Positions 1 to 64,000 of a stretch of DNA of 64,000 nt are shown here, piece after piece (within the stretch, counting starts at the first letter, position 1; each line of letters begins with the position of its first letter). A program made the translations under genes and the position numbers. Source of the stretch: an uncultured bacterium. Its GTDB lineage: Bacteria > Acidobacteriota > Thermoanaerobaculia > Multivoradales > JAHZIX01. Location: assembly GCA_965368975.1 (NCBI GenBank), contig CBDUPA010000003.1, forward strand, positions 320,001 to 384,000, read 5' to 3'. The notes beneath the pieces are model-generated. The model did not search any database. It had not been told where the DNA came from and saw nothing but the letters and a program-made list of their open reading frames with translations.

Positions 1-2
1 CA

Positions 3-740
3 CGGCCAGAGCACGACGGGCTCACCCTGGCTCAGGAAGTAGGTCTTGCCGCCCACGGGTGCGCCGTCTGCGCGCTGCAGCACGTCGGCGGCCTGCAGGT
101 GCGCACGGGCCGCGTCCTCGACAAAGGTCATGTCGACACGGTTTCGCCCCTCGCCGACCTGGATGAGCTTGCCGGCACGGGCACGTGCCACCAGGCGCGG
201 CACCAGGTGCGGATCCCCGGGGCCCAGAATCAAGTGCGGTCGCAGTGCGACGGTGCGCAGCGTGTCGCTATGTCCCTGCAACACCAGGCGTTCGGCGATC
301 GCCTTGGTGGCTGAGTAGCGATTCTCGTGCCGCTCGGGGTAGGGCAGCGATTCGTCGTGGCCTTGGTGGTCGCTGCCGTCGAAGACCACGCTCGGTGAGC
401 TGGTGAAGACCAGGTGGCGAATACCATGGGTGCGGCAGGCGGTGATGACGTTCTGCGTGCCGACCACGTTGGGCTGATAGAAGCTGTCCCAAGAGCCCCA
501 GACGCCGGCCTTGGCGGCCGTGTGGAAGACCGCGTCGAGGCTCTTGCCGTCGAGAGGCTTGCAGGCGTCGAGGACCGTCCGGGTGTCGGCCAGGTCGCCG
601 CGCACCAAGCTGGCGCCGGCTTGGGTGAGTTCCGGATAGTCGCCGCGCGCGAAGATGGTGACCTCGTCGCCGCGGTCGAGGAGCTGGCGTACGATGTGGC
701 TTCCCAGGAAGCCGCCACCGCCGGTGACCAGGGCTCTCAT
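3..740 (-). CDS. oleD: OleD-like 2-alkyl-3-oxoalkanoate reductase (3-beta-HSD/NAD-dependent epimerase family); 3' end runs off the window
   Basis: Not in the ORF track because it has no stop in the window. Translated by hand from ATG 740: MRALVTGGGGFLGSHIV (Rossmann motif), FHTAAKAGVWG, FTSSPSVVF, YSATK (YxxxK), LRPHLILGPGD. The start overlaps the oleC stop (ATGA). Confidence 0.85.
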   Translation of the reverse strand, partial: MRALVTGGGGFLGSHIVRQLLDRGDEVTIFARGDYPELTQAGASLVRGDLADTRTVLDACKPLDGKSLDAVFHTAAKAGVWGSWDSFYQPNVVGTQNVITACRTHGIRHLVFTSSPSVVFDGSDHQGHDESLPYPERHENRYSATKAIAERLVLQGHSDTLRTVALRPHLILGPGDPHLVPRLVARARAGKLIQVGEGRNRVDMTFVEDAARAHLQAADVLQRADGAPVGGKTYFLSQGEPVVLWP

Positions 741-2443
741 GTCGCGGGTCCTCCCGGGGTCGTTCGACGCACCCGTGGTGCTGCCCAGGCCGCCAGCGCC
801 TCGCGCACGATCTTGGCATTGTGCCGTACATCGACGGGAAACTCGGGGTGGAACAGGAAGTCGTGAATCTTGGCGGCTCGAGGGTGGTCATCGCCGAGGG
901 CCAGGAGTTCGCGGCGTAGGCGCTCCGCCTCGGCACCGCTGGGTGTGCGCCCGTCGAGCAGCTCGACGACCAGCACCGGTCGTTGCCGACCCCGTGGTCC
1001 GGCACCGACCAAGGCGGTACGTCGGACCGCGGGATGCTGGTCGAAGATCGCTTCCAGGGCCGATAGCAGGAGGGCGCCATCTGCCGTCTCGACGCGGTGC
1101 GACTTGCGGCCACAGACCCACAGCCTGCCGTGTGTGTCGACGTAGCCGAGGTCCCCCATACGATGCCACAGGCTACCGTCGGTGGCACGGATCTTGGCGA
1201 GCGCCGTCTGCTGCGGACGATGGAGATACTCGCGCGTGACGATCGAGCCGCGGACCACGATTTCGCCCAGTTCCCCCGCGGGCAGCTCCTCGACTTCGTT
1301 CCAGGTCTCGAGGACGTCGTCGCTGAGGCGGATGATGCGGATGTCGACGTCTCCTAGCGGCCGTCCGACGCAGACCCCACGCCCGGCTTCTGTGGCGCCG
1401 CGTACGTCTGGATCGAGCACCGTAGCGTGATCGACCAGTGTCAGCGGCAGAGCCTCGGTGGCGCCGAAGGGCGTCGCGACCCGACAATCAACCGGCACGA
1501 TACGGCGTAGATCCTCGACCAAGCGTGGGTCGACCGAAGCACCGAAGAGGAAGAGGTGCTGGAGGTAGGACAGGTGGATGTCGCGCGCCAGGCAGTGGTC
1601 CGCCAGTTTGCGCCACACCACCGGTGAGCCGAGGCTGAGCGTCACACCGTGGGTCTCGATGGCCTCCACCAGGCGTGCCGGGTCGACCTTCGCCGGCTGC
1701 CGTGGGTCCATGTCCGGGATCACCGTCGAGACGCCGAGCGCCGGATTGAACAGCGCGAAGATGGGCAGGATGGCGAGGTGGATGTCGCCCTCGCGGATCC
1801 CCATGTCGCCGTGCATCGCCGCCAGCTGAGCTCGAAAGATACCCTGCAGGTAGACGACACCCTTCGGCATGCCGGTCGAACCGGAGGTGAAGGCGACCGC
1901 CGCTTCATCGTCGCTGTCGGTGTCGGCGATGGAGAAGGGGCCCGCCGAGACACCGCTGGCGAGCAACTCCGTCAGCGTGACCCCGCCCCCGAAGAGCCGG
2001 CTGAGCCCCATACCGGCGTGCGTAGCGCGTCGCCGGACCGAGCGAAACGCGGCAGGGAACAGCCGGCTCAGCACGTGCGCCAGTGGAATGCCGATCATCG
2101 ACGTGGGCTCCGTCTCGCGTACGCACTGCAAGAACGCCTTGCGACCCATGCCGGGATCGATCAGCACCGGCACCGCGCCGGCCTTGAGGAGCGCGAAGAT
2201 CACCGCGATCAGCTCGATCCCGGGTCGGAGCATGACCAAGACGCGCTGCCCGCGGTCGAAACCGCGGTGCACCAGGCCGTGGGCATAGGCGTCGGAGAGC
2301 TGGTGCAGCTGCGCGAAGCTCAGCTGTACGAAGCGCGGCCGGTCGTCGCGCGTGCGGCCAGCGGGGAAGAGAACCGCTGGACGGTGGGGCGCCCGCTCGG
2401 CCTGGCGGGCGAAGTCGCGGGCGATGTTGTAGCGGTCGGACAT
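737..2443 (-). CDS. oleC: OleC-like olefin beta-lactone synthetase (AMP-dependent ligase family)
   Basis: AMP-binding motifs FTSGSTGMPKG, TPFGATEALP, HRMGDLG and CGRKSHRV; OleC-typical IDPGMG and C-terminal FPVDVRHNAKI; lies between oleB and oleD. Confidence 0.88.
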   Translation of the reverse strand: MSDRYNIARDFARQAERAPHRPAVLFPAGRTRDDRPRFVQLSFAQLHQLSDAYAHGLVHRGFDRGQRVLVMLRPGIELIAVIFALLKAGAVPVLIDPGMGRKAFLQCVRETEPTSMIGIPLAHVLSRLFPAAFRSVRRRATHAGMGLSRLFGGGVTLTELLASGVSAGPFSIADTDSDDEAAVAFTSGSTGMPKGVVYLQGIFRAQLAAMHGDMGIREGDIHLAILPIFALFNPALGVSTVIPDMDPRQPAKVDPARLVEAIETHGVTLSLGSPVVWRKLADHCLARDIHLSYLQHLFLFGASVDPRLVEDLRRIVPVDCRVATPFGATEALPLTLVDHATVLDPDVRGATEAGRGVCVGRPLGDVDIRIIRLSDDVLETWNEVEELPAGELGEIVVRGSIVTREYLHRPQQTALAKIRATDGSLWHRMGDLGYVDTHGRLWVCGRKSHRVETADGALLLSALEAIFDQHPAVRRTALVGAGPRGRQRPVLVVELLDGRTPSGAEAERLRRELLALGDDHPRAAKIHDFLFHPEFPVDVRHNAKIVREALAAWAAPRVRRTTPGGPAT

Positions 2444-2471
2444 CGTTACTTCAAGAGGCTGTTGCAGAAGG

Positions 2472-3383
2472 CTACTTCAGGAACGGTACCAGCGAGGGCA
2501 CGATCCGTTCGTGGGCGTCTTCGAAGATGTAGTGCCCGGCGTCGGTGAAGACTTCGACCTCCGCGTGCGGGAAGCGCTGCTGCCATTCGGGTAGGAAGTG
2601 CCGGGTGGTGAAGCAGAAGTCCTGATCTCCCCAGTAGATCCGCATCGGCCGCTGCGCCAGCTGGCCCAGGCCGGCGTCGATGGCGTCGAGGGTACGGCGG
2701 GTTGGATGATGCGGCTCGAGCGGGATGTCGCGCACGAAACGATGGACGGCGACGCGGTCCTGCCAGCTGTCATACGGGGCGAGGTACCCGGCACGCACGT
2801 CCTCGGGCAGGTGCTGCGACGTGGCGAAGAGCTGGGCGGCGCGGGCGAAGCCATTGAGCCCACGCACCAGGAAGGCACCGACGGCAGGGTAGCGGCAGAC
2901 ACGGATACGCCAGGGGCAGAAGTCGACGTGGAAGGCGGCGGTGTTGCCGACGACGAGACGGTCGACGCGCTCGGGGTGGCGCGTGGCCCAGCCCATTCCG
3001 ATGGCGCCGCCCCAGTCGTGGACGATCAAGGACGCCCGCTCGACCTCGAGGTGGTCGAGCAGCGCTTCGAGACGCTGGATGTGCAGTTCCAGCGTGTACG
3101 GCGTGCCCTCGGCAGCCGCTGGTGGCTTGTCCGACAGGCCGCAACCCAGGTGGTCCGGAACGATCACGCGGTGATCGGGGGCCAGCGCTGGGATCAGGTG
3201 ACGGAAGTAGAACGACCAGGTCGGGTTGCCGTGCACCAGGACAACGGGCGGCGCTTGGGGGTCGCCTTCGTCGAGATAGTGCAGGCGCCACGGCGGGTGC
3301 GGCGATGCGCCGGGCTCGTCGAGCTGGAAGAAGTGACTCTGAAACGGATAGTGGACACGCCACGGTGCGTTGGGGGAATTCAT
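2472..3383 (-). CDS. oleB: OleB-like beta-lactone decarboxylase (haloalkane dehalogenase-like alpha/beta hydrolase)
   Basis: HGNPTWSF, PDHLGCGLSDKP, nucleophile motif HDWGG, WGDQDFCF and AGHYIFED; directly upstream of oleC. Confidence 0.88.
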   Translation of the reverse strand: MNSPNAPWRVHYPFQSHFFQLDEPGASPHPPWRLHYLDEGDPQAPPVVLVHGNPTWSFYFRHLIPALAPDHRVIVPDHLGCGLSDKPPAAAEGTPYTLELHIQRLEALLDHLEVERASLIVHDWGGAIGMGWATRHPERVDRLVVGNTAAFHVDFCPWRIRVCRYPAVGAFLVRGLNGFARAAQLFATSQHLPEDVRAGYLAPYDSWQDRVAVHRFVRDIPLEPHHPTRRTLDAIDAGLGQLAQRPMRIYWGDQDFCFTTRHFLPEWQQRFPHAEVEVFTDAGHYIFEDAHERIVPSLVPFLK

Positions 3384-3441
3384 GGCGGCGGCAGCGTATC
3401 ACCGCTACCGCCGCTCAGAGCTGGCGTCGCTCAGGATCGGA

Positions 3442-4536
3442 TCACGGTGTCACCACCTCGGTGGCCGGTCGGTTCATGCTCCAGTTGAACCAGAAGGTGT
3501 CGACGCCTGGCAAGCGCTGCACGGTCGATGCGCCCTCGCCGACGAAGCTTGCGGAGGCGGGGTCGAGTCGGGAACCCGACGCGCGGTGCACCCAGGTGCC
3601 GCTGTGCGCTTCGAAGGCGTCGCCTTCGGCCGGCTTCGGTGCCACGAAGGCGGCTGAGCTGCGGTAGATCGCGGCGCCTGCGGGGCGCTGGAGCAGGATC
3701 TGGTGGTCTCCCAGCTGCAACAATACCCCCGATCCGGTGAAGTGCTCGGAGGCTACAGCGTACGGAGTGCCCTCGAGTTCGAAGGCGAAGATGTGGGCTT
3801 TGGCTGACAGGCGAGTGTCCGCCAGCTGGCCATCTCGGAACACTCGATCGGAGGACAGGTAGTTGTCATAGGGATTGCTGTCCGCGTGCTCCTGCCCGCC
3901 GACGGAGAGCACGAGCGTGTGGGGGTAGCGACCCTTCCAGTCGGCCCACTGTGCCTTCTCGCCAATCGTGAGCTCGTCGAGCAGAGTGCCATCGAGATCG
4001 CCGGCGATGGCTTCCCCGTTGAGGATCGGCCAGTAGCTGTCGGTCTCGCGGTCCTGCATCACCAGCGTGGCGTGGATGAGACCGCCGGAGGGTTCGAAGT
4101 GAAGAGTCTTGCCCGCGTAGTTGCGGCCGTACACGACGGCCGTGTTGGCGAGCGGTCACCAGACTGCCGCGATCGGCAGCTCTCCCAGGCGATCGTTGAC
4201 TACTTCGTGCTGGTTCAGCAGGTTCAACGAGTAGGCGCGCGCCTCTCCGTCGAGCGCGATACCGAGGACCCAGGCATCCTCCGGCACGTCGGCTTCGTCA
4301 GCCGTCACGAAGTCGGGAGCGTGGATCGCCGGAATGCCGCCACGCGGTAGCAGCTGCTGGAAGCTGTCCGGCAGATCCGGATGCACTTCGGCACCGCGCA
4401 TTCCTGGCTCAGGAGGCTTGTCACGCACACCTTCGGTCGCGGCGCTCAGAGCACTCGGGCCGAGTGTCAGCAGCAGAGCTGGGAGCAGGGATCGCAGGAC
4501 GTGGCCGAGCGACACTGGGGTGTTTCGTCTGGGCAT
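3442..4536 (-). CDS. DUF3179 domain-containing selenoprotein (secreted), about 364 aa, with an in-frame UGA at 4156-4158 read as Sec
   Basis: Track ORFs 4156..4536 and 3442..4134 are in the same frame and separated by a single TGA: ...HEVVNDRLGELPIAAVW-UGA-PLANTAVVYGR...LVMQDRETDSYW. The UGA falls at the first Cys of the family's CPLC-type motif. N-terminal signal peptide; SECIS-like hairpin follows the UGA. Confidence 0.85.
4124..4158 (-). promoter_or_regulatory. Putative bacterial SECIS element
   Basis: Minus strand reads UGA-ccgcucgccaaca-CGGCCGU-cgugu-ACGGCCG: a perfect 7-bp stem (4124-4142) with a 5-nt loop containing G at position 2, the loop starting 20 nt after the UGA. Confidence 0.7.
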
Positions 4537-4893
4537 GGATACCTCCGAGGGGATGAGTCAGGTCCTTGGGGAGTGGCTGGCCACGGCTTGGTGCACGAGC
4601 AGTACGGTGGTGCCAGGGCGGATGGATTCTCTGTGGAGGCCTATGCTACATTTCTCGCGCTCCTTTCGCTTTCTTTGCTTTTCTGGCAGCGACGACCGAC
4701 TCCGAACCCGCGCTTCTGACGCCTGTGCGGTCAGGACTTTCCGTCGCTCCTGTCCACTCGCTTTCAAACACTACAGTCCGAAGATGTAGGCCGGAATCGT
4801 CCGGATGGCTGGGGCGCTGTCCGCGCTGCGTGAAGCGACTCCGCCTTGCCTGCATCTCAACCCTAGGCCTTTGGAACCAACAAGGAGGAGAGC

Positions 4894-5766
4894 ATGAGGC
4901 CGAATTCATCCGCGATCCGCGTCGTGGGTCTGTTGACGTTGTGTGGTCTGCTGGCGCTGCCGGCGCTGGCCAACACCGGTGTGGCATTCGTCCATGGCAC
5001 CGGCAATCAGACAGATGCCCTGAACGACTACTGGAAGAGTGACTTCGTCAACTCTGTACGCCAGGGATTGTCCAACAGTGCGAACTACACGGTGATCAAC
5101 TGTCAGTTCGAGGAGTACATGTGGGACTCCCAGGCCGCCGGATGCCTGGCGGGCTATCTCTACAACTTCATCACCAGCAAGAACATCGACGACTTGGTGG
5201 TCATCACGCACTCAAATGGTGGCAACGTGATGCGCTGGATCCTGTCCAACCCGACCTGGGACAGCCGCTATCCGACGATCATCAACAACACCCGCTGGGT
5301 CAACGCGCTGGCACCATCGAGCTTGGGCACGCCGCTCGCCGATGCCGTGATGAGTGGCTCGATCTTCGAAGCGGCGGTCGGCTGGTTGCTTGGTTATCAG
5401 AGCGACGCTGTGCGCATGCAGCAGACGTCGTGGATGGCCTACTACAACTCGACCTACCTGCTCGGTACGTCCGGCCGTCCCGCTCTACCGAAGGGTTTCT
5501 GGAACGTTGTTGGTACCGACGTCGAGACCGCGATTTGGGATGGGGACAGCTACTGCGGTGGTTACGACCTGAACCTTGGGCTCGAAGTGACGCAGGCCTG
5601 GCTCGCCAGCTGCTCGGATGGGTTCCTCGAGTGCACTAGCCAGGCGGGAGCCGGCTCGGTCTGGTTCTATGACACCAGCGTGACGGCTGGTGGCGAGCCG
5701 CTGAGCCACAACCAGAGCCGGCGCAAGTGCTTCAACCTCGACGTCATTCTGCGCAACGACCTGTGA
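4894..5766 (+). CDS. Secreted alpha/beta-hydrolase (lipase-like)
   Basis: Signal peptide ending ALA-N; oxyanion motif FVHGTG; nucleophile elbow THSNGG; later SDG and SHNQS candidate Asp/His; strong RBS AAGGAGG. Confidence 0.8.
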   Translation: MRPNSSAIRVVGLLTLCGLLALPALANTGVAFVHGTGNQTDALNDYWKSDFVNSVRQGLSNSANYTVINCQFEEYMWDSQAAGCLAGYLYNFITSKNIDDLVVITHSNGGNVMRWILSNPTWDSRYPTIINNTRWVNALAPSSLGTPLADAVMSGSIFEAAVGWLLGYQSDAVRMQQTSWMAYYNSTYLLGTSGRPALPKGFWNVVGTDVETAIWDGDSYCGGYDLNLGLEVTQAWLASCSDGFLECTSQAGAGSVWFYDTSVTAGGEPLSHNQSRRKCFNLDVILRNDL

Positions 5767-5780
5767 GAAGGAGAGTAGAG

Positions 5781-7067
5781 ATGTCACGCAACTTCGTCTG
5801 GACCTTACCTGTTCTGCTTCTTGCCCTGCTTCTTGGGCTGGCCGTCCTGCCGGCTTCCGCGCAGCGCGAGACTCACGCCTCCCGGACCACCCCTGGTGAT
5901 CTGATCGATCCCGCGGAGATCGCTGTTCCTGCCAATCGCCCCGATGTCAGCCGCGAGGCGGTGACCTTCACCTGGGCGCTCGATCCGGCGCACGAGATCG
6001 GCAAGGACGAGCCGACGTATCCGGTGGCGTATAGCCGGCAATATTGGCTGCGCGTCACGCCCGAAGAGCTGCGTGCAGGTGTGGCTCTACCGACCACCTC
6101 GGCCGGCGCGCTAGTGCGCGTGCAGAGTTTCGACGTCGATGGCGATGCCCGTCCAGTCGACATCGACGCCCTGCGCGTCGCCACCCCCGCCGGCGAGCTC
6201 TTGGTACGTGGCGCGGCGATGGACCTGCTGATCGACGCCGAGAAGATGGACGCCGCGAGCACGCCGTTCGCTACCGGTACCGCAGCCTTCCGGCTGCGCG
6301 GTGACCTGGGAGCGGGGGAGTTCGTGGTCAGCGGTGAGGTTTTCGACGCTGAGAGCCAGCGGGAAGATCCGGGTGCCGACATCGACAGCATCCTGTTCCA
6401 CGTCTTCGAGCCAAACAGTGACGCGGTGCTGGCCCTGGCTGCCAACCAGGGCCACTTTCTGCACAACAGCGTGGCTCGCTTCACGGTCGAGTTGCAAGCT
6501 GAGGACGTCACTTCCGTTGCCCAGATCGACGGCTTTCTCGCCGCGCCTTCCGGCCAGGCCTGGCCGGTGACCTTCACGCCTGCTGCTGACGGTGCCTACG
6601 TGGCGCGCGTGCCGCTGAACGCCAGTGGCGAAGCGGGCTACCGAGGGTTGTGGCAGGTCGAAGCCGTGGTCGAGGGAGACGCGAATGGCCAGCGCGTACG
6701 GCGCGCGGTGCACACGGCCTTCGCCGTCGCACTGCCGACTGCTCGTGTGACGGATGTCGCACGCCAGCGTCAGGACGGTGTCCGCACCGTGGATGTCGGC
6801 GTAGAGGTTGCCGTCGAAGGTCGCTACGAGGTGCGCGCGGTAGTCTATGGCACGAACACCGAAGGGCAGCTACGGCCGCTGGCAGCGGCGCACAGCGCGG
6901 CATGGCTGGAGCCGGGCGAAGGAACCCTGAGCCTGGGCTTCGATGCCCAGGCCCTGGCGCGCGAGGGCTTCGGAGCGCCGTTCGAAGTACGAGATCTGCG
7001 CCTGATCGACCAGGGTCGTATGAGCCTGCTGCAGGAGCAAGCGCGCGGTCCGCGTTTCGATAGCTGA
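5781..7067 (+). CDS. Secreted DUF4785-like Ig-fold protein
   Basis: RBS AAGGAG before ATG 5781; signal peptide; SRQYW, VFEPNS, GRYEVRAVVYG, AAWLEPG and APFEVRDLRLIDQGRM match the DUF4785 pattern as I recall it; 14 bp behind the lipase-like gene. Confidence 0.75.
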   Translation: MSRNFVWTLPVLLLALLLGLAVLPASAQRETHASRTTPGDLIDPAEIAVPANRPDVSREAVTFTWALDPAHEIGKDEPTYPVAYSRQYWLRVTPEELRAGVALPTTSAGALVRVQSFDVDGDARPVDIDALRVATPAGELLVRGAAMDLLIDAEKMDAASTPFATGTAAFRLRGDLGAGEFVVSGEVFDAESQREDPGADIDSILFHVFEPNSDAVLALAANQGHFLHNSVARFTVELQAEDVTSVAQIDGFLAAPSGQAWPVTFTPAADGAYVARVPLNASGEAGYRGLWQVEAVVEGDANGQRVRRAVHTAFAVALPTARVTDVARQRQDGVRTVDVGVEVAVEGRYEVRAVVYGTNTEGQLRPLAAAHSAAWLEPGEGTLSLGFDAQALAREGFGAPFEVRDLRLIDQGRMSLLQEQARGPRFDS

Positions 7068-7114
7068 TTCGCCACGAGGTCGCTGTTTCCCGCAGCGGAA
7101 AGCGAGCTATCAGT

Positions 7115-7147
7115 AAGACCCGGGGAGGTTTCTCCCCGGGTCTTTTT
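7115..7147 (+). terminator. Rho-independent terminator
   Basis: AAGACCCGGGGA-ggtttc-TCCCCGGGTCTT perfect 12-bp stem ending in a T run, 48 bp after the DUF4785 stop. Confidence 0.8.
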
Positions 7148-7402
7148 GCATCTAACCGGATCTGAGCTGTCCAGAAATACAAGATTCAAATATTGTCCAG
7201 GCGCTTCATCGAGCGCTGAGACTGTGCTATCTTCCAGCGCATTGTAGGTTTCGGCAAGAGCGGCGACGGAGTGACTCCCGCCGATGCACTCGCCGCAACT
7301 GATCCTCATCTCCATTAGCGCTGGTCCCTATCTGTTTCGGTATATAACTTGTGGTTCTTCTTGGGTCCAAAGCCGTTCCCCTTCCACATGTAAGGAGACA
7401 TC

Positions 7403-7903
7403 ATGCGTCATTCTCTGCAGGGAAGCGCCGCCTGGCTATTGTGTGCCACCGCGGTCCTCCTCCTCTGTGCTGTCCCGGCGATCGCCGCGGACACCACTTC
7501 TGAAGCAGTTCCCACACCCAACAGTCATGTATCCGAGACCGCGGTCGAAGCCGCGCAGATCCCGGTGCTCGACCTGAGCGGGTTCCTGGCCTTCATCGAC
7601 CCCGAGACCGGTGAGTTCCGGGCGCCGAACGAGCAGGAAGCCGCCGCGCTGGCGCAGGCTCTGCGCTTGCCGCAGCAGGCCCTACAGGCTCGTTCGCTAC
7701 AGGCCCCGACCGTCGAGTCCGTTACGCTCGACAACGGTGTCGCTGCCGAAAGTGTGCTGCTCGATCTGAGCAGCGTCAGCTTCAGCGTCGCCCGTGTGCA
7801 AGCCGATGGCAGCGTTGCGTTCGACTGTGGCATCGACCACGATCACAGCGCGCACACGGCCACCGCGACAGACACCAACACCGCCCAGCCGGGTGAAATG
7901 TGA
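7403..7903 (+). CDS. Small secreted protein (post-PEP-CTERM-1-like domain), partner of the downstream peptidase, copy 1
   Basis: RBS TAAGGAG; signal peptide ending AIA-A; core GFLAFIDPETGEFRAPNEQEAAALAQAL; C-terminal QADGSVAFDCGIDHDH; clear paralog at 9811. Confidence 0.8.
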   Translation: MRHSLQGSAAWLLCATAVLLLCAVPAIAADTTSEAVPTPNSHVSETAVEAAQIPVLDLSGFLAFIDPETGEFRAPNEQEAAALAQALRLPQQALQARSLQAPTVESVTLDNGVAAESVLLDLSSVSFSVARVQADGSVAFDCGIDHDHSAHTATATDTNTAQPGEM

Positions 7904-7920
7904 GACCGGGAGCCAAGACC

Positions 7921-9615
7921 ATGAAAAAGCACTTCGCTCTCGCGCTCCCTCTCGCCCTCCTCGCTCTGCTGACGGTGCCGGCCACGCCGGCTGCCGCTAG
8001 CGCGACGATCTTCGTCAACAACCTGGACGCCCCGGGCGTCGGTTTCAATGATCCCACGCCGGTGGCGCCGATCGGCGGCAACCCCGGTACCACCCTCGGT
8101 GAGCAGCGGCTCAACGTCTTCCAGTTCGCGGCAGACGCTTGGGGTTCGGTGCTGGACAGCGACGCCACGATCACCGTGGGTGCTGTCTTCGTGCCGCTGG
8201 GTTGCAGCCCGTTCGCCGCGACCCTCGGCTCGGCCGGTACCTTGCAGGTATTCTCGTTCAACTCGGCCTTCCAGCCGAACATCATTCCCAACGTTTGGTA
8301 CCACGTGGCTCTGGTCAACGCACTGATCGGTTTCGACGCCACGCCGGGTCCGCCGGACCCGTTCCTGGGGTTCGGTAACGACGAGATCTTCGCTTTCTTC
8401 AACAGCGCGATCGACAACAACCCCAACTGCCTGCCGGGTAACTGGTACTACGGCCTGGACCACGACAACGAGCTGATCGACGTCGACCTGCTGAGCGTCG
8501 TCATGCACGAGTTCGGCCACGGACTGGGCTTCGCCAACTTCACCAACGAGAGCACCGGTGCACCGCTGGGTGGCCGCACGGACATCTTCTCGGTGTACAC
8601 CTACGACAAGACCCTGGGCAAGACCTGGGCGCAGATGACCAACGCCGAGCGCCAGTTCTCGGCTGTCAACACCGGTAACGTGGTGTGGGTCGGCCCGAAC
8701 GTCACGGCCAACGCCTCGCGCTATCTTGCGCCGGGCACGGAAGTTGTGAGCAGCGTCGGCACCTTCGAGGCGCAGGGCGCCTTCTTCGGTCCGACTCTGG
8801 ACTTGACCGGCGTCAGTGGCAGCATCGAGCTGGCCGATGACGGCATCGGTGTGGCGACGGATGCTTGCGAGCCGCTGAACAACAGCTTCGCCGGCAACAT
8901 CGCGCTGGTCGACCGTGGCGGCTGCTCCTTCGTCCTGAAGGTGCAGAACGCCGAGGCGGCGGGTGCCAGTGGTGTCATCGTGGCCAACAATCAGCCGACC
9001 GGCCTGCCGCCGATGGGTGGTTCGACGGCGGTAGGTATTCCTTCCGTCGGCATCTCGTTCGACGACGGCAGTCTGGTCAAGGCCAACCTGCCGGGTGTCA
9101 GCGCGACGCTGCGTCAGAGCACCACCGGTCGCACGGGTACCGACATCAACGGCCTGGTGCGGTTGTACGCACCGCCGAGCGTCGCTTCTGGCTCGTCGCT
9201 GTCGCACTGGGATACCTCGGCGACGCCGAACCTGCTGATGGAGCCCTTCATCAGTGACGACCTGACGCCGGCTGTCGATGTCGACCTGACCCGCCACCTG
9301 TTCCAGGACCTCGGTTGGGAGCTGTGTGACAGCGACGGTGACGGCGTGCCGAACGCGGACGACGCCTGCCCGGCTTCTGATCTGGGTGCCACGGTCGTGA
9401 TCGACGGCTGCGACAGCGGCGTCGGCAACCTGCTGTTCGCCGATGGCTGCACGATCACCGACCTGGTGCTCGGCTGTGCCGACGGTGCCGGCAACCATGG
9501 GCAGTTCGTCAGCTGCGCGACCCAGACCGGCAATGGCCTGGTCGCCGCCGGTGTGATCAGCGGTTCCGACAAGGGCGCGATCACCAGTTGCGCTGCGCAG
9601 TCGAGCCTCCCCTGA
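7921..9615 (+). CDS. Secreted PA-domain zinc metallopeptidase (leishmanolysin/M8-like topology) with TSP3-like repeat and Cys-rich tail, copy 1
   Basis: Signal peptide MKKHFALAL; MHEFGHGLGF zinc motif; PA domain (DACEPL...IALVDRGGCSFVLKVQNAEAAGASGVIVAN); distal SHWD...LLMEP; DSDGDGVPNADDACP Ca-binding repeat. Confidence 0.85.
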   Translation: MKKHFALALPLALLALLTVPATPAAASATIFVNNLDAPGVGFNDPTPVAPIGGNPGTTLGEQRLNVFQFAADAWGSVLDSDATITVGAVFVPLGCSPFAATLGSAGTLQVFSFNSAFQPNIIPNVWYHVALVNALIGFDATPGPPDPFLGFGNDEIFAFFNSAIDNNPNCLPGNWYYGLDHDNELIDVDLLSVVMHEFGHGLGFANFTNESTGAPLGGRTDIFSVYTYDKTLGKTWAQMTNAERQFSAVNTGNVVWVGPNVTANASRYLAPGTEVVSSVGTFEAQGAFFGPTLDLTGVSGSIELADDGIGVATDACEPLNNSFAGNIALVDRGGCSFVLKVQNAEAAGASGVIVANNQPTGLPPMGGSTAVGIPSVGISFDDGSLVKANLPGVSATLRQSTTGRTGTDINGLVRLYAPPSVASGSSLSHWDTSATPNLLMEPFISDDLTPAVDVDLTRHLFQDLGWELCDSDGDGVPNADDACPASDLGATVVIDGCDSGVGNLLFADGCTITDLVLGCADGAGNHGQFVSCATQTGNGLVAAGVISGSDKGAITSCAAQSSLP

Positions 9616-9669
9616 GCCTTCCATCCAGCGGCTAGTCGACCCTGACTTGGGGTAGACTGCCGATGAAGT

Positions 9670-9696
9670 GAAGGGCGGTCCTCGTGGCCGCCCTTC
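9670..9696 (+). terminator. GC-rich hairpin after peptidase 1 (possible terminator or processing stem)
   Basis: GAAGGGCGGT...GCCGCCCTTC inverted repeat followed by a pyrimidine-rich tract. Confidence 0.5.
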
Positions 9697-9810
9697 CTTG
9701 CCTCCGATCTGTTCCCTTGTCCCTCCAGCCGGTTCTCTCAAAGTTGCTCGTGGTTGCGATGTGTTTCCCTTTGGGTCCACCCAACTCACTTCCGATGTAA
9801 GGAGAGAACC

Positions 9811-10365
9811 ATGCGTCATTGCATGCAGGGACGTGCCGCTTCGTGGTCGCTTTGGACCGCGGCGGTACTACTGACGCTCGGTGTGACGTCGGCCCGTGCC
9901 GACGAGGCACTAGCAGCCACGAGCGCCGACGAGGCACTAGTAGCCACAAGCGCCGACGAGGCACTAGCAGCCACGAGCGCTGACGAGGCCACCCCAGTAG
10001 CCGAGGTCGCACCAGCGACCCTCGATTTGGGGGGCTTCCTGGCCTTCGCCGATCCCGAGACCGGCGAAGTGCGCGCGCCCAACGCTGAAGAAGCTGCCGC
10101 GCTCGCCCAGGCGCTGGGGAAGCGCGGTGTGCAACTGCACGCCCGCTCCGTCCAGCCGATCCAGGTCCGGACCTTGCCCAACGGCATGGAGGCGGCACTG
10201 CTGGGTCTGGAGTCGGTGAACTTCAGCTTTGCCCAGATCCAGGCGGACGGTTCCGTCGCGTTCACCTGTGGTCTGGATCACGACCACAGCGAAGATGTGT
10301 CCGCCCCTCGGACGGACAACCGCCAGGTCCATCAGCAACGCCGCGCCACGCGGCCCGTGATGTGA
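9811..10365 (+). CDS. Small secreted protein (post-PEP-CTERM-1-like domain), copy 2
   Basis: RBS TAAGGAG before ATG 9811; signal peptide ending ARA-D; GFLAFADPETGEVRAPNAEEAAALAQAL and QADGSVAFTCGLDHDH, matching the 7403 protein. Confidence 0.8.
   Translation: MRHCMQGRAASWSLWTAAVLLTLGVTSARADEALAATSADEALVATSADEALAATSADEATPVAEVAPATLDLGGFLAFADPETGEVRAPNAEEAAALAQALGKRGVQLHARSVQPIQVRTLPNGMEAALLGLESVNFSFAQIQADGSVAFTCGLDHDHSEDVSAPRTDNRQVHQQRRATRPVM
9898..9989 (+). repeat. 27-bp in-frame tandem repeat (3 copies plus a partial), encoding ADEALAATS
   Basis: GCCGACGAGGCACTAGCAGCCACGAGC at 9898, 9925 (2 mismatches) and 9952, with a partial copy at 9979. Confidence 0.9.
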
Positions 10366-10376
10366 GGAGCCACGCC

Positions 10377-12170
10377 ATGAAGAATCTACGCTTCCTCCTC
10401 ACAGCCCTTGTCCTCGTCGCTCTGCTCGCGGCTCCGTCGGCTCCGGCCTTCGGCGACGCGACCTTCATCATCAACAACCTGGATCCACCGGGTGCAGGTT
10501 TCAACGATCCGACACCGGTGGCACCGGTGGGCGGCAACCCGGGGGTGACCTTGGGCGAACAGCGCTTGAACGTCTTCGAGTACGCTGCGGCCGCTTGGGG
10601 ACAGGTGATCGACAGCGACGTTGACATCGTCGTCGGTGCCGTCTTCGTGCCTCTGGGTTGCAGCCCCTTCGCGGCGACCTTGGGTTCGGCCGGCTCGCTG
10701 CAGGTCTTCGCCTTTCCGCCGGGCTTCCTGCCCAACGTCGTGCCGGAAGTCTGGTACCACTCGGCTCTGACCAATGCTCTGGCTGGCTTCGATGCCACTC
10801 CCGGTCCGCCGGACCCGTTCCTTGGCTTCGGCAACGACGAGATCTTCGCCTTCTTCAACAGCGCGATCGACAACAATCCCGACTGCTTGCCCGGCAACTG
10901 GTACTACGGTTTGGATCACAACAACGACCCCGTGGACGTCGACCTGCTGTCGGTGGTGATGCACGAGTTTGCGCATGGCCTTGGTTTTGCCAACTTCACC
11001 AACGAGACGACCGGTGCCCCGCTGGGCGGCCGTACCGATATCTTCTCCGTATTCACTCTCGATACGACGCAGAACAAGACCTGGGCCGAGATGACCGACG
11101 CCGAGCGTCAAGCTTCGGCGATCAATGATGGCAACGTGGTGTGGAACGGCGCCAACGTGACCGACAACGCACCTCGTTACTTGAACGCGCGGCCGCAGCT
11201 GGTGGTCAACAAGCCGTCAGCGTACCGGGCCACCTACCCAGCGCAGGACGCTGAGTTCGGGCCCGCGCTGTCGGACTTCGGCAAGCTCGGCAAGCTGGTG
11301 CTGGCGGACGACGGAGTCGGCGAGGCCGCCGATGCCTGTGAGCCGCTGACCAACAACGTCAATCGTCGCATCGTCCTGGTCGATCGTGGTTCCTGCTCCT
11401 TCGTGCAGAAGGTGCTGAACGCGCAGGCCGGCGGCGCGCGCGCGGTGGTCGTCGCCAACAACCTGCCGGACGGTCTTCCGCCGATGGGCGGCGCCGATCC
11501 GACGGTCACCATCCCGTCCATCGGCGTCTCGCAGGCGGCGGGTGACGATCTCAAGGCGGCACTGGCGTCACTCGACGATCTACGTGTCACGGCAACTGAT
11601 GACGAGAGCGCAGATGCCGACGAGGCGGACAAGTTCTTCTTCGGCGGTAGCGTCGTGGTGACCTTGAACCGCAACCAGGATCTGCGGATCGGTGCCAACG
11701 ATGCCGGGCAGGTGTTGATCTACGCGCCGCCGGTCGTGCAGTCGGGCTCGTCGCTGTCGCACTGGGACACGTCGGCGACGCCGAACCTACTGATGGAGCC
11801 CTTCATCAGTGATGACCTGACACCGGCTGTCGATGTCGATCTGACGCGGCACCTGTTCCAGGACATCGGCTGGCTCCTGGCCGACAGTGATGCTGACGGT
11901 GTGCCCAACGCCGACGACATGTGCTCGGCATCGGACCTGACGCCGACGGTGGTGATTGATGGCTGCGACAGCGGTGCCGCCAACGTGCTCCTGGACGATG
12001 GCTGCAGCGTCAGTGACGAGTTGCAGCAGTGTGCGGACGAAGCCAACAACCACGGTCAGTACGTGCTGTGCGTGGCGGCGAAGACCACGACCTTGTGGCT
12101 GTTCCACATCATCAGCGGCTCGGACGCACTAGCGATCAACGCTTGTGCGCTGCAGTCGAGCCTGCCCTGA
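10377..12170 (+). CDS. Secreted PA-domain zinc metallopeptidase, copy 2
   Basis: RBS GAGGAG; signal peptide MKNLRFLL; MHEFAHGLGF; PA domain IVLVDRGSCSFVQKVLNAQAGGA; SHWDTSATPNLLMEP; TSP3-like DSDADGVPNADDMC; ends QSSLP like copy 1. Confidence 0.85.
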   Translation: MKNLRFLLTALVLVALLAAPSAPAFGDATFIINNLDPPGAGFNDPTPVAPVGGNPGVTLGEQRLNVFEYAAAAWGQVIDSDVDIVVGAVFVPLGCSPFAATLGSAGSLQVFAFPPGFLPNVVPEVWYHSALTNALAGFDATPGPPDPFLGFGNDEIFAFFNSAIDNNPDCLPGNWYYGLDHNNDPVDVDLLSVVMHEFAHGLGFANFTNETTGAPLGGRTDIFSVFTLDTTQNKTWAEMTDAERQASAINDGNVVWNGANVTDNAPRYLNARPQLVVNKPSAYRATYPAQDAEFGPALSDFGKLGKLVLADDGVGEAADACEPLTNNVNRRIVLVDRGSCSFVQKVLNAQAGGARAVVVANNLPDGLPPMGGADPTVTIPSIGVSQAAGDDLKAALASLDDLRVTATDDESADADEADKFFFGGSVVVTLNRNQDLRIGANDAGQVLIYAPPVVQSGSSLSHWDTSATPNLLMEPFISDDLTPAVDVDLTRHLFQDIGWLLADSDADGVPNADDMCSASDLTPTVVIDGCDSGAANVLLDDGCSVSDELQQCADEANNHGQYVLCVAAKTTTLWLFHIISGSDALAINACALQSSLP

Positions 12171-12237
12171 GCCTCAGCTCAGGACCAGCCCTCGACGTGA
12201 ACGCTACTTCCAGGCTCTAAAGGCCTGGGCGTGGAGA

Positions 12238-12261
12238 AGGGCGGCCCACCGGGGCCGCCCT
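12238..12261. terminator. Hairpin between the convergent peptidase 2 and TPR genes
   Basis: AGGGCGGCCC-accg-GGGCCGCCCT perfect 10-bp stem, similar to the hairpin after peptidase 1. Confidence 0.55.
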
Positions 12262-12310
12262 GGAACTGCTCACAGAGTCCGAGACGCTCTCGGCCTGGGG
12301 GGAGGTGGTT

Positions 12311-13519
12311 TCAGCCGGCACCCTTGCGCGCCATGCAGTCTTCCATGCTCGGTGGAATCGCCCCGCGGTTGAGTTCCGCCGTGATCTCCTGGCGGCACGC
12401 CTGCTCGACCCGTTGGCGTCGTTCCTCGGCGTCGAGGCGAGCGTTGTCTCGAAAGATCTGCTCGTTCTTCTCGACTCGCGCCAGCGCGTCGGTATCGCCG
12501 GCCTGCGTATAGGCCTCCTTGGCCTCGTCGAAGTAGTCCGGCTCCGGCAGCTTCTCGTAGATGCTGCCCAGCTGCCGCCAGATCCGTGTCTGCGAGTCTG
12601 CGGGCGCCAGGCCTTGGGCGCGCTTGAGTTCGCTTTCGGCGGTCCTGTAGTCCTGCCTGCCGAGCAGGATCTGGCCGCGGTAGAACGCGGGCTCCCAGGC
12701 CGCCGGATCGGCCTCGGCGGCCTTGCCGAAGGTGCTGAAGGCGGCGTCCTCACGGCCCGCTTGCAACTGCAGGTTGCCGAGTAGGGAGAGCGTCTCGCCG
12801 CTGGCATCGAGGCGGGCTAGTCCCTCGCCGACCGCTGCCGCCCGGCTGTAGGCCGCGGCCTTGCCGGTTTCGGGAGCCTGACGCGCGTCACGGACCAGGG
12901 CGGAGAGATAGAGCCGCTGCGCGTCGGCATCGTCGGGGTCCAACTCGGCGCTGCGTTGCAGAGCTGGCAAAGCCCGCTCCAGATCGCCGTGCCTGAGTTC
13001 CAGCGAGCCATAGGTCCGCTGCAGCTTGGCGTTATCCGGCTCCAGGCGGACGGCGTGGGCCAGATCCGAGAGTGCCTCGGAGGGGTGTCCCGCTTGTAGC
13101 AAGGCTTGGCCCCGAAGCTGATACAGGGTGCCGCGATTGGCTTCGGGCAGCGAACGCGCATCGACCTTGCCCAGGATGGTCGCAGCCTGGTTGGCCTGAC
13201 CGAGTTCGAGGTAGGTGCGCCCGAGCGTCAGCACCGTTGTGCCGTCGTCGGGCTTGAGCTCGTGCGCCCGACTCAGGTGCGCGACGGCATCTTGCTTGCG
13301 GTTCAGGGCGAGCAGCGAACGGCCGAGCATCAGGTGTCCACCGGGCCAGTCTGGTTGCAGGTCGACGACGTGCTGGAAATTCTGTGCGGCGGTGGTGTAG
13401 TCGCCACCACGGAAAGCGGTGACCCCGGTCTGCCAGTCGGCCGCGGCAGGCAAGGCGGTGAGGGCGAGCAGCGCCAGCAGTGGCGCCAGAGTGCGCAGGA
13501 AGTTGGGGGAACGCAGCAT
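12311..13519 (-). CDS. Secreted tetratricopeptide repeat protein
   Basis: RBS AAGGAGG before ATG 13519; signal peptide ending AAA-D; multiple TPR patterns (LGRSLLAL...A...L.P, RGQALLQAG, LGNLQLQAG). Confidence 0.85.
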   Translation of the reverse strand: MLRSPNFLRTLAPLLALLALTALPAAADWQTGVTAFRGGDYTTAAQNFQHVVDLQPDWPGGHLMLGRSLLALNRKQDAVAHLSRAHELKPDDGTTVLTLGRTYLELGQANQAATILGKVDARSLPEANRGTLYQLRGQALLQAGHPSEALSDLAHAVRLEPDNAKLQRTYGSLELRHGDLERALPALQRSAELDPDDADAQRLYLSALVRDARQAPETGKAAAYSRAAAVGEGLARLDASGETLSLLGNLQLQAGREDAAFSTFGKAAEADPAAWEPAFYRGQILLGRQDYRTAESELKRAQGLAPADSQTRIWRQLGSIYEKLPEPDYFDEAKEAYTQAGDTDALARVEKNEQIFRDNARLDAEERRQRVEQACRQEITAELNRGAIPPSMEDCMARKGAG

Positions 13520-13782
13520 GAGAGACCTCCTTCGGGGGATCCGCGGAGCCGGAAGCGGCTCCCTGTACTGGTTATGACAACGGAGGCGGACTGATTTGTT
13601 CCGATTCGCCGCAGAAAGAGACATTTCATGATTGTCGTGTGAGCTGTTGCACTTCGGTCTGAGGGTCTCAGCACCAGGGGAGAGTGCGGGGTGGTTGATA
13701 GATTCATAGCTACTTTGGTATATTCGGCGAAGTTGCTTTGTGACGAGTCCTCCCCCAAGGACGAGCAGGCAGGGAGATGAAG

Positions 13783-15477
13783 ATGAGCGAGGTTTCGACA
13801 CGCCCGCGTGAGGCGGGTTTCAGCCGGCGTTCCTTGTGGGGAGGTCGGCAACGGCCCAAGAGCCACGAGACGCGCCGCCAGGTACAGCCGCTGCGCTCGG
13901 CAGAGCGGCACCGGCAGCGGGTACGAGCGACAGAGAAGAGCAACGCCGGCAGTGTGCCACCGCTGGCGGTCATCGCCCTCAACCGCATGGGCTTTGGCCC
14001 GCGCCCCGGCGATCTCGAAGCTTTCGACACTCTTGGTGCAACGGACGAGGCGCGCTTGCAGGCCTACGTCGACCAGCAACTCGACCCGGCGTCGATCGAC
14101 GACAGCGCCCTCGACACTCGCTTGGCTGCCGCCGGCTACACCACGCTCGGCAAAGGTGCCGCGCAGCTGTGGGCCGACCACGTGACGCCGGATCCGCCGT
14201 GGGAGGTGCGCATGCGACCGGTGGCTGAGAGTGAGCGGGCGGTCTTCCTACGCGCCGTTCACAGCCGCCGGCAACTGGTCGAAGTTCTGGCGGACTTCTG
14301 GCACAACCACTTCAACGTCTATGCCTGGGAGTATTCGACCGGGCCGCTGTGGGTGAGCTACGACCGCGACGTCATTCGCGGCCACATGCTGGGCAACTTT
14401 CGCGCCTTCCTGGAAGCCGTGGCGACCAGCGTGCCGATGCTCTACTACTTGGACAATTACACCAACAGCAACGGCGGTCCGAATGAGAACTACGCCCGTG
14501 AGCTGTGTGAACTGCACGGCTTCGGCGCCGAGAACTACCTCGGAGTCCTGCGTCAGAATCTGGTGCCCGAGGAGAATGGAGTACCGGTCGGCTACGTCGA
14601 CGACGACGTCTACGAAGCAACGCGCGCGTTCACCGGTTGGACGATCGACTGGGATACCGGCCAGTTCATGTATCGCGTTGACTGGCACGACCGTTTCCAG
14701 AAGAACGTGCTCGGGGTCTTCCTGCCCGCAGATCAACCGGATCTGCGCGACGGTCGCGACGTGCTCGACGCCATCGCCGCTCACCCGGGCACCGCGCGCT
14801 TCATCGCGCGCAAGCTGTGCCGACGCCTGATCGCCGACGAGCCGCCGCAGAGCGTCGTCGACGCGGCGGCGGCCGTGTTCTCGGCACAACAGGCCGCGCC
14901 CGATCAGCTGGCACAGGTGGTGCGCACGATCTTGCTGTCCCCGGAACTCGCCACGACCTGGGGCGAAAAGGTCAAGCGGCCGTTCGAGCTGGCGGTCAGT
15001 GCTCTGCGGGCCACCGGTGCCGAACTCGACCTGCGTCTCGGCCACGGTACCTCGGACACCTTCATGTGGCTCTATGGGCAAACGGGCCAATTGCCGTTCC
15101 GCTGGCGTCCGCCCAATGGCTATCCAGACTTCAAGGAGGACTGGCTGAGCACGACGCCGCTACTGATGAGCTGGCGCTTGATCAACTGGCTGGTCGACGA
15201 GACAGACGGATCCGTCACCGGTAATCCCCACATCATCGATGCCGTCGGACAGACGCCAGTGCACGTGCGCACGGCCACCGAGTTGGTCGACTTCTGGAGC
15301 CAGCGCCTGCTCGGTCGGGCTCTGTGTGCCGCAGAGCGGCAAGAAGTGCTCGATTTCATGGCCGCAGGTCGCAATCCCGATCTCGACCTGCCTGTGACGA
15401 CCGACGAGGACGTCCAGGAGCGCCTGCGCTCGATGCTCGGCCTGTTGCTCATTTCCCCCGAGTTCCTGCTGCGTTGA
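13783..15477 (+). CDS. DUF1800 domain-containing protein
   Basis: LNRMGFGPRPG, FWHNHF, MLYYLDN, PNENYARELCELH, ATRAFTGW, KVKRPFE and PPNGYP. The start could alternatively be 13777. Confidence 0.88.
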   Translation: MSEVSTRPREAGFSRRSLWGGRQRPKSHETRRQVQPLRSAERHRQRVRATEKSNAGSVPPLAVIALNRMGFGPRPGDLEAFDTLGATDEARLQAYVDQQLDPASIDDSALDTRLAAAGYTTLGKGAAQLWADHVTPDPPWEVRMRPVAESERAVFLRAVHSRRQLVEVLADFWHNHFNVYAWEYSTGPLWVSYDRDVIRGHMLGNFRAFLEAVATSVPMLYYLDNYTNSNGGPNENYARELCELHGFGAENYLGVLRQNLVPEENGVPVGYVDDDVYEATRAFTGWTIDWDTGQFMYRVDWHDRFQKNVLGVFLPADQPDLRDGRDVLDAIAAHPGTARFIARKLCRRLIADEPPQSVVDAAAAVFSAQQAAPDQLAQVVRTILLSPELATTWGEKVKRPFELAVSALRATGAELDLRLGHGTSDTFMWLYGQTGQLPFRWRPPNGYPDFKEDWLSTTPLLMSWRLINWLVDETDGSVTGNPHIIDAVGQTPVHVRTATELVDFWSQRLLGRALCAAERQEVLDFMAAGRNPDLDLPVTTDEDVQERLRSMLGLLLISPEFLLR

Positions 15478-15497
15478 GCCGCGAGAGGAGATTTACG

Positions 15498-16907
15498 ATG
15501 TGTCATGACAAGAACAACCACCGGCGAACCGCCGGGACTCCTCTGACCCGGCGCTCCTTCCTCGGGGGCACGCTCATGGGCTGCTCGGCAGCGATCGCCG
15601 GCATGGCCGGCGCGCGTCTCAGCTTTGCCTCGTTTCAGGACCCGGCGAAGATGGCGGGTGGTGAGGAAGTGCTAGTCGTCGTCTTCTTGCGCGGTGGTGC
15701 CGATGGTCTCAGCATCGTGCCGCCGATCGACGGTGTCGACCGCGCCTTCTACGAGGCTGCCCGGCCCGAGCTGCAGATTCCGCTGACCGGCCCCAACGCG
15801 GCCTTGCCGCTGACCAGCAACTTTGGCTTGCATCCGGCGGCGGCGCCGCTGCACGAGCTGTACCAGGACGGCTACCTGGCGGTCGTGCAGGCGGTGGGCA
15901 TGAACGTCGACACGCGTAGCCACTTCGACGCCATGGAGTTCCTCGAACTCGGCACACCGGGCTCGAAGAGCAGCACCGAGGGTTGGCTGACCCGGCACCT
16001 GGCGAGCGCCAGCAACCTGCCGGCCGACATCTTGATGCCGTCGCTGGCGGTGGGGGAGTTGCAGCCAACCTCGTTGGTGGGCGACCGCGACACCTTGGCC
16101 ATGGACGATCCCGGCAACTTCAACCTCAATACGGGTCCGTGGTTGTGGCGCTATCCGCAGCGAACGGCCCTACGCCGTCTCTATGCCAGCGGCGCGTCGC
16201 TGTTCCACGATGCCGGTCTGCAGGCGCTCAACGCGGCGGACTTGATCGAGGCCTTCGTCCATGACGATTACGTGCCGAGCCACGGAGCCAGCTATCCCAG
16301 CAACAGCTTCGGCGACCAGCTACGCATCGTCGCGCAGATGATCAAGCTCGACGTCGGTCTCCGTGTCGTCACCGTCGACCTCGGCGGCTGGGATACACAC
16401 GAGAACCAGGGCACGCAAGGCGGTGGCTACTTCGCCGGCCTGGTGGGCACCCTGGCGCAAGGGCTGCACGCCCTGTTCACCGATCTCGACGGCGCTGGCG
16501 CCGGCAACTACACGCAACGTCTCACCGCGGTGGTGCAGAGTGAGTTCGGGCGCCGCTTGCGCAGCAATGCCGACGACGGCCTCGACCACGGCCACGGCAA
16601 CGCCATGCTGGTGCTCAGCGGCAATGCCATCGGTGGTGTCCACGGCACGTTCCCGGGTCTGGCCACCGAGCAGCTCTACGACAACGCGGACCTCGCCGTC
16701 ACGACTGACTTCCGGCGCGTGCTGAGCGAGATCCTGATCCGACGCATGGGAAACTCCAATCTCGGTGCGGTGTTCCCTGGCTACAGCAGCTACGCCCCGC
16801 TGGGCATCGTGCAAGGTGTCGACGTGACGCCGATCACCGGGGAGACTCTGTTCACAGACAGTTTCGAGAGCGGCAACATGGATCAGTGGACGGTCGCCCA
16901 GCCGTAG
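15498..16907 (+). CDS. DUF1501 domain-containing protein with Tat signal
   Basis: LTRRSFLG twin-arginine motif; VVVFLRGGADGL, RSHFDA, GGWDTH, SEFGRR, DHGHG and TTDFR; follows DUF1800, the usual pairing. Confidence 0.88.
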   Translation: MCHDKNNHRRTAGTPLTRRSFLGGTLMGCSAAIAGMAGARLSFASFQDPAKMAGGEEVLVVVFLRGGADGLSIVPPIDGVDRAFYEAARPELQIPLTGPNAALPLTSNFGLHPAAAPLHELYQDGYLAVVQAVGMNVDTRSHFDAMEFLELGTPGSKSSTEGWLTRHLASASNLPADILMPSLAVGELQPTSLVGDRDTLAMDDPGNFNLNTGPWLWRYPQRTALRRLYASGASLFHDAGLQALNAADLIEAFVHDDYVPSHGASYPSNSFGDQLRIVAQMIKLDVGLRVVTVDLGGWDTHENQGTQGGGYFAGLVGTLAQGLHALFTDLDGAGAGNYTQRLTAVVQSEFGRRLRSNADDGLDHGHGNAMLVLSGNAIGGVHGTFPGLATEQLYDNADLAVTTDFRRVLSEILIRRMGNSNLGAVFPGYSSYAPLGIVQGVDVTPITGETLFTDSFESGNMDQWTVAQP

Positions 16908-16937
16908 AGGGGCCCGGAGCCCGTGCCGGGTCCCCTC
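16907..16937 (+). terminator. GC hairpin after the DUF1501 gene
   Basis: GAGGGGCCCGG...CCGGGTCCCCTC inverted repeat right at the stop codon; no U tract. Confidence 0.4.
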
Positions 16938-17012
16938 GCGGTGGGCGGCCGTCCGGATTTCGGGCGCAAGACCCCAGCTCGCGACCGAGGAGGGTGCGAT
17001 AGACTGCCGTCC

Positions 17013-20000
17013 ATGTCCCAGTTCGCGCATCTCCATCTGCACAGCCAGTTCAGTTTGCTCGACGGTGCCAACCGTCTCGACGATGTCGTCCAGACCGTGG
17101 CCGGTCACGGCATGCCCGCGGTGGCACTCACGGATCACGGCAACATGTTTGGCGCCATCGATTTCTTCAAGAAGGCGAAGAAGGCCGGCGTCAAGCCGAT
17201 CCTCGGCATCGAGGCCTACACCACGGTAGGCAGCCGCAAGGATCGCAAGCGGCAGAGCAACAATCACCTGGTGTTGTTGGCCAAGAACGAGGCCGGCTAC
17301 CGGAACTTGCTGCAGCTGAGCTCGATCGCCTACCTGGAAGGCTTCTACTACAAGCCACGCATGGACAAGGAGCTCCTGCGCAAGCACAGCGAAGGCATCA
17401 TCGCTTTGTCCGCGTGTCTCAAGGGCGAGGTCAACGAGACGTTGTTCCAGCAGGGTGCCGACCAAGCCGAGGTGGTGGCACGCGAGTACTTGGACATCTT
17501 CGGTCCGGGCAACTACTACCTGGAGTTGCAGGATCACGGCATCCGCGAGCAACAGCAGGCCAACGAGGTACTGCGACGCATCTCCAAGAGGCTCGGCGTA
17601 CCCATGGTGGTGAGCAACGATTGCCACTACCTGCACAAGGATGACGCCGACGCCCACGATGCGCTTCTGTGTATCGGCACGCAGAAGATGAAGGCCGACC
17701 AGGACCGGCTGAAGTACGCATCAGACCAGTTCTATCTCAAGACCGCGGACGAGATGCACAGCCTGTTCCCGCGGGACGGTGACGCGGTCGAGCGCACCGT
17801 CGAAGTGGCGGAGATGTGCGACCTCGACATCGACTTCGGCACCTTCCATCTGCCGAAGTTCCCGGTACCCGAGGGCGAGACGCTGGACAGCTATTTCGCC
17901 CGGGTAGCGCGGGAAGGGCTCGAAGAGCGCCTCCAAGAACTGCGCCGCCGGGGTGCGAGTCGCTTGCACCGCATCACCGAGGACGATTACCACCAGCGCC
18001 TGGAAACCGAGATCGAGATCATCCGCAAGATGGGCTTCCCGGGCTATTTCCTGGTGGTCTGGGATTTCATCCGCTACTCGCGCGAGCAGGACATCCCGGT
18101 CGGCCCGGGCCGCGGCTCGGCCGCGGGTTCGCTTGTGTCCTACGCCCTGCGCATCACCAACATCGACCCGCTGCAGTACGACCTGCTGTTCGAGCGCTTC
18201 CTCAACCCCGACCGCATCAGCATGCCGGATATCGATATCGATTTCTGCATGCGTCGGCGCGCCGAGGTGATCGACTACGTGGCCCACAAGTACGGGCGCG
18301 ATCACGTGGCCCAGATCATCACCTTCGGAACGCTCGCCGCCAAGGCTGCCGTACGCGACGTCGGCCGCGTGCTCGGTGTGCCCTACACCAAGATCAACCA
18401 AGTCGCCAAGCTGATTCCCGACATGACGCGCTCGCTGGCCCAAGTGGCCAAGGAGAACGACGCGCTCAAGGCCGAGGCGCGCAAGGATCCGCAGATCGCC
18501 GAAGTGATCAAGATCGGCAGCCGCCTGGAAGGGTTGACGCGCCACGCCTCGATCCACGCTGCCGGTGTCGTCATCACGCCCAACCCGACACAAGAGCTCG
18601 TGCCGCTCTACCGGGTAAAGAAGGGCGAGGACGAGAACATTGTCACGCAGTGGGACAAGGACATCGTCGAAGAGTTGGGCCTGCTCAAGATGGACTTCCT
18701 GGGCCTGCGGACCCTCACCGTCATCGACGATACCCTGCGCATCCTGGCGCAGCAGGGCATCGAACTCGACATCGACGAACTCGGTTTGGACGACCCCGAG
18801 ACCTACCGCCTGTTCTGCGAAGGGCGCACCAGCGGTGTGTTTCAGTTCGAATCCTCGGGCATGAAAGATCTGCTGCGGCGTGCCCAGCCGTCGAAGTTCG
18901 AGGACCTGGCGGCGTTCAATGCGCTCTATCGTCCAGGCGCGCTGTCCGTCGGCATGGTCGACGAATACATCAAGCGCAAGCTGGGCCGCAAGCGCATCAG
19001 CTACATCATTCCCGAGACCAAGGATATCCTGGAAGAGACCTACGGCATCATCGTCTACCAGGAGCAGGTCATGCTCATCGCCGTGTTGATTGCCGGCTTC
19101 ACCATGGCCGAAGCGGATGTGCTGCGCAAGGCGATGGGCAAGAAGAAGCTCGACATGATGGAGGAGCAGAAGGCGAAGTTCCTCGATGGTGCCGAGAGCC
19201 GTGGCTTCGATCGCCGCAAGGCGCAGGAACTCTGGGATTACATCGAACCCTTCGCCGGCTACGGCTTCAACAAGAGTCACAGTGTCGCCTACGCGCTACT
19301 GGCGTACCAGACGGCCTTCCTCAAGGCGCACTATCCGAGCGCTTTCATGGCGGCCATGCTGAACTCGGAAATGTCCTCGGCCGACAACGTCGCCAAGTAC
19401 ATCCAGGAATGCCGCGAGATGGGTATCGAGGTGCTGCCGCCGGACATCAATACCTCGGTGTGGTTGTTCACCGTCGACGGCGACGCTGCCAGCGGCGACG
19501 TGCGCTACGGCCTGGGTGGTGTCAAGGGTGTCGGGGAGGGGGCGGTCGAAGCGATCTTGCAGGGGCGCGGGCAAGCCGGACGCTTTACTAGCCTCACGCA
19601 CATGGCCACCAAGGTCGATCTCAAGGCGCTCAACCGCAAGGTCTTCGAATGCCTGATCAAGGTCGGTTGCTTCGACGAGTTGGAGGCCAATCGGCGTGCA
19701 CTCCTGGAATCACTTGCGGTGATTCTCGTGTACGCTCAAGGAGAGAAGGAAGATCAGATCCAGGGTCAGGGCTCGATTTTTGATGTAGCAGGAGCTGGCC
19801 GCGCTCCTGAACCGAAGATCCCCACGGATCTTCAACCCTGGCCCCTGCGTGAGCGCCTGCGCTATGAGAAGGAAATGCTCGGTCTGTACCTGACCGGTCA
19901 CCCTCTATCCGAGTACAAGCAGGAGCTGGAGCAGCTCGGCGGTCAGAGCATCGCGCACGTCAAGGAACTCTACGGCGAGGACAGCGAGGCGATCGGGGGG

Positions 20001-20546
20001 CCGTCCAAGATCGGCGGCCTGGTCACTCGCGTTGCGCGGACCAAGATCAAGAGCGGCCCCAGCGAGGGCAAGTTCATGGCGCGCTTTCAACTGGAAGACA
20101 AGACCGGCAGCTTACCGGCGGTCGTCTTTGCCAACCAGCTGGCGCAGTTCGGTCATCTGCTCGAAGAAGACGCGGTGGTGCTGGCGACCGGCATCGTGCG
20201 CGAGCGAGGGAGCGATCTGGAGATGACGGTCGACGACCTCAGGCGCGTCGAGCGTCGCGGTGACCGAATCCTCGGTGTCGACCTGTTTCTCAAGCCGGAA
20301 CTCGCCGGTGAGACGCTGCAACGCCTGCGCGACATGGTGCTCGAGAACCCCGGCCCAGTGCCGGTTCGGCTGCAGGTTCACATCCCGGAGCACACCGTCC
20401 GCATCGCGCCGGCGCAGGGCTTCAGTATCCGTTTCGACGCCTCGTTCAAGGAAACCCTGGAGAGCCTTCTCGGCCCCGGTGCGGTGGTCGAGCGCCGGCC
20501 GCAAGAATCGCCGACCTCCGCCGCGCTGGAGTCCTCGGCCGCCTGA
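17013..20546 (+). CDS. dnaE: DNA polymerase III subunit alpha
   Basis: PHP domain HLHLHSQFSLLDG and ALTDHGN; GPGRGSAAGS; catalytic MPDIDIDF; KMDFLGL; FAGYGFNKSH; C-terminal OB fold. About 1177 aa with no intein. Confidence 0.97.
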   Translation: MSQFAHLHLHSQFSLLDGANRLDDVVQTVAGHGMPAVALTDHGNMFGAIDFFKKAKKAGVKPILGIEAYTTVGSRKDRKRQSNNHLVLLAKNEAGYRNLLQLSSIAYLEGFYYKPRMDKELLRKHSEGIIALSACLKGEVNETLFQQGADQAEVVAREYLDIFGPGNYYLELQDHGIREQQQANEVLRRISKRLGVPMVVSNDCHYLHKDDADAHDALLCIGTQKMKADQDRLKYASDQFYLKTADEMHSLFPRDGDAVERTVEVAEMCDLDIDFGTFHLPKFPVPEGETLDSYFARVAREGLEERLQELRRRGASRLHRITEDDYHQRLETEIEIIRKMGFPGYFLVVWDFIRYSREQDIPVGPGRGSAAGSLVSYALRITNIDPLQYDLLFERFLNPDRISMPDIDIDFCMRRRAEVIDYVAHKYGRDHVAQIITFGTLAAKAAVRDVGRVLGVPYTKINQVAKLIPDMTRSLAQVAKENDALKAEARKDPQIAEVIKIGSRLEGLTRHASIHAAGVVITPNPTQELVPLYRVKKGEDENIVTQWDKDIVEELGLLKMDFLGLRTLTVIDDTLRILAQQGIELDIDELGLDDPETYRLFCEGRTSGVFQFESSGMKDLLRRAQPSKFEDLAAFNALYRPGALSVGMVDEYIKRKLGRKRISYIIPETKDILEETYGIIVYQEQVMLIAVLIAGFTMAEADVLRKAMGKKKLDMMEEQKAKFLDGAESRGFDRRKAQELWDYIEPFAGYGFNKSHSVAYALLAYQTAFLKAHYPSAFMAAMLNSEMSSADNVAKYIQECREMGIEVLPPDINTSVWLFTVDGDAASGDVRYGLGGVKGVGEGAVEAILQGRGQAGRFTSLTHMATKVDLKALNRKVFECLIKVGCFDELEANRRALLESLAVILVYAQGEKEDQIQGQGSIFDVAGAGRAPEPKIPTDLQPWPLRERLRYEKEMLGLYLTGHPLSEYKQELEQLGGQSIAHVKELYGEDSEAIGGPSKIGGLVTRVARTKIKSGPSEGKFMARFQLEDKTGSLPAVVFANQLAQFGHLLEEDAVVLATGIVRERGSDLEMTVDDLRRVERRGDRILGVDLFLKPELAGETLQRLRDMVLENPGPVPVRLQVHIPEHTVRIAPAQGFSIRFDASFKETLESLLGPGAVVERRPQESPTSAALESSAA

Positions 20547-20569
20547 GGCGACCCCCCCGAGGCACCATC

Positions 20570-21523
20570 ATGTCCTTGCACGCTCGAGGTCTGACCAACC
20601 GCCCCCGCTCCCTACCAGGCACTACGCTCGTGCTGGCCACGGTGCTGCTGTGCACCGTCTGTGTCTTGGCTGTCTGTGTCTTGGCTGTGGCACAGCGAGC
20701 TCTGGCGCAGGAGGAAGACGTGCCGAGCGTGCCGATCGAGTCGCTGCCCGAGGGCTCGCTGGAAACCGATCTCGTCTACATCGAAGGTGTGCCGGTCGAG
20801 CGCGTACCGGCCAGCGAGCCAGACGACGTGCTGAGCGTCGACGGCAACGAATGGGGCCCCCTGGCGGACCGCCGCAGCATCGAAGTCGTCAACCTCGACT
20901 GTGCCAGCGAACTCGGTCGCGAGCGCCTGACCTTGTTCGCTAACGGCACCGTGCGCCTGCGCCGCGACCCTCCGTCGACCACCGGCGTCAGCCTGACCAC
21001 GGGCTTGGGCGTCGAGCCGAGGGTGATCGAGACCGAGGTGTTTCTGGGCGAGATGGGTCCCGACGAACTCGATATCTACCTCGACCGCCTGCGCGTCATC
21101 GACCTGTCCAAAGTCCGCGAAGAAGGCCTGGGAGCCGGCGTGCGTGGCGACTGGGTCGAGCGTTGCGAGCTGCTGCTGGAGTTCCCACGCTACCTGCCGC
21201 GGCGCTTCGAATTCGGTCGCCGTGACACCCTGCCTCTCGACCTCAGCCGAGTGTTGCACATCGTCGAAGAGCTGGAGGACCGCGTCATCCAGCACAAGGT
21301 CGAACGTTCCGGTCTGCCAGCCAACTATCAGCCCGAGATCGGCGATCAGCTACGCCGCCGCGACGGGCACATTTTCGAGATCCGTGCCCGCACCGTCGAT
21401 GGCCGGGGTTTCGAAATGCGCGGTTTGCACCAACCAGTGACCCTCTATGTAGACGCCGGTGACTTGGTCGGGGAGTTCCCGATCTTGGTGTCCCGCCGCG
21501 ACGACTCGAGGCGAGGCCGGTGA
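20570..21523 (+). CDS. Hypothetical exported or membrane-anchored protein
   Basis: 317-aa ORF filling the gap between dnaE and rsmD; hydrophobic N-terminal segment ending ALA-Q; acidic mature region. No family recognised. Confidence 0.7.
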   Translation: MSLHARGLTNRPRSLPGTTLVLATVLLCTVCVLAVCVLAVAQRALAQEEDVPSVPIESLPEGSLETDLVYIEGVPVERVPASEPDDVLSVDGNEWGPLADRRSIEVVNLDCASELGRERLTLFANGTVRLRRDPPSTTGVSLTTGLGVEPRVIETEVFLGEMGPDELDIYLDRLRVIDLSKVREEGLGAGVRGDWVERCELLLEFPRYLPRRFEFGRRDTLPLDLSRVLHIVEELEDRVIQHKVERSGLPANYQPEIGDQLRRRDGHIFEIRARTVDGRGFEMRGLHQPVTLYVDAGDLVGEFPILVSRRDDSRRGR

Positions 21524-21530
21524 GCGCACC

Positions 21531-22109
21531 ATGAGCGGACGCGGGGTGCGCCTGGCGGGAGGGCGTCACGGCGGTCGCGTGCTGCGCGTGCCGCAGGGAG
21601 TACGTCCGACCGAGGGGCGGGTCAGGGAAGCCTTGTTCAACATCTGGCAGGACCAACTCCCTGGCGCCCATTTGCTCGACCTCTTCGCCGGTACTGGTGC
21701 GGTCTCCTTGGAAGCCCTCGGCCGCGACGCCGCCAGTGCCGTGTGCATCGAGCGCAGCGGCCCCGTCCTGCGTGACCTCACCGCCGCTTGTGTCGCCTTG
21801 GGAGAGACTGAGGTCGTGCGCCTGAAGCTGACCCTGCCCGCGGGTCTCAGCACTGATACCGTGCGGCAAGCCGCGCCCTACGATCTTGTCTTCGCCGATC
21901 CACCGTACGCCTTCGAGGACTACGAAGCCTTGCTTGCGGGAATCGCGCCCCTGCTGACTCCAGACGCCCAGGTCGCGATCGAACATGGCAGTCGTGGTGA
22001 TCTGCCGGAGCGCGTCGAGGGACCGCAGGGCCAGGTTCTAGAGCGCGTAGAAGAGCGCAAATACGGAGATTGCCTACTCAGCTTCTATCGGCGCATCGTG
22101 GAAGGTTGA
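21531..22109 (+). CDS. rsmD: 16S rRNA (guanine(966)-N2)-methyltransferase RsmD
   Basis: RPTEGRVREALFNI, LDLFAGTGAVSLEALGR, DLVFADPPY, IEH and RKYG. Confidence 0.9.
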   Translation: MSGRGVRLAGGRHGGRVLRVPQGVRPTEGRVREALFNIWQDQLPGAHLLDLFAGTGAVSLEALGRDAASAVCIERSGPVLRDLTAACVALGETEVVRLKLTLPAGLSTDTVRQAAPYDLVFADPPYAFEDYEALLAGIAPLLTPDAQVAIEHGSRGDLPERVEGPQGQVLERVEERKYGDCLLSFYRRIVEG

Positions 22110-22151
22110 TCCGGTGCGAATGGACGACGAGATCGTGGCACAATACGCGCC

Positions 22152-23534
22152 ATGCAGCCCCAGACCTTCACGCTCACCGACGCCGACCTCAGCTTCGCCA
22201 CCGATCTCTACCAGCTGACCATGGCCGCTGCCTACCAGCGGTTCGACGAGATGCCGGATGCCAGTTTCGAGCTGTTCGTGCGGCGGCTGCCCAAGGACCG
22301 GAACTTCTTGGTGCTGGCAGGCCTCGAACAGGCCCTGGCGACGGTCAGCAAGCTGCGCTTCAGCCACCGGCAGCTCGACTATTTGCGCGACCTGCCGCAG
22401 TTCGCCGACGTCGGCGAGGGCTTCTGGCGGGAACTGGCGGACTTCCGATTCTCTGGCGACATCGAAGCGATGCCCGAAGGCACAGTGTTCTTTCCCAACG
22501 AGCCCGTGCTGCGCGTCACCGGCACGCTGTTCGAGGCACAGTTGCTCGAGACGGTGCTGTTGTCGATCCTCAACTTCCAGACGGCGGTGGCGTCGAAGGC
22601 GGCACGGGTGCGGCTGGCAGCGGGGCCGGAGGCCTTGTTGGCGGAGTTCGGCAGTCGGCGGGCGCATGGACCCCAGGCAGCGGCGTGGGCGGCGCGTGCG
22701 GCTTACCTGGCGGGCTTCGATGCGACATCGAACGTGCTGGCAGGGCAGCAGCTGGGCATCCCGATCACCGGTACGATGGCGCACAGCTTCGTCATGGCCT
22801 TCGAGGACGAGGCGGATGCGTTCCAACGCTACCAGGCGACCTTCCCCCAACACACGATCCATCTGGTCGACACCTACGACAGCTTGCGCGGGGTGCGGCG
22901 GGCGCTCGAAGTCGGGGGCGATGGGTTCCTCGGTGTGCGGTTGGACAGCGGCGACCTGTGTGCCCTGGCCCAGGCGGCGCGCCAGCTGCTCGACGAGGGC
23001 GGGCGCCCGGACGCCAAGATCTTTGCTTCCAACAACATCGACGAGTGGCGCATCGCGGAGCTGCGCGCAGGCGGAGCGCCGATCGATGCCTATGGAGTCG
23101 GTACCCGAGTCGCAGTGCCGGCCGATGCCCCGACGCTGGATGGCGTCTACAAGTTGGTGCAGTCCGTGCACGCGGGGCAGACGCGCCTGCACTTCAAAGC
23201 CAGCGCGCACAAGGTTTCGTACCCGGGCTGCAAGCAAGTGCTGCGACGCTTCGATGAGCAGGGCAAGCTGGCGAGTGATCTCGTGCTGCTGCGCGACGAT
23301 CTGCGTGACGGCAGCCCCGGTGAAGCGCTGCTGCAGCCGGTCATGCGCCAGGGGGAACTCTTGCCGCTCCCGGAACTCGGTACCAGCAAGCTGTACTGCC
23401 AGAACCAGCTGGCGGCCCTGCCGGAACGCCTGCGTCAGCTCGAAGAGAGTGCCGAGCCCTATGCCGTGCGCATCGACGAGGGGTTGGAGCAGCTACTGGC
23501 AGAGTTGAAGCAGAGCCGCGACGCCGGTCGCTGA
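22152..23534 (+). CDS. pncB: Nicotinate phosphoribosyltransferase
   Basis: TDLYQLTM, EFGSRRAHG, GTMAHSFV (phospho-His), LVDTYD, GVRLDSGD, YGVGT and GVYKLV. Confidence 0.93.
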   Translation: MQPQTFTLTDADLSFATDLYQLTMAAAYQRFDEMPDASFELFVRRLPKDRNFLVLAGLEQALATVSKLRFSHRQLDYLRDLPQFADVGEGFWRELADFRFSGDIEAMPEGTVFFPNEPVLRVTGTLFEAQLLETVLLSILNFQTAVASKAARVRLAAGPEALLAEFGSRRAHGPQAAAWAARAAYLAGFDATSNVLAGQQLGIPITGTMAHSFVMAFEDEADAFQRYQATFPQHTIHLVDTYDSLRGVRRALEVGGDGFLGVRLDSGDLCALAQAARQLLDEGGRPDAKIFASNNIDEWRIAELRAGGAPIDAYGVGTRVAVPADAPTLDGVYKLVQSVHAGQTRLHFKASAHKVSYPGCKQVLRRFDEQGKLASDLVLLRDDLRDGSPGEALLQPVMRQGELLPLPELGTSKLYCQNQLAALPERLRQLEESAEPYAVRIDEGLEQLLAELKQSRDAGR

Positions 23535-23568
23535 GACTGGTGCCCGGTTCCTGGAGCTCTGGTGGTGG

Positions 23569-25107
23569 CTAGGGTTGTACCGTGCGCAGCTCGAGCTGAC
23601 GGCCGAAGGCGCTTTCGAATAGGGAACTCTGGTTGCGGGTCTCCCAGAGTTCGACGGAGGGCTCCTCGCGTGCAGCCAACTCGAGCGTCACGGTCTTGTC
23701 GTCGATCTGGGCGCGCACGTCACGCACACGGCCGGCACGCGAGCGTTCGAGCGTTTCCGCCAGCCGCAGGCAGGTGGTGAGCATACGTAGCAGACGCTTG
23801 TCACCGGCGTGCATCAGGCTCTGAAGAGAGCCCATGCGCGGAGAGCCCTTGTGGTGGTAGCGCACCATGAGCAGGATCAGCGTCTGCTCGCGGTGGTCGA
23901 AGCCGACCAGAGGCGCCGAGCCGAGCAGGTAAGCGCCGTGCTTGTGGTGGCGGTAGTAGTCGATCGTCGAGCCCAGGTCGTGTAGCTCGGCGGCAGTGTC
24001 CAGCAGTTCCGCAGCGTCCTCGCCCAGCTCGTGCAACGGCTGCAGACACTCGAACAGGCGGCGGGCCAGATGACGTACGTGGAGCGTGTGTCCCGGGTAT
24101 TGATCCTGGCGATCCGGATGCAACCCGGAGAGCTGACGGTAGTAGGCCGAGACATTGCGACGCGCGAAGGCGCGGACGTCGGGCACCAGGTGGTGCGGTG
24201 CTGGCAGGAAGCGCCCGTAGAAGGCGCCCTCGCGGAGGCCCTGGCCGGAAATCCACAAGCCGTCCCGGCCGCTGGCGTGGAGCAGCCATTGGAATACCAG
24301 AGCACCGGCGAGGATGATGTCGGCACGATCGCGGTGGATGCCCGGCACGGTGCCGCGCTGCGCCGCCTTCAAGCTGCACAGCTCGGAGATCAGTTCGTCG
24401 AGTTCGCGCAGCGGCAGGAAGTACCCATGCAACAGGCTCAGCGGGTACTTGCACTCCTTCTGTACCGCACGGGCCAAGTTGCGGATGGTGCCCCCCATGG
24501 CGATCAGCGGTACGTCGTCGGCGGCAATGCGCTGGGCGACGTGGCCCAGGTGCTGTTCGACACTGGCCTTCAGGCGCTTGAGTTCGCTGTTCTTGGGTGG
24601 ATCGTGCCCGAGGAAGGTCTCGGTCAGGCGCACGGCCCCGAGTGGGTAGGCCTGGCCGTCGACGTACTGACGTCCCTCCATGCGGGACACCTGCGCGCTG
24701 CCGCCACCGAGATCCATCACCCAGGCGTTGCTCTGCGCGAAGCTGTTGGCGACGGCACGTACGCCGCATTGGGCTTCCTCCTCGCCGGAGAGCACGCGCA
24801 GGTGCAATCCGTCCGGGACGCGCAGGCGCTCGCGGTCGCCGGCGTCGCGCAGAGCGCTGGTGCCGAAGACGTCGAAAGGAGCGAGCTCGAGGTCGCTACC
24901 GGTGCGGTAGTCAGCGAACAGTTGCAGAGCCGCCTCGGCACGGCCGATGGCGGCGTCGCTCAGGCGACCGTGGCGGATCAGGCCTTCCGCCAACCGGATC
25001 GGTTCGCGGATTTCGTCCTCGAGCCGGAACCAGGTACCGGGTTCGTAGGCATAGACCACCAGGCGGGCTGTATTGGACCCGAGATCGACCAGGCCGAGAC
25101 GGTGCAT
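23569..25107 (-). CDS. ppx: Ppx/GppA exopolyphosphatase with C-terminal HD-like domain
   Basis: VDLGSNT, GTSALRDA, LSGEEEA, MDLGGGSAQ, GGTIRNL, RADII, GLREG and LHDLG...HHKHG; RBS AAGGAG upstream of 25107. Confidence 0.9.
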   Translation of the reverse strand: MHRLGLVDLGSNTARLVVYAYEPGTWFRLEDEIREPIRLAEGLIRHGRLSDAAIGRAEAALQLFADYRTGSDLELAPFDVFGTSALRDAGDRERLRVPDGLHLRVLSGEEEAQCGVRAVANSFAQSNAWVMDLGGGSAQVSRMEGRQYVDGQAYPLGAVRLTETFLGHDPPKNSELKRLKASVEQHLGHVAQRIAADDVPLIAMGGTIRNLARAVQKECKYPLSLLHGYFLPLRELDELISELCSLKAAQRGTVPGIHRDRADIILAGALVFQWLLHASGRDGLWISGQGLREGAFYGRFLPAPHHLVPDVRAFARRNVSAYYRQLSGLHPDRQDQYPGHTLHVRHLARRLFECLQPLHELGEDAAELLDTAAELHDLGSTIDYYRHHKHGAYLLGSAPLVGFDHREQTLILLMVRYHHKGSPRMGSLQSLMHAGDKRLLRMLTTCLRLAETLERSRAGRVRDVRAQIDDKTVTLELAAREEPSVELWETRNQSSLFESAFGRQLELRTVQP

Positions 25108-25127
25108 CACAGACTCCTTGCCACAGC

Positions 25128-25493
25128 TCAGAATTCCCTGCCGTCCGAGGAGTGCTCGGGCTCGCCGTGTTGGCCCCACTCGTCGCGCGTCTCGGGCAGT
25201 AGGCGGATACCGGTCAAGTAGGCGGCACGGCCAATGATATGACCGGCGACGGGGGCCGTGAGGAGGAAAAACGTGATCACTAGCCCTGCTGTGATCGTCG
25301 TCTCTGCGTCCCGGAAGTGAGCTGCCGCGCCCAGGGCCGTGCAGGCGATGCCCAGGGTCGAGGCCTTGGTGCCGGCCTGGAGACGCAGCATCAGGTCGGG
25401 CATGCGCAGGACGCCGAGGGCCGCGATGAGCATGAAGCCGGCGCCGATCAGCAGGAGGAATGCGGCCGCGGTGGTCCAGATCAGCTCGCTCAT
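25128..25493 (-). CDS. mrpG: Na+/H+ antiporter subunit G
   Basis: LGVLRMPD...RLQAGTKASTLG and FFLLTAPVAGHIIGRAAY. Confidence 0.92.
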   Translation of the reverse strand: MSELIWTTAAAFLLLIGAGFMLIAALGVLRMPDLMLRLQAGTKASTLGIACTALGAAAHFRDAETTITAGLVITFFLLTAPVAGHIIGRAAYLTGIRLLPETRDEWGQHGEPEHSSDGREF

Positions 25494-25798
25494 GCACTCT
25501 CCTTGGGGGTCTCTCGCTGGGTGGGCCGACGGTCGGGCTGGTGACCACGCCGCTTGAGGTGGTACGCGAATGCGACCGTGGCCAGGAACCCGACCAGGCC
25601 GAGCAGCAGGGCAGGGCGCAAGTAGGGCGCCTGGTCGCTACGCACGGCGTCGACCAGGATCAGGCCGACCGTGATCACCGCGATCAGGTCGAGCGCCACG
25701 ACGCGGTCCGCGAGGGTCGGACCGAGGCTGAGACGCAGCAGGCTCAGCAACAGCGCGAGGAGTAGCAGGCCGGCTGCCAAGTCGAAGGCCCAGCTCAT
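25490..25798 (-). CDS. mrpF: Na+/H+ antiporter subunit F
   Basis: RLSLGPTLADRVVALD, three hydrophobic helices, GFLATVAFA. Confidence 0.92.
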   Translation of the reverse strand: MSWAFDLAAGLLLLALLLSLLRLSLGPTLADRVVALDLIAVITVGLILVDAVRSDQAPYLRPALLLGLVGFLATVAFAYHLKRRGHQPDRRPTQRETPKESA

Positions 25799-26370
25799 CG
25801 TAGGAGCTCCAGCAGCGGGGTTTCGAAGGTGTCTCGGATTTCACGCCGGACGCGGTCCGGATCGCTCGCGAACATGGCATGGACATAGAGAACGCGACGC
25901 CCGCCGGTGAAGCAGACGTCGAGGCTCAGCGTGCCGGGTGTCAGTGTGACGAGGTTGGCGAGCAGCGTCAGCTCGAGTTCCGTCTCGGCACGCAAGGAGA
26001 TCGCTAGCACGCCGGGGTTGGCGTAGCGATGACGCGTCAGCACGTCGTGGGCAACCTGCAGGTTGGCGCGCACGAGGGCACCCGCAAAGCGCAGGGCGAA
26101 GAGCAGGAGCTTGGGTACCTTGGCGGTGTAGCTCAGTCCCTGTGGTTGGCTACCCTGAGCTGCTCGCGCGGAAGGTCCGCTGTTGCCGCTGTGCTTACCG
26201 GCGTGGGGGGCTCTGCTGCCCGGGCGCGAAGTGCGGCTCAGTCGCTCAGCGCAAGCCAGCAGAGGGTAGCCGAGCAGGAAACCGACAAACAGCTGCGGCA
26301 GCGTCACTTCGCCGACGAGCAGCGTCCAAGTGAAGGCGAGAAGTACGTTCAGCGCGAGGCCGGCTCTCAT
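25795..26370 (-). CDS. mrpE: Na+/H+ antiporter subunit E
   Basis: ATG 26370 overlaps the mrpD stop; ANLQVAHDVL, LANLVTLTPGTLSLD, LYVHAM; contains a low-complexity insert. Confidence 0.9.
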   Translation of the reverse strand: MRAGLALNVLLAFTWTLLVGEVTLPQLFVGFLLGYPLLACAERLSRTSRPGSRAPHAGKHSGNSGPSARAAQGSQPQGLSYTAKVPKLLLFALRFAGALVRANLQVAHDVLTRHRYANPGVLAISLRAETELELTLLANLVTLTPGTLSLDVCFTGGRRVLYVHAMFASDPDRVRREIRDTFETPLLELLR

Positions 26371-27986
26371 GGAACCTCTCCCAGCGAACCGCCCAGCGCC
26401 GGATCCCCCGGCAGGGGTGCTCCCGGCAGGGCTGCTTCCAGGGCAGCGTCTCCCAACACCGCCCGGATGTAGGCGTCCCGGTCGAGGAGTTGCGCGCCGG
26501 CTTCCTGTGACAGTTCGAGCAGTGGGCCAGCGAAGACGGCGATCCCCAGACTGACGGCGGTCAGCAGTAGGACCGGCAGCAGCAGGGCGCCGAGGACCGG
26601 CATTGGTGGTCGGCTGCCCGTGCCGCTGAGTTCCTGTTCGACACGCGTGTCGACGCCCCAGTAGACCTCGCTCCAGATCTTGGTCATTGACAGCAGCGTC
26701 AGCAAGCCGACCCCGAGGGCACACGCGGCAATGACGTACTGCTCGGCCCGCAGGCTGGCCTGGATCAGCACGAGCTTGGCCCAGAAGCCGGAGAAAGGTG
26801 GCAGCCCGGCGAGCGAGAGTGCCGAGATGGCGAACAGCACAGCGACGCCTGGCCGACTGTGGAGCAGGCCACCCAGTTGCGCCAAGCGACCGGTGGTGCG
26901 CAGGCGGTAGATCAGGCCGGCGATCAAGAAGAGGTTCGTCTTCACCACGATGTGGTGGACGATGTAGAAAATCGAGCCGGCGAGCGCCAGCGGTGTCAGC
27001 AGCGCCAGCCCGAGCAACATGTAGCCGATCTGGCTGACAATATGAAACGACAGGATCTGTCGGACCTCATTCTGCGCCACGGCTCCGAGCACGCCGAAGA
27101 CCATGGTCAAACCTGCCAACCAGAGCAGGAGCAAGTGCGTCAGGCCGAGATCTTCGACGAAGAGTGTCGCGAAGATGCGCACGATGGCGTAGACGCCGAC
27201 CTTGGTCAGCAAGCCGGCGAACAACGCTGAGATCACGGGCGGTGGAGTCGGGTAGGAGGCCGGGAGCCAGAAGTAGAGCGGGAAGATCGCCGCCTTGAGC
27301 CCAAAGGCGAGCAGGAAGAGGAGCGCGATCGGTGTTAGTCGCTCGGGTTCGCTCATGCTGCTCAGGCGCAGCGCCAGATCTGCTAGGTTGAGCGTCCCGA
27401 CGCTGCCGTAGAGCAGACCGAGCGCGGCCAGGAAGAAGGTGCTCGAGAGCATGTTGAGCACGAAGTAGCGAATGGCTCCTTCCATCTGTCGCTTCTCGCC
27501 GCCCAGCGCCAGCAGGACGAAGGAACTGAGCAGCAGGACCTCGAACCAGACGTACAGGTTGAACAGGTCACCGGTCAGGAAAGCGCCGGTGACACCGAGC
27601 AGCAAGAACAGGAAGAGAGGATAGAAGCCGAAGCCTTCACGCTTGCGATCCTGGGCCGAGATGTCGAAGGTGGCAAACGCGTAGAGCAGCACAGCCAGCC
27701 CGGCGATCGAGGCCACCACCAGCAGCATGGCGGAGAAGAGATCCGCCGCCAGGGTGATACCGAACGGGGCCGGCCAGCCGCCGGCCTGCGCGCTCAGGAT
27801 GCCGCGCTCCTGCACCGCGCGCAGAAGCACGACGGCACTGCACAGGAGACCTACGGCACCGATCAGGGCCAGTGCCCGCTGGCGTCGAGGGTGACGCCAG
27901 GCGAGCAGTGACAGCGCGGCGGTGGCCAGCGGCCAGAGCAACGGTAAGGCGAGCAGCAAGTCGGCGCGCGCGTGCGGCGAGAACAC
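26367..27986 (-). CDS. mrpD: Na+/H+ antiporter subunit D
   Basis: GGWPAPFGI, GAFLTGDLFNLYVWFEV, KAAIFPLYFWLPASY, LLTKVGVY and LAGLPPFSGFWAK. Confidence 0.95.
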   Translation of the reverse strand: MFSPHARADLLLALPLLWPLATAALSLLAWRHPRRQRALALIGAVGLLCSAVVLLRAVQERGILSAQAGGWPAPFGITLAADLFSAMLLVVASIAGLAVLLYAFATFDISAQDRKREGFGFYPLFLFLLLGVTGAFLTGDLFNLYVWFEVLLLSSFVLLALGGEKRQMEGAIRYFVLNMLSSTFFLAALGLLYGSVGTLNLADLALRLSSMSEPERLTPIALLFLLAFGLKAAIFPLYFWLPASYPTPPPVISALFAGLLTKVGVYAIVRIFATLFVEDLGLTHLLLLWLAGLTMVFGVLGAVAQNEVRQILSFHIVSQIGYMLLGLALLTPLALAGSIFYIVHHIVVKTNLFLIAGLIYRLRTTGRLAQLGGLLHSRPGVAVLFAISALSLAGLPPFSGFWAKLVLIQASLRAEQYVIAACALGVGLLTLLSMTKIWSEVYWGVDTRVEQELSGTGSRPPMPVLGALLLPVLLLTAVSLGIAVFAGPLLELSQEAGAQLLDRDAYIRAVLGDAALEAALPGAPLPGDPALGGSLGEVP

Positions 27987-27989
27987 TGG

Positions 27990-28337
27990 TCAGCCCTCCG
28001 GTGATCCCAGGCGGTCCAGGTCGTCGTGGCCGACGGCGTCGTGCGCTCGGTAGAAGAGCACCACGGCGAAGGCAATGATGGCGAAGCCGATGACCAGTGC
28101 GGTAAGAACGAGCGCCTGGGGTAAGGGATCGGCGTACGGCAGTGTCAACGCCTCGGCGCCTTCGGGTATCAGAGGCGGTCGGCCGCGCGTCAAGCGGGCA
28201 CTGACGAAGAGCAGCAGGTGTGCGGCATGTCCGAGAAAGATCAGTCCCAGGATGACCCTGACCGGTGTGCGCCGCAGGATCAAGTAGAAGCCAGCGGCGT
28301 AGAGAGCGCCGATGACGACGGCGAAGAGAACGTGCAT
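27990..28337 (-). CDS. mrpC: Na+/H+ antiporter subunit C
   Basis: GFYLIL, GHAAHLLL and YADPLPQALVLTALVIGFA. Confidence 0.93.
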   Translation of the reverse strand: MHVLFAVVIGALYAAGFYLILRRTPVRVILGLIFLGHAAHLLLFVSARLTRGRPPLIPEGAEALTLPYADPLPQALVLTALVIGFAIIAFAVVLFYRAHDAVGHDDLDRLGSPEG

Positions 28338-28339
28338 CT

Positions 28340-28765
28340 TCAGTCTTCCTCCGCCAGTGCGAAGACCACCCACAGGGTGACGCCGAGAACGAGCAGGTAG
28401 ACGCCGAGGTCGAAGAGCAGCGGGGTACCCAGCTTCAGCGGCCCGAGAGACGGGAGGGTTACCGTGGTCCAGGCAGGAGCCAGCAGCGGTCGGCCCAGCA
28501 GCAATTGCCAGCTGCCGCTGGCCAACGCAGTGAGTAGACCGATCGCGGACAGGGTTCTCGGCTCGACTCCCAGGCTGGCCCGCGCGCGCAGCGGGCCGTG
28601 CGAGAAGATCAGCAGTGCGAACGCTGCGGCAGCCGTCAGCGCACCGATGAAGCCACCGCCCGGTTGGTTGTGGCCGGTCAGTAACAAGAAGATCGAGAAC
28701 AGCAGCAACAGGGGCTGGAGCAGTCGCGCTGCGGTGCGCAGCACCAGCGAGCCCATGACCTCCAT
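28340..28765 (-). CDS. mrpB: Na+/H+ antiporter subunit B
   Basis: [22 protein letters not shown] and [12 protein letters not shown]. Confidence 0.93.
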
Positions 28766-31290
28766 CAGTGACGTCCTCCGCTCTTGCGCGCGCCCAGCGA
28801 TGAGCCTCCCGGCGGCTTCAGACGCAGCAGGGCATAGACACCCAAGCCCGCCAGCGCGACGACGGTGAGTTCTCCCAGCGTGTCGAGAGCCCGAAAGTCG
28901 ACCAGGATCACATTGACCACATTGCGTCCATGGCCGGCGGGCACGCTCTGCTCGGCGAAGAAGGCGGAGATCGCAGCATCGGTCCCGGCGGCTCCTGGCC
29001 CCGTCACGGCTAGCGAGTGGAGGTCGAGCGCCAGCAGCACCAGGGTAGTCATCAAGACTCCGGCGCCCGAGGCCAGCAGGGCGTCGCGTCGGCGACGCGA
29101 CGGGGAGGAGAAGCGTTCAAAGTGCGGCAAGTGGTAGAAGGCGAGGACCAGGAGCACCACTGTCAAGGTCTCGGTCACCATCAAGGTCATCGCGAGGTCG
29201 GGAGCCCCGAAAAGCAGGAAGAGGGCAGCCACGGCGAAGCCGACGACGCCGAGAGCAGTGACCGCTGCCAGGCGATGTGTCGCTGTCACCGCGACGCCGG
29301 CAGCACCGAGAAGGATTCCTGCCAGCGCGACAGCAGAGAAGAGGAGAGGCGTGTCGGCCAGCTGCTGCAGCCCTGCCGTCGGCGATTCTGGAACTGCACG
29401 CAAGAGCAGACCGGTTCCGAGCAGGACGACGGTACTGGTGATCACCAGGCGCAAGTGCCAGCCAAGCGTTCCGCCTTGTAGCTTGCGGCTCTGCCAGCTC
29501 GCAAAGCGCAGCACACCCGAAACGCCGGCTTGCCAGGTACGCACCGGCAGCTCACCGAGCCCCTGCTGCAGCCAGCCGAGGTGCCCACGGCTGCGCTCAC
29601 GCCAGCGCTGGCCGGCGGTGGAGACGTGGAAGAGATAGAGCAAGACGCCGCTGGCCAGGACCGTCATCTTGAGCACGAAGGCAAGGCTGCCGTAGCCGGC
29701 GGGATCGTCAGCCAGCATCACGGCTCGACCCTGGACGTTCGATGTCGCGGGTTCGACCCACCACTGACCGGGCCAGCTCTTGACCGTGCCGAAGACGAAG
29801 CCGATGACGCCCAGCAGCACCGGTGCCAACCACAGCTCGGTCGGTAGAGGCCTGCGCACCGGCGTCGGCGGTCTGCCGTCGGCGGCCAGGAACGGGCGCA
29901 CCCCGGAGAGGCCGGCGGCGACCACGGTCCACACGCTGACCAGCAAGACCAGGGCGACGATCCAGACTGGACAGCGCGTGCTCTCCAACGTCGCCTGCAG
30001 CAGGGTCTCCTTGCCCAGAAAACCGTAGAAGAGCGGCGCACCTGCCATCGACAGTGCGGCTAGTATCGCGGCGACAGCGAGCCCTGGGAACTGCCGGCCG
30101 GCTTGCGACAGTTCTTCCACGTCGCGGGTGCCAGTGGCGTAGTCGAGCGCACCGGTGGTCAGGAACAGGGTGCTCTTGTACAGTGCGTGAGCCAGGATCA
30201 GCACCACGACTGCCTTTTCCGCGGTGTCGGCGTCGAGAGCGAGCAGGAAGAACAGTGTCCCGAGCACGCTCACCGTGGAGTAGGCCAGCACGCGCTTGAG
30301 ATCGCGATGGCGCAGGGCCAGCCAGGCGCCGACCAGCATCGTCGTGATGCCGAGGCTCGCCAGCAGCGTGAACCATTCGGAGGTACCGCCAAGGACCGGA
30401 TGCAGGCGCGCCAAGAGGTAGACACCTGCTTTCACCATGGTGGAGGAGTGTAGGTAAGCGCTGGCAGGCGCCGGTGCGGACATGGCTCCGGGCAACCAGA
30501 AGTGAAAGGGGAACTGCGCCGACTTGGTGGCCGCACCGAGGACGATCAGCAGGAGCAGTGGCAGGTACAGTGGATGGCTGTGCAACTGCTGCCGCCAGGC
30601 AGGATCGGTGGCTGCCTGCAGCAATTCCGAGATCGAGCCGGTGCCGCTCGCGAGTACCAGCAGGAGCAAGCCAGCGAGCAGACCCAGACCACCGAGCGCG
30701 GTGACCAGCAAGGCCTGGAGGGCAGCCTTGCGCGCTGCCTCGCGACGATGACCGAAGCCGATCAGCAAGTAGGAACTGATGCTGGTCAATTCCCAGAACA
30801 GGAACAGCAGCAGCAGATCGTCGGCCAGCACCAGGCCCAGCATGGACGCCATGAAGGCGAACAGTGGACCGAGGAAGCGTCCACGATCGCGGCTGTTGTC
30901 AAAGTAGGCACCGGCATAGAGCACCACCAAGCCGCCAATAGCGCACACCAGCAGCGCGAAGAGCAGGCTCAGGCCATCGAGCCGGAACGCCAGGTCGATG
31001 CGCGGCAGGCCGAGATTACTGCCCGCGATCCACGGGTGCTGCCAGTGTTCGAAGGCGCCCTCGGTCACACTCGCGGTGCGGCGGGCGAACTCGGCCGCCC
31101 AGGCGAGGGGGACCAAGGCCAGGAGCCTGGGCGCCCAGGTTCCGGCCGTGCCTGGAGTCTTGCCACCGGGCCGCTCGGGGCCGCTGCCCGCATCCCGAGT
31201 GCCGCCGTGTGATTCCAGCGAGGCAGCCCAGCGGCAGAAAGGCGCCGCAAGCAGCGCGAGTAAGAAGAGCGACAGGATAGCGGCGAGCAC
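28765..31290 (-). CDS. mrpA: Na+/H+ antiporter subunit A
   Basis: [64 protein letters not shown] and [20 protein letters not shown]. Confidence 0.95.
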
Positions 31291-31312
31291 GATGCTGGTC
31301 AGGCCATCTCTG

Positions 31313-32290
31313 TCAGGTCATTTCGACGACGATCTTGCCCAGGGCTCCACCCCCGGCCATCGCCGCGTACGCGTCGGCGATGTCGCTGAAGGGCAGGACG
31401 CGGTCGATCGTCGGTTTCAAACGTCCGTCCGCGAGGCGCGGTAGTCCGAAGTCGCGAAACGAAGCGACCAGCTCACTCTTCTCAGCGCGCGAGCGTCCCC
31501 GCAGTACCGAGCCCACCAGGTGTAGGCGCTTGCGCAGGATCAGGCCGAGGTCGAGCTCCGCCCGTCGACCGGCAAGCAGGCCCAGCAGCACCAGGCGACC
31601 GCGCGGTGCCAGCACCTCCAGCGACCGAGCCAAGTGTTCTCCGCCAACCAGGTCGAGCACCAGTTGGATGCCGGCATCGCCCTCGGCGCCGGTCACCCGG
31701 TGCACTTGCTCGACGAAGTTCTCACCGAGCAGGATCAGCTCGTCCGCCCCCAGAGCCAGCAGCGGCTCCAGTCGGTGGCGGTTGCGGCCGGCCGCCAGGG
31801 TGCGAGCGCCCAGCTCGCGAGCCAGCTGCACCGCGAAGGTCCCCATGCCGGACGAGGCGCCGAGAATGAGCACCGTCTCGCCGCGTTGCAGCTTGCCCTC
31901 GGCGACCAGATTGGTCCAACCGGTCAGCGCCGCTTCCGGCACTGCCGCGGCCTGGGCCCAGGTGAAATTCTCGGGGACTGGTAGCAACTGGCCGGACGGC
32001 ACCGCCGCCAGCTCACCGTGACCACCGCCGGCGAGCAAGGCCATGACGCGGTCCCCGATCTGCCAGTCGTCGATACCGTCGCCCAACTCTTCGATCGTGC
32101 CGGCACACTCGAGACCGGGCACTTTGCTCTCACCGGGCGGCGCCGGGTAGCGCCCCTGCAGTTGCAGTAGGTCGGCGTGATTGATGGCGCTGGCGGCGAT
32201 CCGTACCAGGACGTCTCCGGCCTGGGGCCGGGGATCTGGCAGTTCTCCGAGGCGAGGCTGAAGGTGGCTATCCGGCAGGACCGCGAGCAT
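31313..32290 (-). CDS. NAD(P)H-quinone oxidoreductase, PIG3/zeta-crystallin family
   Basis: INHADLLQLQGRYPAPPG, PGLECAG, GASSGMG and GKIVV; GGAG before ATG 32290. Confidence 0.9.
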   Translation of the reverse strand: MLAVLPDSHLQPRLGELPDPRPQAGDVLVRIAASAINHADLLQLQGRYPAPPGESKVPGLECAGTIEELGDGIDDWQIGDRVMALLAGGGHGELAAVPSGQLLPVPENFTWAQAAAVPEAALTGWTNLVAEGKLQRGETVLILGASSGMGTFAVQLARELGARTLAAGRNRHRLEPLLALGADELILLGENFVEQVHRVTGAEGDAGIQLVLDLVGGEHLARSLEVLAPRGRLVLLGLLAGRRAELDLGLILRKRLHLVGSVLRGRSRAEKSELVASFRDFGLPRLADGRLKPTIDRVLPFSDIADAYAAMAGGGALGKIVVEMT

Positions 32291-32462
32291 GGTCTCTACT
32301 CCCCCGTACAGACTGTGCGAACACATCCGATGGTGATGAATCCGATAGTGATGCAGCCGAAACTCAGACGCGTCGCAACGATGATACACCGAGGGCGGCT
32401 GCCGGAACCCGGGTAGGGAAGTGGAGCCGCCCTCGTTTCTACATTGTGCTGCGAAGCTTCGG

Positions 32463-34370
32463 CTAGAGAGAGGCCGCTACGGGTGCCGCCTGCTTGTCAG
32501 CGACCGCTGCCGCTGCCGCCGGAGGCGTGAAGTACAGCTCGCCGAGGTCGCCTTCGAGCCACTCCTGGTTGCCGTCCAAGACGCCGAGGGCGGTGCGGTA
32601 CTTGAGCATGTCGTCGTTGCTCCACAGGTCGCGGAACATCTGCTTGACCTTGCGCCGGGCATTGCGGCAGAACAAGTCGGCCAGTTTCTGCGCCTGCTTG
32701 GCCTCGGCCGCGCCGGCCTTGCGCATTGCCTGTACACGGCTGACTGAAGCGGCCATGGCGAACAATTCGTCGGCAATGTCGACGATACGGAAGAGGAAAG
32801 CCTGCTTGAACTGCAGCTTGGCCTGGTGAACCATCATGCCGTGGAAGATCTGGCGTGCCAGTTTGCGGCAGCTACGGTCGACGAAGCGCAGGTGCTTGGC
32901 GTTGGGGCCGAACTCAGAAAAGCGCGGCCACAGGCCCCAGCCGATCCAGCGGCTCGGGTACCACCAGGCATAGAAAGCAGCGATGCCTGGCAGTGCCGCC
33001 AGCTTGGTGCCCATCGGCACCTTGGACTCGACCATGGCACCGGCGACCTGCAGGTGCTTGTCGACCGCCTCGCGGGCCATGAACAGACGCATGATTTCGT
33101 CCGAGCCCTCGAAGATCCGGTTGATGCGGAAGTCGCGCATCATGCGTTCGACACCGATCGGCTTGTCCCCGCGCTGCCGCAGCGACGCCTCGGTCTCGTA
33201 GCCGCGGCCGCCACGGATCTGCATCAGATCGTCGACAATGTCCCAGCCGCGCGTGGTGTTCCATAGCTTGCATGCCGCGGCTTCGAGGCGGATGTCGAAG
33301 TCACCGCTGTTGGACATGTGCGTGGTGACGCGGGCGATCGACTCCATGGCGAAGGTGGTCGCAGCCATGTCGGCGATCTTGTGCGACAGCGCCTCGTGCT
33401 TGCCCACGGGCTTGCCCCACTGCACACGCTCGTTGCTCCACTCGCGCGAAATCTTGATCGCCACCTTGGCGGCACCGACGGCGCTGTTGGGGATCGACAG
33501 GCGGCCGTCATTGAGAGTGGTGAGCGCGATTTTGAGGCCGCGGCCTTCCTTGCCGATCAAGTTCTCACGCGGCACGCGCACATTGGTGAACTGCATCTCG
33601 GCGTTGGCCAGAGCCTTCAGGCCCATGAAGTGGCAGCGGTTGAGGATCTCGACGCCTTCCCAGGCGGTCTCGACGACAAAGGCGCTGATCTTCTTGCTGC
33701 CGGGGTGCGTGGCCATGACCACCACCAGGCCGGCGATGGTGCCGTTGCTGCACCACAGCTTCTTGCCGTTGAGGATGTAGGCGTCGCCCTCGGGCGTCAG
33801 CTCGGCGGTCGTTTCCATGCGCGCCGGATCGGAGCCGACACCGTGCTCCGTGAGCGCGAAAGCGGAGATCTCACCCCCGGCACAGCGCGGCAGGTACTTC
33901 TGCTTCAGTTCTTCGGTGCCGAAGTTCTTCAGCGGCTGTGGCACGCCGATCGACTGGTGGGCGGAGAGCAGGGCGGTGAGGTTGCCGTCGTAGGTGCCCA
34001 GGAAGTGCATGACCTCCTGGTACTCGAGCTGGGAGAAGCCGAGGCCGCCGTACTTCTTCGGAATCTTCATGCCGAAGGCGCCGAGCTTGCGCAGGCCGTC
34101 AAGCAAGCCTTCCGGGTATTCGCCGGTGCTGTCAATTTCGGCCGGGTCGTACTCGCGCACGAGTTCGCGCAGGGCGTTGTAGAAGGCGGCGAACTCCGGT
34201 CGCTCGGGTGGCGAGGCAGGGTAGGGGTGCAGCAGGTCGAGTCGGAAGTTGCCCATGAAGAGTTCCTTCATGAAGCTGGGCTGCAGCCATTCCGTTTGGC
34301 GCGAGGCCTCGGCGACCGCCCTGGACTCCTCCTCGCTGACGTGACGCTCAGCCTGAGGTTTGTTGGACAT
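32463..34370 (-). CDS. Acyl-CoA dehydrogenase (long, ACAD9/VLCAD-like)
   Basis: [51 protein letters not shown] and [12 protein letters not shown]; RBS AAGGAG before ATG 34370. Confidence 0.92.
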
Positions 34371-34615
34371 GTGCTTCTCCTTGGTGATGCGTGGGACGTG
34401 TCGACGCGGTGTGCGGATCACGCTGTGAAGCCGGTGCCTCGAAATTCGGGCATTGCCGACCTTCCGGAAAGAGGTTCGCCGTGGTCACGGCAGTGGTTTC
34501 CGGTCTCCTACTATTGTAGCAGGCGAGGCCCAGAGTGTCGACGCGCCGCGGTGCGGCAATCTCAGCTGGGTTGACGCAGAGCTGAGTAGCGACGGTACTG
34601 CTTCGGTCTGCCGCG

Positions 34616-34667
34616 GTGCGGCATCCCAGTGCGGTATCCCAGTGCGGCATCCCAGGGCGGCAGCCAA
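34616..34667. repeat. 13-bp intergenic tandem repeat (3 copies plus 1 degenerate)
   Basis: GTGCGGCATCCCA / GTGCGGTATCCCA / GTGCGGCATCCCA / GGGCGGCAGCCAA in the divergent intergenic region. Confidence 0.8.
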
Positions 34668-34724
34668 CTGCCGCACTCTACTGGCACTGGCGTCTGGTCC
34701 AGGCAAAGAGTAAGCTGCGTTGCC

Positions 34725-35894
34725 ATGAAGAGGAGACGCGAATTTCAGTTCAGAGCGCAGGTGGCCGTTTTTCTCCTGGCCTGCCTGGCTGCGACGTCGG
34801 TCTCGGCGCACAATCTCGAGTTCACCGATACCATTGTGCTGCTCAAGAACGACGGTACCTACCAGGTCGATCTCGTCTGTGATCTCGACGCCATGGCCTT
34901 GGGCGTCGACCCTGTACGCGCCGATGATGCTGAGCTCGTTGCGGCGCTGCAGGCCCTGCAGCAGGAGCAGTTGCAGGCTGAGATCGACGGCCTACGGCAG
35001 ACGTTTCTGCGCCGCGTCCGCCTGCGCTTCGATGGCCAGGGACTCGATGGCGAGCCCTACAGCGGTCAGGTCGTGACCCCCGACGTCAGTTTTCCAGACG
35101 CGGGCACCTCCATTGCCAGCGACGCCGAAATTGCGACCTTTCTGGGCCTGACCGCGCGTCTGCGCGGAAGCATCCCCGAGGGTGCTACGAGCTTCACCTT
35201 ACGTGCGTCGAGAGCTTTCCCGCCCGTGCTGATGACCGTTCTCGACCAGCGCTACGGCGAGCGCATTCTGCTCGAACGCGGCGTGCCGAGCGACGCCTAT
35301 TTGCTGGATCGACCAGCGGCGGAGCAAGAGCACGACCGCCTGACCGTCGCCGGCCGCTACCTGGTGCTCGGCTTCTGGCACATTGTGCCCGAAGGCTTGG
35401 ACCATATCCTCTTCGTGCTCGGTCTGTTCCTGCTCAGTGCGCATTGGCGGCCGTTGCTGTGGCAGGTCAGTGCCTTCACCGCCGCTCATACCCTGACGCT
35501 GGCGCTCTCGACCTACGGCGTCGTGCAACTGCCTTCCGGCATCGTCGAGCCGCTGATCGCGCTGTCGATCGCCTACGTGGCGGTGGAGAACCTGTTCACC
35601 AGCGAGCTCAAGCCCTGGCGGCCGGCAGTGGTCTTCGCCTTTGGCCTGTTGCACGGTCTCGGCTTCGCCGGCGTGCTGTCCGAGCTCGGGCTGCCAGATC
35701 GCGACCTGGTGACCGCCTTGCTGACCTTCAACGTCGGCGTCGAACTCGGTCAGCTAGCGGTGATCCTGATCGCCTTTCTGCTCGTGGGGAGTTTCCGCGA
35801 TCGCCCCTGGTACCGTCAGCGAGTGGTGGTGCCAGCATCGGTATTGATCGCGCTCACCGGGCTCTACTGGGCGGTCGAGCGGGCCTTCCTCTGA
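34725..35894 (+). CDS. HupE/UreJ family protein (putative Ni/Co transporter with periplasmic N-domain)
   Basis: Signal peptide ending SA-H; GFWHIVPEGLDHILF, FTAAHTLTL, EPLIALSI, FGLLHGLGFA and FNVGVELGQ. Confidence 0.88.
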   Translation: MKRRREFQFRAQVAVFLLACLAATSVSAHNLEFTDTIVLLKNDGTYQVDLVCDLDAMALGVDPVRADDAELVAALQALQQEQLQAEIDGLRQTFLRRVRLRFDGQGLDGEPYSGQVVTPDVSFPDAGTSIASDAEIATFLGLTARLRGSIPEGATSFTLRASRAFPPVLMTVLDQRYGERILLERGVPSDAYLLDRPAAEQEHDRLTVAGRYLVLGFWHIVPEGLDHILFVLGLFLLSAHWRPLLWQVSAFTAAHTLTLALSTYGVVQLPSGIVEPLIALSIAYVAVENLFTSELKPWRPAVVFAFGLLHGLGFAGVLSELGLPDRDLVTALLTFNVGVELGQLAVILIAFLLVGSFRDRPWYRQRVVVPASVLIALTGLYWAVERAFL

Positions 35895-35907
35895 AAGCCC
35901 GCTCGGT

Positions 35908-37314
35908 TCAAGGCTGCGCAGTCGGCTCGACCGATCGCTGAGGTCGTCCACGATGCCGCTCGTAGAGCAGCTTCTGACGATCCCGGCGTTCGTCGAAGTG
36001 CTCGCCGGCGATCCACGCTTGTTCGATGCGGGTGCGCACCTCCAGCGGATTGCCGTCGGTGACGATGAGGGTCGCCTCCTTGCCGACCTCGAGCGAGCCG
36101 AGCTGGTCCCCGACGCCGAGGATCTTGGCGGCGCTGAGGGTGATCGAGCGCAACGCGGCGTCCGGGTCGAGGCCGTAGGCGACGGCGGTCGCCGCCTGCA
36201 AAGGCAAGTTGCGCGTGTTGGCCGAGCCGAAGCTGATGCCGCGACCACAGATGGCGAACGTGACACCGGCGTCGTGCAGGCGGGCCGCCGCGTCGAAGGC
36301 GTGATCGTAGCCGTCCCAGGTGCGGCTCGGGTTGCGATGCACGCCCGAGAGCAGGACGGGCAGGCCGCGCTCGGCGAACTCATCCGCCAACAGGGCTCCG
36401 TCCGGCCCGACAACCAGGACCACGGGGGCCGCCAAGTCGTCTTGCTCATCCAGCCACTCGAGTGCGCCTTCGACCTGCTGCACCTCGTCGGCGTGGATGT
36501 AGAGTGGCAGGCTGCCTTGACCCGGGGCGCCCTCGAACAGTCGCGTCAGCGCTGCCAGCTTGGGGTCAAAGGCGAAGGGTTCGGCGTTACCGGCGTCCAC
36601 GGCCCGCTGCGCCGCGTGATAAACGCGCGCCTGGTCCATCCAGGTGTTGAGCGTCTTCAGGGCTTCTGTGCGCTGTCGCTCCAGCTGTTCCTCGCTCTGG
36701 GGCGGGCCGAAGGCGGGGGCGGTGAAACGCGGGAAGCGCAGGTGCAAGCCGGCATCGCCGCGGACGGACATGCCCTCCCAGGTCCAGCCTTCGAGCCGCA
36801 TGACCGACGAGATGCCGCTGAACAGGCCGCCGGACGGCACCGTGTGCGCCACCAGGACACCCCCGCTGACGGTCACCGGCAGCAGCTGCGACCCGGGATG
36901 GAAGGCGACCTGCGTACGAACGTGCGGGTTGACCTGGCCGATCTCGGTCGTATCGATAGTGGAGTCGACGGCGCTGATCTCGACCAGGCCGAGAGCGGTC
37001 AGCGCGTCGATCATGCCCGGGTAGATGTGTTTGCCACTGACATCGACGATCTGAGCGTCTGCCGGTAGGTTGACGTCGACACCGATGGCGGTGATGCGGC
37101 CGTCTTCGAACACCAGTGTCGCGCCGACGAGCGGCTCGGAACTGATCGGATGGACGGTGGCGCCGACCAGGGCCACCGACTCGGCACCTGCCGGCGGGCT
37201 GAAGCCCAACAACAGGACACCGAGCAGCACGAAAGCCAGCAGCAAGGTAGCCGGCAGTGCGGACCTCAGCGGGGAAGGTAGAGGGAGGGCAGAGGGGCGG
37301 AGCGAGCGGTTCAT
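35908..37314 (-). CDS. Secreted amidohydrolase-family protein lacking the HxH metal motif
   Basis: Signal peptide; DVSGKHIYPGMIDALTALG where IDxHxH is expected; GSLEVGKEATLIV..GNPL. Confidence 0.85.
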   Translation of the reverse strand: MNRSLRPSALPLPSPLRSALPATLLLAFVLLGVLLLGFSPPAGAESVALVGATVHPISSEPLVGATLVFEDGRITAIGVDVNLPADAQIVDVSGKHIYPGMIDALTALGLVEISAVDSTIDTTEIGQVNPHVRTQVAFHPGSQLLPVTVSGGVLVAHTVPSGGLFSGISSVMRLEGWTWEGMSVRGDAGLHLRFPRFTAPAFGPPQSEEQLERQRTEALKTLNTWMDQARVYHAAQRAVDAGNAEPFAFDPKLAALTRLFEGAPGQGSLPLYIHADEVQQVEGALEWLDEQDDLAAPVVLVVGPDGALLADEFAERGLPVLLSGVHRNPSRTWDGYDHAFDAAARLHDAGVTFAICGRGISFGSANTRNLPLQAATAVAYGLDPDAALRSITLSAAKILGVGDQLGSLEVGKEATLIVTDGNPLEVRTRIEQAWIAGEHFDERRDRQKLLYERHRGRPQRSVEPTAQP

Positions 37315-38909
37315 GGGTGGGCCTCCCCGCAGCCTTCGGCGCCGTGTCCGTCCTGGAGGACTTCCAGGTACGCCGGTTCCGGTGGCGGTTGAGCGGTCAA
37401 GGTGGGCGATTCGTCGGTCGTGGCTGGTACGGCGTCTGCGTCTTCGACGGTATCCGGTGTGCCGTGCAGAGCGCGGACTTTGGCGAGCAAGGCCTGGCGC
37501 TCAGCGTGCCATTGCTTGCGCGCTTCCAGGTCGCGCTGGCGGTCAAAGTAGGGCCGGCCGTCGATCCAGGTTTGCTCGCAGCGGCTGAGGGTGGATAGTG
37601 GATGGCCGGTCCACAGCACGAAGTCGGCGTCCTTGCCCGCTTCCAGGGAGCCCACACGGTCGTCGACTCCCAGCTGGATCGCTGGGTTGAGCGTCACCAG
37701 CTTGAGCGCGTCTTCCTCGCTCATGCCACCGTAGCGCACAGCCTTGGCGGCTTCGGCATTGAGGCGGCGGCCGAGTTCGGCGCTGTCGGAGTTGAAAGTC
37801 ACCAGGACGCCGCGCTCGTGCATGATGGCGGCGTTGTAGGGAATGGCGTCGATGACCTCATACTTGAAGGCCCACCAGTCGCTGAAGGTAGAAGCGCCGG
37901 CACCGTGGGCGGCGATCTCGTCGGCGACCTTGTAGCCCTCGAGGACGTGCTGCAGCACGCGCACCTGGAAGCCGAAGTCTTCCGCGGTGCGCAGCAGCAT
38001 CAGGATCTCGTCGGCACGATAGGAGTGGGCGTGCACCCAGCGCTGGCCGTCGAGGACTTCGAGCAGGGCGTCGAGCTGCAGGTCGCGGCGCGGCGGCACC
38101 AGGTCCCGCTCGCCGGCCGCCGTACGTTCGTCGTAGCTCTGCCAGGCTTGACGGTAGTCGAGTGCAGCCTGCAGCGCGTCGCGGATCGATTGCGCGACGC
38201 CCATGCGGGAGCGCGGGAAGCGCGTCGACGTGTCGCTGCTGGCGCGCTTCGGATTTTCGCCCAGCGCGAACTTGATGGTCGGCGGGGCATCCACGAAGCG
38301 CAATGCGTCGACGCCGGCTCCCCAGCGGAGCTTGATCACCGCGTTCTGGCCGCCGATCGAATTCGCCGAGCCGTGCATGATGTGCGCCGCCGTGGTCCCC
38401 CCCGCGAGCTGACGGTAGATCGCGATGTCGTAGGGATCGAGCACGTCCTCGACCCGCACCTGCGCGGTGACGATGGTGGTCGACTCGTTGGTCGAGCTGT
38501 CCATCGCGATGTGCGAGTGTGGATCGATGATGCCTGGCGTCACGTGGAGGCCGGTGCCGTCGATCTCGAGGGCGTCGGCGGGTGCCTCGAGGCCGTTGCC
38601 GACGGCTGCGATCTTGCCGTCGCGCACCAGTAGATCGGCATCTTGGAGCACGCCGTCTGGGCCGTTGGTCCAGATGGTGGCCCCACGTACCAGCACGGCG
38701 GCGGGAGCCTCGGGGACGGGCGAGCGCCAGGCGTCGAGGTCAGGGCGGTGTTGCGACGCGTGTGCCGCCGTCGGCAGCAGCGCGGACCCCAGGGTCAGGG
38801 TGCCGGTCATCAGGGTGCCGGTCATCAGGGTGCCGGTCATCAGCGTCCAGGTCATCAGCGTCCAGGTCAGGCGCATGGACGAGCGGGCAAGGTGACGATC
38901 GAGGCTCAT
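37311..38909 (-). CDS. Amidohydrolase-family protein with intact metal ligands
   Basis: TPGIIDPHSH, GGTTAAHIMHGSAN, KFALGENPK, HAHSY, QHVLEGY, NSDS and GSLEAGKDAD. Confidence 0.9.
   Translation of the reverse strand: MSLDRHLARSSMRLTWTLMTWTLMTGTLMTGTLMTGTLTLGSALLPTAAHASQHRPDLDAWRSPVPEAPAAVLVRGATIWTNGPDGVLQDADLLVRDGKIAAVGNGLEAPADALEIDGTGLHVTPGIIDPHSHIAMDSSTNESTTIVTAQVRVEDVLDPYDIAIYRQLAGGTTAAHIMHGSANSIGGQNAVIKLRWGAGVDALRFVDAPPTIKFALGENPKRASSDTSTRFPRSRMGVAQSIRDALQAALDYRQAWQSYDERTAAGERDLVPPRRDLQLDALLEVLDGQRWVHAHSYRADEILMLLRTAEDFGFQVRVLQHVLEGYKVADEIAAHGAGASTFSDWWAFKYEVIDAIPYNAAIMHERGVLVTFNSDSAELGRRLNAEAAKAVRYGGMSEEDALKLVTLNPAIQLGVDDRVGSLEAGKDADFVLWTGHPLSTLSRCEQTWIDGRPYFDRQRDLEARKQWHAERQALLAKVRALHGTPDTVEDADAVPATTDESPTLTAQPPPEPAYLEVLQDGHGAEGCGEAHP
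38796..38870 (-). repeat. 15-bp in-frame tandem repeat x5 in the signal region, encoding (L/M)T(W/G)TL
   Basis: Plus strand CAGGGTGCCGGTCAT x3 followed by CAGCGTCCAGGTCA(T/G) x2. Confidence 0.9.
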
Positions 38910-40597
38910 CGGATGTCCTCCTGTGCGCTGTGACGAGAACCGCTCGGTGGGCTCGCGGTGCGGCTACCAGTGATGGTGAAGGGCCCCATCGGACTCTCAC
39001 CGCCGCCGCTCAGGCGGTCACCGCCGAGGGACAGACTCATGGTGATGGTGCCAGGCAGGCCGATCGGGGTGGCGTCATAGGCGATGTCGAGTGTGGAACC
39101 GGAAACGGTGGCCGAGCTGAGGGGCAGCGAGTCGCCGCCCTGCATGCCGATGCTGCCAGTGTGTGCGCCCGCCTCGCCGCTGATCACTAGCTCCATCTGG
39201 AATTGCATGCCACCGCCCGCGGTCAGGTCCAGCTCCCACGTACCGTTGGGATTCACCTTCGGTGGTTCGTTGGTCTTGATCTCGTAGCGCCGGCCGTCGA
39301 CCCAGGTCTCCAGGATGTTCGGTTTGTCGACGAAGAGATCGCCGTCGACCACTACCAGGTGTGCCAGCTTGCCGGCTTCGAGAGTGCCGAGCCGGTCCTC
39401 GACACCCAGCCAGGTGGCCGGAGTGGTGGTCAGGGCAGCCAGTGCCTGCTCGCGGGTCAGACCGCGCTCGATCGCCCGAGCCAGGTTCTCGAACAGTTGT
39501 ACCGGCCGCCCGCCGTGGCTGGTGAAGACGACGGTGAGGCCGGCATCGAGCAGCAATTGCGGGTTGTTCGGCGCCGCGTCCCAGTGGCGCAGCTGCGTCA
39601 GGTCGACGCTGTAGGCCGGGTCGTCTTCATCGCCGACCGCCGGCGGCTGCGGAAAGTCGAGTGGCAGCACGAGCGGCAGGCCGGCGGCGGTGAGCGTGTC
39701 GAGAATCTGGTACTCGCGGCCGTGGCCGACCAGGGCCGCGTCGAGCTCGAACTCGGCCGCCAAGCGTAGGACGCGCTGGCTGTCCAGCGGATCCCGCGTG
39801 TGAAAGACGAGCTGCTGGCTGCCATCGAGCACGGCAGCCAGCGCCTCCAGGCTTCGATCGACCGGCGGACGCGCCTGCGCCGGATTGCGCTCGTAGGCTT
39901 GCCAGGCGCGGCGGTACCAGCCGGCGTCGAGCAGGCTCTGGCGGAACACCGCCACGGCGCCCATCGTCGAGCTGGGATAGTCCTCGGGGTCATTGCCGCC
40001 GCTGGGAGCCCGCAGCGCTGCGTACTGGGCGCCGGAGCGCACGAGCAGATCCCGTGCTGGCTCGCCGTCACCCACCGCCAGCAGCGCGCTGGTACCGCGG
40101 AAGACCCCCTCCTCGAGGACCACCAGGGCACTGGTGAAGCCGGCACCGCGCAAACTGCTACGGGTACCATCGTCGAGACCCAGCCAAGCCGCCTCGCGGG
40201 TCGCGTGCAGGCCTTGAGGCTCGACCACGCGCATCATTTCGGATGATCCCCCGCCGGGAGGCTCCGCCGCCTCTTCCTCCGGCCACGACTGCGGCACGTA
40301 GAGGTCGATCAGGCCAGCATAGACGGTGTGTCCTTCATGATCCCAGACGCGCGCGTCAGCCGGTGGCTCGACGTCGGCGCCGGCTGCCACGATGACACCG
40401 TCGCGTACGACCACGGTGCCGCTGTCGATGACCTGCCCCGGAGCGACCACGATGCGCACCTGTGTCAAGGCATGAACTGCCGGGGGGCCGGCCGCGGCCA
40501 AGGGAAGGGCCGGGGCGGTGATCACGGTGGCCGCCACTATCAAGGTCCGGGCTAGAGCAGCCCGAGCCAGCCTATGCAAGAGGGCTCGTCGTCGCAT
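38906..40597 (-). CDS. Secreted amidohydrolase-family protein (degenerate metal site) with C-terminal beta domain
   Basis: Arg-rich signal MRRRALL; VYAGLIDLY with no HxH; YPSSTMGA; GTLEAGKLAHLVV; extra Gly-rich C-terminal domain starting NGTWEL. Confidence 0.85.
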   Translation of the reverse strand: MRRRALLHRLARAALARTLIVAATVITAPALPLAAAGPPAVHALTQVRIVVAPGQVIDSGTVVVRDGVIVAAGADVEPPADARVWDHEGHTVYAGLIDLYVPQSWPEEEAAEPPGGGSSEMMRVVEPQGLHATREAAWLGLDDGTRSSLRGAGFTSALVVLEEGVFRGTSALLAVGDGEPARDLLVRSGAQYAALRAPSGGNDPEDYPSSTMGAVAVFRQSLLDAGWYRRAWQAYERNPAQARPPVDRSLEALAAVLDGSQQLVFHTRDPLDSQRVLRLAAEFELDAALVGHGREYQILDTLTAAGLPLVLPLDFPQPPAVGDEDDPAYSVDLTQLRHWDAAPNNPQLLLDAGLTVVFTSHGGRPVQLFENLARAIERGLTREQALAALTTTPATWLGVEDRLGTLEAGKLAHLVVVDGDLFVDKPNILETWVDGRRYEIKTNEPPKVNPNGTWELDLTAGGGMQFQMELVISGEAGAHTGSIGMQGGDSLPLSSATVSGSTLDIAYDATPIGLPGTITMSLSLGGDRLSGGGESPMGPFTITGSRTASPPSGSRHSAQEDIR

Positions 40598-40719
40598 GTT
40601 TGCCTTCCGTCAGGTGGGGGTCGAGAAGTGGGTAAGGGGTGACATTCGCCGCCGCAGTATGTCAGATTCCACAACGGTCCTAGAATTCCCGTTACGAGAC
40701 GATTGCGAAGGAGACCTTC

Positions 40720-41526
40720 ATGTCTTGGCAACTGTTCCAAGTAGACGCGTTCAGTGAACAGCCGTTCGGTGGCAACCCGGCAGCGGTCTGCCTACTGCCT
40801 TCGCCGCGGCCGGAAGCCTGGATGCAGGCAGTCGCCGCCGAGATGAACCTGAGCGAGACCGCCTTCCTGCAAGCGCGTCGAGACGGCTTCGATCTGCGCT
40901 GGTTCACGCCGACGGTCGAGGTCGACCTGTGCGGGCACGCGACACTGGCGAGTGCCCACGTGCTGTGGCTCGAGGGCTTGGCGAGCGAGCAGGAGACGAT
41001 CGACTTCCACACCAAGAGCGGCGTCCTGAGCGCGCGTCGAGACGGCGATTGGATCGTCTTGGACTTTCCCGCCTTGTCCGGCCGCGACGTGCCGCCGCCG
41101 GACGGCTTGCTCGACGCCCTCGGCGTCGCGACCCACGAAGTCGAGCACGTGCAGAACAGTCGCTTCGACCACCTGGTGCACGTGCGCACGGCGGCGATAG
41201 TCGCACGCCTGCAGCCGGACTTCGCACGCCTGGGCCGCGTCGAGACACGGGGCGTGATCGTTACCGCGGCTGCAGACGGTGGCAGCGACGGCGTCGATTT
41301 CGTGTCGCGTTTCTTCGCTCCCGCCGCCGGCGTCGACGAGGACCCGGTGACTGGTTCTGCGCATTGTGTTCTGGGGCCCTACTGGGTACCGAGGCTGGGC
41401 AAGGAGACCTTGCTGGCGCGTCAGATCTCGCGCCGCTCTGGCGACGTGCGGGTCACGTTGGCGGGGGAGCGGGTGCTGCTGGGCGGTAAGGCGGTGCTGA
41501 CGATGCGCGGGGAGCTGCTAGGCTGA
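40720..41526 (+). CDS. PhzF family isomerase/epimerase
   Basis: QVDAF, GGNPAAV, EMNLSETAF, LRWFTPTVEVDLCGHATLA, EDPVTGSAHC; RBS AAGGAG. Confidence 0.93.
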   Translation: MSWQLFQVDAFSEQPFGGNPAAVCLLPSPRPEAWMQAVAAEMNLSETAFLQARRDGFDLRWFTPTVEVDLCGHATLASAHVLWLEGLASEQETIDFHTKSGVLSARRDGDWIVLDFPALSGRDVPPPDGLLDALGVATHEVEHVQNSRFDHLVHVRTAAIVARLQPDFARLGRVETRGVIVTAAADGGSDGVDFVSRFFAPAAGVDEDPVTGSAHCVLGPYWVPRLGKETLLARQISRRSGDVRVTLAGERVLLGGKAVLTMRGELLG

Positions 41527-41676
41527 AGTTTCTGCCATGGATACCTTGGCTGGTTTCCTTGATGGGGTTCCGAGTGCTGCTTGCCGAGTTCGAGCCAGCA
41601 ACCAACGTTTGAAGGGCAACAGGAGGCGATGCGAATGTGCGAGCGAGAGGGACAGAGTAGGACGGAGCGCGACCGG

Positions 41677-43881
41677 ATGTCAGCATCCGTGGTCGCGAGA
41701 ATGTGCGGACTTCTGGCTTGCGTACTGCTGGCACAGGCTTGCGGCAAGAGTGCACCGCCGACGGATGCGCGCCTGGAGCGCATCGCCGAGCTGGAAGATG
41801 CGCGCGACGACAGCGGATTGTTGGTGCGCTACTTGATCGAGGGAAACGAGGTCGTGCGGGCCCGTGCCGCGCGTGCTCTCGGCCGCCTGCAAGATCCTTT
41901 CGCGGTGCCGGCGCTGGCTCGCGTGGCGAAGGAAGATGTCGATCGGGCCGTGCGCCAGGAAGCCGTATTTGCGCTCGGGCAGTACGGCCTGGCAGAGCAG
42001 CTTGACTGGCGCGGCGACAAGTCACCGATCGAAGCGACTGCCGCCACCACGGTTGCGGCCTTGCTCGGCGATCCCGACATCCAGGTCGCGGCGCTCGCGA
42101 CCGAGGCCTTGGGCAAGTTGGCGCCAGCGCCGAGCGTTGTCGACGCGGAGGCACGGCTGCTGGAGCAGCTGAACTCTGAGCACGCGTCGGTCCGCGTCGA
42201 GGCCGCTCACGGACTCTTCCGGCTGCGTTTCGCTCCCCTGTGGCGGGGCCAGGCCGAGCAGCCGCCGGCGTTGAGTGACTCGGCTGTCGAGGCCCTCGGA
42301 GGTGCGCTGGTGGACGCCGATCCCGGTGTGCGCGAAGCGGCCGCGCATGCCTTGAGCCGCTGGGGAGAGCCGCGCGCGATCGACGCCCTGGTGGCCTACC
42401 TGGAATCCACCGCGGCTGGTGGGGGAGTCGCAGCCGAGGAGTGGACGCCGGTCTTCGCACTGCGGGCGCTCGGCCGCAGTGGAGAATCCGCCGCGACGGC
42501 CCCAACACTGGACGCCATCGCGAGTCGGCTCGACGATGCCGATCTGCACGTACGCCTGGAGGCCGTGACCTCGCTGGCAGCCCTAGCCGCGGCTGAGCGG
42601 CTGCCGGTGCAGCTGGTCGAGGATGCCAGCTGGTTGGTGCGCGCGGCTGCCGCGTCCGCCTGGGCTCGCGGTACGAAACCCGGAGAGTTGGACGCTCTAC
42701 GGCGTCTCGAAGCGGATGCCTCGCCGGGTGTCCGTGCGGCGGTGATCGAAGCCCTGGCCCAGCGGCTGGGGAAGGACGCGGTCGAGGAACTCGATGGTTA
42801 TCAGAGCGATGAGGACTACCGTCTGCGCGCCGCTGCCGTCCGGGCGGCCAGGTTCTTGCCAGCGGAGGAAGCCGCGGCGCGTCTGCGTCGTGCTCTCCGA
42901 GATCCGGACGTACGCGTCGCCGTAGCAGCCATCGAGCCGCTGGCGGGCTTGGCTACGCAGGTGCCCGACGCGGAGCCGCGGGCCTGGTTCGGTGAGGTGC
43001 TGGCGACCGAGGATCTGTCGGTGCGCGGCACCGCGCTGACCGTCCTACCGCAGCTACTCGCACAGCCCGGCATCGAGTTGCCCGACTTGCCGGCACACCT
43101 GACCGCTGCCTATGACGCGTCCGCCGGCCTCGACTGGATCGAAGTGCGGGAACAGCTGATGACGGCTGCCGGCGAACTGCCGCCAGAAGATGCGGCGATC
43201 CTGCCGCTGCTGCGCCGCGGTCTCGAGGATCCGGCGCCGTCGGTGGTGGCGCTGGCGCGCGAGGCGTTGCAGGCGCGCGGCGAGACCGTCGAGATTGCCG
43301 AGGAGGAAGGCACTGGCACGGCGACTGGCACGGCGACCGAAACGGTGCCGGCGGAGGACACGCGCTCAGCCTTGCTCGACGTCGACTTCGAGACTGCGCC
43401 GATCGTCGTGCTGGAGACCGACAAGGGGACGCTCCGCGTCCAGACCCTGCCGGCCGACGCGCCCGTGCACGTCGCCAACTTCGTCCAGCTGGTCGAGCAG
43501 GGCTTCTACGATGGTCTTCTCTGGCACCGCGTCGCGCCCAATTTTGTCATTCAAGGCGGCGACCCGCGCGGTGACGGCTGGGGCGGTCCTGGCTACAACC
43601 TACGCGACGAGATCCATCCCGTTCAGCGCTACCGTCGTGGCACCCTGGGCATGCCCAAGGCCGGCAAGGACACCGGCGGTGGCCAGTTGTTCTTCACCCA
43701 CATCCCGACACCGCACCTGGACGGCAATTACACCGTCTTCGGGCAGGTTGTCGAGGGCCTGGAGGTGATCGACGCGATCGAGATCGGTGACCGGATCGTG
43801 CGCGCGACCGTCGAAAGCCCATCCGTCGAAGATCCAGCCACCGAAGATCCAGCCGTCGAAGATCCAGCCGTCGAGCGCTAG
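41677..43881 (+). CDS. Lipoprotein with HEAT repeats fused to a cyclophilin-type peptidyl-prolyl isomerase
   Basis: Lipobox-like LAQACG; many HEAT-PBS repeats (VRxxAAxALG); cyclophilin motifs FYDGLLWHRVAPNFVIQGGDP, GGQLFF and HLDGNYTVFG. Start uncertain (41581, 41677 or 41701). Confidence 0.88.
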   Translation: MSASVVARMCGLLACVLLAQACGKSAPPTDARLERIAELEDARDDSGLLVRYLIEGNEVVRARAARALGRLQDPFAVPALARVAKEDVDRAVRQEAVFALGQYGLAEQLDWRGDKSPIEATAATTVAALLGDPDIQVAALATEALGKLAPAPSVVDAEARLLEQLNSEHASVRVEAAHGLFRLRFAPLWRGQAEQPPALSDSAVEALGGALVDADPGVREAAAHALSRWGEPRAIDALVAYLESTAAGGGVAAEEWTPVFALRALGRSGESAATAPTLDAIASRLDDADLHVRLEAVTSLAALAAAERLPVQLVEDASWLVRAAAASAWARGTKPGELDALRRLEADASPGVRAAVIEALAQRLGKDAVEELDGYQSDEDYRLRAAAVRAARFLPAEEAAARLRRALRDPDVRVAVAAIEPLAGLATQVPDAEPRAWFGEVLATEDLSVRGTALTVLPQLLAQPGIELPDLPAHLTAAYDASAGLDWIEVREQLMTAAGELPPEDAAILPLLRRGLEDPAPSVVALAREALQARGETVEIAEEEGTGTATGTATETVPAEDTRSALLDVDFETAPIVVLETDKGTLRVQTLPADAPVHVANFVQLVEQGFYDGLLWHRVAPNFVIQGGDPRGDGWGGPGYNLRDEIHPVQRYRRGTLGMPKAGKDTGGGQLFFTHIPTPHLDGNYTVFGQVVEGLEVIDAIEIGDRIVRATVESPSVEDPATEDPAVEDPAVER

Positions 43882-45434
43882 TCCGTGTACCCCAGCGCTC
43901 GCAACGCCTTCTGCGCCTCCTCCGAATCCGCGTCGCTGCCCGCTTCGACATTGTCGCGCAGCCAGCCGAAGAGTTCACGGCGCAGGCGCCTCACCTGCTC
44001 CGTGTGGTCCGCCGTCTCGTCCTCGGCCAGCAGGTTGCGCGTCTCGCCGGGATCGCTGGGCAAGTGGTAGAGCTCGTAGGCCTCGGGCACCAGGCGCTGG
44101 CGGCGTTGAGTCTCAGGTAGGTAGATCAGCTTCCAGGCCTCGTCCTGCACGCTGCGATAGTGCGCGGGCTTGCGGCCGGCTTCGGCGAAGGCGTACCGCG
44201 ACAGCGCTTCCGTCCGGGTGGGTTCGAGATCCGGCAGCAGCCAGGGCAGCAGGCTCTCGCCCTCCAGACCGTCGACTTCGACCCGTGGCAGCGCCAGGTC
44301 GAGCAGCGTCGGGTAGAGGTCGACCAAGTCGACCGCGCGCTCGACGCGTCGCTGTTCAGCCAGTGAGCCGACGGCCGGCGCACCGTCCTGAGCGCTGCCA
44401 TAGCGGACGAAGAAGAGCGGTACGTGCGAGGCGGCGTTGTAGGGCGTTGGGCCATGCTCGAAATAGGAGCCGTGGTCGCCCAGGCTCTCACCGTGGTCGG
44501 CGGTGAAGATCACCAGTGCATCGTCGAGCAGGCCCAAGGAGCGCGCGCGCTCCAGCACCGCCTGGATGTGCAGGTCGGTGACCAAGATGTTGGCGTCGTA
44601 CTGCGCGACGTAAAAGCGCAGCTCGTCGTGGTCACCGATGCGTCGGCCGCGGGTGTTGCGCAGGTCGACGCGCTCGTCCCCCTGGTAGTAAGAGTCGTCG
44701 AGGAAGGGATTGTCGAAACCGTCGGGCAGGATGTACGGCACATGTGGATCCGAGTAGTGCAACCAGACGAAGGTACGGTCGACGTCCTGCAGACGCTCGA
44801 GCAGCGGCAGCGCACGCTCGTTGACCTCACCGGCCCACAGTTGTTCCCGGAAAATGGTCGGCTGATCGGAGTGGCCGTCGCCCCACGTCTGCAGGTACTC
44901 GTCGAAGCCCGCGTCCCAGCCCAGATCTTTGGACAGGACGGCGTTCGAGATTACCGCGGCCGTGCGATAGCCGGCGTCGTGAAACACCTCGGGCAGTGTG
45001 TGGTAGGCCTCGGGCACCTCCACCGCCGCCGCGTGCGTCATGCCGGTAGTCTGCGGGTAGCGCCCAGTGAAAATCGAGGCGAAGGAGGCGCCGGTCTTCG
45101 GCCATTGAGCGATCGCCTTGTCGAAGGTGACGCCGCTGGTCGCTAGTTCCCGCAGGTACGGCGAGGTGTCCCGCGGATAGCCGTAGAGGCTCATGTGGTC
45201 GGCGCGCAGTGTGTCGACGGTGATCAGGAAGACACGTTGGGGTGGTTGATAGTCGCCGGGCAGCAGGGAGTGCGCGCGCGTCGTCGAGGAACCGGCGGAG
45301 GTCTCCGCGGGTGGTGTCGAAGGGGCGCGGTCGCAGGCGATCTGAGTTCCCCACAACAGCAGGGTAGTCAGCAGGCCGAGACAGGCATGAGCGGAGCGAG
45401 CAGAGGAGACGGAAGCAGGCGAGGTCGTACACAT
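43878..45434 (-). CDS. Sulfatase-like (alkaline phosphatase superfamily) lipoprotein
   Basis: LITVDTLRADH, TGASFASIFTGRYP, WLHYSDPHVPY, FTADHGE, HVPL and LVDLYPTLL; lipobox-like QIAC. Confidence 0.87.
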   Translation of the reverse strand: MCTTSPASVSSARSAHACLGLLTTLLLWGTQIACDRAPSTPPAETSAGSSTTRAHSLLPGDYQPPQRVFLITVDTLRADHMSLYGYPRDTSPYLRELATSGVTFDKAIAQWPKTGASFASIFTGRYPQTTGMTHAAAVEVPEAYHTLPEVFHDAGYRTAAVISNAVLSKDLGWDAGFDEYLQTWGDGHSDQPTIFREQLWAGEVNERALPLLERLQDVDRTFVWLHYSDPHVPYILPDGFDNPFLDDSYYQGDERVDLRNTRGRRIGDHDELRFYVAQYDANILVTDLHIQAVLERARSLGLLDDALVIFTADHGESLGDHGSYFEHGPTPYNAASHVPLFFVRYGSAQDGAPAVGSLAEQRRVERAVDLVDLYPTLLDLALPRVEVDGLEGESLLPWLLPDLEPTRTEALSRYAFAEAGRKPAHYRSVQDEAWKLIYLPETQRRQRLVPEAYELYHLPSDPGETRNLLAEDETADHTEQVRRLRRELFGWLRDNVEAGSDADSEEAQKALRALGYTD

Positions 45435-45508
45435 AGGTCACACAGGATATCAGGAGTTCGGCGCTGCCAGGTTCTCCCCTTGGCCGGTCTACGCTAGACT
45501 TGCCCTCC

Positions 45509-47998
45509 GTGATTCGCCCCACCCTCCACCGCACCGTGTCGCTGCCCCTGGCGTGCCTTTTCCTGGTTCTGCTGGCTTTCCCGCTGACCTTGGGCAAACC
45601 CGGCCTGCCGCCCAACTTGAAGGCGGACGAGAGCGCCTACTACCTGATGGCGCTGAGCCTGTTCCACGACCGCGACCTACGGCTGGAGGTCGAAGACGTC
45701 GATCGGGTGTTCCACGAGTACCCCTACGGGGCTGTGCGCAACCTGATCGCCATGACCGACGACGGCTGGAACAGCGCCTACTTCGGCAAGCCCTACGTCT
45801 ACAGCCTTTTTGCCGCGCCTCTCGCCGGGCCTTTCGGTGCCGACGGCATGATCTTCTTCAACATGCTGCTGTTGGTGGCCATGATCTGGATGGGCGCGCA
45901 GTACCTGCAGCGCTTCAACGCCCGCCCGCTGTCCGAACTCTTCGCCGCCGGCTTCTTCCTGCTCGCCAATGCTGCCCCGTACGTCTTCTGGTTGCATCCG
46001 GAAGTGTTCAACATGGCGTCGATCACGGCATGCCTGTATCTGGCGTTCACCGGTGCATCAGTGGCGATGCCGCACGAACCGCGCGACCGGCGAGCCTTGC
46101 TGCGCGCGGCCGCCTCCGGTGCCGTGCTGGCGCTAGCGGTCTACAACAAGCCGATGTTCGCGCTGTTGGGCATCGCGCCGTTGGTCGCCTACCTGTGGCC
46201 GGCTCACCGGGGCGAGGAAGAGGTAAGTAAGTCTGGCGAGGTGGGCGAGGGTAGCGAGGCAGGCGAGAGTGGGGGCGACGGGGCAGAAAGCTGGCGTCTC
46301 GGAGGTCGGCGTGCGGTAGCGTGGGTGCTCGGTGCGATCCTTGGCATGGCTCTGATCAGCGGCCTGGCGCAGCTACTGACCGGCCATCCATCATCGTACC
46401 TGGGGGTGAGTCGCCAGGGCGTGACCGTCTGCGAGCCGGGCAAGATCCCCGCAGCCATCGTGCCGGCAGAAACCTTGGCGGACACCGACGACAACAGCGC
46501 CGCGGCGCGCGAACGGGAGGCGGTCGCGCATTCACCGACCGGCAATGCCTGGAGCTGGATGTTCCGGGTGCCGAGGCTGATTCCAGGCGAGTTCTTCGAG
46601 AACCTGAGTTACTTCCTGTGGGGCCGGCACACGGGGTTGTTCCTCTACATGCCCTTCGCCGTGCTTGCCGTGATCTTCTTTGGCCGCCACCGCTGGCAGG
46701 CCTGGAGGCATCGGCTCGAAGCCCCGCGCCGCGATCCCGGGCGCTGGGCCCTGCTCGCCGGCCTGGTTGCCGTGGCGCTCTTCTTCTTGCTCTTCATCTT
46801 CTTCAACTGGCATGGTGGTGGCGGCTTCATCGGCAACCGCTACTATGTCAGTGTCTACCCAGCGTTTCTCTTCCTGGTGACGGTGATCCGTCCACGCTGG
46901 TTGCTGCCGGTGGTCTGCTTGTTCGGCGGCCTGTTCCTGGCGCCACTGCTGATCACGCCCTTCGGCTCCGGCGTACCCGAACCGACCCTGCAGGCGCACG
47001 TGCGCAATGCGCCGTTCCGCGTCTTCCCGCTCGAGCTGTCGCTGCGCAACGTGCCCGGCTACGAGACGACCAGGATCGGTGATCTGCGCTTGCGCGGCCG
47101 CAAGGATGTGTTCCTGCCGCAGGGGGACGAGATCTGGCTGCATGGTTCGACGCGCAGCGAGATCCATGTGCTGAGTCCCGAGCGCCTGGAGCAAGTGACC
47201 TTCGAGCTGCGCAGTCCGGCACCGAACAACGAGGTCCGCCTGTGGCTGGGCAGTCCTTGGTGGACACAGCACTACGAGTATCTCCACTTCACCCAGGCCG
47301 AGCAGGTTGCCCGTTTGCAACTCGAGGCCGGGGAGCCCTATCGGGTGCGCACCGTGCGCTTGTACGACGACGCGACCGGTGAGATGAGCCTGGGCAAGAT
47401 CTACGTCTACCGCCTGGTCGTGCAGTCCAGCACGGGCCGTGTGCGGCCGTGGACGCGCTTCTATCCACCCAATCCCTGTCCGTACTTCACCTACGACGAG
47501 ACGCGGCAAGAGAACTTCTTGGTCGGCGTGGGGCTGGCCTGGTTGGGCCAGAATGTCGACCTCGATGCCGATCTCTACGCCGTGCGCTGGGGCCAGATCG
47601 ACGCTCCGGCGAGCGTGACGGTGGGACAGCGCTTCCAGCTCGGGACGCGAGTGTTCAACCAGAGCGCACTGCCGTGGCCAGGGGGCAAGCAGGCACCGGG
47701 AGCCGCGCGCGTCAAGCTGAGCTACCGCTGGCTCGACCCCAGTGGCGAGGTCGTGGCCGGCCTGGGCGATGGTGAGCGCACCGAGTTGCCGGGAACTGTC
47801 GAGCCAGGAGAGCGTGTCGTCGTGCGCCAGGATGTCGAGGCTCCGACCGTCACGGGCTCCTACTTGTTAGAAATCGACCTGGTCTATGAACGCATCGCCT
47901 GGTTCTCGCAGCGCAACGGCGGCACCACGCAGCGCATCCCGATCACGGTATTGCCCGCAGAATTGCCTGTAGCTGGACTGGAGGAAGACACGCCTTGA
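45509..47998 (+). CDS. Multi-TM membrane protein, GT-C glycosyltransferase-like, with C-terminal Ig-like domain
   Basis: Acidic loop KADESAYY after the first TM; many TM helices; WHGGGGFIGNRYY; C-terminal N...W...LSYRW...PGE...LEIDLV..W resembling NBR1-Ig-like domains. Start TTG 45500 or GTG 45509. Confidence 0.7.
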   Translation: MIRPTLHRTVSLPLACLFLVLLAFPLTLGKPGLPPNLKADESAYYLMALSLFHDRDLRLEVEDVDRVFHEYPYGAVRNLIAMTDDGWNSAYFGKPYVYSLFAAPLAGPFGADGMIFFNMLLLVAMIWMGAQYLQRFNARPLSELFAAGFFLLANAAPYVFWLHPEVFNMASITACLYLAFTGASVAMPHEPRDRRALLRAAASGAVLALAVYNKPMFALLGIAPLVAYLWPAHRGEEEVSKSGEVGEGSEAGESGGDGAESWRLGGRRAVAWVLGAILGMALISGLAQLLTGHPSSYLGVSRQGVTVCEPGKIPAAIVPAETLADTDDNSAAAREREAVAHSPTGNAWSWMFRVPRLIPGEFFENLSYFLWGRHTGLFLYMPFAVLAVIFFGRHRWQAWRHRLEAPRRDPGRWALLAGLVAVALFFLLFIFFNWHGGGGFIGNRYYVSVYPAFLFLVTVIRPRWLLPVVCLFGGLFLAPLLITPFGSGVPEPTLQAHVRNAPFRVFPLELSLRNVPGYETTRIGDLRLRGRKDVFLPQGDEIWLHGSTRSEIHVLSPERLEQVTFELRSPAPNNEVRLWLGSPWWTQHYEYLHFTQAEQVARLQLEAGEPYRVRTVRLYDDATGEMSLGKIYVYRLVVQSSTGRVRPWTRFYPPNPCPYFTYDETRQENFLVGVGLAWLGQNVDLDADLYAVRWGQIDAPASVTVGQRFQLGTRVFNQSALPWPGGKQAPGAARVKLSYRWLDPSGEVVAGLGDGERTELPGTVEPGERVVVRQDVEAPTVTGSYLLEIDLVYERIAWFSQRNGGTTQRIPITVLPAELPVAGLEEDTP

Positions 47999-48948
47999 CC
48001 GAAACTTCGACTGACCTGCCGCGCGTCGCCGCCATCGTCCTCAACTACAACGGCAAGGACGTCACGCTCCAGGCGCTGGCCAGCCTGAGCGCCATGACCT
48101 ACGGTGCCTTCGACCTGATCGTGGTCGACAACGGTTCGAGCGATGGTTCCGCCGACGCCATCGCCGAGCAGTTTCCCCAGGTTCTGCAAGTGCGCACCGA
48201 CGTCAACTTGGGCGCCGCTGGTGGCTGCAATCTTGGCTTCCGCTACGCGCTGGAACAAAGCTACGATTACCTTCTGATCCTCAACAATGACATCGAGGTC
48301 GCCCCGGAGATGCTCAGCGAGCTGGTCGCCCTCGCCGAGGTGGATCCGCAGATCGGCTGCGTCGGACCCAAGGAGTACTACTACTGGGATCGCCAACGCC
48401 TGTGGTCCGCTGGTGGCCGCATTCGCTTCCGTGAGGCGATCACGCGGGAACGCGGTGATGGAGAGATCGATGAAGGTCAGTACGACCGCGACGAGCAGGT
48501 CGACTACATCAACGGTTGCGCCATGCTGATCCGCCGCCAGGCCATGCTCGATGTGGGTCTCTGGGACCCGCTCTTCCACCTCGCCGTCGAGGACGCCGAC
48601 TTCTGCCGCCGGCTGCAAGCGCGCGGCTGGACCTGCTGGTACGCCCACCGCGCCCGCCTCTGGCACATGGTTGCCTATGCCACCGGTGTCTACAAAGCCG
48701 GCAAGACGTTTCAGACCGGCCGCAGTACCGCTCTCTTCCTGCGTCGCTACGCCGGGCCACTGCAGTGGCTACGCTCGCTCGCATTCCTCTGTGCCGCGCT
48801 GCCGGCGGCGTTTGTGCGCGAGCTCCTGAAGGGAAACCAAGGGGCCGTGGTGTCGAAAGCACGCGGCTTTGTGGACGGTCTACGCGCCCCGATGACCTCG
48901 CCACCGAGCGTTGACGCCCAGGGGCCGCCGTACCGGGTGCTCGAGTAG
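47995..48948 (+). CDS. Glycosyltransferase family 2
   Basis: IVLNYNG, VVDNGSSDGS, NLGAAGGCN, LNND, GCAMLIRR and EDADFC; overlaps the upstream stop. Confidence 0.92.
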   Translation: MTETSTDLPRVAAIVLNYNGKDVTLQALASLSAMTYGAFDLIVVDNGSSDGSADAIAEQFPQVLQVRTDVNLGAAGGCNLGFRYALEQSYDYLLILNNDIEVAPEMLSELVALAEVDPQIGCVGPKEYYYWDRQRLWSAGGRIRFREAITRERGDGEIDEGQYDRDEQVDYINGCAMLIRRQAMLDVGLWDPLFHLAVEDADFCRRLQARGWTCWYAHRARLWHMVAYATGVYKAGKTFQTGRSTALFLRRYAGPLQWLRSLAFLCAALPAAFVRELLKGNQGAVVSKARGFVDGLRAPMTSPPSVDAQGPPYRVLE

Positions 48949-48964
48949 TACACGGGAGATCGAG

Positions 48965-49486
48965 ATGTTCGACAATCTCAAGGCCGACACCCGGCGCATG
49001 AAGCTCATCAAGTCCAAGGCCTTTCCTTGGTACGTGCTCGAGAGCCTGCTGCTCGACAACGGCTACCAGGCGGTGGTGCTGTACCGGATGTCGCACTGGT
49101 TCAAGAAGCACCGCATTCCGTTCGCCGGCCCCTTCCTGCAGCGCCTGAACATCTTCCTGACCGGTGTTGATATCTCGCCGAGTGCCGAGATCGGTCCAGG
49201 CTTGCTGATCAGTCATGGGGTCGGCCTGGTGATCGGCGGGTACGCCAAGATCGGGGCCAATGCCCTGCTGTTGCATGGTGTGACGCTGGGCTCACCGAGC
49301 CGCGGCAAGGTCGAGCAGATGCCGCGCGTCGGGGACAATGCGTTCCTCGGTGCCGGTGCCAAGCTGATTGGTGGCATCGAGATTGGGGACGATGTGATGA
49401 TCGGGCCCAATGTGGTCGTGATGCAGGATGTCCCGGCTGGGAGCAAGGTTCGGAACCCTGCCGGCATCGAGATCGTGCCGAACTAG
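48965..49486 (+). CDS. Serine O-acetyltransferase-like hexapeptide (LbH) acyltransferase
   Basis: YRMSHW, GVDISPSAEIGPGLLISHGVGLVIG, GVTLG, PRVGDNAFLGAGAKLIG. Short form without the CysE N-domain and located next to glycosyltransferases, so it may act on polysaccharide. Confidence 0.8.
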   Translation: MFDNLKADTRRMKLIKSKAFPWYVLESLLLDNGYQAVVLYRMSHWFKKHRIPFAGPFLQRLNIFLTGVDISPSAEIGPGLLISHGVGLVIGGYAKIGANALLLHGVTLGSPSRGKVEQMPRVGDNAFLGAGAKLIGGIEIGDDVMIGPNVVVMQDVPAGSKVRNPAGIEIVPN

Positions 49487-51528
49487 ATCTTCGCCACCTC
49501 GACGCGTGCGTCATTGAAGCACGCTCCCTCGCCGAGATCCGCGTAGGTCGCTGGAGAGAGTGCATTCGAACTGAGGCCGTTGTGGGTGTTGTGGCTCCAG
49601 ATACCCTTGGGCAGCGCTGCGACGCCGGGGCGTAGATCTGCATTGACCTTCAGCGGGCAGCGCACCTCGCCCAGCTCGTTGTAGACGCGCACGTCATCGC
49701 CGCTGGTCAGCCCGCGGGCTGCCGCGTCGTCCGGGTGCAGCTCGACGGGAACGAGGTCTCGGTGTAGCTGGCCGAACGTGGAGCTGATGTGGGTGCGCAG
49801 GGCGGGGGAGATGAGGGCGAGGGGATAGTCCTCGGTTCCGGGATCGGCCTGGTAGTGATAGAGGCCGTGCGGAGTCTCAGCGTCGAGAGCGGGTGGCACG
49901 AGGTGGATCTTGCGGTCCGGCGTGCCTGGGAAGACATCGACGAACTGGATCGGCCGCGCTCCGCTGGGTGGGGGAGCGACGCCGCCATCTTGGATCTGCT
50001 GGCGCAGCTCATCGCCCTGGCCACTGCCGTCGAGGATGCGGTCGATGATCGAGTCGGCATCGCTGGCGTCTTCGGGGCGGTCGAGATCGAGACGCTGCGT
50101 GAGGTCTGCGAAGACTTCGAGGTTGGAGCGTGCTTCGCCGACCGGAGGGATCACGGGCTGCCCGTCTTGCAGGGCGTAGGCGCCGTAGGCACGCTTGAGT
50201 TCACGATGCTCCAAGAAGGTGGTGGCGGGCAGCAGCAAGTCGGCGTAGCGGGCGGTATCGGTCATCACCTGCTCGAAGACGATGGTGAATAGATCCTTGC
50301 GTTCCAGCCCCTGGCGCACCTGGACCTGCTCGGGCAGCGTCGACAGCGGATTGGCATTGTAGACGAAGAGCAGGTGCACCGGTGGGTCGGCCTCGAGGAG
50401 ATCACGACCGAGGCGGTTCATGTTGAGGATGCGCGTGGCCGGCGGCGCATCGTCGACCGCCTTGCCGAGATGCTTCCAGACGCCGCTGTTGCTCATTGTG
50501 AGGCCGCCAGCGCGTCGACCGAACTTGCCAGCGACGGCGGGCAGAGCGAGGATGGCGGCGGTGGAGGAGCCGCCGTTGCGGTTGCGCTCCTGGCCGTAAC
50601 CGCAGCGCAGAACTGCCGGGTGAGTCTCAGCATACATGTGAGCGAAGCGTTCGAGGTCGGCGGCCGGGATGCCGCTGACCTGGGCGGCTCGCTCGAGCGT
50701 CCAGGGGGCGGCGCGGTGGCGCAGTTCGTCGCTGCCGGTCGTGTGCTGCGCCAGGAAGTCGAGATCGGCACGATCGTTTTCGAACAGCCAGCGAATGAGG
50801 CTGAGCGCTACAGGTAGATCGGTACCGGGACGCGGCGCCAGATGCAGGTCGGCTTTCTTGGCCAGCGGAGTGCGGCGCGGATCGATGACCACCAGCTGGG
50901 CACCCGCTGCCTGGGCGCGCTGAACCACCGGTACCAGATGGATACCCGAGGCCGATGGGTTGGCGCCCCAGATGACGATCAGCTTGGCATGCTCATAGTC
51001 CTCGAACGCGACGCCAGCGAGCTTGCCGTAGAGGCCGCTCAGCGCCGTCGCGGTTGGGGCGGCACAGACCGCTCGGCGCAGCTGCGAAGCACCGAGTCGC
51101 CGGAACAGGCGGGCATCGGTGGAATCTTGGCTCAGCAGGCCGTTGGAGCCGCCGTAGCAGAAGGGGAGGATCGCCTCAGCGCCATAGGCTTCGGCGACCG
51201 CGCGCAGTTTGCCGGCGGCCAGGTCGAGCGCTTCGTCCCACGACAGCCGTTCAAAACGACCCTCGCCCTTGCGCCCGACACGGCGCAGCGGGTGCAGAAG
51301 GCGGTGTTCGCCATAGACATGCCGGTCGAAGTTGCGAACCTTGGCGCAGATGAAGCCGTCGGTGAGCGGGTTCCGGTGGTTGCCTTCCAGCCGCACCACC
51401 CGCCCGTCGTGCACCGTGACGTCGAGACTGCAGGTGTCGGGACAGTCCATCGGGCAGACGCTCGGGTGAGTTTCCGCGGGAGTCTCGGCGGCAGGGATGG
51501 GACGGGGCGTGGGTTCGAGCGGCGGCAT
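49483..51528 (-). CDS. Molybdopterin-dependent oxidoreductase with N-terminal 4Fe-4S
   Basis: CPMDCPDTC...GFICAK, LSWDEAL, WGANP, IDPRRT, TDTARYADLLLPATTFLE and HPDDAAARG; no signal peptide. Confidence 0.92.
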   Translation of the reverse strand: MPPLEPTPRPIPAAETPAETHPSVCPMDCPDTCSLDVTVHDGRVVRLEGNHRNPLTDGFICAKVRNFDRHVYGEHRLLHPLRRVGRKGEGRFERLSWDEALDLAAGKLRAVAEAYGAEAILPFCYGGSNGLLSQDSTDARLFRRLGASQLRRAVCAAPTATALSGLYGKLAGVAFEDYEHAKLIVIWGANPSASGIHLVPVVQRAQAAGAQLVVIDPRRTPLAKKADLHLAPRPGTDLPVALSLIRWLFENDRADLDFLAQHTTGSDELRHRAAPWTLERAAQVSGIPAADLERFAHMYAETHPAVLRCGYGQERNRNGGSSTAAILALPAVAGKFGRRAGGLTMSNSGVWKHLGKAVDDAPPATRILNMNRLGRDLLEADPPVHLLFVYNANPLSTLPEQVQVRQGLERKDLFTIVFEQVMTDTARYADLLLPATTFLEHRELKRAYGAYALQDGQPVIPPVGEARSNLEVFADLTQRLDLDRPEDASDADSIIDRILDGSGQGDELRQQIQDGGVAPPPSGARPIQFVDVFPGTPDRKIHLVPPALDAETPHGLYHYQADPGTEDYPLALISPALRTHISSTFGQLHRDLVPVELHPDDAAARGLTSGDDVRVYNELGEVRCPLKVNADLRPGVAALPKGIWSHNTHNGLSSNALSPATYADLGEGACFNDARVEVAKI

Positions 51529-51710
51529 GGTCAGGCTCCCAAGATTGGTTCGCGGCCAGCCTACCGCTCCAGCGTCTGCAGTTCCAGTACTCGGCGCGAG
51601 GTTTTACGTCTCACTCGTGGCGTAGTGCACTTTGAAACGGGGGCCGTCGTGGAAGCGGGGCGACCTCCAACTGCGGGCGACCCAGGCAGCGCCAGTGCTT
51701 CGCCGGAACA

Positions 51711-51750
51711 AGAAAAGGGCGCGGTGCCCCTACGGACGCCGCGCCTTTCT
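51711..51750 (-). terminator. Probable intrinsic terminator downstream of the lipoprotein gene
   Basis: AGAAAAGGGCGCGGTG...CGCCGCGCCTTTCT inverted repeat; the A run gives a U tail on the minus strand. Confidence 0.6.
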
Positions 51751-51813
51751 CCAACAGCTCTGCTGGCCGAGATTCGGCTCATGGGTTGAGCCTCCGGTCA
51801 GCTGGCGGTGAAA

Positions 51814-52125
51814 TCAGTTCTCGGTCGGCGGAGGAGTGACCTCTTCTGTGGCCTCTTCTGCGGCCTCTTCGACTGCCTCGGTCGCATCGTCCACCGCATC
51901 TTCGACTGCCTCAGCGGCGTCATCGAGCGCTTCCTCGGTCGCCTCGGCCGCATCTTCGACCGCATCGCCCGCCGCTTCGGCAGCGTCTTCGACCGCCTCG
52001 GTCGCGTTGTCGACGGCTTCTTCGACCTGTTCGCCCGCGGTCTTCTCTTCGCTCTGACAGCCAGTCAGGCCCACGAAGCTGAACAACAATGCGACGGTCA
52101 CCATCGAGAGGATGTACTTGTACAT
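51814..52125 (-). CDS. Small acidic Ala/Glu/Asp-repeat lipoprotein
   Basis: RBS AAGGAG; MYKY plus hydrophobic stretch and lipobox LTGC; mature part is repeats of (E/D)(E/D)A(A/T)EAxxxA(V/L). Confidence 0.8.
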   Translation of the reverse strand: MYKYILSMVTVALLFSFVGLTGCQSEEKTAGEQVEEAVDNATEAVEDAAEAAGDAVEDAAEATEEALDDAAEAVEDAVDDATEAVEEAAEEATEEVTPPPTEN

Positions 52126-52215
52126 GGTTTTCTCCTTGTTTTGCAGGGTGAGTTGGCGCATGCTAGCAGGTTTCCCTGGGACGCGGGAACTGGGTAACGG
52201 GCGGTCCAGGGAAGA

Positions 52216-52887
52216 TTATTGGCAGTCTGCATCCGTGGCGGCGAGGGTGGCGATGGCGACCCACTGCTGGTCCCAGTTGCCGAGCGGCGGCAAACGGTCG
52301 CGTGATGGATGTAGACGGTGGAAGCTCGTGATGCCGGCTCGCTTGCCGCTGCTGCGGCCGTGGAACAGGTCGTAGGTCAGGTTGCCTTCGACCTCGTAGA
52401 CGTCAGTCACTACGCCAACGTGCTGGATGCCGCCTGGATTCTTCAGCAGGTCGTCGAGGTCGAAGCGGCGGTAGGTCTTGCCCTGCGTGCCGTAGAACAT
52501 CACGGCTCCCGGCCGGATGTGTTCTTGCTCGGCGACGGCATCGTGAATCAGGGTGAGGCGGCCCTGCTGGTGGTACCAGTAGGCCAGGTCTCGGGTGCTG
52601 CGGTAGGGATCGACGGGCGGCCGGTCGACGCCAGGGCAGCTCTGTTCGAGGGCGCCGAGGAAACGGTGGAAGATGCCCGAGCAATCTGTCAGCTCGGCGC
52701 TGTTGTAGAGCCATCGCCGAGCTTCGATGTCGAGCGCCACACGTCGAACCTGGGTGCACAGCGAGCTACTTCCACAGCTGGTGTCGAAGCTGGTGCTCTG
52801 CGACGTGGCGTCCGAGTCGATCCCCAGGACGTGGACGATCACCAGGAGACTCACGAGAGCGGCGATGAGAAGGCGGAACCTGTACAT
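52216..52887 (-). CDS. Secreted NlpC/P60-family peptidase-like protein
   Basis: Signal peptide; catalytic-type DCSG; PGAVMFY; HVGVV; LFHG. Confidence 0.75.
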   Translation of the reverse strand: MYRFRLLIAALVSLLVIVHVLGIDSDATSQSTSFDTSCGSSSLCTQVRRVALDIEARRWLYNSAELTDCSGIFHRFLGALEQSCPGVDRPPVDPYRSTRDLAYWYHQQGRLTLIHDAVAEQEHIRPGAVMFYGTQGKTYRRFDLDDLLKNPGGIQHVGVVTDVYEVEGNLTYDLFHGRSSGKRAGITSFHRLHPSRDRLPPLGNWDQQWVAIATLAATDADCQ

Positions 52888-53061
52888 GTAGTACCCAACA
52901 GTCTATCGCGTTCGTTCCTGGACGTGCGATGAGGGAATGAGCTGAACTCTCAGGATGTTCCTGCGTACATCAATGCCGAATCGCCCCCTACGCTCACGGT
53001 AGCAGTTACCGAGAGTGCCGGAGGCACCTACATCTCCATCTCCAATTCTGAGGAGGAAGCT

Positions 53062-53207
53062 ATGAAGAAGCAACCAAGAAGAAGCTGACGTTGCACCGTG
53101 AGACCCTGAACGATCTGCAGATCCGTCAGGCTCGGGGTGGCGTCCAGGACTTCCAGTTCACCGAGCCGCCGATTTCTGGCTGTGCCGGCACGGAACTCTG
53201 CTACTAG
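53062..53207 (+). pseudogene. Lanthipeptide/RiPP-type precursor peptide with a 1-nt frameshift near codon 4 (pseudogene or sequencing error)
   Basis: RBS AGGAGG then ATG AAG AAG CA|ACC AAG AAG AAG CTG...; adding one base gives MKKQTKKKLTLHRETLNDLQIRQARGG-VQDFQFTEPPISGCAGTELCY*. Not in the ORF track. Confidence 0.7.
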
Positions 53208-53218
53208 AACGAACCTCC

Positions 53219-53260
53219 GCAACCGCGGTCCCTGGTGTCGCGAGCCGGGGCTGCGGTTGT
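53219..53260. terminator. Hairpin between the convergent precursor peptide and icmF
   Basis: GCAACCGCGGTCCCTGG...CCGGGGCTGCGGTTGT imperfect long inverted repeat. Confidence 0.55.
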
Positions 53261-53288
53261 TGCTTGTCGAGTCGGCTTTCCCGTCGCT

Positions 53289-56200
53289 TCACAAGTTGCG
53301 GCGATACTCGCCGCCGACCTCGTACAAGGCTCCCGTGATCTGACCCAGAGAGCAGCTGTTCACCGCCTCCATCAGCGCTGCGAAGAGGTTGCTGCCGCTC
53401 AAGGCCGCGTCCTGCAGCCGCTGCAACGCCGCTGGTGCCTTGTCTGCATGACGCGTCTGGAAATCCTCCAGGCGACGGATGCACTCCTTCTTCTCTTCGT
53501 CGGTCGCCCGCGACAGTTCAATCTCGCCTTGTTCGGACGCTTCTTCCGTCGTCTTGGGCAAGAAGGTGTTGACGCCGATCACGGGTAGCTCGCCACTGTG
53601 CTTCAGGTGCTCGTACTTCATCGAGTCTTCCTGGATGGTGCCGCGCTGGTACTGCAGCTCCATGGCGCCCAGCACCCCGCCGCGCTCGGTGAGTCGATCG
53701 AACTCGGCCAGCACGGCTTCCTCGACCAGGTCGGTGAGTTCTTCGATCACGAAGCTGCCCTGCGTAGCGTTCTCGCAGAAGGTCAGGCCGAATTCTTTGT
53801 TGATGATCAGCTGGATCGCCATGGCGCGACGAACCGACTCTTCCGTCGGCGTCGTGATCGCCTCGTCATAGGCATTGGTGTGCAGGCTCTGGGCGTTGTC
53901 GAAGGTGGCGAGCAGGGCCTGCAAGGTGGTGCGGATGTCGTTGAACTGAATCTCCATGGCGTGCAGACTGCGACCACTGGTTTGGATGTGGTACTTCAGT
54001 TTCTGGGCACGTTCGGAAGCGCCGTAGAGGCGATCCAGGGCTACCGCCCAGACGCGCCGGGCGACCCTGCCGATAACGCTGTACTCGGTGTCCATGCCGT
54101 TGGAGAAGAAGAAGCTGAGATTGGGTGCGAAGCGGTCGACATCCATGCCCCGGGAGCGGTAGTACTCGACGTAGGTGAAACCGTTGGCCAGCGTGTAAGC
54201 GAGCTGATGGATCGGGTTCGCGCCAGCCTCCGCGATGTGGTAGCCGCTGATCGAGACGCTGTAGAAGTTGCGGACGTTGTGGTCGATGAAGTACGCCTGC
54301 ACGTCGCCCATCATGCGCAGCGCGAACTCGGTGGAGAAGATGCAGGTGTTCTGCCCCTGGTCTTCCTTCAAGATGTCGGCCTGGACGGTGCCGCGGACTC
54401 TCGCCAGCGTCTCGCCCTGGATGCGTGCGTATTCCGCGTCGCTGAGCAGGGCGCGGACGTCGTCCCAAGTGGCGCCGCGCAGGGCATCGGGCTGCAGCTC
54501 TTCGGCCTCGCTGATGTCCAGCCGGCCCTCGGCGCGCAGGAAACGGCGGCACTGCTGGCGCACGGCGGTATTGAAGAAGAAGGCCAAGATGGTGGGGGCC
54601 GGGCCGTTGATGGTCATGCTCACCGAGGTGGTGGGGTCGCACAGGTCGAAGCCGGCGTACAGCCGCTCGGCCTCCTCGACGGTGAACACCGCGACGCCGC
54701 TCTCGCCGATCTTGCCGTAGATGTCGGGCCGCAGGTGCGGGTCCTCACCGTAGAGCGTGATCGAATCGAAGGCGGTCGACAAGCGCGCCGCCGGCTGGCC
54801 GTTGGCGAGCAGGTGGAAGCGGCGGTTGGTGCGCTCGGACGGCCCCTCTCCGGCGAACATGCGCGTCGGGTCTTCGGCCTGACGCTTGAACGGGAAGACT
54901 CCACTGGTAAAGGGATACTCTCCTGGCACGTTCTCGGTCAGACGCCAGTACAGGCGATCGCCCCAGCCGGAGAAGCGTGGGCGCGCGACCTTGGGGATGC
55001 GACTGTCGGAAAGCGTCGTGCGGTAGTTGGCGACCCGGACTTCCTTGCCGCGCACGTGGTACACGAATTCGTCGCCCCGGTACTGCGCGTCCCAGGCGTC
55101 CCAACCGCGCAGCAACTCGAGGCAGCGCGGTTCCAGCGCCTGCAATTGGGTGTTGTAGGCGTCCATCAAGTCGGCTGCCCCTGTCTTACCGGCGTTCGTC
55201 GCGGCCTGAATCTCGTTGGCGGAGAAGCCGGTCAGCACCGATCGTCCCGTACCAGCCGCCAGCGAGCTGGTGCCATCGCCGAGCAGAAAGGCGATAGAGC
55301 GTTCGAGGGCGTCCAGGTCGGCAGCGACTTCGGCTTGCGCTCGCGCCCACGTCCGGTACTGGCGGCAGGCATCTGAGATCTCGCTCAGATAGCGTTCCCG
55401 GCCAGCTGGGATGATGTGCTGACTCGTGTCGGTGACGCGCCCCGTCCCGGCCTCGTAGTGTGACGTCCAGCCAAGGTCGAAGCGTTCGTTCAAGGCGCCC
55501 ACCAGGTGTCCATAGAGCGCGTTGACCCCGCTGTCGTTGAAGTGCGCGGCGCTGGTGCCGAAGACCGGCAGCGACTCCAACGGCTGGCTCCACAGCTCGC
55601 GGTTGCGCTGGACTTGCTTGCGCACCTGGCGCAAGGCGTCCTCGCTGCCGCGGCGGGTGAACTTGTTGATCGCCACGAAGTCGGCGTAGTCGAGCATCTC
55701 GATCTTTTCCAGCTGCGTCGGAGCGCCGAACTCGCTGGTCATGACGTAGAGAGACAGGTCCGAGACTTCGATGATCGCATTGTCGCCCTGCCCGATACCG
55801 GCGGTCTCGACGAAGACGAGGTCGAAGTCGTCCTGCGCGACGACATCGACTACGGGCGCCAGCGCCGCCGAGACCTCGCCGCGGGCTCCGCGCGTGGCGA
55901 GCGAGCGCATGTAGACGCGGGGGTTCTTGAGACTGTTGAAACGGATGCGATCGCCAAGCAGCGCACCGCCGGTGCGTCGGCGTGTTGGATCGACGCAGAC
56001 GATGGCGACTTTCTTGTCCGGGAAATCGTGGACGAAGCGACGTACCAGCTCGTCCGTCAAGCTGCTCTTGCCAGCGCCGCCGGTACCGGTGAGGCCGATG
56101 ATCGGTGCGCGCTTTCCCTTGGCTGTACCTTCAGCGGTGGCAGACGCGGCAGTACCGTTTTCAGCTGCATACTCCGCCGCGGTGACGCGCCGGGCCAGCG

Positions 56201-56729
56201 GCAGGAAGGTCTGTGGACCGCCGTTGACCGACACGGGCAGAGCTGCCAGGTCGTAGTCGCAGCCTTCGAGCACCATGTTGATCATGCCCTGCAGGCCCAT
56301 CTGCCGACCGTCGTCGGGCGAGAAGACCCGATCGATGCCGCTCGCGTGCAGTTGCTCGATCTCGCGCGGTACGATCACGCCCCCGCCTCCGCCGAAGATT
56401 TTGACGTGCTGGGCGCCACATTCGTCGAGCATCTGACGCATGTAGGTGAAGTACTCCATGTGCCCGCCCTGGTAACTGGTCAGCGCGATGCCCTGTGCGT
56501 CTTCTTGCAGCGCAGCCTGCACGACTTCCTCTACTGAGCGGTTGTGCCCCAGGTGGATGACCTCGGCACCGCTGGCCTGCAAGATACGGCGCATGATGTT
56601 GATCGAGGCGTCGTGGCCGTCGAACAGCGCGGCCGAAGTGATGATCCGCACTGGGTTGCGCGGCTGGTAGGGTTCGGTGGAGGAGGGTTGACGGGCAGCT
56701 TGCGCAGTGGGAGAGCTGGTCGTGGTCAT
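53289..56729 (-). CDS. icmF: Fused isobutyryl-CoA mutase / MeaB-like GTPase IcmF
   Basis: B12-binding LFDGHDASINIMRR; P-loop GLTGTGGAGKSS; VETAGIGQ; mutase RMFAG, RLSTAFDS, RGTVQADILKE, SISGYHIAEAGANP and QTSGRSL. Confidence 0.93.
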   Translation of the reverse strand: MTTTSSPTAQAARQPSSTEPYQPRNPVRIITSAALFDGHDASINIMRRILQASGAEVIHLGHNRSVEEVVQAALQEDAQGIALTSYQGGHMEYFTYMRQMLDECGAQHVKIFGGGGGVIVPREIEQLHASGIDRVFSPDDGRQMGLQGMINMVLEGCDYDLAALPVSVNGGPQTFLPLARRVTAAEYAAENGTAASATAEGTAKGKRAPIIGLTGTGGAGKSSLTDELVRRFVHDFPDKKVAIVCVDPTRRRTGGALLGDRIRFNSLKNPRVYMRSLATRGARGEVSAALAPVVDVVAQDDFDLVFVETAGIGQGDNAIIEVSDLSLYVMTSEFGAPTQLEKIEMLDYADFVAINKFTRRGSEDALRQVRKQVQRNRELWSQPLESLPVFGTSAAHFNDSGVNALYGHLVGALNERFDLGWTSHYEAGTGRVTDTSQHIIPAGRERYLSEISDACRQYRTWARAQAEVAADLDALERSIAFLLGDGTSSLAAGTGRSVLTGFSANEIQAATNAGKTGAADLMDAYNTQLQALEPRCLELLRGWDAWDAQYRGDEFVYHVRGKEVRVANYRTTLSDSRIPKVARPRFSGWGDRLYWRLTENVPGEYPFTSGVFPFKRQAEDPTRMFAGEGPSERTNRRFHLLANGQPAARLSTAFDSITLYGEDPHLRPDIYGKIGESGVAVFTVEEAERLYAGFDLCDPTTSVSMTINGPAPTILAFFFNTAVRQQCRRFLRAEGRLDISEAEELQPDALRGATWDDVRALLSDAEYARIQGETLARVRGTVQADILKEDQGQNTCIFSTEFALRMMGDVQAYFIDHNVRNFYSVSISGYHIAEAGANPIHQLAYTLANGFTYVEYYRSRGMDVDRFAPNLSFFFSNGMDTEYSVIGRVARRVWAVALDRLYGASERAQKLKYHIQTSGRSLHAMEIQFNDIRTTLQALLATFDNAQSLHTNAYDEAITTPTEESVRRAMAIQLIINKEFGLTFCENATQGSFVIEELTDLVEEAVLAEFDRLTERGGVLGAMELQYQRGTIQEDSMKYEHLKHSGELPVIGVNTFLPKTTEEASEQGEIELSRATDEEKKECIRRLEDFQTRHADKAPAALQRLQDAALSGSNLFAALMEAVNSCSLGQITGALYEVGGEYRRNL

Positions 56730-56884
56730 GGAGTTTCGGGCCTCGAATGGTGGGTTCGGTCGCGATGACCGCGAAGGTTCAACCGGGACCCCTCCGGCCG
56801 TCGTGGCAGAGAGTTCGCAGCGGGTCGGTTTCTTGTGAGTTCGAGCAATCGCTGCCCGGGACTGGAATGCCGGGCGGGAACGCC

Positions 56885-56890
56885 TATAAT
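56885..56890 (+). promoter_or_regulatory. Putative sigma70 -10 element (TATAAT) in the divergent icmF/regulator intergenic region
   Basis: Perfect TATAAT in a GC-rich background, 110 bp upstream of ATG 57000; overlapping TATTAT on the minus strand; no clear -35. Confidence 0.45.
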
Positions 56891-56999
56891 ATACGGCGGT
56901 TCGCAAGGCAGAGATCGAAGGCGGAAATCGAGTCTGAACTCCAGCCGCTGACGAACCCCAATCTATCGAGTTCTACGCACCGAGTTCCAAGGGGACCCT

Positions 57000-58628
57000 A
57001 TGAGCAAGACAATCCTGCTGGCCGACGACAGCGTCACGATACAGAAGGTCATCGAGCTGACCTTCATGGACCAGAACTACGAGGTGGTACCGGTCAGTAG
57101 CGGTGACGACGCACTGGCCCGACTCGGTGAGATGACGCCGGACCTGGTCATCGCCGACGTGCACATGCCAGGGGCCACCGGCTACGAGGTGGCGCGCCAG
57201 AGCAAGGCGAGGCTGCCGGGTGTCCCTGTACTGCTGCTCGTCGGCACCTTCGAGGAGTTCGACGACGCGGAATACGGTGCTTGTGGTGCTGACGACTACC
57301 TGAAGAAGCCATTCGATTCGCAGGAACTGCTGCGACTGGTCGAGCAGCTGAGCGGCGGAGCCACCGCACCCGCACCGGAGCAGGCCCCCTTGGCCGCGCC
57401 GGTCGCTGAGGCTGCAGCGCCGCCCCCACCGCCGCCACCGGCGATCGATCCGCTGCCGCCGCTGGACGACGACTTGAGCGGTTTCAGCCTCGACGACGAC
57501 CCGATGGACAGCTCGTCTCTGGTGATGCCGCCCGAAGACATGACAGCGGCTCGCGCCGCCGAGGCTCCGACTCCCGAAACGGGGGGGGCCGAAGCTGCAG
57601 TCCCTGAGGATCCCTTCCTGCAGGTCGAAGAACTACCCGCTCCGTCGGTTCCCGCACCCACCGCCCCGTCGATGGTCGAAGCCGCTGGCAGCCCAGCGCT
57701 GAGTGTCGACCTGACCGAAGGTGACGGCTCGTCGCAGGTGCAGCCGCCAGCCGATGTGCCGGAACCTGCCGTGGCCTCGAGTGTCGAGGCGATCGCGTTC
57801 GAGGAGCCGACGCTCGAAGAGCTGGCCGAACCAGTTGTCGAGATGGATCCGGCCGCACCGGCGCCCTCCAGCGTCGAGGCCATCCCCTTCGATCCTGATG
57901 AAACAGGCTCCTTGCTCCCGACAGTTACAGCGGCGGAACAGCAGGCTGAAGTTGCGGCCAGCGAGGACGCCTTGACCTTCGAAGACGACGCCTATTCGTT
58001 CGAGCCGCCGGAGGGCCTAACGCGCGGCGATGTTGGCGCTGTAGCAGAGGCCGAGGCGGCCGAGGTGGAAGCCTCGCCGGAAGCCAAGACCCCAGCCTTT
58101 GAGGTGCCGCACGTCGAGTTGCCGGCGATGACGTTGCCCACCTCGGGACGGCTCGAGGATGTCGAGGTTGCCGCCGACGTCGTAGAGGACGTGTTCGCCG
58201 ACGAGCCTGCCGAGATGGAAGTGTCGCCGGCCGCTCCGGTACCGGCTGAGGTCGAGGTGGCCCCGGAGCCTGCTCCAGCCGAGATCTCAGCGGCTGAACC
58301 CTCTGCCGAGGAAGAGCGCGCTACCGAGGCTAAATCCGTTGCTGAGGCTGAACCCGTTGCTGAGGCTGAACCCGTTGCTGAGGTTGAACCCGTTGCTGCG
58401 GAGGCCGTGACAGAGGAACCTGCTGCCGCGGCAAGCTCTTCGACGGGTACTGGCGCTGCGGGCGGCAACGGTCAGCTCTCCGACGGCGATGTCGACCGAA
58501 TTGCTCGCCGCGTCGTCGAGCTGATGGGCGAGAAGATGGCCCGCGAGCTGGCCTGGGAGATCATTCCTGACCTTGCCGAGGTGGTGATCAAGGATCGCCT
58601 GCGCGAGCTGGAGAATCAGCTGGCGTGA
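57000..58628 (+). CDS. RomR-like response regulator (receiver, long Pro/Glu/Ala linker, conserved C-terminal helix)
   Basis: ILLADDSVTIQKVIELTF, ADVHMPG and KKPF receiver motifs; acidic disordered linker; C-terminal RELAWEIIPDLAEVVIKDRLREL; directly upstream of valS. Confidence 0.82.
   Translation: MSKTILLADDSVTIQKVIELTFMDQNYEVVPVSSGDDALARLGEMTPDLVIADVHMPGATGYEVARQSKARLPGVPVLLLVGTFEEFDDAEYGACGADDYLKKPFDSQELLRLVEQLSGGATAPAPEQAPLAAPVAEAAAPPPPPPPAIDPLPPLDDDLSGFSLDDDPMDSSSLVMPPEDMTAARAAEAPTPETGGAEAAVPEDPFLQVEELPAPSVPAPTAPSMVEAAGSPALSVDLTEGDGSSQVQPPADVPEPAVASSVEAIAFEEPTLEELAEPVVEMDPAAPAPSSVEAIPFDPDETGSLLPTVTAAEQQAEVAASEDALTFEDDAYSFEPPEGLTRGDVGAVAEAEAAEVEASPEAKTPAFEVPHVELPAMTLPTSGRLEDVEVAADVVEDVFADEPAEMEVSPAAPVPAEVEVAPEPAPAEISAAEPSAEEERATEAKSVAEAEPVAEAEPVAEVEPVAAEAVTEEPAAAASSSTGTGAAGGNGQLSDGDVDRIARRVVELMGEKMARELAWEIIPDLAEVVIKDRLRELENQLA
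58323..58394 (+). repeat. 18-bp in-frame tandem repeat encoding AEAEPV (3 copies plus 1 degenerate)
   Basis: GCTGAGGCTGAACCCGTT at 58341, 58359 and 58377 (1 mismatch); degenerate copy at 58323. Confidence 0.9.
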
Positions 58629-58654
58629 AGCGACCTGCTTACCCTCCAGGAAAC

Positions 58655-58676
58655 GCGCCGGTCTTCGGGCCGGCGC
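58655..58676 (+). terminator. Stable cUUCGg hairpin after the regulator gene
   Basis: GCGCCGGTC-TTCG-GGCCGGCGC; no immediate U tract. Confidence 0.5.
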
Positions 58677-58930
58677 TGCAGGACTCAACTCTTCGCAGTC
58701 TCGTTGCAGAGTTTTTCTCCCTCTGCCCTTTGTCTCACACTCCGTCGACTCTCTAAACCCTACGCCCATGCCTGGGTAGGACCGCCAACCTCGGCGTCCG
58801 AGGGCCTGGCTCCATGGGAGCAGGTCTGTCCCGTACCTGGACCTCATTTCGTCCCTCGACTCGACCCAACACCTGAAAACTCGCAACTTCCTCGATGAGA
58901 TAGGCCGCCAGTATGGGAAACAACGCCGCG

Positions 58931-61582
58931 ATGGACAAACACTTCGATCCTGCCAGCTACGAGCGGAAGTGGCAGAAGTACTGGGTCGACAACGAGCTGT
59001 ACACGTGTCCCGAGACCTCCGACCGGCCGGGCTTCTGCATCATGATCCCGCCGCCCAACGTCACCGGCACGCTACACCTCGGGCATGCGCTGCAGAGCGC
59101 GCTGCAGGATCTGCTGGTGCGCTGGCGCCGCATGCAGGGATACAACGCCTTGTGGTTGCCCGGTACCGATCACGCAGGGATCGCGACACAGCTGATGGTC
59201 GAACGTCAGCTGAAGACGGAAGGGACCAGCCGGCAGGAAGTCGGCCGCGACGCGTTCGTAGAGCGCGTCTGGGAATGGAAGCACGAGCATCACGGGCACA
59301 TCCGCAACCAGTTGGAGCTACTCGGTACTAGCTGCGACTGGACGCGCGAGCGCTTCACCATGGACGAGGGGCTCTGCCGCGCCGTGCGCGAGGCCTTCGT
59401 GCGTTACTACCGCGAGGGCAAGCTCTACCGCGGTGAGTACTTGGTGAACTGGTCGCCGCAGCTGCAGACCGCCGTCTCGGACCTCGAAGTCGAGATGAAG
59501 GAGGTGCAGGGTAAGCTGTACCATGTGGCCTACCCGATCGAGGGTTCAGACGAGCGCATCGTCGTAGCAACCACGCGTCCCGAGACGATGCTCGGCGACA
59601 CCGGCATCGCGCTGCATCCGGAGGACGAGCGCTACCAGCACCTGCTGGACAAGCACGCTGTGCTGCCGTTGGTCGGACGTAAGCTGCGATTCATTGCCGA
59701 CGACGTGGTCGATCCCGAGTTCGGCACCGGTCTGGTCAAGGTGACGCCATTCCACGATCCGAACGACTTCGAGATGGGGCAGCGCCACGGCTTGGAGCGT
59801 GTGCAGGTGATCGGGCTCGATGGTCACATGACCGAGGCGGCAGGGGAGTTTGCCGGCCTCGACCGCTTCGAAGCGCGCAAGCAGGTGGTCGAGGCGCTGC
59901 GCGATCAGGGCTATCTGGTCAAGGTCGAAGACCATGTGCACAACGTCGGCCATAGTCAGCGCGGTGGTGAGCCGATCGAGCCGCTAGTGTCGACGCAGTG
60001 GTTCTGTGACGTCTCCGAACCGTCGAAGCTGGCCCTGGAGGCGGTACAGAAGGGGGACTTGCAGCTGGTGCCGGCGACCCACGCCAAGACTTGGGAGCAC
60101 TGGCTGTCCAACATTCGGCCTTGGTGCGTATCGCGCCAGCTGTGGTGGGGGCACCGCATTCCCGCCTGGTACAACGAAGACGGCGATATCTTCGTGGCGC
60201 ACAGCTTCGAGGAAGCTGCCGAGCAGGCCGGCACCGATCAACTGACGCAAGATCCAGACGTGCTCGACACCTGGTTCTCGTCAGCGCTGTGGCCGTTCTC
60301 GACCTTGGGTTGGCCGGACGACACGCCGGACATGCAATCGTTCTACCCCACCGACGTGCTGATCACCGGTCACGACATTCTCTTCTTCTGGGTCGCCCGC
60401 ATGGTGTTCAGCGGTTACCAGTTCACCGGCAAGCTGCCGTTCCACAGCGTGCATCTGACCGGCCTGGTGCGCGCCGCCGACGGTCAGAAGATGTCGAAGA
60501 CCAAGGGCAACACCATCGATCCGCTCGAACTGGTGGACGAGCACGGCGCTGACGCGTTGCGCTTCACCTTGTCGATCCTCGACGTACCCGGGCGTGACAT
60601 TCCGCTGGACCCGGAACGCATGGCCGGCTACCGGGCGTTTTGCAACAAGATCTGGAACGCCACGCGCTTTGCCCTGTCGAAGATCGATAGTGCCAATGAT
60701 GACGACTCTAAGAGCACCGCCGAGATCGTCGTCGAGCCGGACGCCGCCTTCATCGGTGAACTGGCCGCGCCCGAGCGATGGATCCTCAGCCGGTTGTCGC
60801 GCGTCGCCGAAGAGGTCAGTGCTCGGCTGGAGGCCTTCCGCTTCGACGAAGCTTGCCAGGCGCTCTATCATTTCTTCTGGGGTGAGCTGTGCGACTGGTA
60901 CATCGAACTGTGCAAGCCGGCCCTCGGTGGTGAGGCCCCACGGCCGCACGTGGCGCAGGTTCTGCTGACCGTGCTCGACCGCAGCCTGCGCCTGCTGCAT
61001 CCGGTGATGCCACATCTGACCGAGGAACTGTGGCATCGCTTGCCGGGCTACAGCGCAATCGATGCGCGTAGCATCTCGCTGGCGCCGTACCCGAAGCGCG
61101 AAGAGAGCTGGGAAGATGCGGGTGTCGAGGCCAAGATGGCTGCTGTCCTGGAGGTCATCGGGCGGGCGCGCGCCATGCGTACTGAGCAGAATCTGCCCGC
61201 GTCGACCAAAGTGACGCTGCACGCCCAGGCCCAGGACGCTAACCTGGCCGATTTCCTGCATGAGCAGGCCGCACTGCTGCGCTTCTTGCTGCGCCTCGAA
61301 TCCCTGGAACTCACGCCCGCGCCGGAAGGAGCCGTGCGTGATCTGGTTGCCGGGGTCGAGATGGCTTTGGTCGCCGAGGTGCCAGAAATGACCGCTACCG
61401 AGCGCCAGCGGTTGGAAAAGGATGCCGCCAAGCTCGGTGAAGAGATCGAGAAGGCTGAAGCCCGCCTGAGCAACGAACACTTTTTGAGCAAGGCTCCTGC
61501 GCAAGTCGTCGAGAGCCAGCGTCAGCGACTGGACGAGATGAAGGAACGCCGCGAGCGTATCTTGACTAGCTTGGAGTCTTGA
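58931..61582 (+). CDS. valS: Valine--tRNA ligase
   Basis: [54 protein letters not shown] and C-terminal coiled coil. Alternative start 58913. Confidence 0.97.
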
Positions 61583-61613
61583 GTCCCCGAGCAGGGACGA
61601 CGTAGCCGACATC

Positions 61614-62465
61614 ATGGAATCGCCGCTACAGCCACCCGGGTCGCCGCAAGGATCGGCTCTGGGACGCATCTTGGACGATCTTGGCCAGGTGCACTTCTCG
61701 GACACTGCCGCCTGTCAGCCCGAGAACGTTGTGCTGTTGCGCTCCGTGCCGTCGACCAACCGGCTGGCGCGCCACATCGCGGCGGAATACCTCAAGGAAG
61801 GTGAAACCGTGCCCGGGGCACTCGTGCTGGCGCTGGAGCAGACGGCTGGCCGGGGCCGTCACGGCCGGGCATGGTCCAGTCCGGCAGGGCTCGGGCTCTA
61901 TGCGACGCTAGTTCTGCCGCTGGACGACCTCGCCGAATTGCCGCGCTTGCCGCTGCTCGCCGGCGTCGGCCTGGCACGAGCGTTGAACCCGCATCTGGGC
62001 GACGCGTGCCGTCTCAAGTGGCCCAATGACCTCATGGTCGACGGCAAGAAGTTGGGCGGCATCCTGATCGAGACGGAGACGCGTCGCGAACTCGCTCCCG
62101 TCGCGCTCATCGGATTCGGTATCAACTATGGCCACGCCCCCGAGCAACTACCGATCGCCGCCAGCACCTCCATTGCGATCGAGTGCGAACAGCCGCCGAC
62201 CCTTGGGACGCTGGCTGGTGAGCTGGTCGGTAGCCTCTACTCCGCGCTACGCTGGCGGCGCGACAATCAGGAGACGTTGCGTCTCTACGACGAGGTCTCC
62301 CTGCATCGGCCGGGTGACATCGTGCGCTGCCGGCTGGACGGTGGCGCACCGCTCGAAGGGGTGTTTCTCGGCTTCGACCAGCGTGGCTACTTGCGCATGC
62401 GCAGCGGCGAACGCGAAGTCCTTCTCAACAGCGGGGATCTCGAGCTTCCGGGGGGCGACTCCTAG
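61614..62465 (+). CDS. birA: Biotin--[acetyl-CoA-carboxylase] ligase
   Basis: STN, EQTAGRGRHGRAWSSP, LKWPNDL, KKLGGILIE and GFGIN; no N-terminal HTH. Confidence 0.92.
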   Translation: MESPLQPPGSPQGSALGRILDDLGQVHFSDTAACQPENVVLLRSVPSTNRLARHIAAEYLKEGETVPGALVLALEQTAGRGRHGRAWSSPAGLGLYATLVLPLDDLAELPRLPLLAGVGLARALNPHLGDACRLKWPNDLMVDGKKLGGILIETETRRELAPVALIGFGINYGHAPEQLPIAASTSIAIECEQPPTLGTLAGELVGSLYSALRWRRDNQETLRLYDEVSLHRPGDIVRCRLDGGAPLEGVFLGFDQRGYLRMRSGEREVLLNSGDLELPGGDS

Positions 62466-62489
62466 AATGTTTCAGGAAGAAAGTGCAGC

Positions 62490-63317
62490 GTGAGTGACAA
62501 GCAAGCCCGTGGTGGAGAAGGCGGCAAGGACCTCCTGATCCTGGTCGATACCGGAAATACCAACACCGTCTTCGGCGTCTTTCGTAACGACGACCTGCTC
62601 GAATCTATGCGCCTGGCCACCGACAGCCGGCGCACTGTCGACGAGTACCTGGCGCTGCTGGTGCCGCTGTTCAGCCAGGCGGGCCTGGCTCCGGCGCAAG
62701 CCTGCGCGGTCCTGATCAGCTCGGTCGTGCCGCCGATGAACGGCACGCTGATCCAGCTGTGCCGCCGTCTCTTTGGCATCGAACCGGACTTCATCGACGC
62801 CGAGACCGACACCGGTTTGCCGGTGCGCCACATCAACCCGCAGGAGGTGGGTGCCGACCGCATTGTCAACGCGGTGGCCGCGCGTGCCCGCTTCGGTGCG
62901 CCCGTCGTGGTCGTCGACTTCGGTACCGCGACCACCTTCGACGTTGTCGATGCCAGCGGTGCCTACGTCGGTGGCATCATCGCGCCGGGTGCCTCGATCT
63001 CGGCCGAAGCCTTGTTCTCGAAGGCGTCGCGTCTGTATCGCGTCGATATCAAGCGGCCGCCGCAGCTGGTCGGGCACACGACGGTCGAAGCGGTACAGTC
63101 CGGCATCTACTATGGCTACATCGGTCTCGTCGACGGTATCCTGACTCGGCTGAAGCGGGAGCTTCCCGACCTGCACTCCGTGCTCGCCACCGGCGGCTTG
63201 GCCGAGCTGATTGCCCGCGATTCTGAGCATATCGACGTCATCGACCAACAGTTGACGCTCGACGGTCTCAAGCTGATCTATGACTACCGGCAAAGCCAGC
63301 AAACAACCCGGCGCTGA
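62490..63317 (+). CDS. coaX: Type III pantothenate kinase
   Basis: VDTGNTN, ISSVVP, VGADRIVNA, VVDFGTATTFD, GGIIAPG and ATGG. Confidence 0.95.
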   Translation: MSDKQARGGEGGKDLLILVDTGNTNTVFGVFRNDDLLESMRLATDSRRTVDEYLALLVPLFSQAGLAPAQACAVLISSVVPPMNGTLIQLCRRLFGIEPDFIDAETDTGLPVRHINPQEVGADRIVNAVAARARFGAPVVVVDFGTATTFDVVDASGAYVGGIIAPGASISAEALFSKASRLYRVDIKRPPQLVGHTTVEAVQSGIYYGYIGLVDGILTRLKRELPDLHSVLATGGLAELIARDSEHIDVIDQQLTLDGLKLIYDYRQSQQTTRR

Positions 63318-63984
63318 GCCGGCAACGTCGAAGGACGAGGCGACCGAACTCGCCTACTTCCGGCGTATCGAAGATCGCTTCATCGAACTGCGCGGTGCTC
63401 CCCTGTTCTTGTCGCCCAGCGACTACCAGGTCGCCAAGGTCTGGTGGCAGGCGGGCATTCCGGTCGATCTGGTCGAGCGCTCGCTGGAAGAGGTCTTTGA
63501 GCGTCGGCGTGAACGGGGCACGGCCCGGCGCTCGGTGTCGTCGCTGTCGTACTGCGCCTCCGCGGTGGAACAAGCCTGGGCCGAAGTACGTGAGCTCACC
63601 GCCGCTGGGCATCGCCGCAGCGACCCCGCACCCAAGCTAGAGTCCGCTGAGCGCCTGCACAACCTGGCGGCGGCGCTCCCAACAGAACTGACTGACCGCC
63701 AGCGCTTCGCCGACGCCGTGCAAGCCTTGACCGGCAGCCCCGAGCACGTCGAGACCGAACTCGAACGGCTCGATGCCGAGCTGTTGCAGCACGTCGAGAG
63801 CCACCTCGACGATGCCGCTCGAGCACGGCTGACTGAGACCTTGGAAAGCACGCTGCATCGTCTCGGCGCGCGCCTCGACCGTGCAGAGCTGGAACGCGCC
63901 CGTGAGCGCCTGCGCCGTCAGCTACTGCGACAGCAGCTGCACCTGCCAGTCCTGTCTCTCTTTGCGCCCGAAGCGGGGGCCTGA
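63280..63984 (+). CDS. Conserved hypothetical protein, possibly DnaD-like
   Basis: YFRRIEDRF..RG...LSPSD.....W...GIP and SLSYCASAVEQAW; overlaps the coaX end by 38 bp. Confidence 0.7.
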   Translation: MTTGKASKQPGAEPATSKDEATELAYFRRIEDRFIELRGAPLFLSPSDYQVAKVWWQAGIPVDLVERSLEEVFERRRERGTARRSVSSLSYCASAVEQAWAEVRELTAAGHRRSDPAPKLESAERLHNLAAALPTELTDRQRFADAVQALTGSPEHVETELERLDAELLQHVESHLDDAARARLTETLESTLHRLGARLDRAELERARERLRRQLLRQQLHLPVLSLFAPEAGA

Positions 63985-64000
63985 AGCAGCGAGAGACCTG

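Follow-up and report, generated by a model that had tools for sequence, protein, structure and literature searches.

The window, a 64,000-nucleotide stretch of DNA, carries two open reading frames that share one frame and are separated by a single TGA. The question raised by this locus is whether they are the remains or the halves of a split gene or whether they form one gene whose in-frame UGA is read as selenocysteine (Sec). The original prediction, which gave no strand for the gene, had opted for Sec recoding over a split gene, and our analysis leads to the same answer on several grounds: the Sec machinery of the host genome, the conservation of the UGA column in relatives, the Cys that full-length homologues have there, the hairpin that follows the UGA and the use of TGA as an ordinary stop by neighbouring frames. 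We consider it very likely that the minus strand, from 4536 to 3442, encodes one intact exported DUF3179 protein in which codon 127, a UGA, is decoded as Sec.

With Table 11 the two frames appear in the ORF list as 4536..4156 (126 aa) and 4134..3442 (230 aa, from an internal GTG start). Reading through the only internal TGA (4158-4156) joins them into a product of 126 + 1 + 237 = 364 residues, the length that had been predicted, as both the ORF list and the read-through translation confirm. Around codon 127 the product reads ...HEVVNDRLGELPIAAVW-U-PLANTAVVYGR..., and in a second rendering of the junction ...LNLLNQHEVVNDRLGELPIAAVW-U-PLANTAVVYGR.... The gene is itself terminated by a TGA (3444-3442), in this case an ordinary stop. 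The 364-residue product contains no Cys at all (the letter C stands for a TGA codon at both places where it appears in the query sequence P0001). Its assignment to DUF3179 was borne out by Pfam: PF11376 matches with an E value of 3.8e-56 and 191.1 bits against a cut-off of 27, and the match spans the TGA. A scan of NCBIfam returned no family for the read-through protein, nor for its two paralogues. The N-terminus has arginines at positions 3, 4 and 15 and a hydrophobic stretch at about residues 13-27 (Kyte-Doolittle values up to 1.99) followed by ALSAAT, which makes it a probable signal peptide; the AlphaFold pLDDT is below 50 over most of residues 1-46. The coordinates of all features are collected in Table 1.

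Table 1. Features of the DUF3179 locus, in window coordinates.
Feature	Position	Strand	Basis and remarks
Whole CDS, very probable DUF3179 selenoprotein	3442..4536	-	364 codons plus terminal TGA 3444-3442; ORF list, read-through translation, Pfam
Putative Shine-Dalgarno-like GGAGG	4542..4546	-	5 nt upstream of ATG 4536-4534; read from the sequence
Probable Sec-type signal peptide, residues 1 to ~33, no lipobox Cys	4438..4536	-	Charged N-region, hydrophobic core, ALSAAT
UGA codon 127, very probably read as selenocysteine, motif W-U-P-L-A-N	4156..4158	-	Column comparison
Candidate SECIS hairpin, 7-bp stem, 5-nt loop	4124..4142	-	Sequence and folding
DUF3179 domain, residues 66-358	3463..4341	-	Pfam model positions 2-291 of 292
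N-terminal beta-domain with Sec127, residues 96-197, probable Rieske-like fold without cluster ligands	3946..4251	-	Structure-model comparison

To see what relatives carry in place of the UGA, we searched a large protein collection with the read-through protein and sorted the 115 matches by the residues aligned at positions 127 and 130 (class counts include the query). Cys at both positions characterizes 43 rows, which display the classical Y-C-P-L-C-N motif at about 30-35% identity, several of them named from Acidimicrobiia; this is the CPLC-type motif that had been anticipated here in DUF3179 homologues. Another 39 rows have Cys followed by Ala in the motif W-C-P-L-A-N, at 40-52% identity, and comprise 38 full-length database homologues. 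Position 127 is missing from 29 rows, 27 of which are only about 200-230 aa long and start past the column, as truncated calls of UGA-containing genes would. The five remaining rows have S, S, S, H and D at the column. In all, 82 of the 87 database matches covering the column (within P0002-P0116) hold Cys there.

The same column was then followed at the DNA level. A search of 41 related genomes gave 13 best matches, of which 12 contain exactly one TGA and the thirteenth (G010) contains none, with TGT at the column. A scan of species-representative genomes provided 55 further loci, labelled mostly Acidobacteriota (including Thermoanaerobaculia, Vicinamibacteria and Holophagae), with Calditrichota, Krumholzibacteriota, Planctomycetales, Deferribacteres and Polyangiaceae among the other labels. 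The W-[U/C]-P-x-A motif is present in 68 of the 75 loci considered (L021-L095) and absent from L035-L040 and L063. Seven pairs among these 68 are identical in DNA, leaving 61 distinct contexts: 57 with TGA (the window's own included), two with TGT and two with TGC, Cys codons being the only alternatives to TGA. A stricter filter leaves out L022-L025, L027 and L029, all six of which carry TGA. The original prediction had proposed to look for Cys or Sec at this column in homologues and for a conserved TGA in related genomes, and both were found. Two of the outcomes it had named as fatal, a genome devoid of Sec machinery and close orthologues with neither UGA nor Cys at the column, were put to the test, and both tests favoured the Sec reading.

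The second position of the motif behaves differently in the two groups of Cys-containing relatives. All 35 rows of alignment A1 have Ala at position 130, and the mature domain contains exactly one Cys in 35 of the 38 Cys-form relatives versus two in all 43 CxxC relatives, which indicates that the first position of the motif is the essential one. The prediction that the protein has a UxxA motif without a resolving Cys, and no other Cys, was correct and describes a property of the clade. The CxxA (38) and CxxC (43) groups share Y102, E111, N114, D115, C/U127, P128, L129, N131 and R138, and further along the chain D162, T165, W169, Y226, D240, R242, D346, W349 and W352.

A quick maximum-likelihood tree was calculated from 93 rows, namely 47 Sec forms, 38 Cys forms and 8 CxxC sequences as outgroup; L072, L088, L090, L091 and L093, which were too short, and three duplicate proteins were left out. 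When the tree is rooted on the CxxC outgroup the Sec forms make up a basal grade. Nested in this grade are a clade of 34 rows that consists of Cys forms only (SH-aLRT 92) and three isolated lineages of Cys forms; at least four state changes are needed. The W-[U/C]-P-L-A-N clade seems to have had Sec ancestrally and to have switched to Cys no fewer than four times. The tree reads as a single gain of Sec that went along with the loss of the second Cys, after which Cys was regained several times, a direction that depends on the outgroup rooting.

Decoding of UGA as Sec demands the corresponding machinery, and the original prediction had pointed to selA, selB, selC and selD as the genes to look for. 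All four were found in the host genome (7.1 Mb in 59 contigs, 99.3% complete), with matches that all exceed the curated cut-offs: a tRNA-Sec at 73 bits (called SeC by ARAGORN, anticodon tca), selA at 445 bits, selB at 344 bits and selD at 344 bits, selD itself having one in-frame TGA. Among seven ORFs checked at 737-12170, six end with TGA (including the DUF3179 gene's own terminator) and the seventh with TAG, which argues that the codon has not been reassigned genome-wide.

The hairpin that had been described just downstream of the UGA was confirmed. After 13 nt (CCGCUCGCCAACA) comes the perfect stem CGGCCGU/ACGGCCG with the loop CGUGU, at 4142-4124; the spacing from UGA to apical loop is 20 nt and the hairpin core has a minimum free energy of -11.3 kcal/mol. 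The bacterial SECIS model (PMC13188914, Fig. 2 legend) has a loop of 3-9 nt on an upper stem of 4-16 bp, a G within the first two loop positions that is usually followed by G or U, a UGA-loop spacing of 16-37 nt and a free energy of -7.5 kcal/mol or lower (PMC13188914). The window hairpin fits this model on all four counts (5-nt loop on 7 bp, C-G-U, 20 nt, -11.3 kcal/mol), and the claim of a SECIS-like element with an early loop G stands. In contrast, the stem is interrupted by a C.A mismatch in 24 of 51 orthologues, whose 19-nt cores reach only -4 to -5 kcal/mol.

Taken alone the hairpin is weak evidence, since, among the 1458 TGA triplets found on either strand and in any frame of the window, 22 (about 1.5%) precede a hairpin of SECIS geometry with a mismatch-free stem of 7 bp or more, and since the 81-nt region folds no better than its shuffles (z = 0.10). 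Its support comes from conservation, which we analyzed on a gap-free alignment of 51 distinct Sec orthologues. Stem cells are paired in 91.6% of cases, versus 24-58% (maximum 57.7%) when the 3' partner is slid, and none of 500 shuffles scored as high in pairing or in covariation. Pair 21-31 is broken in no orthologue (CG in 42, UA in 8, UG in 1); the UA cases combine a synonymous Ala change, GCC to GCU, with a Gly-to-Ser change, GGC to AGC, in 8 of the 8 Ser forms of the set. Conversely, pair 20-32 is the site of the C.A mismatch in the 24 orthologues mentioned above (Asp forms), only 22 of the 51 orthologue hairpin cores reach -7.5 kcal/mol, and the RNAalifold consensus predicts just 3 of the 7 pairs. 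Since the stem falls on conserved codons, the protein accounts for part of its conservation, and because the orthologous sequences are related, the eight compensatory cases may represent few events.

The Cys forms offer a further, independent comparison. Over the hairpin, 41 of the 51 Sec forms encode the peptide PLANTAVVY, whereas NTAVVY occurs in only 6 of the 38 Cys forms. Retention of PLANTAVVY in the former and free variation in the latter fit an RNA constraint acting over the coding sequence. Of the four DNAs of Cys forms, three give only weak folds at the hairpin site (-3.2 to -5.7 kcal/mol), and the fourth, L031, a close relative of a Sec form, retains the stem (-7.1).

The structure of the protein was also modelled. 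The whole-protein model has a mean pLDDT of 86 and a pTM of 0.82. Foldseek found no match to it in the PDB at an E value of 0.001 or better; with VIA-align, Rieske-domain chains occupy nearly all of ranks 1-31, the best being 3gce_A (Z 6.9, rmsd 3.0, 94 residues aligned, model range 96-197). When the N-terminal domain was refolded alone with 53 sequences (pLDDT 94.4), ranks 1-42 were all Rieske-domain proteins by their titles, headed by 2qpz_A (Z 8.0, rmsd 3.2, 92 residues aligned of a 103-residue chain), and the top Foldseek matches were Rieske ferredoxins (best 5bok, E 0.037, probability 0.92). Comparison at the sequence level gave nothing similar: the Pfam Rieske model (PF00355) did not match at E values up to 10, a sequence search against PDB structures gave 0 matches at E values up to 10, and hhalign against 24 Rieske domains from related genomes gave a probability of 3.2%, with the alignment falling on the C-terminal domain and not on the N-terminal one. 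A protein-atlas search with the natural Cys homologue P0005 gave a single match, at 0.75, and was uninformative. As the structural scores lie at the tool's caution line, we grade a Rieske-like fold without cluster ligands as probable for residues 96-197.

The similarity extends both to Rieske ferredoxin domains and to the cluster-less NirD small subunit, with 2qpz_A, 1vm9_A and 3c0d_A at Z 8.0, 7.8 and 7.6 and rmsd 3.2, 2.7 and 3.6 over 92, 91 and 98 residues, respectively. Unlike Rieske [2Fe-2S] domains, the DUF3179 protein has no Cys-x-His and Cys-x-x-His ligands, and it is therefore not a Rieske protein. Judging by strand order and alignment ranges, Sec127 would sit in a hairpin turn before the strand that leads toward the first ligand loop, outside the ligand loops, and this turn would adjoin the start of the strand bearing E111, N114 and D115. 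The spacing His110-x16-Sec127 mimics the Rieske arrangement CxH-x(15-17)-CxxH. We rejected it as a coincidence, both because the CxxC group shows no conservation of His110 and because the strand order places Sec127 outside the ligand loops.

The surroundings of the gene were compared across the 55 loci. BLAST clustering of 216 flanking ORFs revealed no family in more than 5 loci except the gene's own fragments. A Pfam scan of the 126 neighbouring ORFs of at least 130 aa within 1.5 kb matched a Na/sulfate symporter at 5 loci, an ECF sigma factor at 4, a Na/H exchanger at 3, PDZ at 3 and CusF at 1. There is no conserved gene partner or pathway hint among the 55 loci. In the window the DUF3179 gene lies upstream of an oleB/oleC/oleD-like set. 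Such a set was found near the gene at none of the 54 other loci, L041 having an AMP-binding ORF and L069 an alpha/beta hydrolase.

Two accounts of the TGA compete with Sec decoding. If it were a true stop, the locus would be a pseudogene, a split gene coding for 126 aa and 230 aa, or an assembly error. Table 11 does give two ORFs, the second of which could start at the GTG at 4134, and the public protein collection lists the window's gene only as this 230-aa fragment, a called protein (P0002). We nevertheless regard a true stop as extremely improbable: TGA occupies the same column in 57 of the 61 contexts, from several phyla by record title, and alternates there only with Cys codons; the frame and the Pfam match both run on across it; and the GTG lies inside the hairpin loop, and the second ORF would lack the signal peptide and half of the N-domain. 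The other account keeps the full-length protein and dispenses with Sec, the UGA being read through by near-cognate insertion of Trp or Cys or under a reassigned code. It can appeal to the UGA-C context, which is invariant among the 51 orthologues and is a poor, leaky terminator. Simple read-through would have no need of a conserved hairpin at SECIS distance, however, nor does it sit well with the complete Sec machinery of the genome, with a column that alternates solely with Cys codons or with TGA ending six of the seven ORFs at 737-12170, and we consider it very unlikely.

In the Sec reading that we prefer, SelB with Sec-tRNA(Sec) would bind the hairpin CGGCCGU-CGUGU-ACGGCCG, the apical loop of which is 20 nt past the UGA, and deliver Sec at the UGA in competition with release factor 2; the DUF3179 protein would then be exported via its N-terminal signal peptide. 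Its lone selenol, located in the invariant W-U-P-L-A-N turn of the Rieske-like beta-domain, may be a catalytic redox nucleophile, a proposal to which we give slightly less than an even chance and which, like export, is drawn from analogy. Such a nucleophile would cycle through a selenenic acid or a selenenyl-sulfide intermediate. Lacking the resolving Cys of the classical CxxC relatives, the protein would depend on an external thiol or on a thioredoxin-like partner to regenerate the selenol. The same gene with the same Sec decoding might instead use the selenol as a metal or metalloid ligand, for instance for a periplasmic soft metal ion, which we hold to be possible but rather doubtful. In favor of a ligand are the CxxC of the classical relatives, a motif also used in metal binding; the acidic or polar residues E111, N114, D115, D162, T165, D240 and D346, invariant in both subfamilies; the CusF-like neighbour at one of the 55 loci (L030); and the review tables, the available parts of which place the family among several metal-related selenoproteins of a 2007 study (PMC9312934, PMC13188914). 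Yet a single Sec with the second Cys lost makes a poor soft-metal site compared with CxxC, and the metal-related neighbour occurs at just 1 of the 55 loci. Moreover, Sec/Cys pairs most often mark catalytic redox sites. A single-selenol redox protein working outside the cytoplasm is the most likely function, ranked above a metal or metalloid binder.

A bolder and, in our view, unlikely possibility is that the W-[U/C]-P-L-A-N clade represents an enzyme class of its own outside the cytoplasm. Its members would combine a Rieske-like domain devoid of a cluster with a single selenol and would lack any further thiol; Sec would be ancestral in them and replaced by Cys at least four times, and its use would be linked to the loss of the resolving Cys. 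If this were true, the selenol would allow a one-residue catalytic cycle in the oxidising periplasm, involving either an external reductant or a substrate that no known selenoenzyme handles.

What is new here is the U/C-x-x-A clade with its single redox residue, together with the apparent ancestry of Sec in it, the lack of a conserved gene partner and the probable Rieske-like fold around Sec; the gene is real but largely ordinary, and the finding leaves knowledge of Sec decoding unchanged. Dozens of relatives also exist only as truncated calls, mostly labelled Acidobacteriota (including Thermoanaerobaculia), the others bearing Calditrichota or other labels, and once the calls are corrected, these selenoproteomes would gain a widespread exported selenoprotein. 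The clade furthermore provides a clean natural series of Sec and Cys forms (57 versus 4 contexts) of a protein with a single redox residue, which suits experiments on what selenium gains over sulfur, and the probable Rieske-like N-domain gives a first structural handle on DUF3179.

DUF3179 has been catalogued before. In their available parts, two reviews list it as a selenoprotein family with the motif UxxC/T (PMC9312934, PMC13188914), and both credit the entry to Zhang and Gladyshev 2007 (PMC1976440). The available part of that study names its new families as YHS, putative redox protein, OS_HP1-3 and COG1810, not DUF3179 (PMC1976440), so that the link of DUF3179 to it rests on the reviews. 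Another paper has a DUF3179 protein as a table entry only, and neither a UxxA form nor a structure was found in the literature mentioning DUF3179, the supplements of which may hold more. The NCBI name 'DUF3179 domain-containing (seleno)protein' is attached to three matches of the clade, P0010 and P0020 (W-C-P-L-A-N) and P0047 (W-C-P-L-A-M), which are 42-49% identical to the window protein; this name is generic for the family, and P0020 is a Cys form since it corresponds to locus L050, which has TGC. These names, together with the accessible tables of the two reviews, agree with the earlier statement that some DUF3179 members are annotated as selenoproteins, and they indicate that the kind is already known and that the window's gene is an uncalled member of it.

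The window protein shares with the catalogued DUF3179 selenoproteins the Pfam domain, a Sec at the first position of a C-P-L-C-type motif and a SECIS-type hairpin just downstream of the UGA. It differs from the UxxC/T of the available review tables in being U-P-L-A and Cys-free, although the motif in those tables is descriptive and the family is defined by the Pfam domain; the UxxA, Cys-free form is a minor variant of a known selenoprotein family. Compared with CxxC thiol-disulfide oxidoreductases it lacks the second redox residue, position 130 being Ala. Other U-x-x-(non-Cys) motifs derived from two-Cys families are found in the OsmC-like (UxxT) and AhpC/TSA (UxxS) selenoproteins of the accessible review tables, a parallel that supports the idea of the window protein working in the manner of a single-selenol redox protein; the likeness is one of motif only, the folds and families being unrelated.

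Besides the DUF3179 selenoprotein gene of the window, whose motif is UxxA, the same genome carries a second DUF3179-like gene with an in-frame UGA (L096) and a third paralogue (L097). The L096 product reads W-U-P-I-D-H at this position and, as in the main gene, the resolving Cys is absent. The protein contains two tandem repeats resembling the N-domain of the main gene product, as well as an EF-hand-like N-terminal stretch (DADRDG), and a hairpin like that of the main gene follows the UGA, spanning the G-V-V-Y codons. The tandem arrangement is also found in relatives, part of them with TGA. The L097 gene encodes the classical C-T-L-C motif and has no TGA. Three forms, UxxA, UxxD and CxxC, therefore coexist in one genome. 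The selD gene of this genome (L018, about 1531, contig C6) likewise encodes a selenoprotein (LATSGG-U-AAKVGPGDL), and a short distance 3' of its UGA comes the GC-rich hairpin AGGUCC-GGG-GGACCU.

Orthologues of the main gene from two genomes assigned to one genus (g9) disagree at the codon aligned to UGA 127, which is TGT in one (L031 / L067) and TGA in the other (L030 / L074). The Cys form retains the hairpin (-7.1 kcal/mol), and the difference looks like a recent Sec-to-Cys switch. In the tree, the orthologues labelled Polyangiaceae (L061), Planctomycetales (L049) and Deferribacteres (L053) nest in clades otherwise made up of Acidobacteriota or Calditrichota, a placement that could reflect either gene transfer or mislabelled bins.

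In the C-terminal domain of the main gene product (residues 258-364, window 3445-3765), GTWVHRASGSRLDPASASF was aligned by hhalign with the Rieske CPWHGW-x-F-D..G segment at a probability of just 3.2%. The alignment might point to another Rieske-like domain in degenerate form, or might mean nothing.

Genes neighbouring the DUF3179 gene in the window and its paralogues in the same genome.
Feature	Location	Coordinates	Strand	Remarks
OleD-like gene	window	3-740	minus	cut by window end; 289 bits to 2-alkyl-3-oxoalkanoate reductase OleD
AMP-binding enzyme	window	737-2443	minus	above cut-off for PRK09274, below it for olefin beta-lactone synthetase
Alpha/beta hydrolase	window	2472-3383	minus	haloalkane-dehalogenase type
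290-aa protein	window	4894-5766	plus	hydrophobic N-terminus, T-H-S-N-G motif
DUF4785 protein	window	5727-7067	plus	three domains
Second DUF3179-like gene, with UGA	L096 (G000:C14)	1202-2818	minus	
Third DUF3179 paralogue	L097 (G000:C22)	720-2342	plus	540 aa

A pair of divergently transcribed genes lies on the plus strand beside the DUF3179 gene (window 4894-7067). The motif of the 290-aa protein is serine-hydrolase-like, a Pfam search with this protein gave no match, and its N-terminus suggests that it is possibly secreted.

Directly 3' of the DUF3179 gene and on the same strand are three genes (window 3-3383). Their AMP-binding enzyme scores 569 bits against the olefin beta-lactone synthetase model, below the model cut-off of 900, and 623 bits against PRK09274, above the cut-off of that model. 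No oleA is adjacent to the trio, which looks like the oleB/C/D set of olefin synthesis.

Follow-up and report, generated by a model that had tools for sequence, protein, structure and literature searches.

A small secreted protein encoded directly upstream of leishmanolysin-like metallopeptidases is a probable prodomain-like partner acting in trans

Reading of the open reading frames (ORFs) in the window, the whole 64-kb stretch of DNA analysed here, revealed a two-gene cassette, a small secreted protein followed by a PA-domain metallopeptidase with an HExxHxxGF motif, which is present twice in tandem (7403-9615 and 9811-12170), as an earlier note on this DNA had observed. The cassettes contain the following features:

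7403-7903 and 7921-9615, + strand: cassette 1 (ORFs)
7403-7903, + strand: small gene 1, a 166-aa secreted protein of family NF047450, in which a signal peptide and a low-complexity linker precede a domain of ~109 aa
7598-7612, + strand: DPETG motif of small protein 1, hallmark of the NF047450 family, with an invariant Asp
7826-7828, + strand: codon for the conserved Cys of small protein 1, at residue 142 (C85 in domain numbering), which we propose as a zinc ligand
7921-9615, + strand: peptidase 1, 564 aa from the ATG at 7921; an alternative start, GTG 7900, overlaps the stop of small gene 1
8506-8532, + strand: HEFGHGLGF zinc-binding motif of peptidase 1 (H196, E197 and H200 invariant in 32 homologues)
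8854-9072, + strand: PA domain of peptidase 1 (Pfam PF02225, 67 bits; structural matches to PA domains)
9205-9240, + strand: third zinc-ligand His (SLSHWD) to Met-turn Met (LLMEP) of peptidase 1 (H429 invariant, M440 in at least 90% of the homologues)
9811-10365 and 10377-12170, + strand: cassette 2 (ORFs)
9811-10365, + strand: small gene 2, 184 aa from the likely ATG at 9811 (longest ORF from 9754), NF047450
9898-9989, + strand: 27-nt tandem repeat, 3.4 copies, which encodes SADEAL(A/V)AT repeats within small protein 2's linker
10051-10065, + strand: DPETG motif of small protein 2 (sequence)
10267-10269, + strand: conserved Cys codon of small protein 2 (sequence)
10377-12170, + strand: peptidase 2, 597 aa from the ATG at 10377; alternative start GTG 10362
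10962-10988, + strand: HEFAHGLGF of peptidase 2 (sequence)
11289-11552, + strand: PA domain of peptidase 2 (sequence/Pfam)
11760-11795, + strand: third His to Met-turn of peptidase 2 (sequence)

The two copies share 51% identity between their small proteins (E 1e-34) and 65% between their peptidases, and the ~50-70 nt 5' of each small gene are also similar. The ribosome-binding site TAAGGAGA precedes both the ATG of small gene 1 and the ATG at 9811, which is why we take the latter as the likely start of small gene 2. Both small genes end in ATGTGA just before the ribosome-binding site of the peptidase, as previously described, with GGGAG/GAGGAG preceding the peptidase ATGs, which lie 17 nt (copy 1) and 11 nt (copy 2) further on. 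The gap between small gene and peptidase is at most 17 nt, or the genes overlap. Moreover, the conserved C-terminal tails of the small proteins (QEVxNDR, EEQ/EEK) encode the ribosome-binding site and the overlapping start of the peptidase. Judged from this layout, the small gene and the downstream peptidase are translationally coupled.

Both small proteins matched the NCBIfam model NF047450, "post-PEP-CTERM-1" (57.7 and 56.2 bits, cut-off 28), as did 18 of 18 other family members scanned, and a Pfam search of the small proteins gave no match. The members are labelled 'hypothetical protein' in the sources, and the name of the family states no function. Our search of the literature and of the family sources found no published function for NF047450; the earlier remark that no functional description was known holds to that extent, but the family itself was already catalogued. 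Note that the name alone implies a link to PEP-CTERM, which was neither reproduced nor explained here: none of the 32 homologues of the partner peptidase matched the PEP-CTERM models at E <= 0.01, and a TIGR02595 search of this genome gave no PEP-CTERM match, but the control of that search also matched nowhere.

The translations verified the two conserved blocks reported for both small proteins, DPETGE(F/V)RAPN..EAAALAQAL and QADGSVAF(D/T)CG(I/L)DHDH, and confirmed that the Cys of the second block is the sole Cys after the signal peptide in both. This residue is nearly invariant in homologues: among 150 family representatives, 147 have Cys in this column and 3 have His (Cys in 23/24 sequences of a smaller alignment), and in 136 of those 147 it is the only Cys. 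Replacement by His and by nothing else is as expected for a metal ligand. The Cys is also retained in divergent partners whose DPETG has decayed. The Asp of DPETG is the most conserved element of the small family (24/24 and 150/150 in the two alignments). The CGxDHDH sequence had been proposed as the switch motif; DHDH is present in the window's two copies, but at least two His within 12 residues after the Cys were found in only 18 of the 147 representatives. By these alignments, the hallmark of the NF047450 family is DPETG plus the Cys, not DHDH.

The predicted structure of the small protein alone starts with a hairpin and a helix, followed by four strands and a second helix, at moderate confidence (pLDDT 70, pTM 0.41), and fold searches with this model matched no known prodomain or inhibitor fold. 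No lipobox is present at the signal-peptide cleavage sites of the small proteins, which read AIA/AD and ARA/DE. The best 150 of the 5698 representatives of the small family are all stand-alone proteins of 92-225 aa.

The order in peptidase 1 is a signal peptide, a leishmanolysin-like catalytic domain and a Cys-rich C-terminal domain, and a PA domain interrupts the catalytic domain between HExxH and the third His. The PA domains scored 67 and 63.6 bits against PF02225 (gathering threshold 23.9) and had structural PA matches at Z 11-16. Both peptidases carry HEF(G/A)HGLGF and SLSHWDTSATPNLLMEP, and so combine HExxH, a distal third His and a Met-turn (SHWD...LLMEP), the features by which the leishmanolysin family is recognised. 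In support of the leishmanolysin-type assignment made previously, the model of the catalytic domain superimposed on leishmanolysin 1LML (VIA-align Z 14.2; 207 residues aligned at rmsd 3.5, spanning model residues 22-479), while other metzincins reached Z 7.3 at most (MMPs ~7). At sequence level, Pfam Peptidase_M8 (PF01457) gave no match at E <= 0.1, the sole Pfam matches being the PA domain and, weakly, Peptidase_M10 (13.8 bits). The NCBIfam model NF038122 (metallo_LGF metalloprotease) scored 32.3 and 29.9 bits, below its cut-off of 80 and mostly through the HExxHxLGF motif, and matched all 32 peptidase homologues weakly.

The conserved AT(I/F)..NNLD.PG.GFNDP sequence directly follows the signal peptide in both peptidases. 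In the AF2 model (pLDDT 81.8), the first strand of the catalytic domain (30-34) comes directly after the low-confidence signal peptide. Since this strand abuts the signal peptide, and since the match to mature leishmanolysin already starts at residue 22, the peptidases are without a cis propeptide, as the earlier note had claimed.

The cassette is not confined to the window. This genome contains 7 small genes over the NF047450 cut-off, and 7/7 lie directly upstream of a paralogous peptidase, which indicates that the cassette is not due to chance. Compared across the 7 pairs, the small proteins are 25-79% identical to one another and the peptidases 49-84%. We then read 44 small-domain loci, 7 from this genome and 37 from others in at least 3 phyla, in three batches of 26, 16 and 2 (the last two being from MAGs assigned to Lysobacteraceae and to Candidatus Eisenbacteria). 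In 44/44, a same-strand peptidase homologue followed directly downstream or was fused, so that the small gene never occurred without a peptidase. Conversely, in 41 related genomes, an upstream small-domain gene or a fused domain accompanied the peptidase at 46 of 49 places. This conserved adjacency supports the small protein being a dedicated partner of the peptidase. In the only partnerless peptidase paralogue of this genome, HExxH is replaced by HDLHH, with loss of the catalytic Glu.

A search for natural fusions found the small domain between a signal peptide and the catalytic domain. In two such ORFs, L040 and L041, a single chain comprises a signal peptide, the core of the small domain with the Cys, a linker and then the peptidase, and 4 further database proteins of 645-773 aa have the same architecture. 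Moreover, hhalign aligned the small domain with the profiles of the fused pro-regions at probabilities of 96.7% (E 4.6e-10) and 92.7%. These comparisons support the homology of the small protein to the N-terminal pro-region of rare fused relatives. DPETG is missing from the Cys-bearing fusions, and another fused form, L049, keeps DPETG and has no Cys part. Fusions are rare: there were 0 in the best 150 of the 5698 representatives, and 0 with one single-sequence query.

Next, we predicted the complex of the small protein and the peptidase together with zinc. The complex scored 0.79 (runs of 0.77, 0.79 and 0.80), and the best control scored 0.02. This mark is attained by 58/80 solved complexes and by 2/110 mismatched pairs, a calibration that applies only roughly to our runs, which used custom unpaired alignments and included zinc. 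At least 66% of the contacts were common to the runs, at a pLDDT of only 57-59 for the partner. On the peptidase side, the predicted interface comprises V193, H196, E197, H200, S428, H429, P442-I444, the strand 98-115 and PA loops; on the partner side, it comprises domain residues 81-87, including C85. The Cys segment and the zinc ligands H196, H200 and H429 are thus all in the predicted interface, as a list of residues rather than as coordinates. The DPETG hairpin lies outside the confident part. Hence the small protein is predicted to bind over the active-site cleft, in an interface that brings the Cys segment together with HExxH and the third His.

From these sequences and models, we propose that the cassette is a naturally split zymogen, in which the small protein would be a trans-acting, prodomain-like latency or folding factor; we regard this as the probable reading, with real room for doubt. 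The small protein probably holds the peptidase switched off via its conserved Cys. In this scheme, a leishmanolysin-like metzincin with a PA insertion would be secreted without a propeptide of its own, and the upstream coupled gene would supply that prodomain separately, as a second protein exported by Sec. The two would associate after export: the beta-sheet of the small protein would lie between the catalytic and PA domains, spanning the active-site cleft, and its one conserved Cys or, in a few members, His would ligate or shield the catalytic zinc. The enzyme would be kept latent, and perhaps aided in folding, until the partner is lost by degradation, dissociation or thiol oxidation. Pairing, homology to cis pro-regions, Cys/His conservation and the predicted interface over the active site were computed; we infer inhibition as such, the ligation of zinc, help in folding and the step of activation.

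The linkage, the coupling, the fusions, the Cys/His signature, the complex prediction, the leishmanolysin fold and the degenerate HDLHH of the partnerless paralogue all argue for the split zymogen. The suggestion that the small gene encodes a stand-alone propeptide, inhibitor or chaperone is likewise favoured by adjacency, fusions, interface and Cys/His conservation, but has to be detached from the CGxDHDH motif with which it came. Against the split zymogen, the conserved DPETG lies outside the confident interface and is absent from the Cys-bearing fusions. The moderately modelled small protein without a known prodomain or inhibitor fold, the rarity of the fusions, the L049 form without the Cys part and the unreproduced PEP-CTERM link in the family name also count against it.

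Another possibility is a self-protection inhibitor of the potempin type, that is, a dedicated, tight-binding protein that stays with the cell, in the periplasm or at the surface, while the peptidase escapes on secretion, and that is neither a cleaved prodomain nor involved in folding. The potempins of Tannerella forsythia are described as ORFs of 98-132 residues located immediately upstream of the secreted KLIKK peptidases, which they specifically inhibit by insertion into the active-site cleft (PMC9890683). Our small ORFs are also immediately upstream of a peptidase gene, their predicted interface covers the cleft, and stand-alone forms dominate the family. However, potempins are outer-membrane lipoproteins with beta-barrel folds (PMC9890683), whereas the small proteins have no lipobox and model, at moderate confidence, as a helix with a four-stranded sheet. 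Moreover, unlike potempins, the small domain is also found fused at the position of a prodomain, and its peptidases have no prodomain of their own, in contrast to the maturation of prokarilysin (PMC9890683) and the N-terminal profragment of mirolysin (PMC8259862). We therefore consider this alternative rather unlikely.

It is quite improbable that the small protein is only a steric chaperone or secretion escort, similar to the lipase foldases, which would be needed for folding or export and would not inhibit, its Cys being structural or redox-active. The strict 1:1 linkage with translational coupling would suit such a role, as would the faster divergence of the small proteins, which fits a scaffold with few constraints, and the only moderate order of the partner modelled alone. 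However, the predicted interface is on the zinc ligands and the strand lining the cleft, not on a distal surface, and the exchange of Cys and His in one column suggests metal binding. In addition, the loss of the catalytic Glu from the partnerless paralogue is more readily understood if the partner is needed for latency than if it is needed for folding. Finally, the small protein could be a substrate or precursor from which the peptidase releases a product (e.g. the DPETG N-terminal segment), or a non-inhibitory targeting subunit, to which the conservation of DPETG outside the confident interface and the docking in the cleft, also expected of a substrate, would correspond, but this is very improbable since fused relatives keep the Cys core without DPETG, a mere substrate would not be expected to have one invariant Cys/His, and no modification or export genes recur beside the pairs in the loci read.

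If the split zymogen is correct, a prodomain can evolve as an independent, diffusible regulator. Latency of metzincin zymogens is textbook knowledge and, to our knowledge, has always been described for a covalent pro-segment. A function would also be available for the catalogued and unexplained NF047450, with its thousands of members. For the partner peptidases, current annotation goes no further than 'PA domain-containing protein' or 'hypothetical protein'. With enzyme and switch on separate genes, whole cassettes could be duplicated and could diverge into orthogonal protease/prodomain pairs (this genome has 7 pairs). Ready-made, specific protein inhibitors and orthogonal protease/inhibitor pairs would also become available. 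As the components already exist as two proteins, mixing them in purified form would test binding, inhibition and the Cys switch directly. More tentatively, these proteins may represent a widespread class of bacterial leishmanolysin-like metzincins that gave up the covalent propeptide and whose zinc is capped in trans by the Cys/His of a separately encoded prodomain, a generalisation that we see as possible rather than probable. The class would include >5000 peptidase clusters at 90% identity and ~5700 partner representatives.

Dedicated or prodomain-like partners encoded beside a hydrolase include PepSY proteins, the streptopain inhibitor Spi, the lipase foldase Lif and emfourin. We know of none among these four that is a metzincin prodomain split off as a gene, and the Pfam and fold searches found no likeness of the small proteins to them. 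The closest fold is that of leishmanolysin (GP63, MEROPS M8), which shares with our peptidases the HExxHxxGF motif, a third His far downstream and then the Met-turn. In contrast to leishmanolysin, our peptidases have the PA insert and no Peptidase_M8 match at E <= 0.1, and their Cys-bearing pro-region is the product of a separate gene. In the leishmanolysin propeptide, a conserved Cys (HRC[IV]HD) has been implicated in a cysteine switch (bioRxiv 10.1101/2024.02.17.580826), and in mirolysin, Cys23 of the pro-segment keeps this metzincin latent (PMC8259862). As occurs in the cysteine-switch zymogens (MMPs, mirolysin), the small proteins present a single, nearly invariant, unpaired Cys, with His as its sole substitute. 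However, the pro-segment of MMPs and mirolysin is in cis and is cleaved off, whereas here it would be a separate polypeptide, on the same chain only in rare relatives, so that activation need not cut the enzyme.

Two cassettes stand in tandem on the plus strand of the window, and in the ORFs read there each consists of a small gene followed, at most 17 nt downstream, by a large gene encoding a peptidase:

7403-7903, plus strand: small gene 1, 166 aa
7921, plus strand: start (ATG) of peptidase 1, GGGAG upstream
9811, plus strand: likely start (ATG) of small gene 2, 184 aa; longest ORF from 9754
9898-9989: 27-nt tandem repeat, 3.4 copies, 92% matches, encoding SADEAL(A/V)AT in small protein 2
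10377, plus strand: start (ATG) of peptidase 2, GAGGAG upstream
9360-9612 and 11900-12167: Cys-rich C-terminal domain of the peptidases, about 90 residues, confidently modelled

This layout had been described in an earlier note made from the sequence, and all its details were confirmed, including the one Cys per mature small protein. A TAAGGAGA ribosome-binding site precedes ATG 9811 of small gene 2, as it does small gene 1, and the ORF starting at 9754 is probably too long. For the peptidases, alternative GTG starts overlapping the ATGTGA stop of the small genes are possible. The small proteins of the two cassettes are 51% identical and the peptidases 65%; since the leaders of about 50-70 nt upstream of the small genes are also similar, the entire unit was duplicated. 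In small protein 2, the SADEAL(A/V)AT repeats lie in the linker that joins its signal peptide to its domain; small protein 1 has none. The surrounding genes are ordinary chromosomal ones (DUF4785, alpha/beta hydrolase, TPR protein, DUF1800/DUF1501 and DnaE). Immediately upstream of cassette 1, two secreted proteins are encoded: a DUF4785 protein with three domains (5727-7067) and a protein that matches DUF7379 weakly (4894-5766). A scan of 7000-12500 recovered no promoter-like site and a single terminator-like one, on the minus strand, which does not exceed the yield from shuffled sequences.

The small proteins score 57.7 and 56.2 bits against the NCBIfam family NF047450 ('post-PEP-CTERM-1 domain-containing protein', cut-off 28), and have no match in Pfam. 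With a profile built from 24 members, a search at E <= 0.001 retrieved 5698 representatives of clusters formed at 50% identity, of which 2201 also passed E <= 1e-10. Lengths among the best 150 of the 5698 range from 92 to 225 aa, and the members looked up are annotated 'hypothetical protein' and belong to Acidobacteriota and Lysobacteraceae. Regarding the fold, Foldseek against the PDB gave nothing at E <= 0.001, a wide VIA-align search reached a top Z of just 3.2, and the ESM Atlas returned 'hypothetical protein' clusters only; a PepSY-like fold, suggested by the helix-plus-four-strand topology, was left without any support. PEP-CTERM was not found in the 18 small proteins or 32 peptidases scanned, nor in a search of this genome, but the positive control of that search was also silent. 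The family name is at odds with the loci seen here and may reflect other lineages.

A conserved Cys is present in 23 of the 24 aligned members and in 147 of the best 150 of the 5698 representatives; the other three, including a copy on contig C1 of the source genome, carry His. The column swaps with His only, the pattern that a metal ligand would show. Moreover, this Cys is the sole one from the domain onward in 136/147, and thus has no intramolecular disulfide partner. It is also kept in divergent partners whose DPETG, the hallmark motif of the family, has decayed. The earlier note had proposed a stand-alone propeptide, inhibitor or chaperone with a zinc-binding Cys, and had named poor conservation of this residue among the grounds for refutation; in this respect the proposal stood. 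Its CGxDHDH motif, in contrast, is not a general feature, as at least two His within 12 residues past the Cys occur in just 18 of the 147 proteins, although His/Asp-rich tails do recur (loci L022, L023, L041 and L051). In two representatives, P0139 and P0172, the domain is present as two tandem copies with two DPETG motifs, and the aligned copy of both has His at the Cys column.

The small gene and the peptidase travel together. In the source genome, each of the seven NF047450 genes (7/7) is immediately followed by the gene of a paralogous peptidase, and a second tandem pair of cassettes is present on contig C6. The family occurs in 21 of 41 related genomes (the source and 40 relatives) and in 16 of the 201 genomes of a phylum-wide sample. 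The conserved adjacency that the earlier note had suggested checking was evident in 44/44 small-domain loci (26 + 16 + 2, with 37 from other genomes): in each, a peptidase homologue either follows immediately downstream in the same orientation or is fused to the small domain. The last two loci, found with a single-protein query, belong to metagenome bins of Lysobacteraceae and Candidatus Eisenbacteria, so that the module extends over three phyla or more. The reverse search located 49 peptidase places in the 41 related genomes. By comparison of coordinates 40 of these adjoin an NF047450 match, 5 have an adjacent divergent small ORF recognised by our own profile, 1 carries a fused domain, and 3 are without a small domain by HMM. 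One of the latter is the eighth paralogue of the source genome (G000:C8:209424-211196), located directly behind the pair on contig C8; HDLHH replaces HExxH in this protein, which has no small partner and, judging by its sequence, may be an inactive pseudo-peptidase. In the pair at G000:C1:236748-238525, no PA domain is present in the peptidase, and His replaces the conserved Cys of the small protein. Finally, the small proteins end in conserved tails (QEVxNDR, EEQ, EEK) whose codons double as the ribosome-binding site and the overlapping start codon of the peptidase, so that translation of the two genes is tightly coupled.

Natural fusions, also suggested as a check, were found but are rare. 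In loci L040 and L041, one uninterrupted ORF encodes, in this order, a signal peptide and the small-domain core (helix, sheet and Cys), which some 45-60 linker residues connect to the peptidase. A region-restricted search identified four fused proteins of 645-773 aa, the record of L040 itself among them, and the Cys is present in 4/4. When the small-protein alignment was compared with the fused N-termini, profile probabilities of 96.7% (E 4.6e-10) and 92.7% were obtained. Thus, the small protein is homologous to the N-terminal pro-region of some relatives. The DPETG hairpin is invariant in the stand-alone members, lies outside the confident predicted interface and is absent from the Cys-bearing fusions; our guess is that it provides an anchoring made needless by a covalent tether. 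In L038 the small domain is fused with a circularly permuted peptidase, while the L049 fusion has the DPETG part and lacks the Cys part. A single-query search with small protein 1 for longer proteins gave no fused forms, weak evidence of their absence that the genome scans overturned. Two other candidates, L025 (801 aa) and L027 (779 aa), were rejected as GC-rich read-through of upstream genes in a different frame.

In Pfam, the peptidase matches the PA domain only, and its matches to NCBIfam NF038122 are below threshold. More than 5040 relatives (E <= 1e-10) carry the names 'PA domain-containing protein' or 'peptidase', and most of them originate in metagenome bins of Acidobacteriota or Thermoanaerobaculia. 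Solved structures searched by sequence gave PA-domain matches only and none to the catalytic part, and Foldseek results with the whole model were filled by PA domains. Outside this domain, the best match of the AF2 model (pLDDT 81.8, pTM 0.79) is leishmanolysin 1LML (Z 14.2, rmsd 3.5, 207 residues, model 22-479), the MMPs reaching a Z of about 7. Across 32 homologues, H196, E197, H200 and H429 never vary and M440 hardly does. By the fold match and these active-site residues, the modelled peptidase is leishmanolysin-like in fold and active-site layout, even though it fails the Pfam M8 model. The PA domain sits as an insertion between HExxH and the third His. Since the catalytic domain starts directly behind the signal peptide, there is no cis propeptide, in agreement with the earlier note. 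Within the Cys-rich C-terminal domain, six Cys are conserved and DSDGDGVPNADD resembles a calcium-binding motif; the domain has no family match. Other paralogues end in different C-terminal domains, and L052 has a putative T9SS-type tail. Circularly permuted peptidases were seen in L022, L023, L038, L044, L045 and L048, where the signal peptide is followed by the third-His/Met-turn segment (GSSVSHWD...LLMEP...DLGW) and then by the GFNDP N-domain, HExxH and the PA domain. This segment is present once only in the complete 630-aa ORF of L044 (1432-3321, minus strand), and a Cys-bearing small gene is still found upstream of the permuted peptidases.

The complex was predicted from peptidase 1 (residues 26-475, 32-row alignment), a zinc ion and the 109-residue domain of small protein 1 (24-row alignment). 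It scored 0.79 (runs 0.77, 0.79 and 0.80; best control 0.02), a mark met by 58/80 solved complexes and 2/110 mismatched pairs, although this calibration is only rough because our own alignments were used and a ligand was present. The runs have at least 66% of contacts in common, with a partner pLDDT of 57-59. As no similar complex has apparently been solved, a score due to a memorised structure is unlikely. By the verdict of the prediction tool, the model supports binding of small protein 1 to peptidase 1, short of demonstrating it. In the prediction, partner strands 45-75 and 81-87 and the last five residues contact peptidase strand 98-115, and the partner also contacts V193, H196, E197 and H200 of the active-site helix, S428 and H429, P442-I444 past the Met-turn, and two PA-domain loops (R332-V338 and P364-G367). 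C85 (domain numbering), the conserved Cys, falls within a contacting segment; we infer that it may ligate the zinc, from a prediction that gave contacts and no coordinates.

Pairing, homology to cis pro-regions, ligand-like conservation and the predicted interface were all computed, and we consider it fairly probable that the cassette is a split zymogen whose partner is a trans-acting prodomain-like factor. Both proteins would be exported by Sec. The small protein would cover the cleft like a lid, lodged between the catalytic domain and the PA domain, and there its Cys or His would cap or shield the zinc; the peptidase would remain latent, perhaps folding on its partner as a template, until the partner is lost. 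What we infer for the pair is the inhibition, the ligation of zinc, the chaperoning and the trigger of activation.

An immunity-type inhibitor is an unlikely reading of the small protein. It would resemble the potempins, which are established as operon-encoded cognate inhibitors of peptidases and are lipoprotein beta-barrels (PMC9890683). Two of the target peptidases are described with pro-forms, namely prokarilysin (PMC9890683) and mirolysin, the latter with an N-terminal profragment (PMC8259862). A role as a chaperone only seems improbable to us, and that the small protein is a substrate or precursor is very hard to credit.

The proposed split zymogen can be set against the known cysteine switches. 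In the limited literature covered, main texts only, no paper was found on this pairing or on NF047450, and nothing relevant to leishmanolysin-like bacterial PA-domain peptidases appeared among the matches listed. In MMPs, latency by a cysteine switch is established, and to our knowledge established latency of this kind is always in cis. It is also established for mirolysin (PMC8259862) and described for leishmanolysin (bioRxiv 10.1101/2024.02.17.580826). Unlike these zymogens, with their switch in cis, the cassettes described here appear to carry the prodomain on a separate gene, as if the prodomain itself had turned into a gene.

Follow-up and report, generated by a model that had tools for sequence, protein, structure and literature searches.

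A peptide gene split across two frames

In the 64,000-nucleotide stretch of DNA analysed here, which we call the window, a strong Shine-Dalgarno sequence and an ATG codon open a frame of only eight codons, and an overlapping frame with the appearance of a lanthipeptide precursor carries no start codon to match. This arrangement raises the question of whether the locus is a working gene, a gene that has lost its frame or a frame that never was a gene. We argue below that it is probably a class I lanthipeptide-type precursor gene (lanA) that has decayed, its inactivation being genuine and recent. The features of the locus are as follows.

53051..53056, forward strand: Shine-Dalgarno sequence AGGAGG, with a 5-nt spacer to the ATG at 53062 (read from the sequence)
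53062..53088, forward strand: original start and first codons (ATG AAG AAG CAA), now an eight-codon dead-end frame (read from the sequence)
53071..53076, forward strand: frame-break site in codons 4-5, CAACCA (DNA comparison with six paralogue starts)
53073..53141, forward strand: leader in the shifted frame, TKKKLTLHRETLNDLQIRQARGG, with an LxLxRx5L motif and a Gly-Gly end (translation and HMMs)
53142..53207, forward strand: core VQDFQFTEPPISGCAGTELCY, 21 aa, and TAG stop (translation)
53219..53260, forward strand: 17-bp GC-rich hairpin with a weak U-tail (fold -33.3 kcal/mol, z -2.65)

The frame that begins at ATG 53062 (frame A) encodes MKKQPRRS and is terminated by the TGA at 53086-53088. 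Frame B, shifted by -1 relative to the ATG frame, runs without a stop from 53052 until the TAG at 53205-53207 and translates as GGSYEEATKKKLTLHRETLNDLQIRQARGGVQDFQFTEPPISGCAGTELCY. It contains a leader of the form LxLx(K/R)x5L (LTLHRETLNDL) followed by a Gly-Gly leader end (...QARGG, with V as the next residue). The sole ATG, GTG or TTG codon in frame B is the TTG at 53091, which lies within the conserved leader motif, and no start codon stands in frame with the complete leader and core; a CTG at 53085 is also in frame B. GC3 is 0.80 in frame B as against 0.60 and 0.42 in the remaining two frames. An earlier note on this DNA had placed the AGGAGG, the ATG and the downstream hairpin at these same coordinates, and had described an ATG frame that closes after eight codons and a shifted frame with no start upstream of the leader motif; each of these readings agrees with ours.

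No sigma-70-like promoter was found in 52700-53500. The hairpin at 53219-53260, matched by an equally good fold in 3 of 200 shuffles and also listed in a shorter version at 53243-53258, falls between the peptide gene and the 3' end (53289) of the convergent icmF (53289-56906, minus strand). It is terminator-like and may be used by the peptide gene or by icmF.

On its other side, the peptide gene has directly upstream of it a gene on the minus strand (52216-52887) for a 223-aa protein with a signal-like N-terminus and no Pfam family, which was not found in five same-family genomes. A 115-aa protein encoded at 51814-52161 (minus strand) has a hydrophobic N-terminus, then a lipobox-like LTGC and a long repetitive Ala/Glu/Asp-rich tail (EEAVDNATEAVEDAAEAAGDAVEDAAE...); its only Pfam match is a weak one to the chlorosome protein CsmC.

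A family of 55 precursor-like frames in the genome

The genome scanned comprises 7,125,974 bp in 59 contigs, with 65.4% GC. A six-frame scan, as the earlier note had proposed in order to count sibling precursors, revealed many small frames of the form MKK..(K/R)LxLx(R/K)ETLxxL..GG followed by a Cys-rich tail. A leader HMM built from 42 of the genome frames, with the window copy left out, was then searched against all 133,041 six-frame segments. This search returned 56 frames at E<0.2, of which 55 were kept as family members, distributed over 37 loci (loci outside the window are given by contig number and position). The frame that was dropped, C37:27363-27857 (E 0.15), lies inside a 165-aa frame and has neither an MKK start nor the GG-plus-core layout. 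The window's frame B scores 28.7 bits on the family HMM (E 5.2e-6 against the 133,041 segments), and the strict motif KKLxL[..][RK]ET[LIV]xxL occurs five times in the six-frame translation, every time in a family member. Judged by these sequences, the window locus is one of 55 paralogous lanA-type precursors, a broken copy of the LxLxKx5L-GG family with 54 siblings.

The siblings also define what a complete member looks like. An in-frame ATG is present in 53 of the 55 members and a GTG in one, which leaves the window copy as the sole member without a start, and a 4-mer Shine-Dalgarno core lies 4-18 nt ahead of the start in all but one (54/55). The sibling with the GTG start (C7:256563-256724, plus strand) begins six bases past an AGGAGG and has an overlapping ATG-TGA ahead of it in another frame. 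No 7- or 8-mer was clearly enriched within 200 nt upstream of the 55 starts.

The assignment of the leader to the class I lanthipeptide type, which the earlier note had made, is supported by the NCBIfam model NF038153 (lant_leader_L1a). This model matches 21 genome copies at E<=0.01 and places 16 siblings above its 22-bit cut-off; the leader motif also agrees with that of Walker et al. (2020). When five siblings were scored singly, four passed (41.3, 27.5, 24.4 and 23.7 bits) and one scored 21.3 bits. Frame B of the window reaches 15.2 bits (E 0.018) against the same 22-bit cut-off in an alignment confined to model positions 8-25 of 32, its first residues lying in the other frame. A Pfam search of the precursor peptides matched no family.

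Within the family, cores have a median of 28 aa, 3 Cys and 6 Ser/Thr, with an overall composition of 11.6% Cys and 19.4% Ser+Thr, and both residue types are present in 54 of the 55 members. The window core likewise holds both, with two Cys, two Thr and one Ser in its 21 residues (Thr7, Ser12, Cys14, Thr17 and Cys20), and is small yet within the family range. Beyond its own genome, the locus found no counterpart in the collections searched. The DNA of 52900-53300 is absent from 40 same-order relatives, a set that includes no same-genus genome, and its only other match is a paralogue leader, C8:156034-156081, at 80% over 50 nt. A homologous-protein search with the 44-aa frame-B peptide gave no candidate, and the 51-aa read-through frame had no tblastn-confirmed relative among metagenome contigs or genome contigs.

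Modification enzymes and exporters outside the window

A Pfam search of 45 window ORFs detected no lanthipeptide enzyme, radical SAM enzyme, C39 peptidase or ABC exporter, and the families that were matched are housekeeping or unrelated ones (DnaE, IcmF, ValRS, Mrp antiporter and others). The ORF set consists of 47 greedy ORFs minus 25493-25798 and 34351-34650 (both minus strand), with 51808-52194 (plus strand) replaced by 51817-52161 (minus strand). The earlier note had likewise seen no modification enzyme or transporter in the window and had pointed to the rest of the genome. Indeed, LanB, LanC and three C39 exporters are present there, all of them unlinked to the window locus.

The central enzyme cluster, on contig 13, has the order lanB-lanA-lanA-lanC-lanC (C13:45177-51790). 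Its LanB is a protein of 1159 aa that matches Lant_dehydr_N at 558 bits and Lant_dehydr_C at 223 bits, and directly 3' of lanB lie two precursors with the LxLx(K/R)x5L-GG leader, followed by LanC genes of 424 and 437 aa; the cluster contains no transporter. Two further stand-alone LanC genes are found directly 3' of single precursors, at C1:561790 and C13:186580. Because LanC and precursor stand there with no LanB nearby, these two loci appear already to depend on a dehydratase supplied in trans. The three exporters of the C39-peptidase type are encoded at C13:97342, C13:122306 and C8:193952, and no stops interrupt the matched regions of the LanB, LanC and C39 genes.

For the intact copies, these genes suggest a route in which the full-length LanB of contig 13, single in the genome, would dehydrate Ser and Thr residues, one of the four stand-alone LanC cyclases would close the rings, and a C39-peptidase ABC exporter would cut past the Gly-Gly and export the peptide. 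The earlier note had proposed a dispersed multi-precursor system modified in trans; the dispersal and the enzymes are now found, and the trans modification is what we infer. The note had also looked to sibling leaders, RiPP enzymes and homologues of the restored peptide as the ground on which its proposal would stand or fall. The first two are present in this genome, and homologues of the core were not found in the searches described above.

Clustering of the genes that neighbour the 37 loci brought up no additional partner enzyme. MacB/FtsX permeases occur at three loci and LanC at three, and neither a radical SAM enzyme nor any other enzyme family recurs beside the precursors at the 37 loci. 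A BLAST-linked set of multidomain proteins, Ser/Thr kinase-TPR, FGE-sulfatase and TIR/SEFIR proteins among them, is represented at 11 of the 37 loci, counted within 6 kb. We rejected this set as a linked partner, as it has 132 members genome-wide and the random expectation is 7.9 +/- 2.5 loci (P 0.15).

Co-occurrence of leader and LanB in other genomes

The association of this leader type with LanB extends to other organisms. The nearest relatives found for the contig 13 LanB come from a Thermoanaerobaculia MAG (55%), an Acidobacteria MAG (44%), a Saprospiraceae MAG (36%), Pedobacter (30%) and an Acidobacteriota MAG (29%). In three of these five foreign loci a precursor with the same leader adjoins the LanB homologue, and one of the remaining two is cut by a contig end.

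Among 40 same-order relatives, NF038153 matches are found in seven genomes (G030 with 17, G011 with 11, G007 with 7, G039 with 6, G020 with 2, and G010 and G038 with one each); five same-family genomes have none. A Lant_dehydr_C match above 200 bits is present in exactly the same seven of the 40 genomes, and the 33 without such a LanB have no NF038153 match, a co-occurrence to be read with the kinship of these genomes in mind, since they are not independent and represent five genera in three families besides the window's own. These strong matches lie in frames of at least 1126 aa, except that the best match of G030 is in a 770-aa frame. Ten further relatives have only weaker PF14028 matches (<=145 bits), mostly in short frames and a few in frames of at least 700 aa, and no leader matches. 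Across the 40 relatives, then, the leader tracks the matches above 200 bits and does not track the weaker ones (<=145 bits, mostly in split-type frames). We further note that the leader matches of G030, G011 and G039 (17, 11 and 6) are spread across many contigs, with one full-length LanB in each genome.

Position and nature of the frame break

Aligned to six paralogue starts, the window copy is seen to have lost a net 1 nt, or gained 2 nt, within codons 4-5. The Shine-Dalgarno sequence plus ATGAAGAAGCAA recurs exactly where the paralogue C8:156081 begins, and the first 12 bases of the gene are identical. This placement is further supported by the family HMM: a bridged reading made of the first four codons (ATG...CAA), an unknown residue X and the shifted frame scores 34.0 bits, compared with 29.6 bits for frame B alone and 17.0 bits for a product starting at TTG 53091. 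The break that the earlier note had located at CAACC is therefore upheld. A net loss of one nucleotide in codon 5 would part the strong Shine-Dalgarno sequence and ATG from the leader and core; as a consequence, ribosomes starting at ATG 53062 would halt after eight codons and the leader-core frame would be left without a proper start. The break site contains no homopolymer of three or more and no short repeat. Over 53040-53110 as a whole there is no mono- or dinucleotide repeat, the sole run of three being the CCC at 53104, away from the break.

How the break arose is the point on which the explanations divide. Everything else at the locus is still undamaged, namely the ribosome-binding site, the ATG, the leader motif, the GG site, the open core frame and the hairpin, and a locus with a single lesion is equally compatible with a sequencing error in an intact gene and with a pseudogene of very recent origin. 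If the organism itself carries a whole gene and the base was lost through an error of sequencing or assembly, the product would be a 47-48-residue precursor from ATG 53062. The bridged reading would then fit the family at its 34.0 bits, and the spacing from Met to LxL would be 7-8 residues, like that of the siblings. We nevertheless regard such an error as unlikely and favour genuine recent inactivation, because the site is not error-prone sequence: the lesion lies outside the homopolymers and repeats where assembly indels concentrate. A further reason is that no comparable break was noticed in the other 54 copies, in the LanB, LanC and C39 genes or in the scanned window ORFs, where an unsystematic look at the Pfam matches made no split gene apparent. 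The assembly itself looks to be of high quality (completeness 99.32%, contamination 0.09%). In the one sequencing run listed for the organism, a sediment metagenome in which it is thinly represented (share 0.06), two contigs match 51167-51504 and 51696-51906 of the window letter for letter, and 52206-53210 is uncovered. Genuine inactivation is also favoured by a second sibling that is damaged in a different way, by a stop codon, from which we take it that real decay does occur in this precursor family. This sibling, at C11:198921-199160 (plus strand), is one of four precursors in a tandem group; its leader is intact, a stop follows after four core residues (..GGSVNK and then the stop), and the frame past the premature stop reads WCLGFLPLVSHFCLDVK, 17 residues with two Cys.

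A broken frame might still be expressed. Both termination-reinitiation and -1 slippage at rare codons are known in bacteria, and the local sequence offers an opening for each. The stop of the short ORF overlaps the CTG at 53085 (CTGA) and lies 3 nt ahead of TTG 53091, so that reinitiation at either codon after the eight-codon ORF would yield a product with a shortened leader; alternatively, ribosomes could slip by -1 at the AGA AGA pair of the ATG frame, AGA being a rare codon (2 of 254 Arg codons across three long genes of the window). Against this, none of the seven in-register heptamers of 53062-53088 qualifies as a slippery X XXY YYZ sequence, a TTG start loses the LxL part of the leader, with a fall in the score to 17.0 bits, and none of the 54 other siblings is arranged in this way. 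We consider continued expression improbable. The idea that the locus is a chance open frame and never was a gene might draw on the shortness of the frame, a core without a homologue and a score under the NF038153 cut-off, but it is very hard to reconcile with an E-value of 5.2e-6 on the family HMM over all six-frame segments, with a strict motif that was found only five times and always in family members, with a Shine-Dalgarno sequence and ATGAAGAAGCAA exactly as in a paralogue start, and with the GC3 of 0.80. Hardest of all to credit is a phase-variable contingency gene switched by slipped-strand mispairing, which the earlier note had listed among its possibilities. In its favour stands only the single-base frame change that parts the start from the gene body, but apart from the CCC at 53104 there is no repeat at 53040-53110 on which mispairing could act, and the AAG triplets that are present would shift the sequence by 3 nt and keep the frame. 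This part of the note's reading thus finds no support at the lesion.

Comparison with known systems

Walker et al. (2020; PMC7268733), in the excerpts on which we draw, describe for Bacteroidetes class I lanthipeptide precursors in which an LxLxKx5L motif takes the place of FxLD, many of them Gly-Gly-ended and often accompanied by a C39 protease. The window copy has the same motif (LTLHRETLNDL, that is LxLxRx5L), the Gly-Gly end and a core with Cys, Ser and Thr, and its genome likewise encodes a full-length LanB, LanC and C39 peptidase-transporters. Several differences set it apart: the window copy is frame-broken and startless and sits in a housekeeping neighbourhood far from the enzymes, its host belongs to the Acidobacteriota and not to the Bacteroidota, Arg replaces Lys in most copies of this genome, and the C39 exporter lies outside the lanB cluster.

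The prochlorosin system of marine cyanobacteria (ProcA/ProcM) is a class II system with a single LanM and Nif11-type leaders. At the level of the genes, the window family resembles it in combining a shared leader with unrelated cores and in having many precursors distant from the enzyme, with 55 precursors at 37 loci and LanB at one. Unlike in prochlorosins, LanB and LanC are separate in the window genome, and its precursors carry LxLxKx5L-type leaders. Many prochlorosin precursors sit far from their LanM, according to the same excerpts of Walker et al. (2020; PMC7268733).

A third point of comparison is TIGR04149 (GG_sam_targ_CFB), which describes radical-SAM RiPP precursors of Bacteroidota with a similar N-terminal leader and a GG end. 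Two of the five siblings match this model weakly (15.3 and 16.6 bits, under the 25-bit cut-off) and the window peptide does not match it; unlike in those systems, no radical SAM enzyme recurs beside the precursors of the window genome.

Taken alone, the window locus matters little, as it is most likely a dead copy, for whose core no relatives were found. Its interest lies in the family around it, for the precursors are very numerous and gene callers miss them, whether intact or damaged, and dozens of unlinked substrates may depend on one LanB, beyond Bacteroidota and beyond class II systems. We tentatively suggest that the precursors may form a library evolving by birth and death, of which the broken copy would record one 'death'. 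In this view the 55 scattered precursors, with their hypervariable cores, would be served in trans by one full-length LanB, four stand-alone LanC cyclases and unlinked C39 exporters, and the whole would parallel, with class I enzymes, the combinatorial ProcM/prochlorosin system. If this in-trans model holds, 50-odd natural substrates would be at hand for gauging the tolerance of one class I enzyme set, and from the two damaged copies one could begin to see how such a library turns over. Scattered copies of this kind would go uncounted by surveys of the design given in the excerpts of Walker et al. (2020; PMC7268733), because the search range there covers only seven genes either side of LanC. 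In the literature consulted, largely as abstracts, we found no description of scattered class I precursors in Acidobacteria.

Other lanthipeptide-type genes in the genome

The genome carries additional genes related to lanthipeptide synthesis. A split LanB is encoded at C12:117344-120874. At C9:118735-128334 (minus strand), several Lant_dehydr_N-like domains are found in three frames of 878, 944 and 1698 aa none of which matches Lant_dehydr_C; they form a LanB-like cluster of a different sort, distant from any LxLx(K/R)x5L-GG precursor. LanC-like domains also occur in four long frames, at C18:2723-3760 (1191 aa), C1:735552-736664 (787 aa), C22:90299-91078 (906 aa) and C41:7097-8029 (839 aa), which are probably class II-IV lanthipeptide synthetases. 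To judge by these frames, the class I set is accompanied in this genome by several other lanthipeptide systems. Finally, two small frames at C13:106754-109148, located between the C39 exporter genes C13:97342 and C13:122306, have a different, acidic double-glycine leader (..EL.E..LE.VAGG) and may represent a separate GG-leader peptide system.
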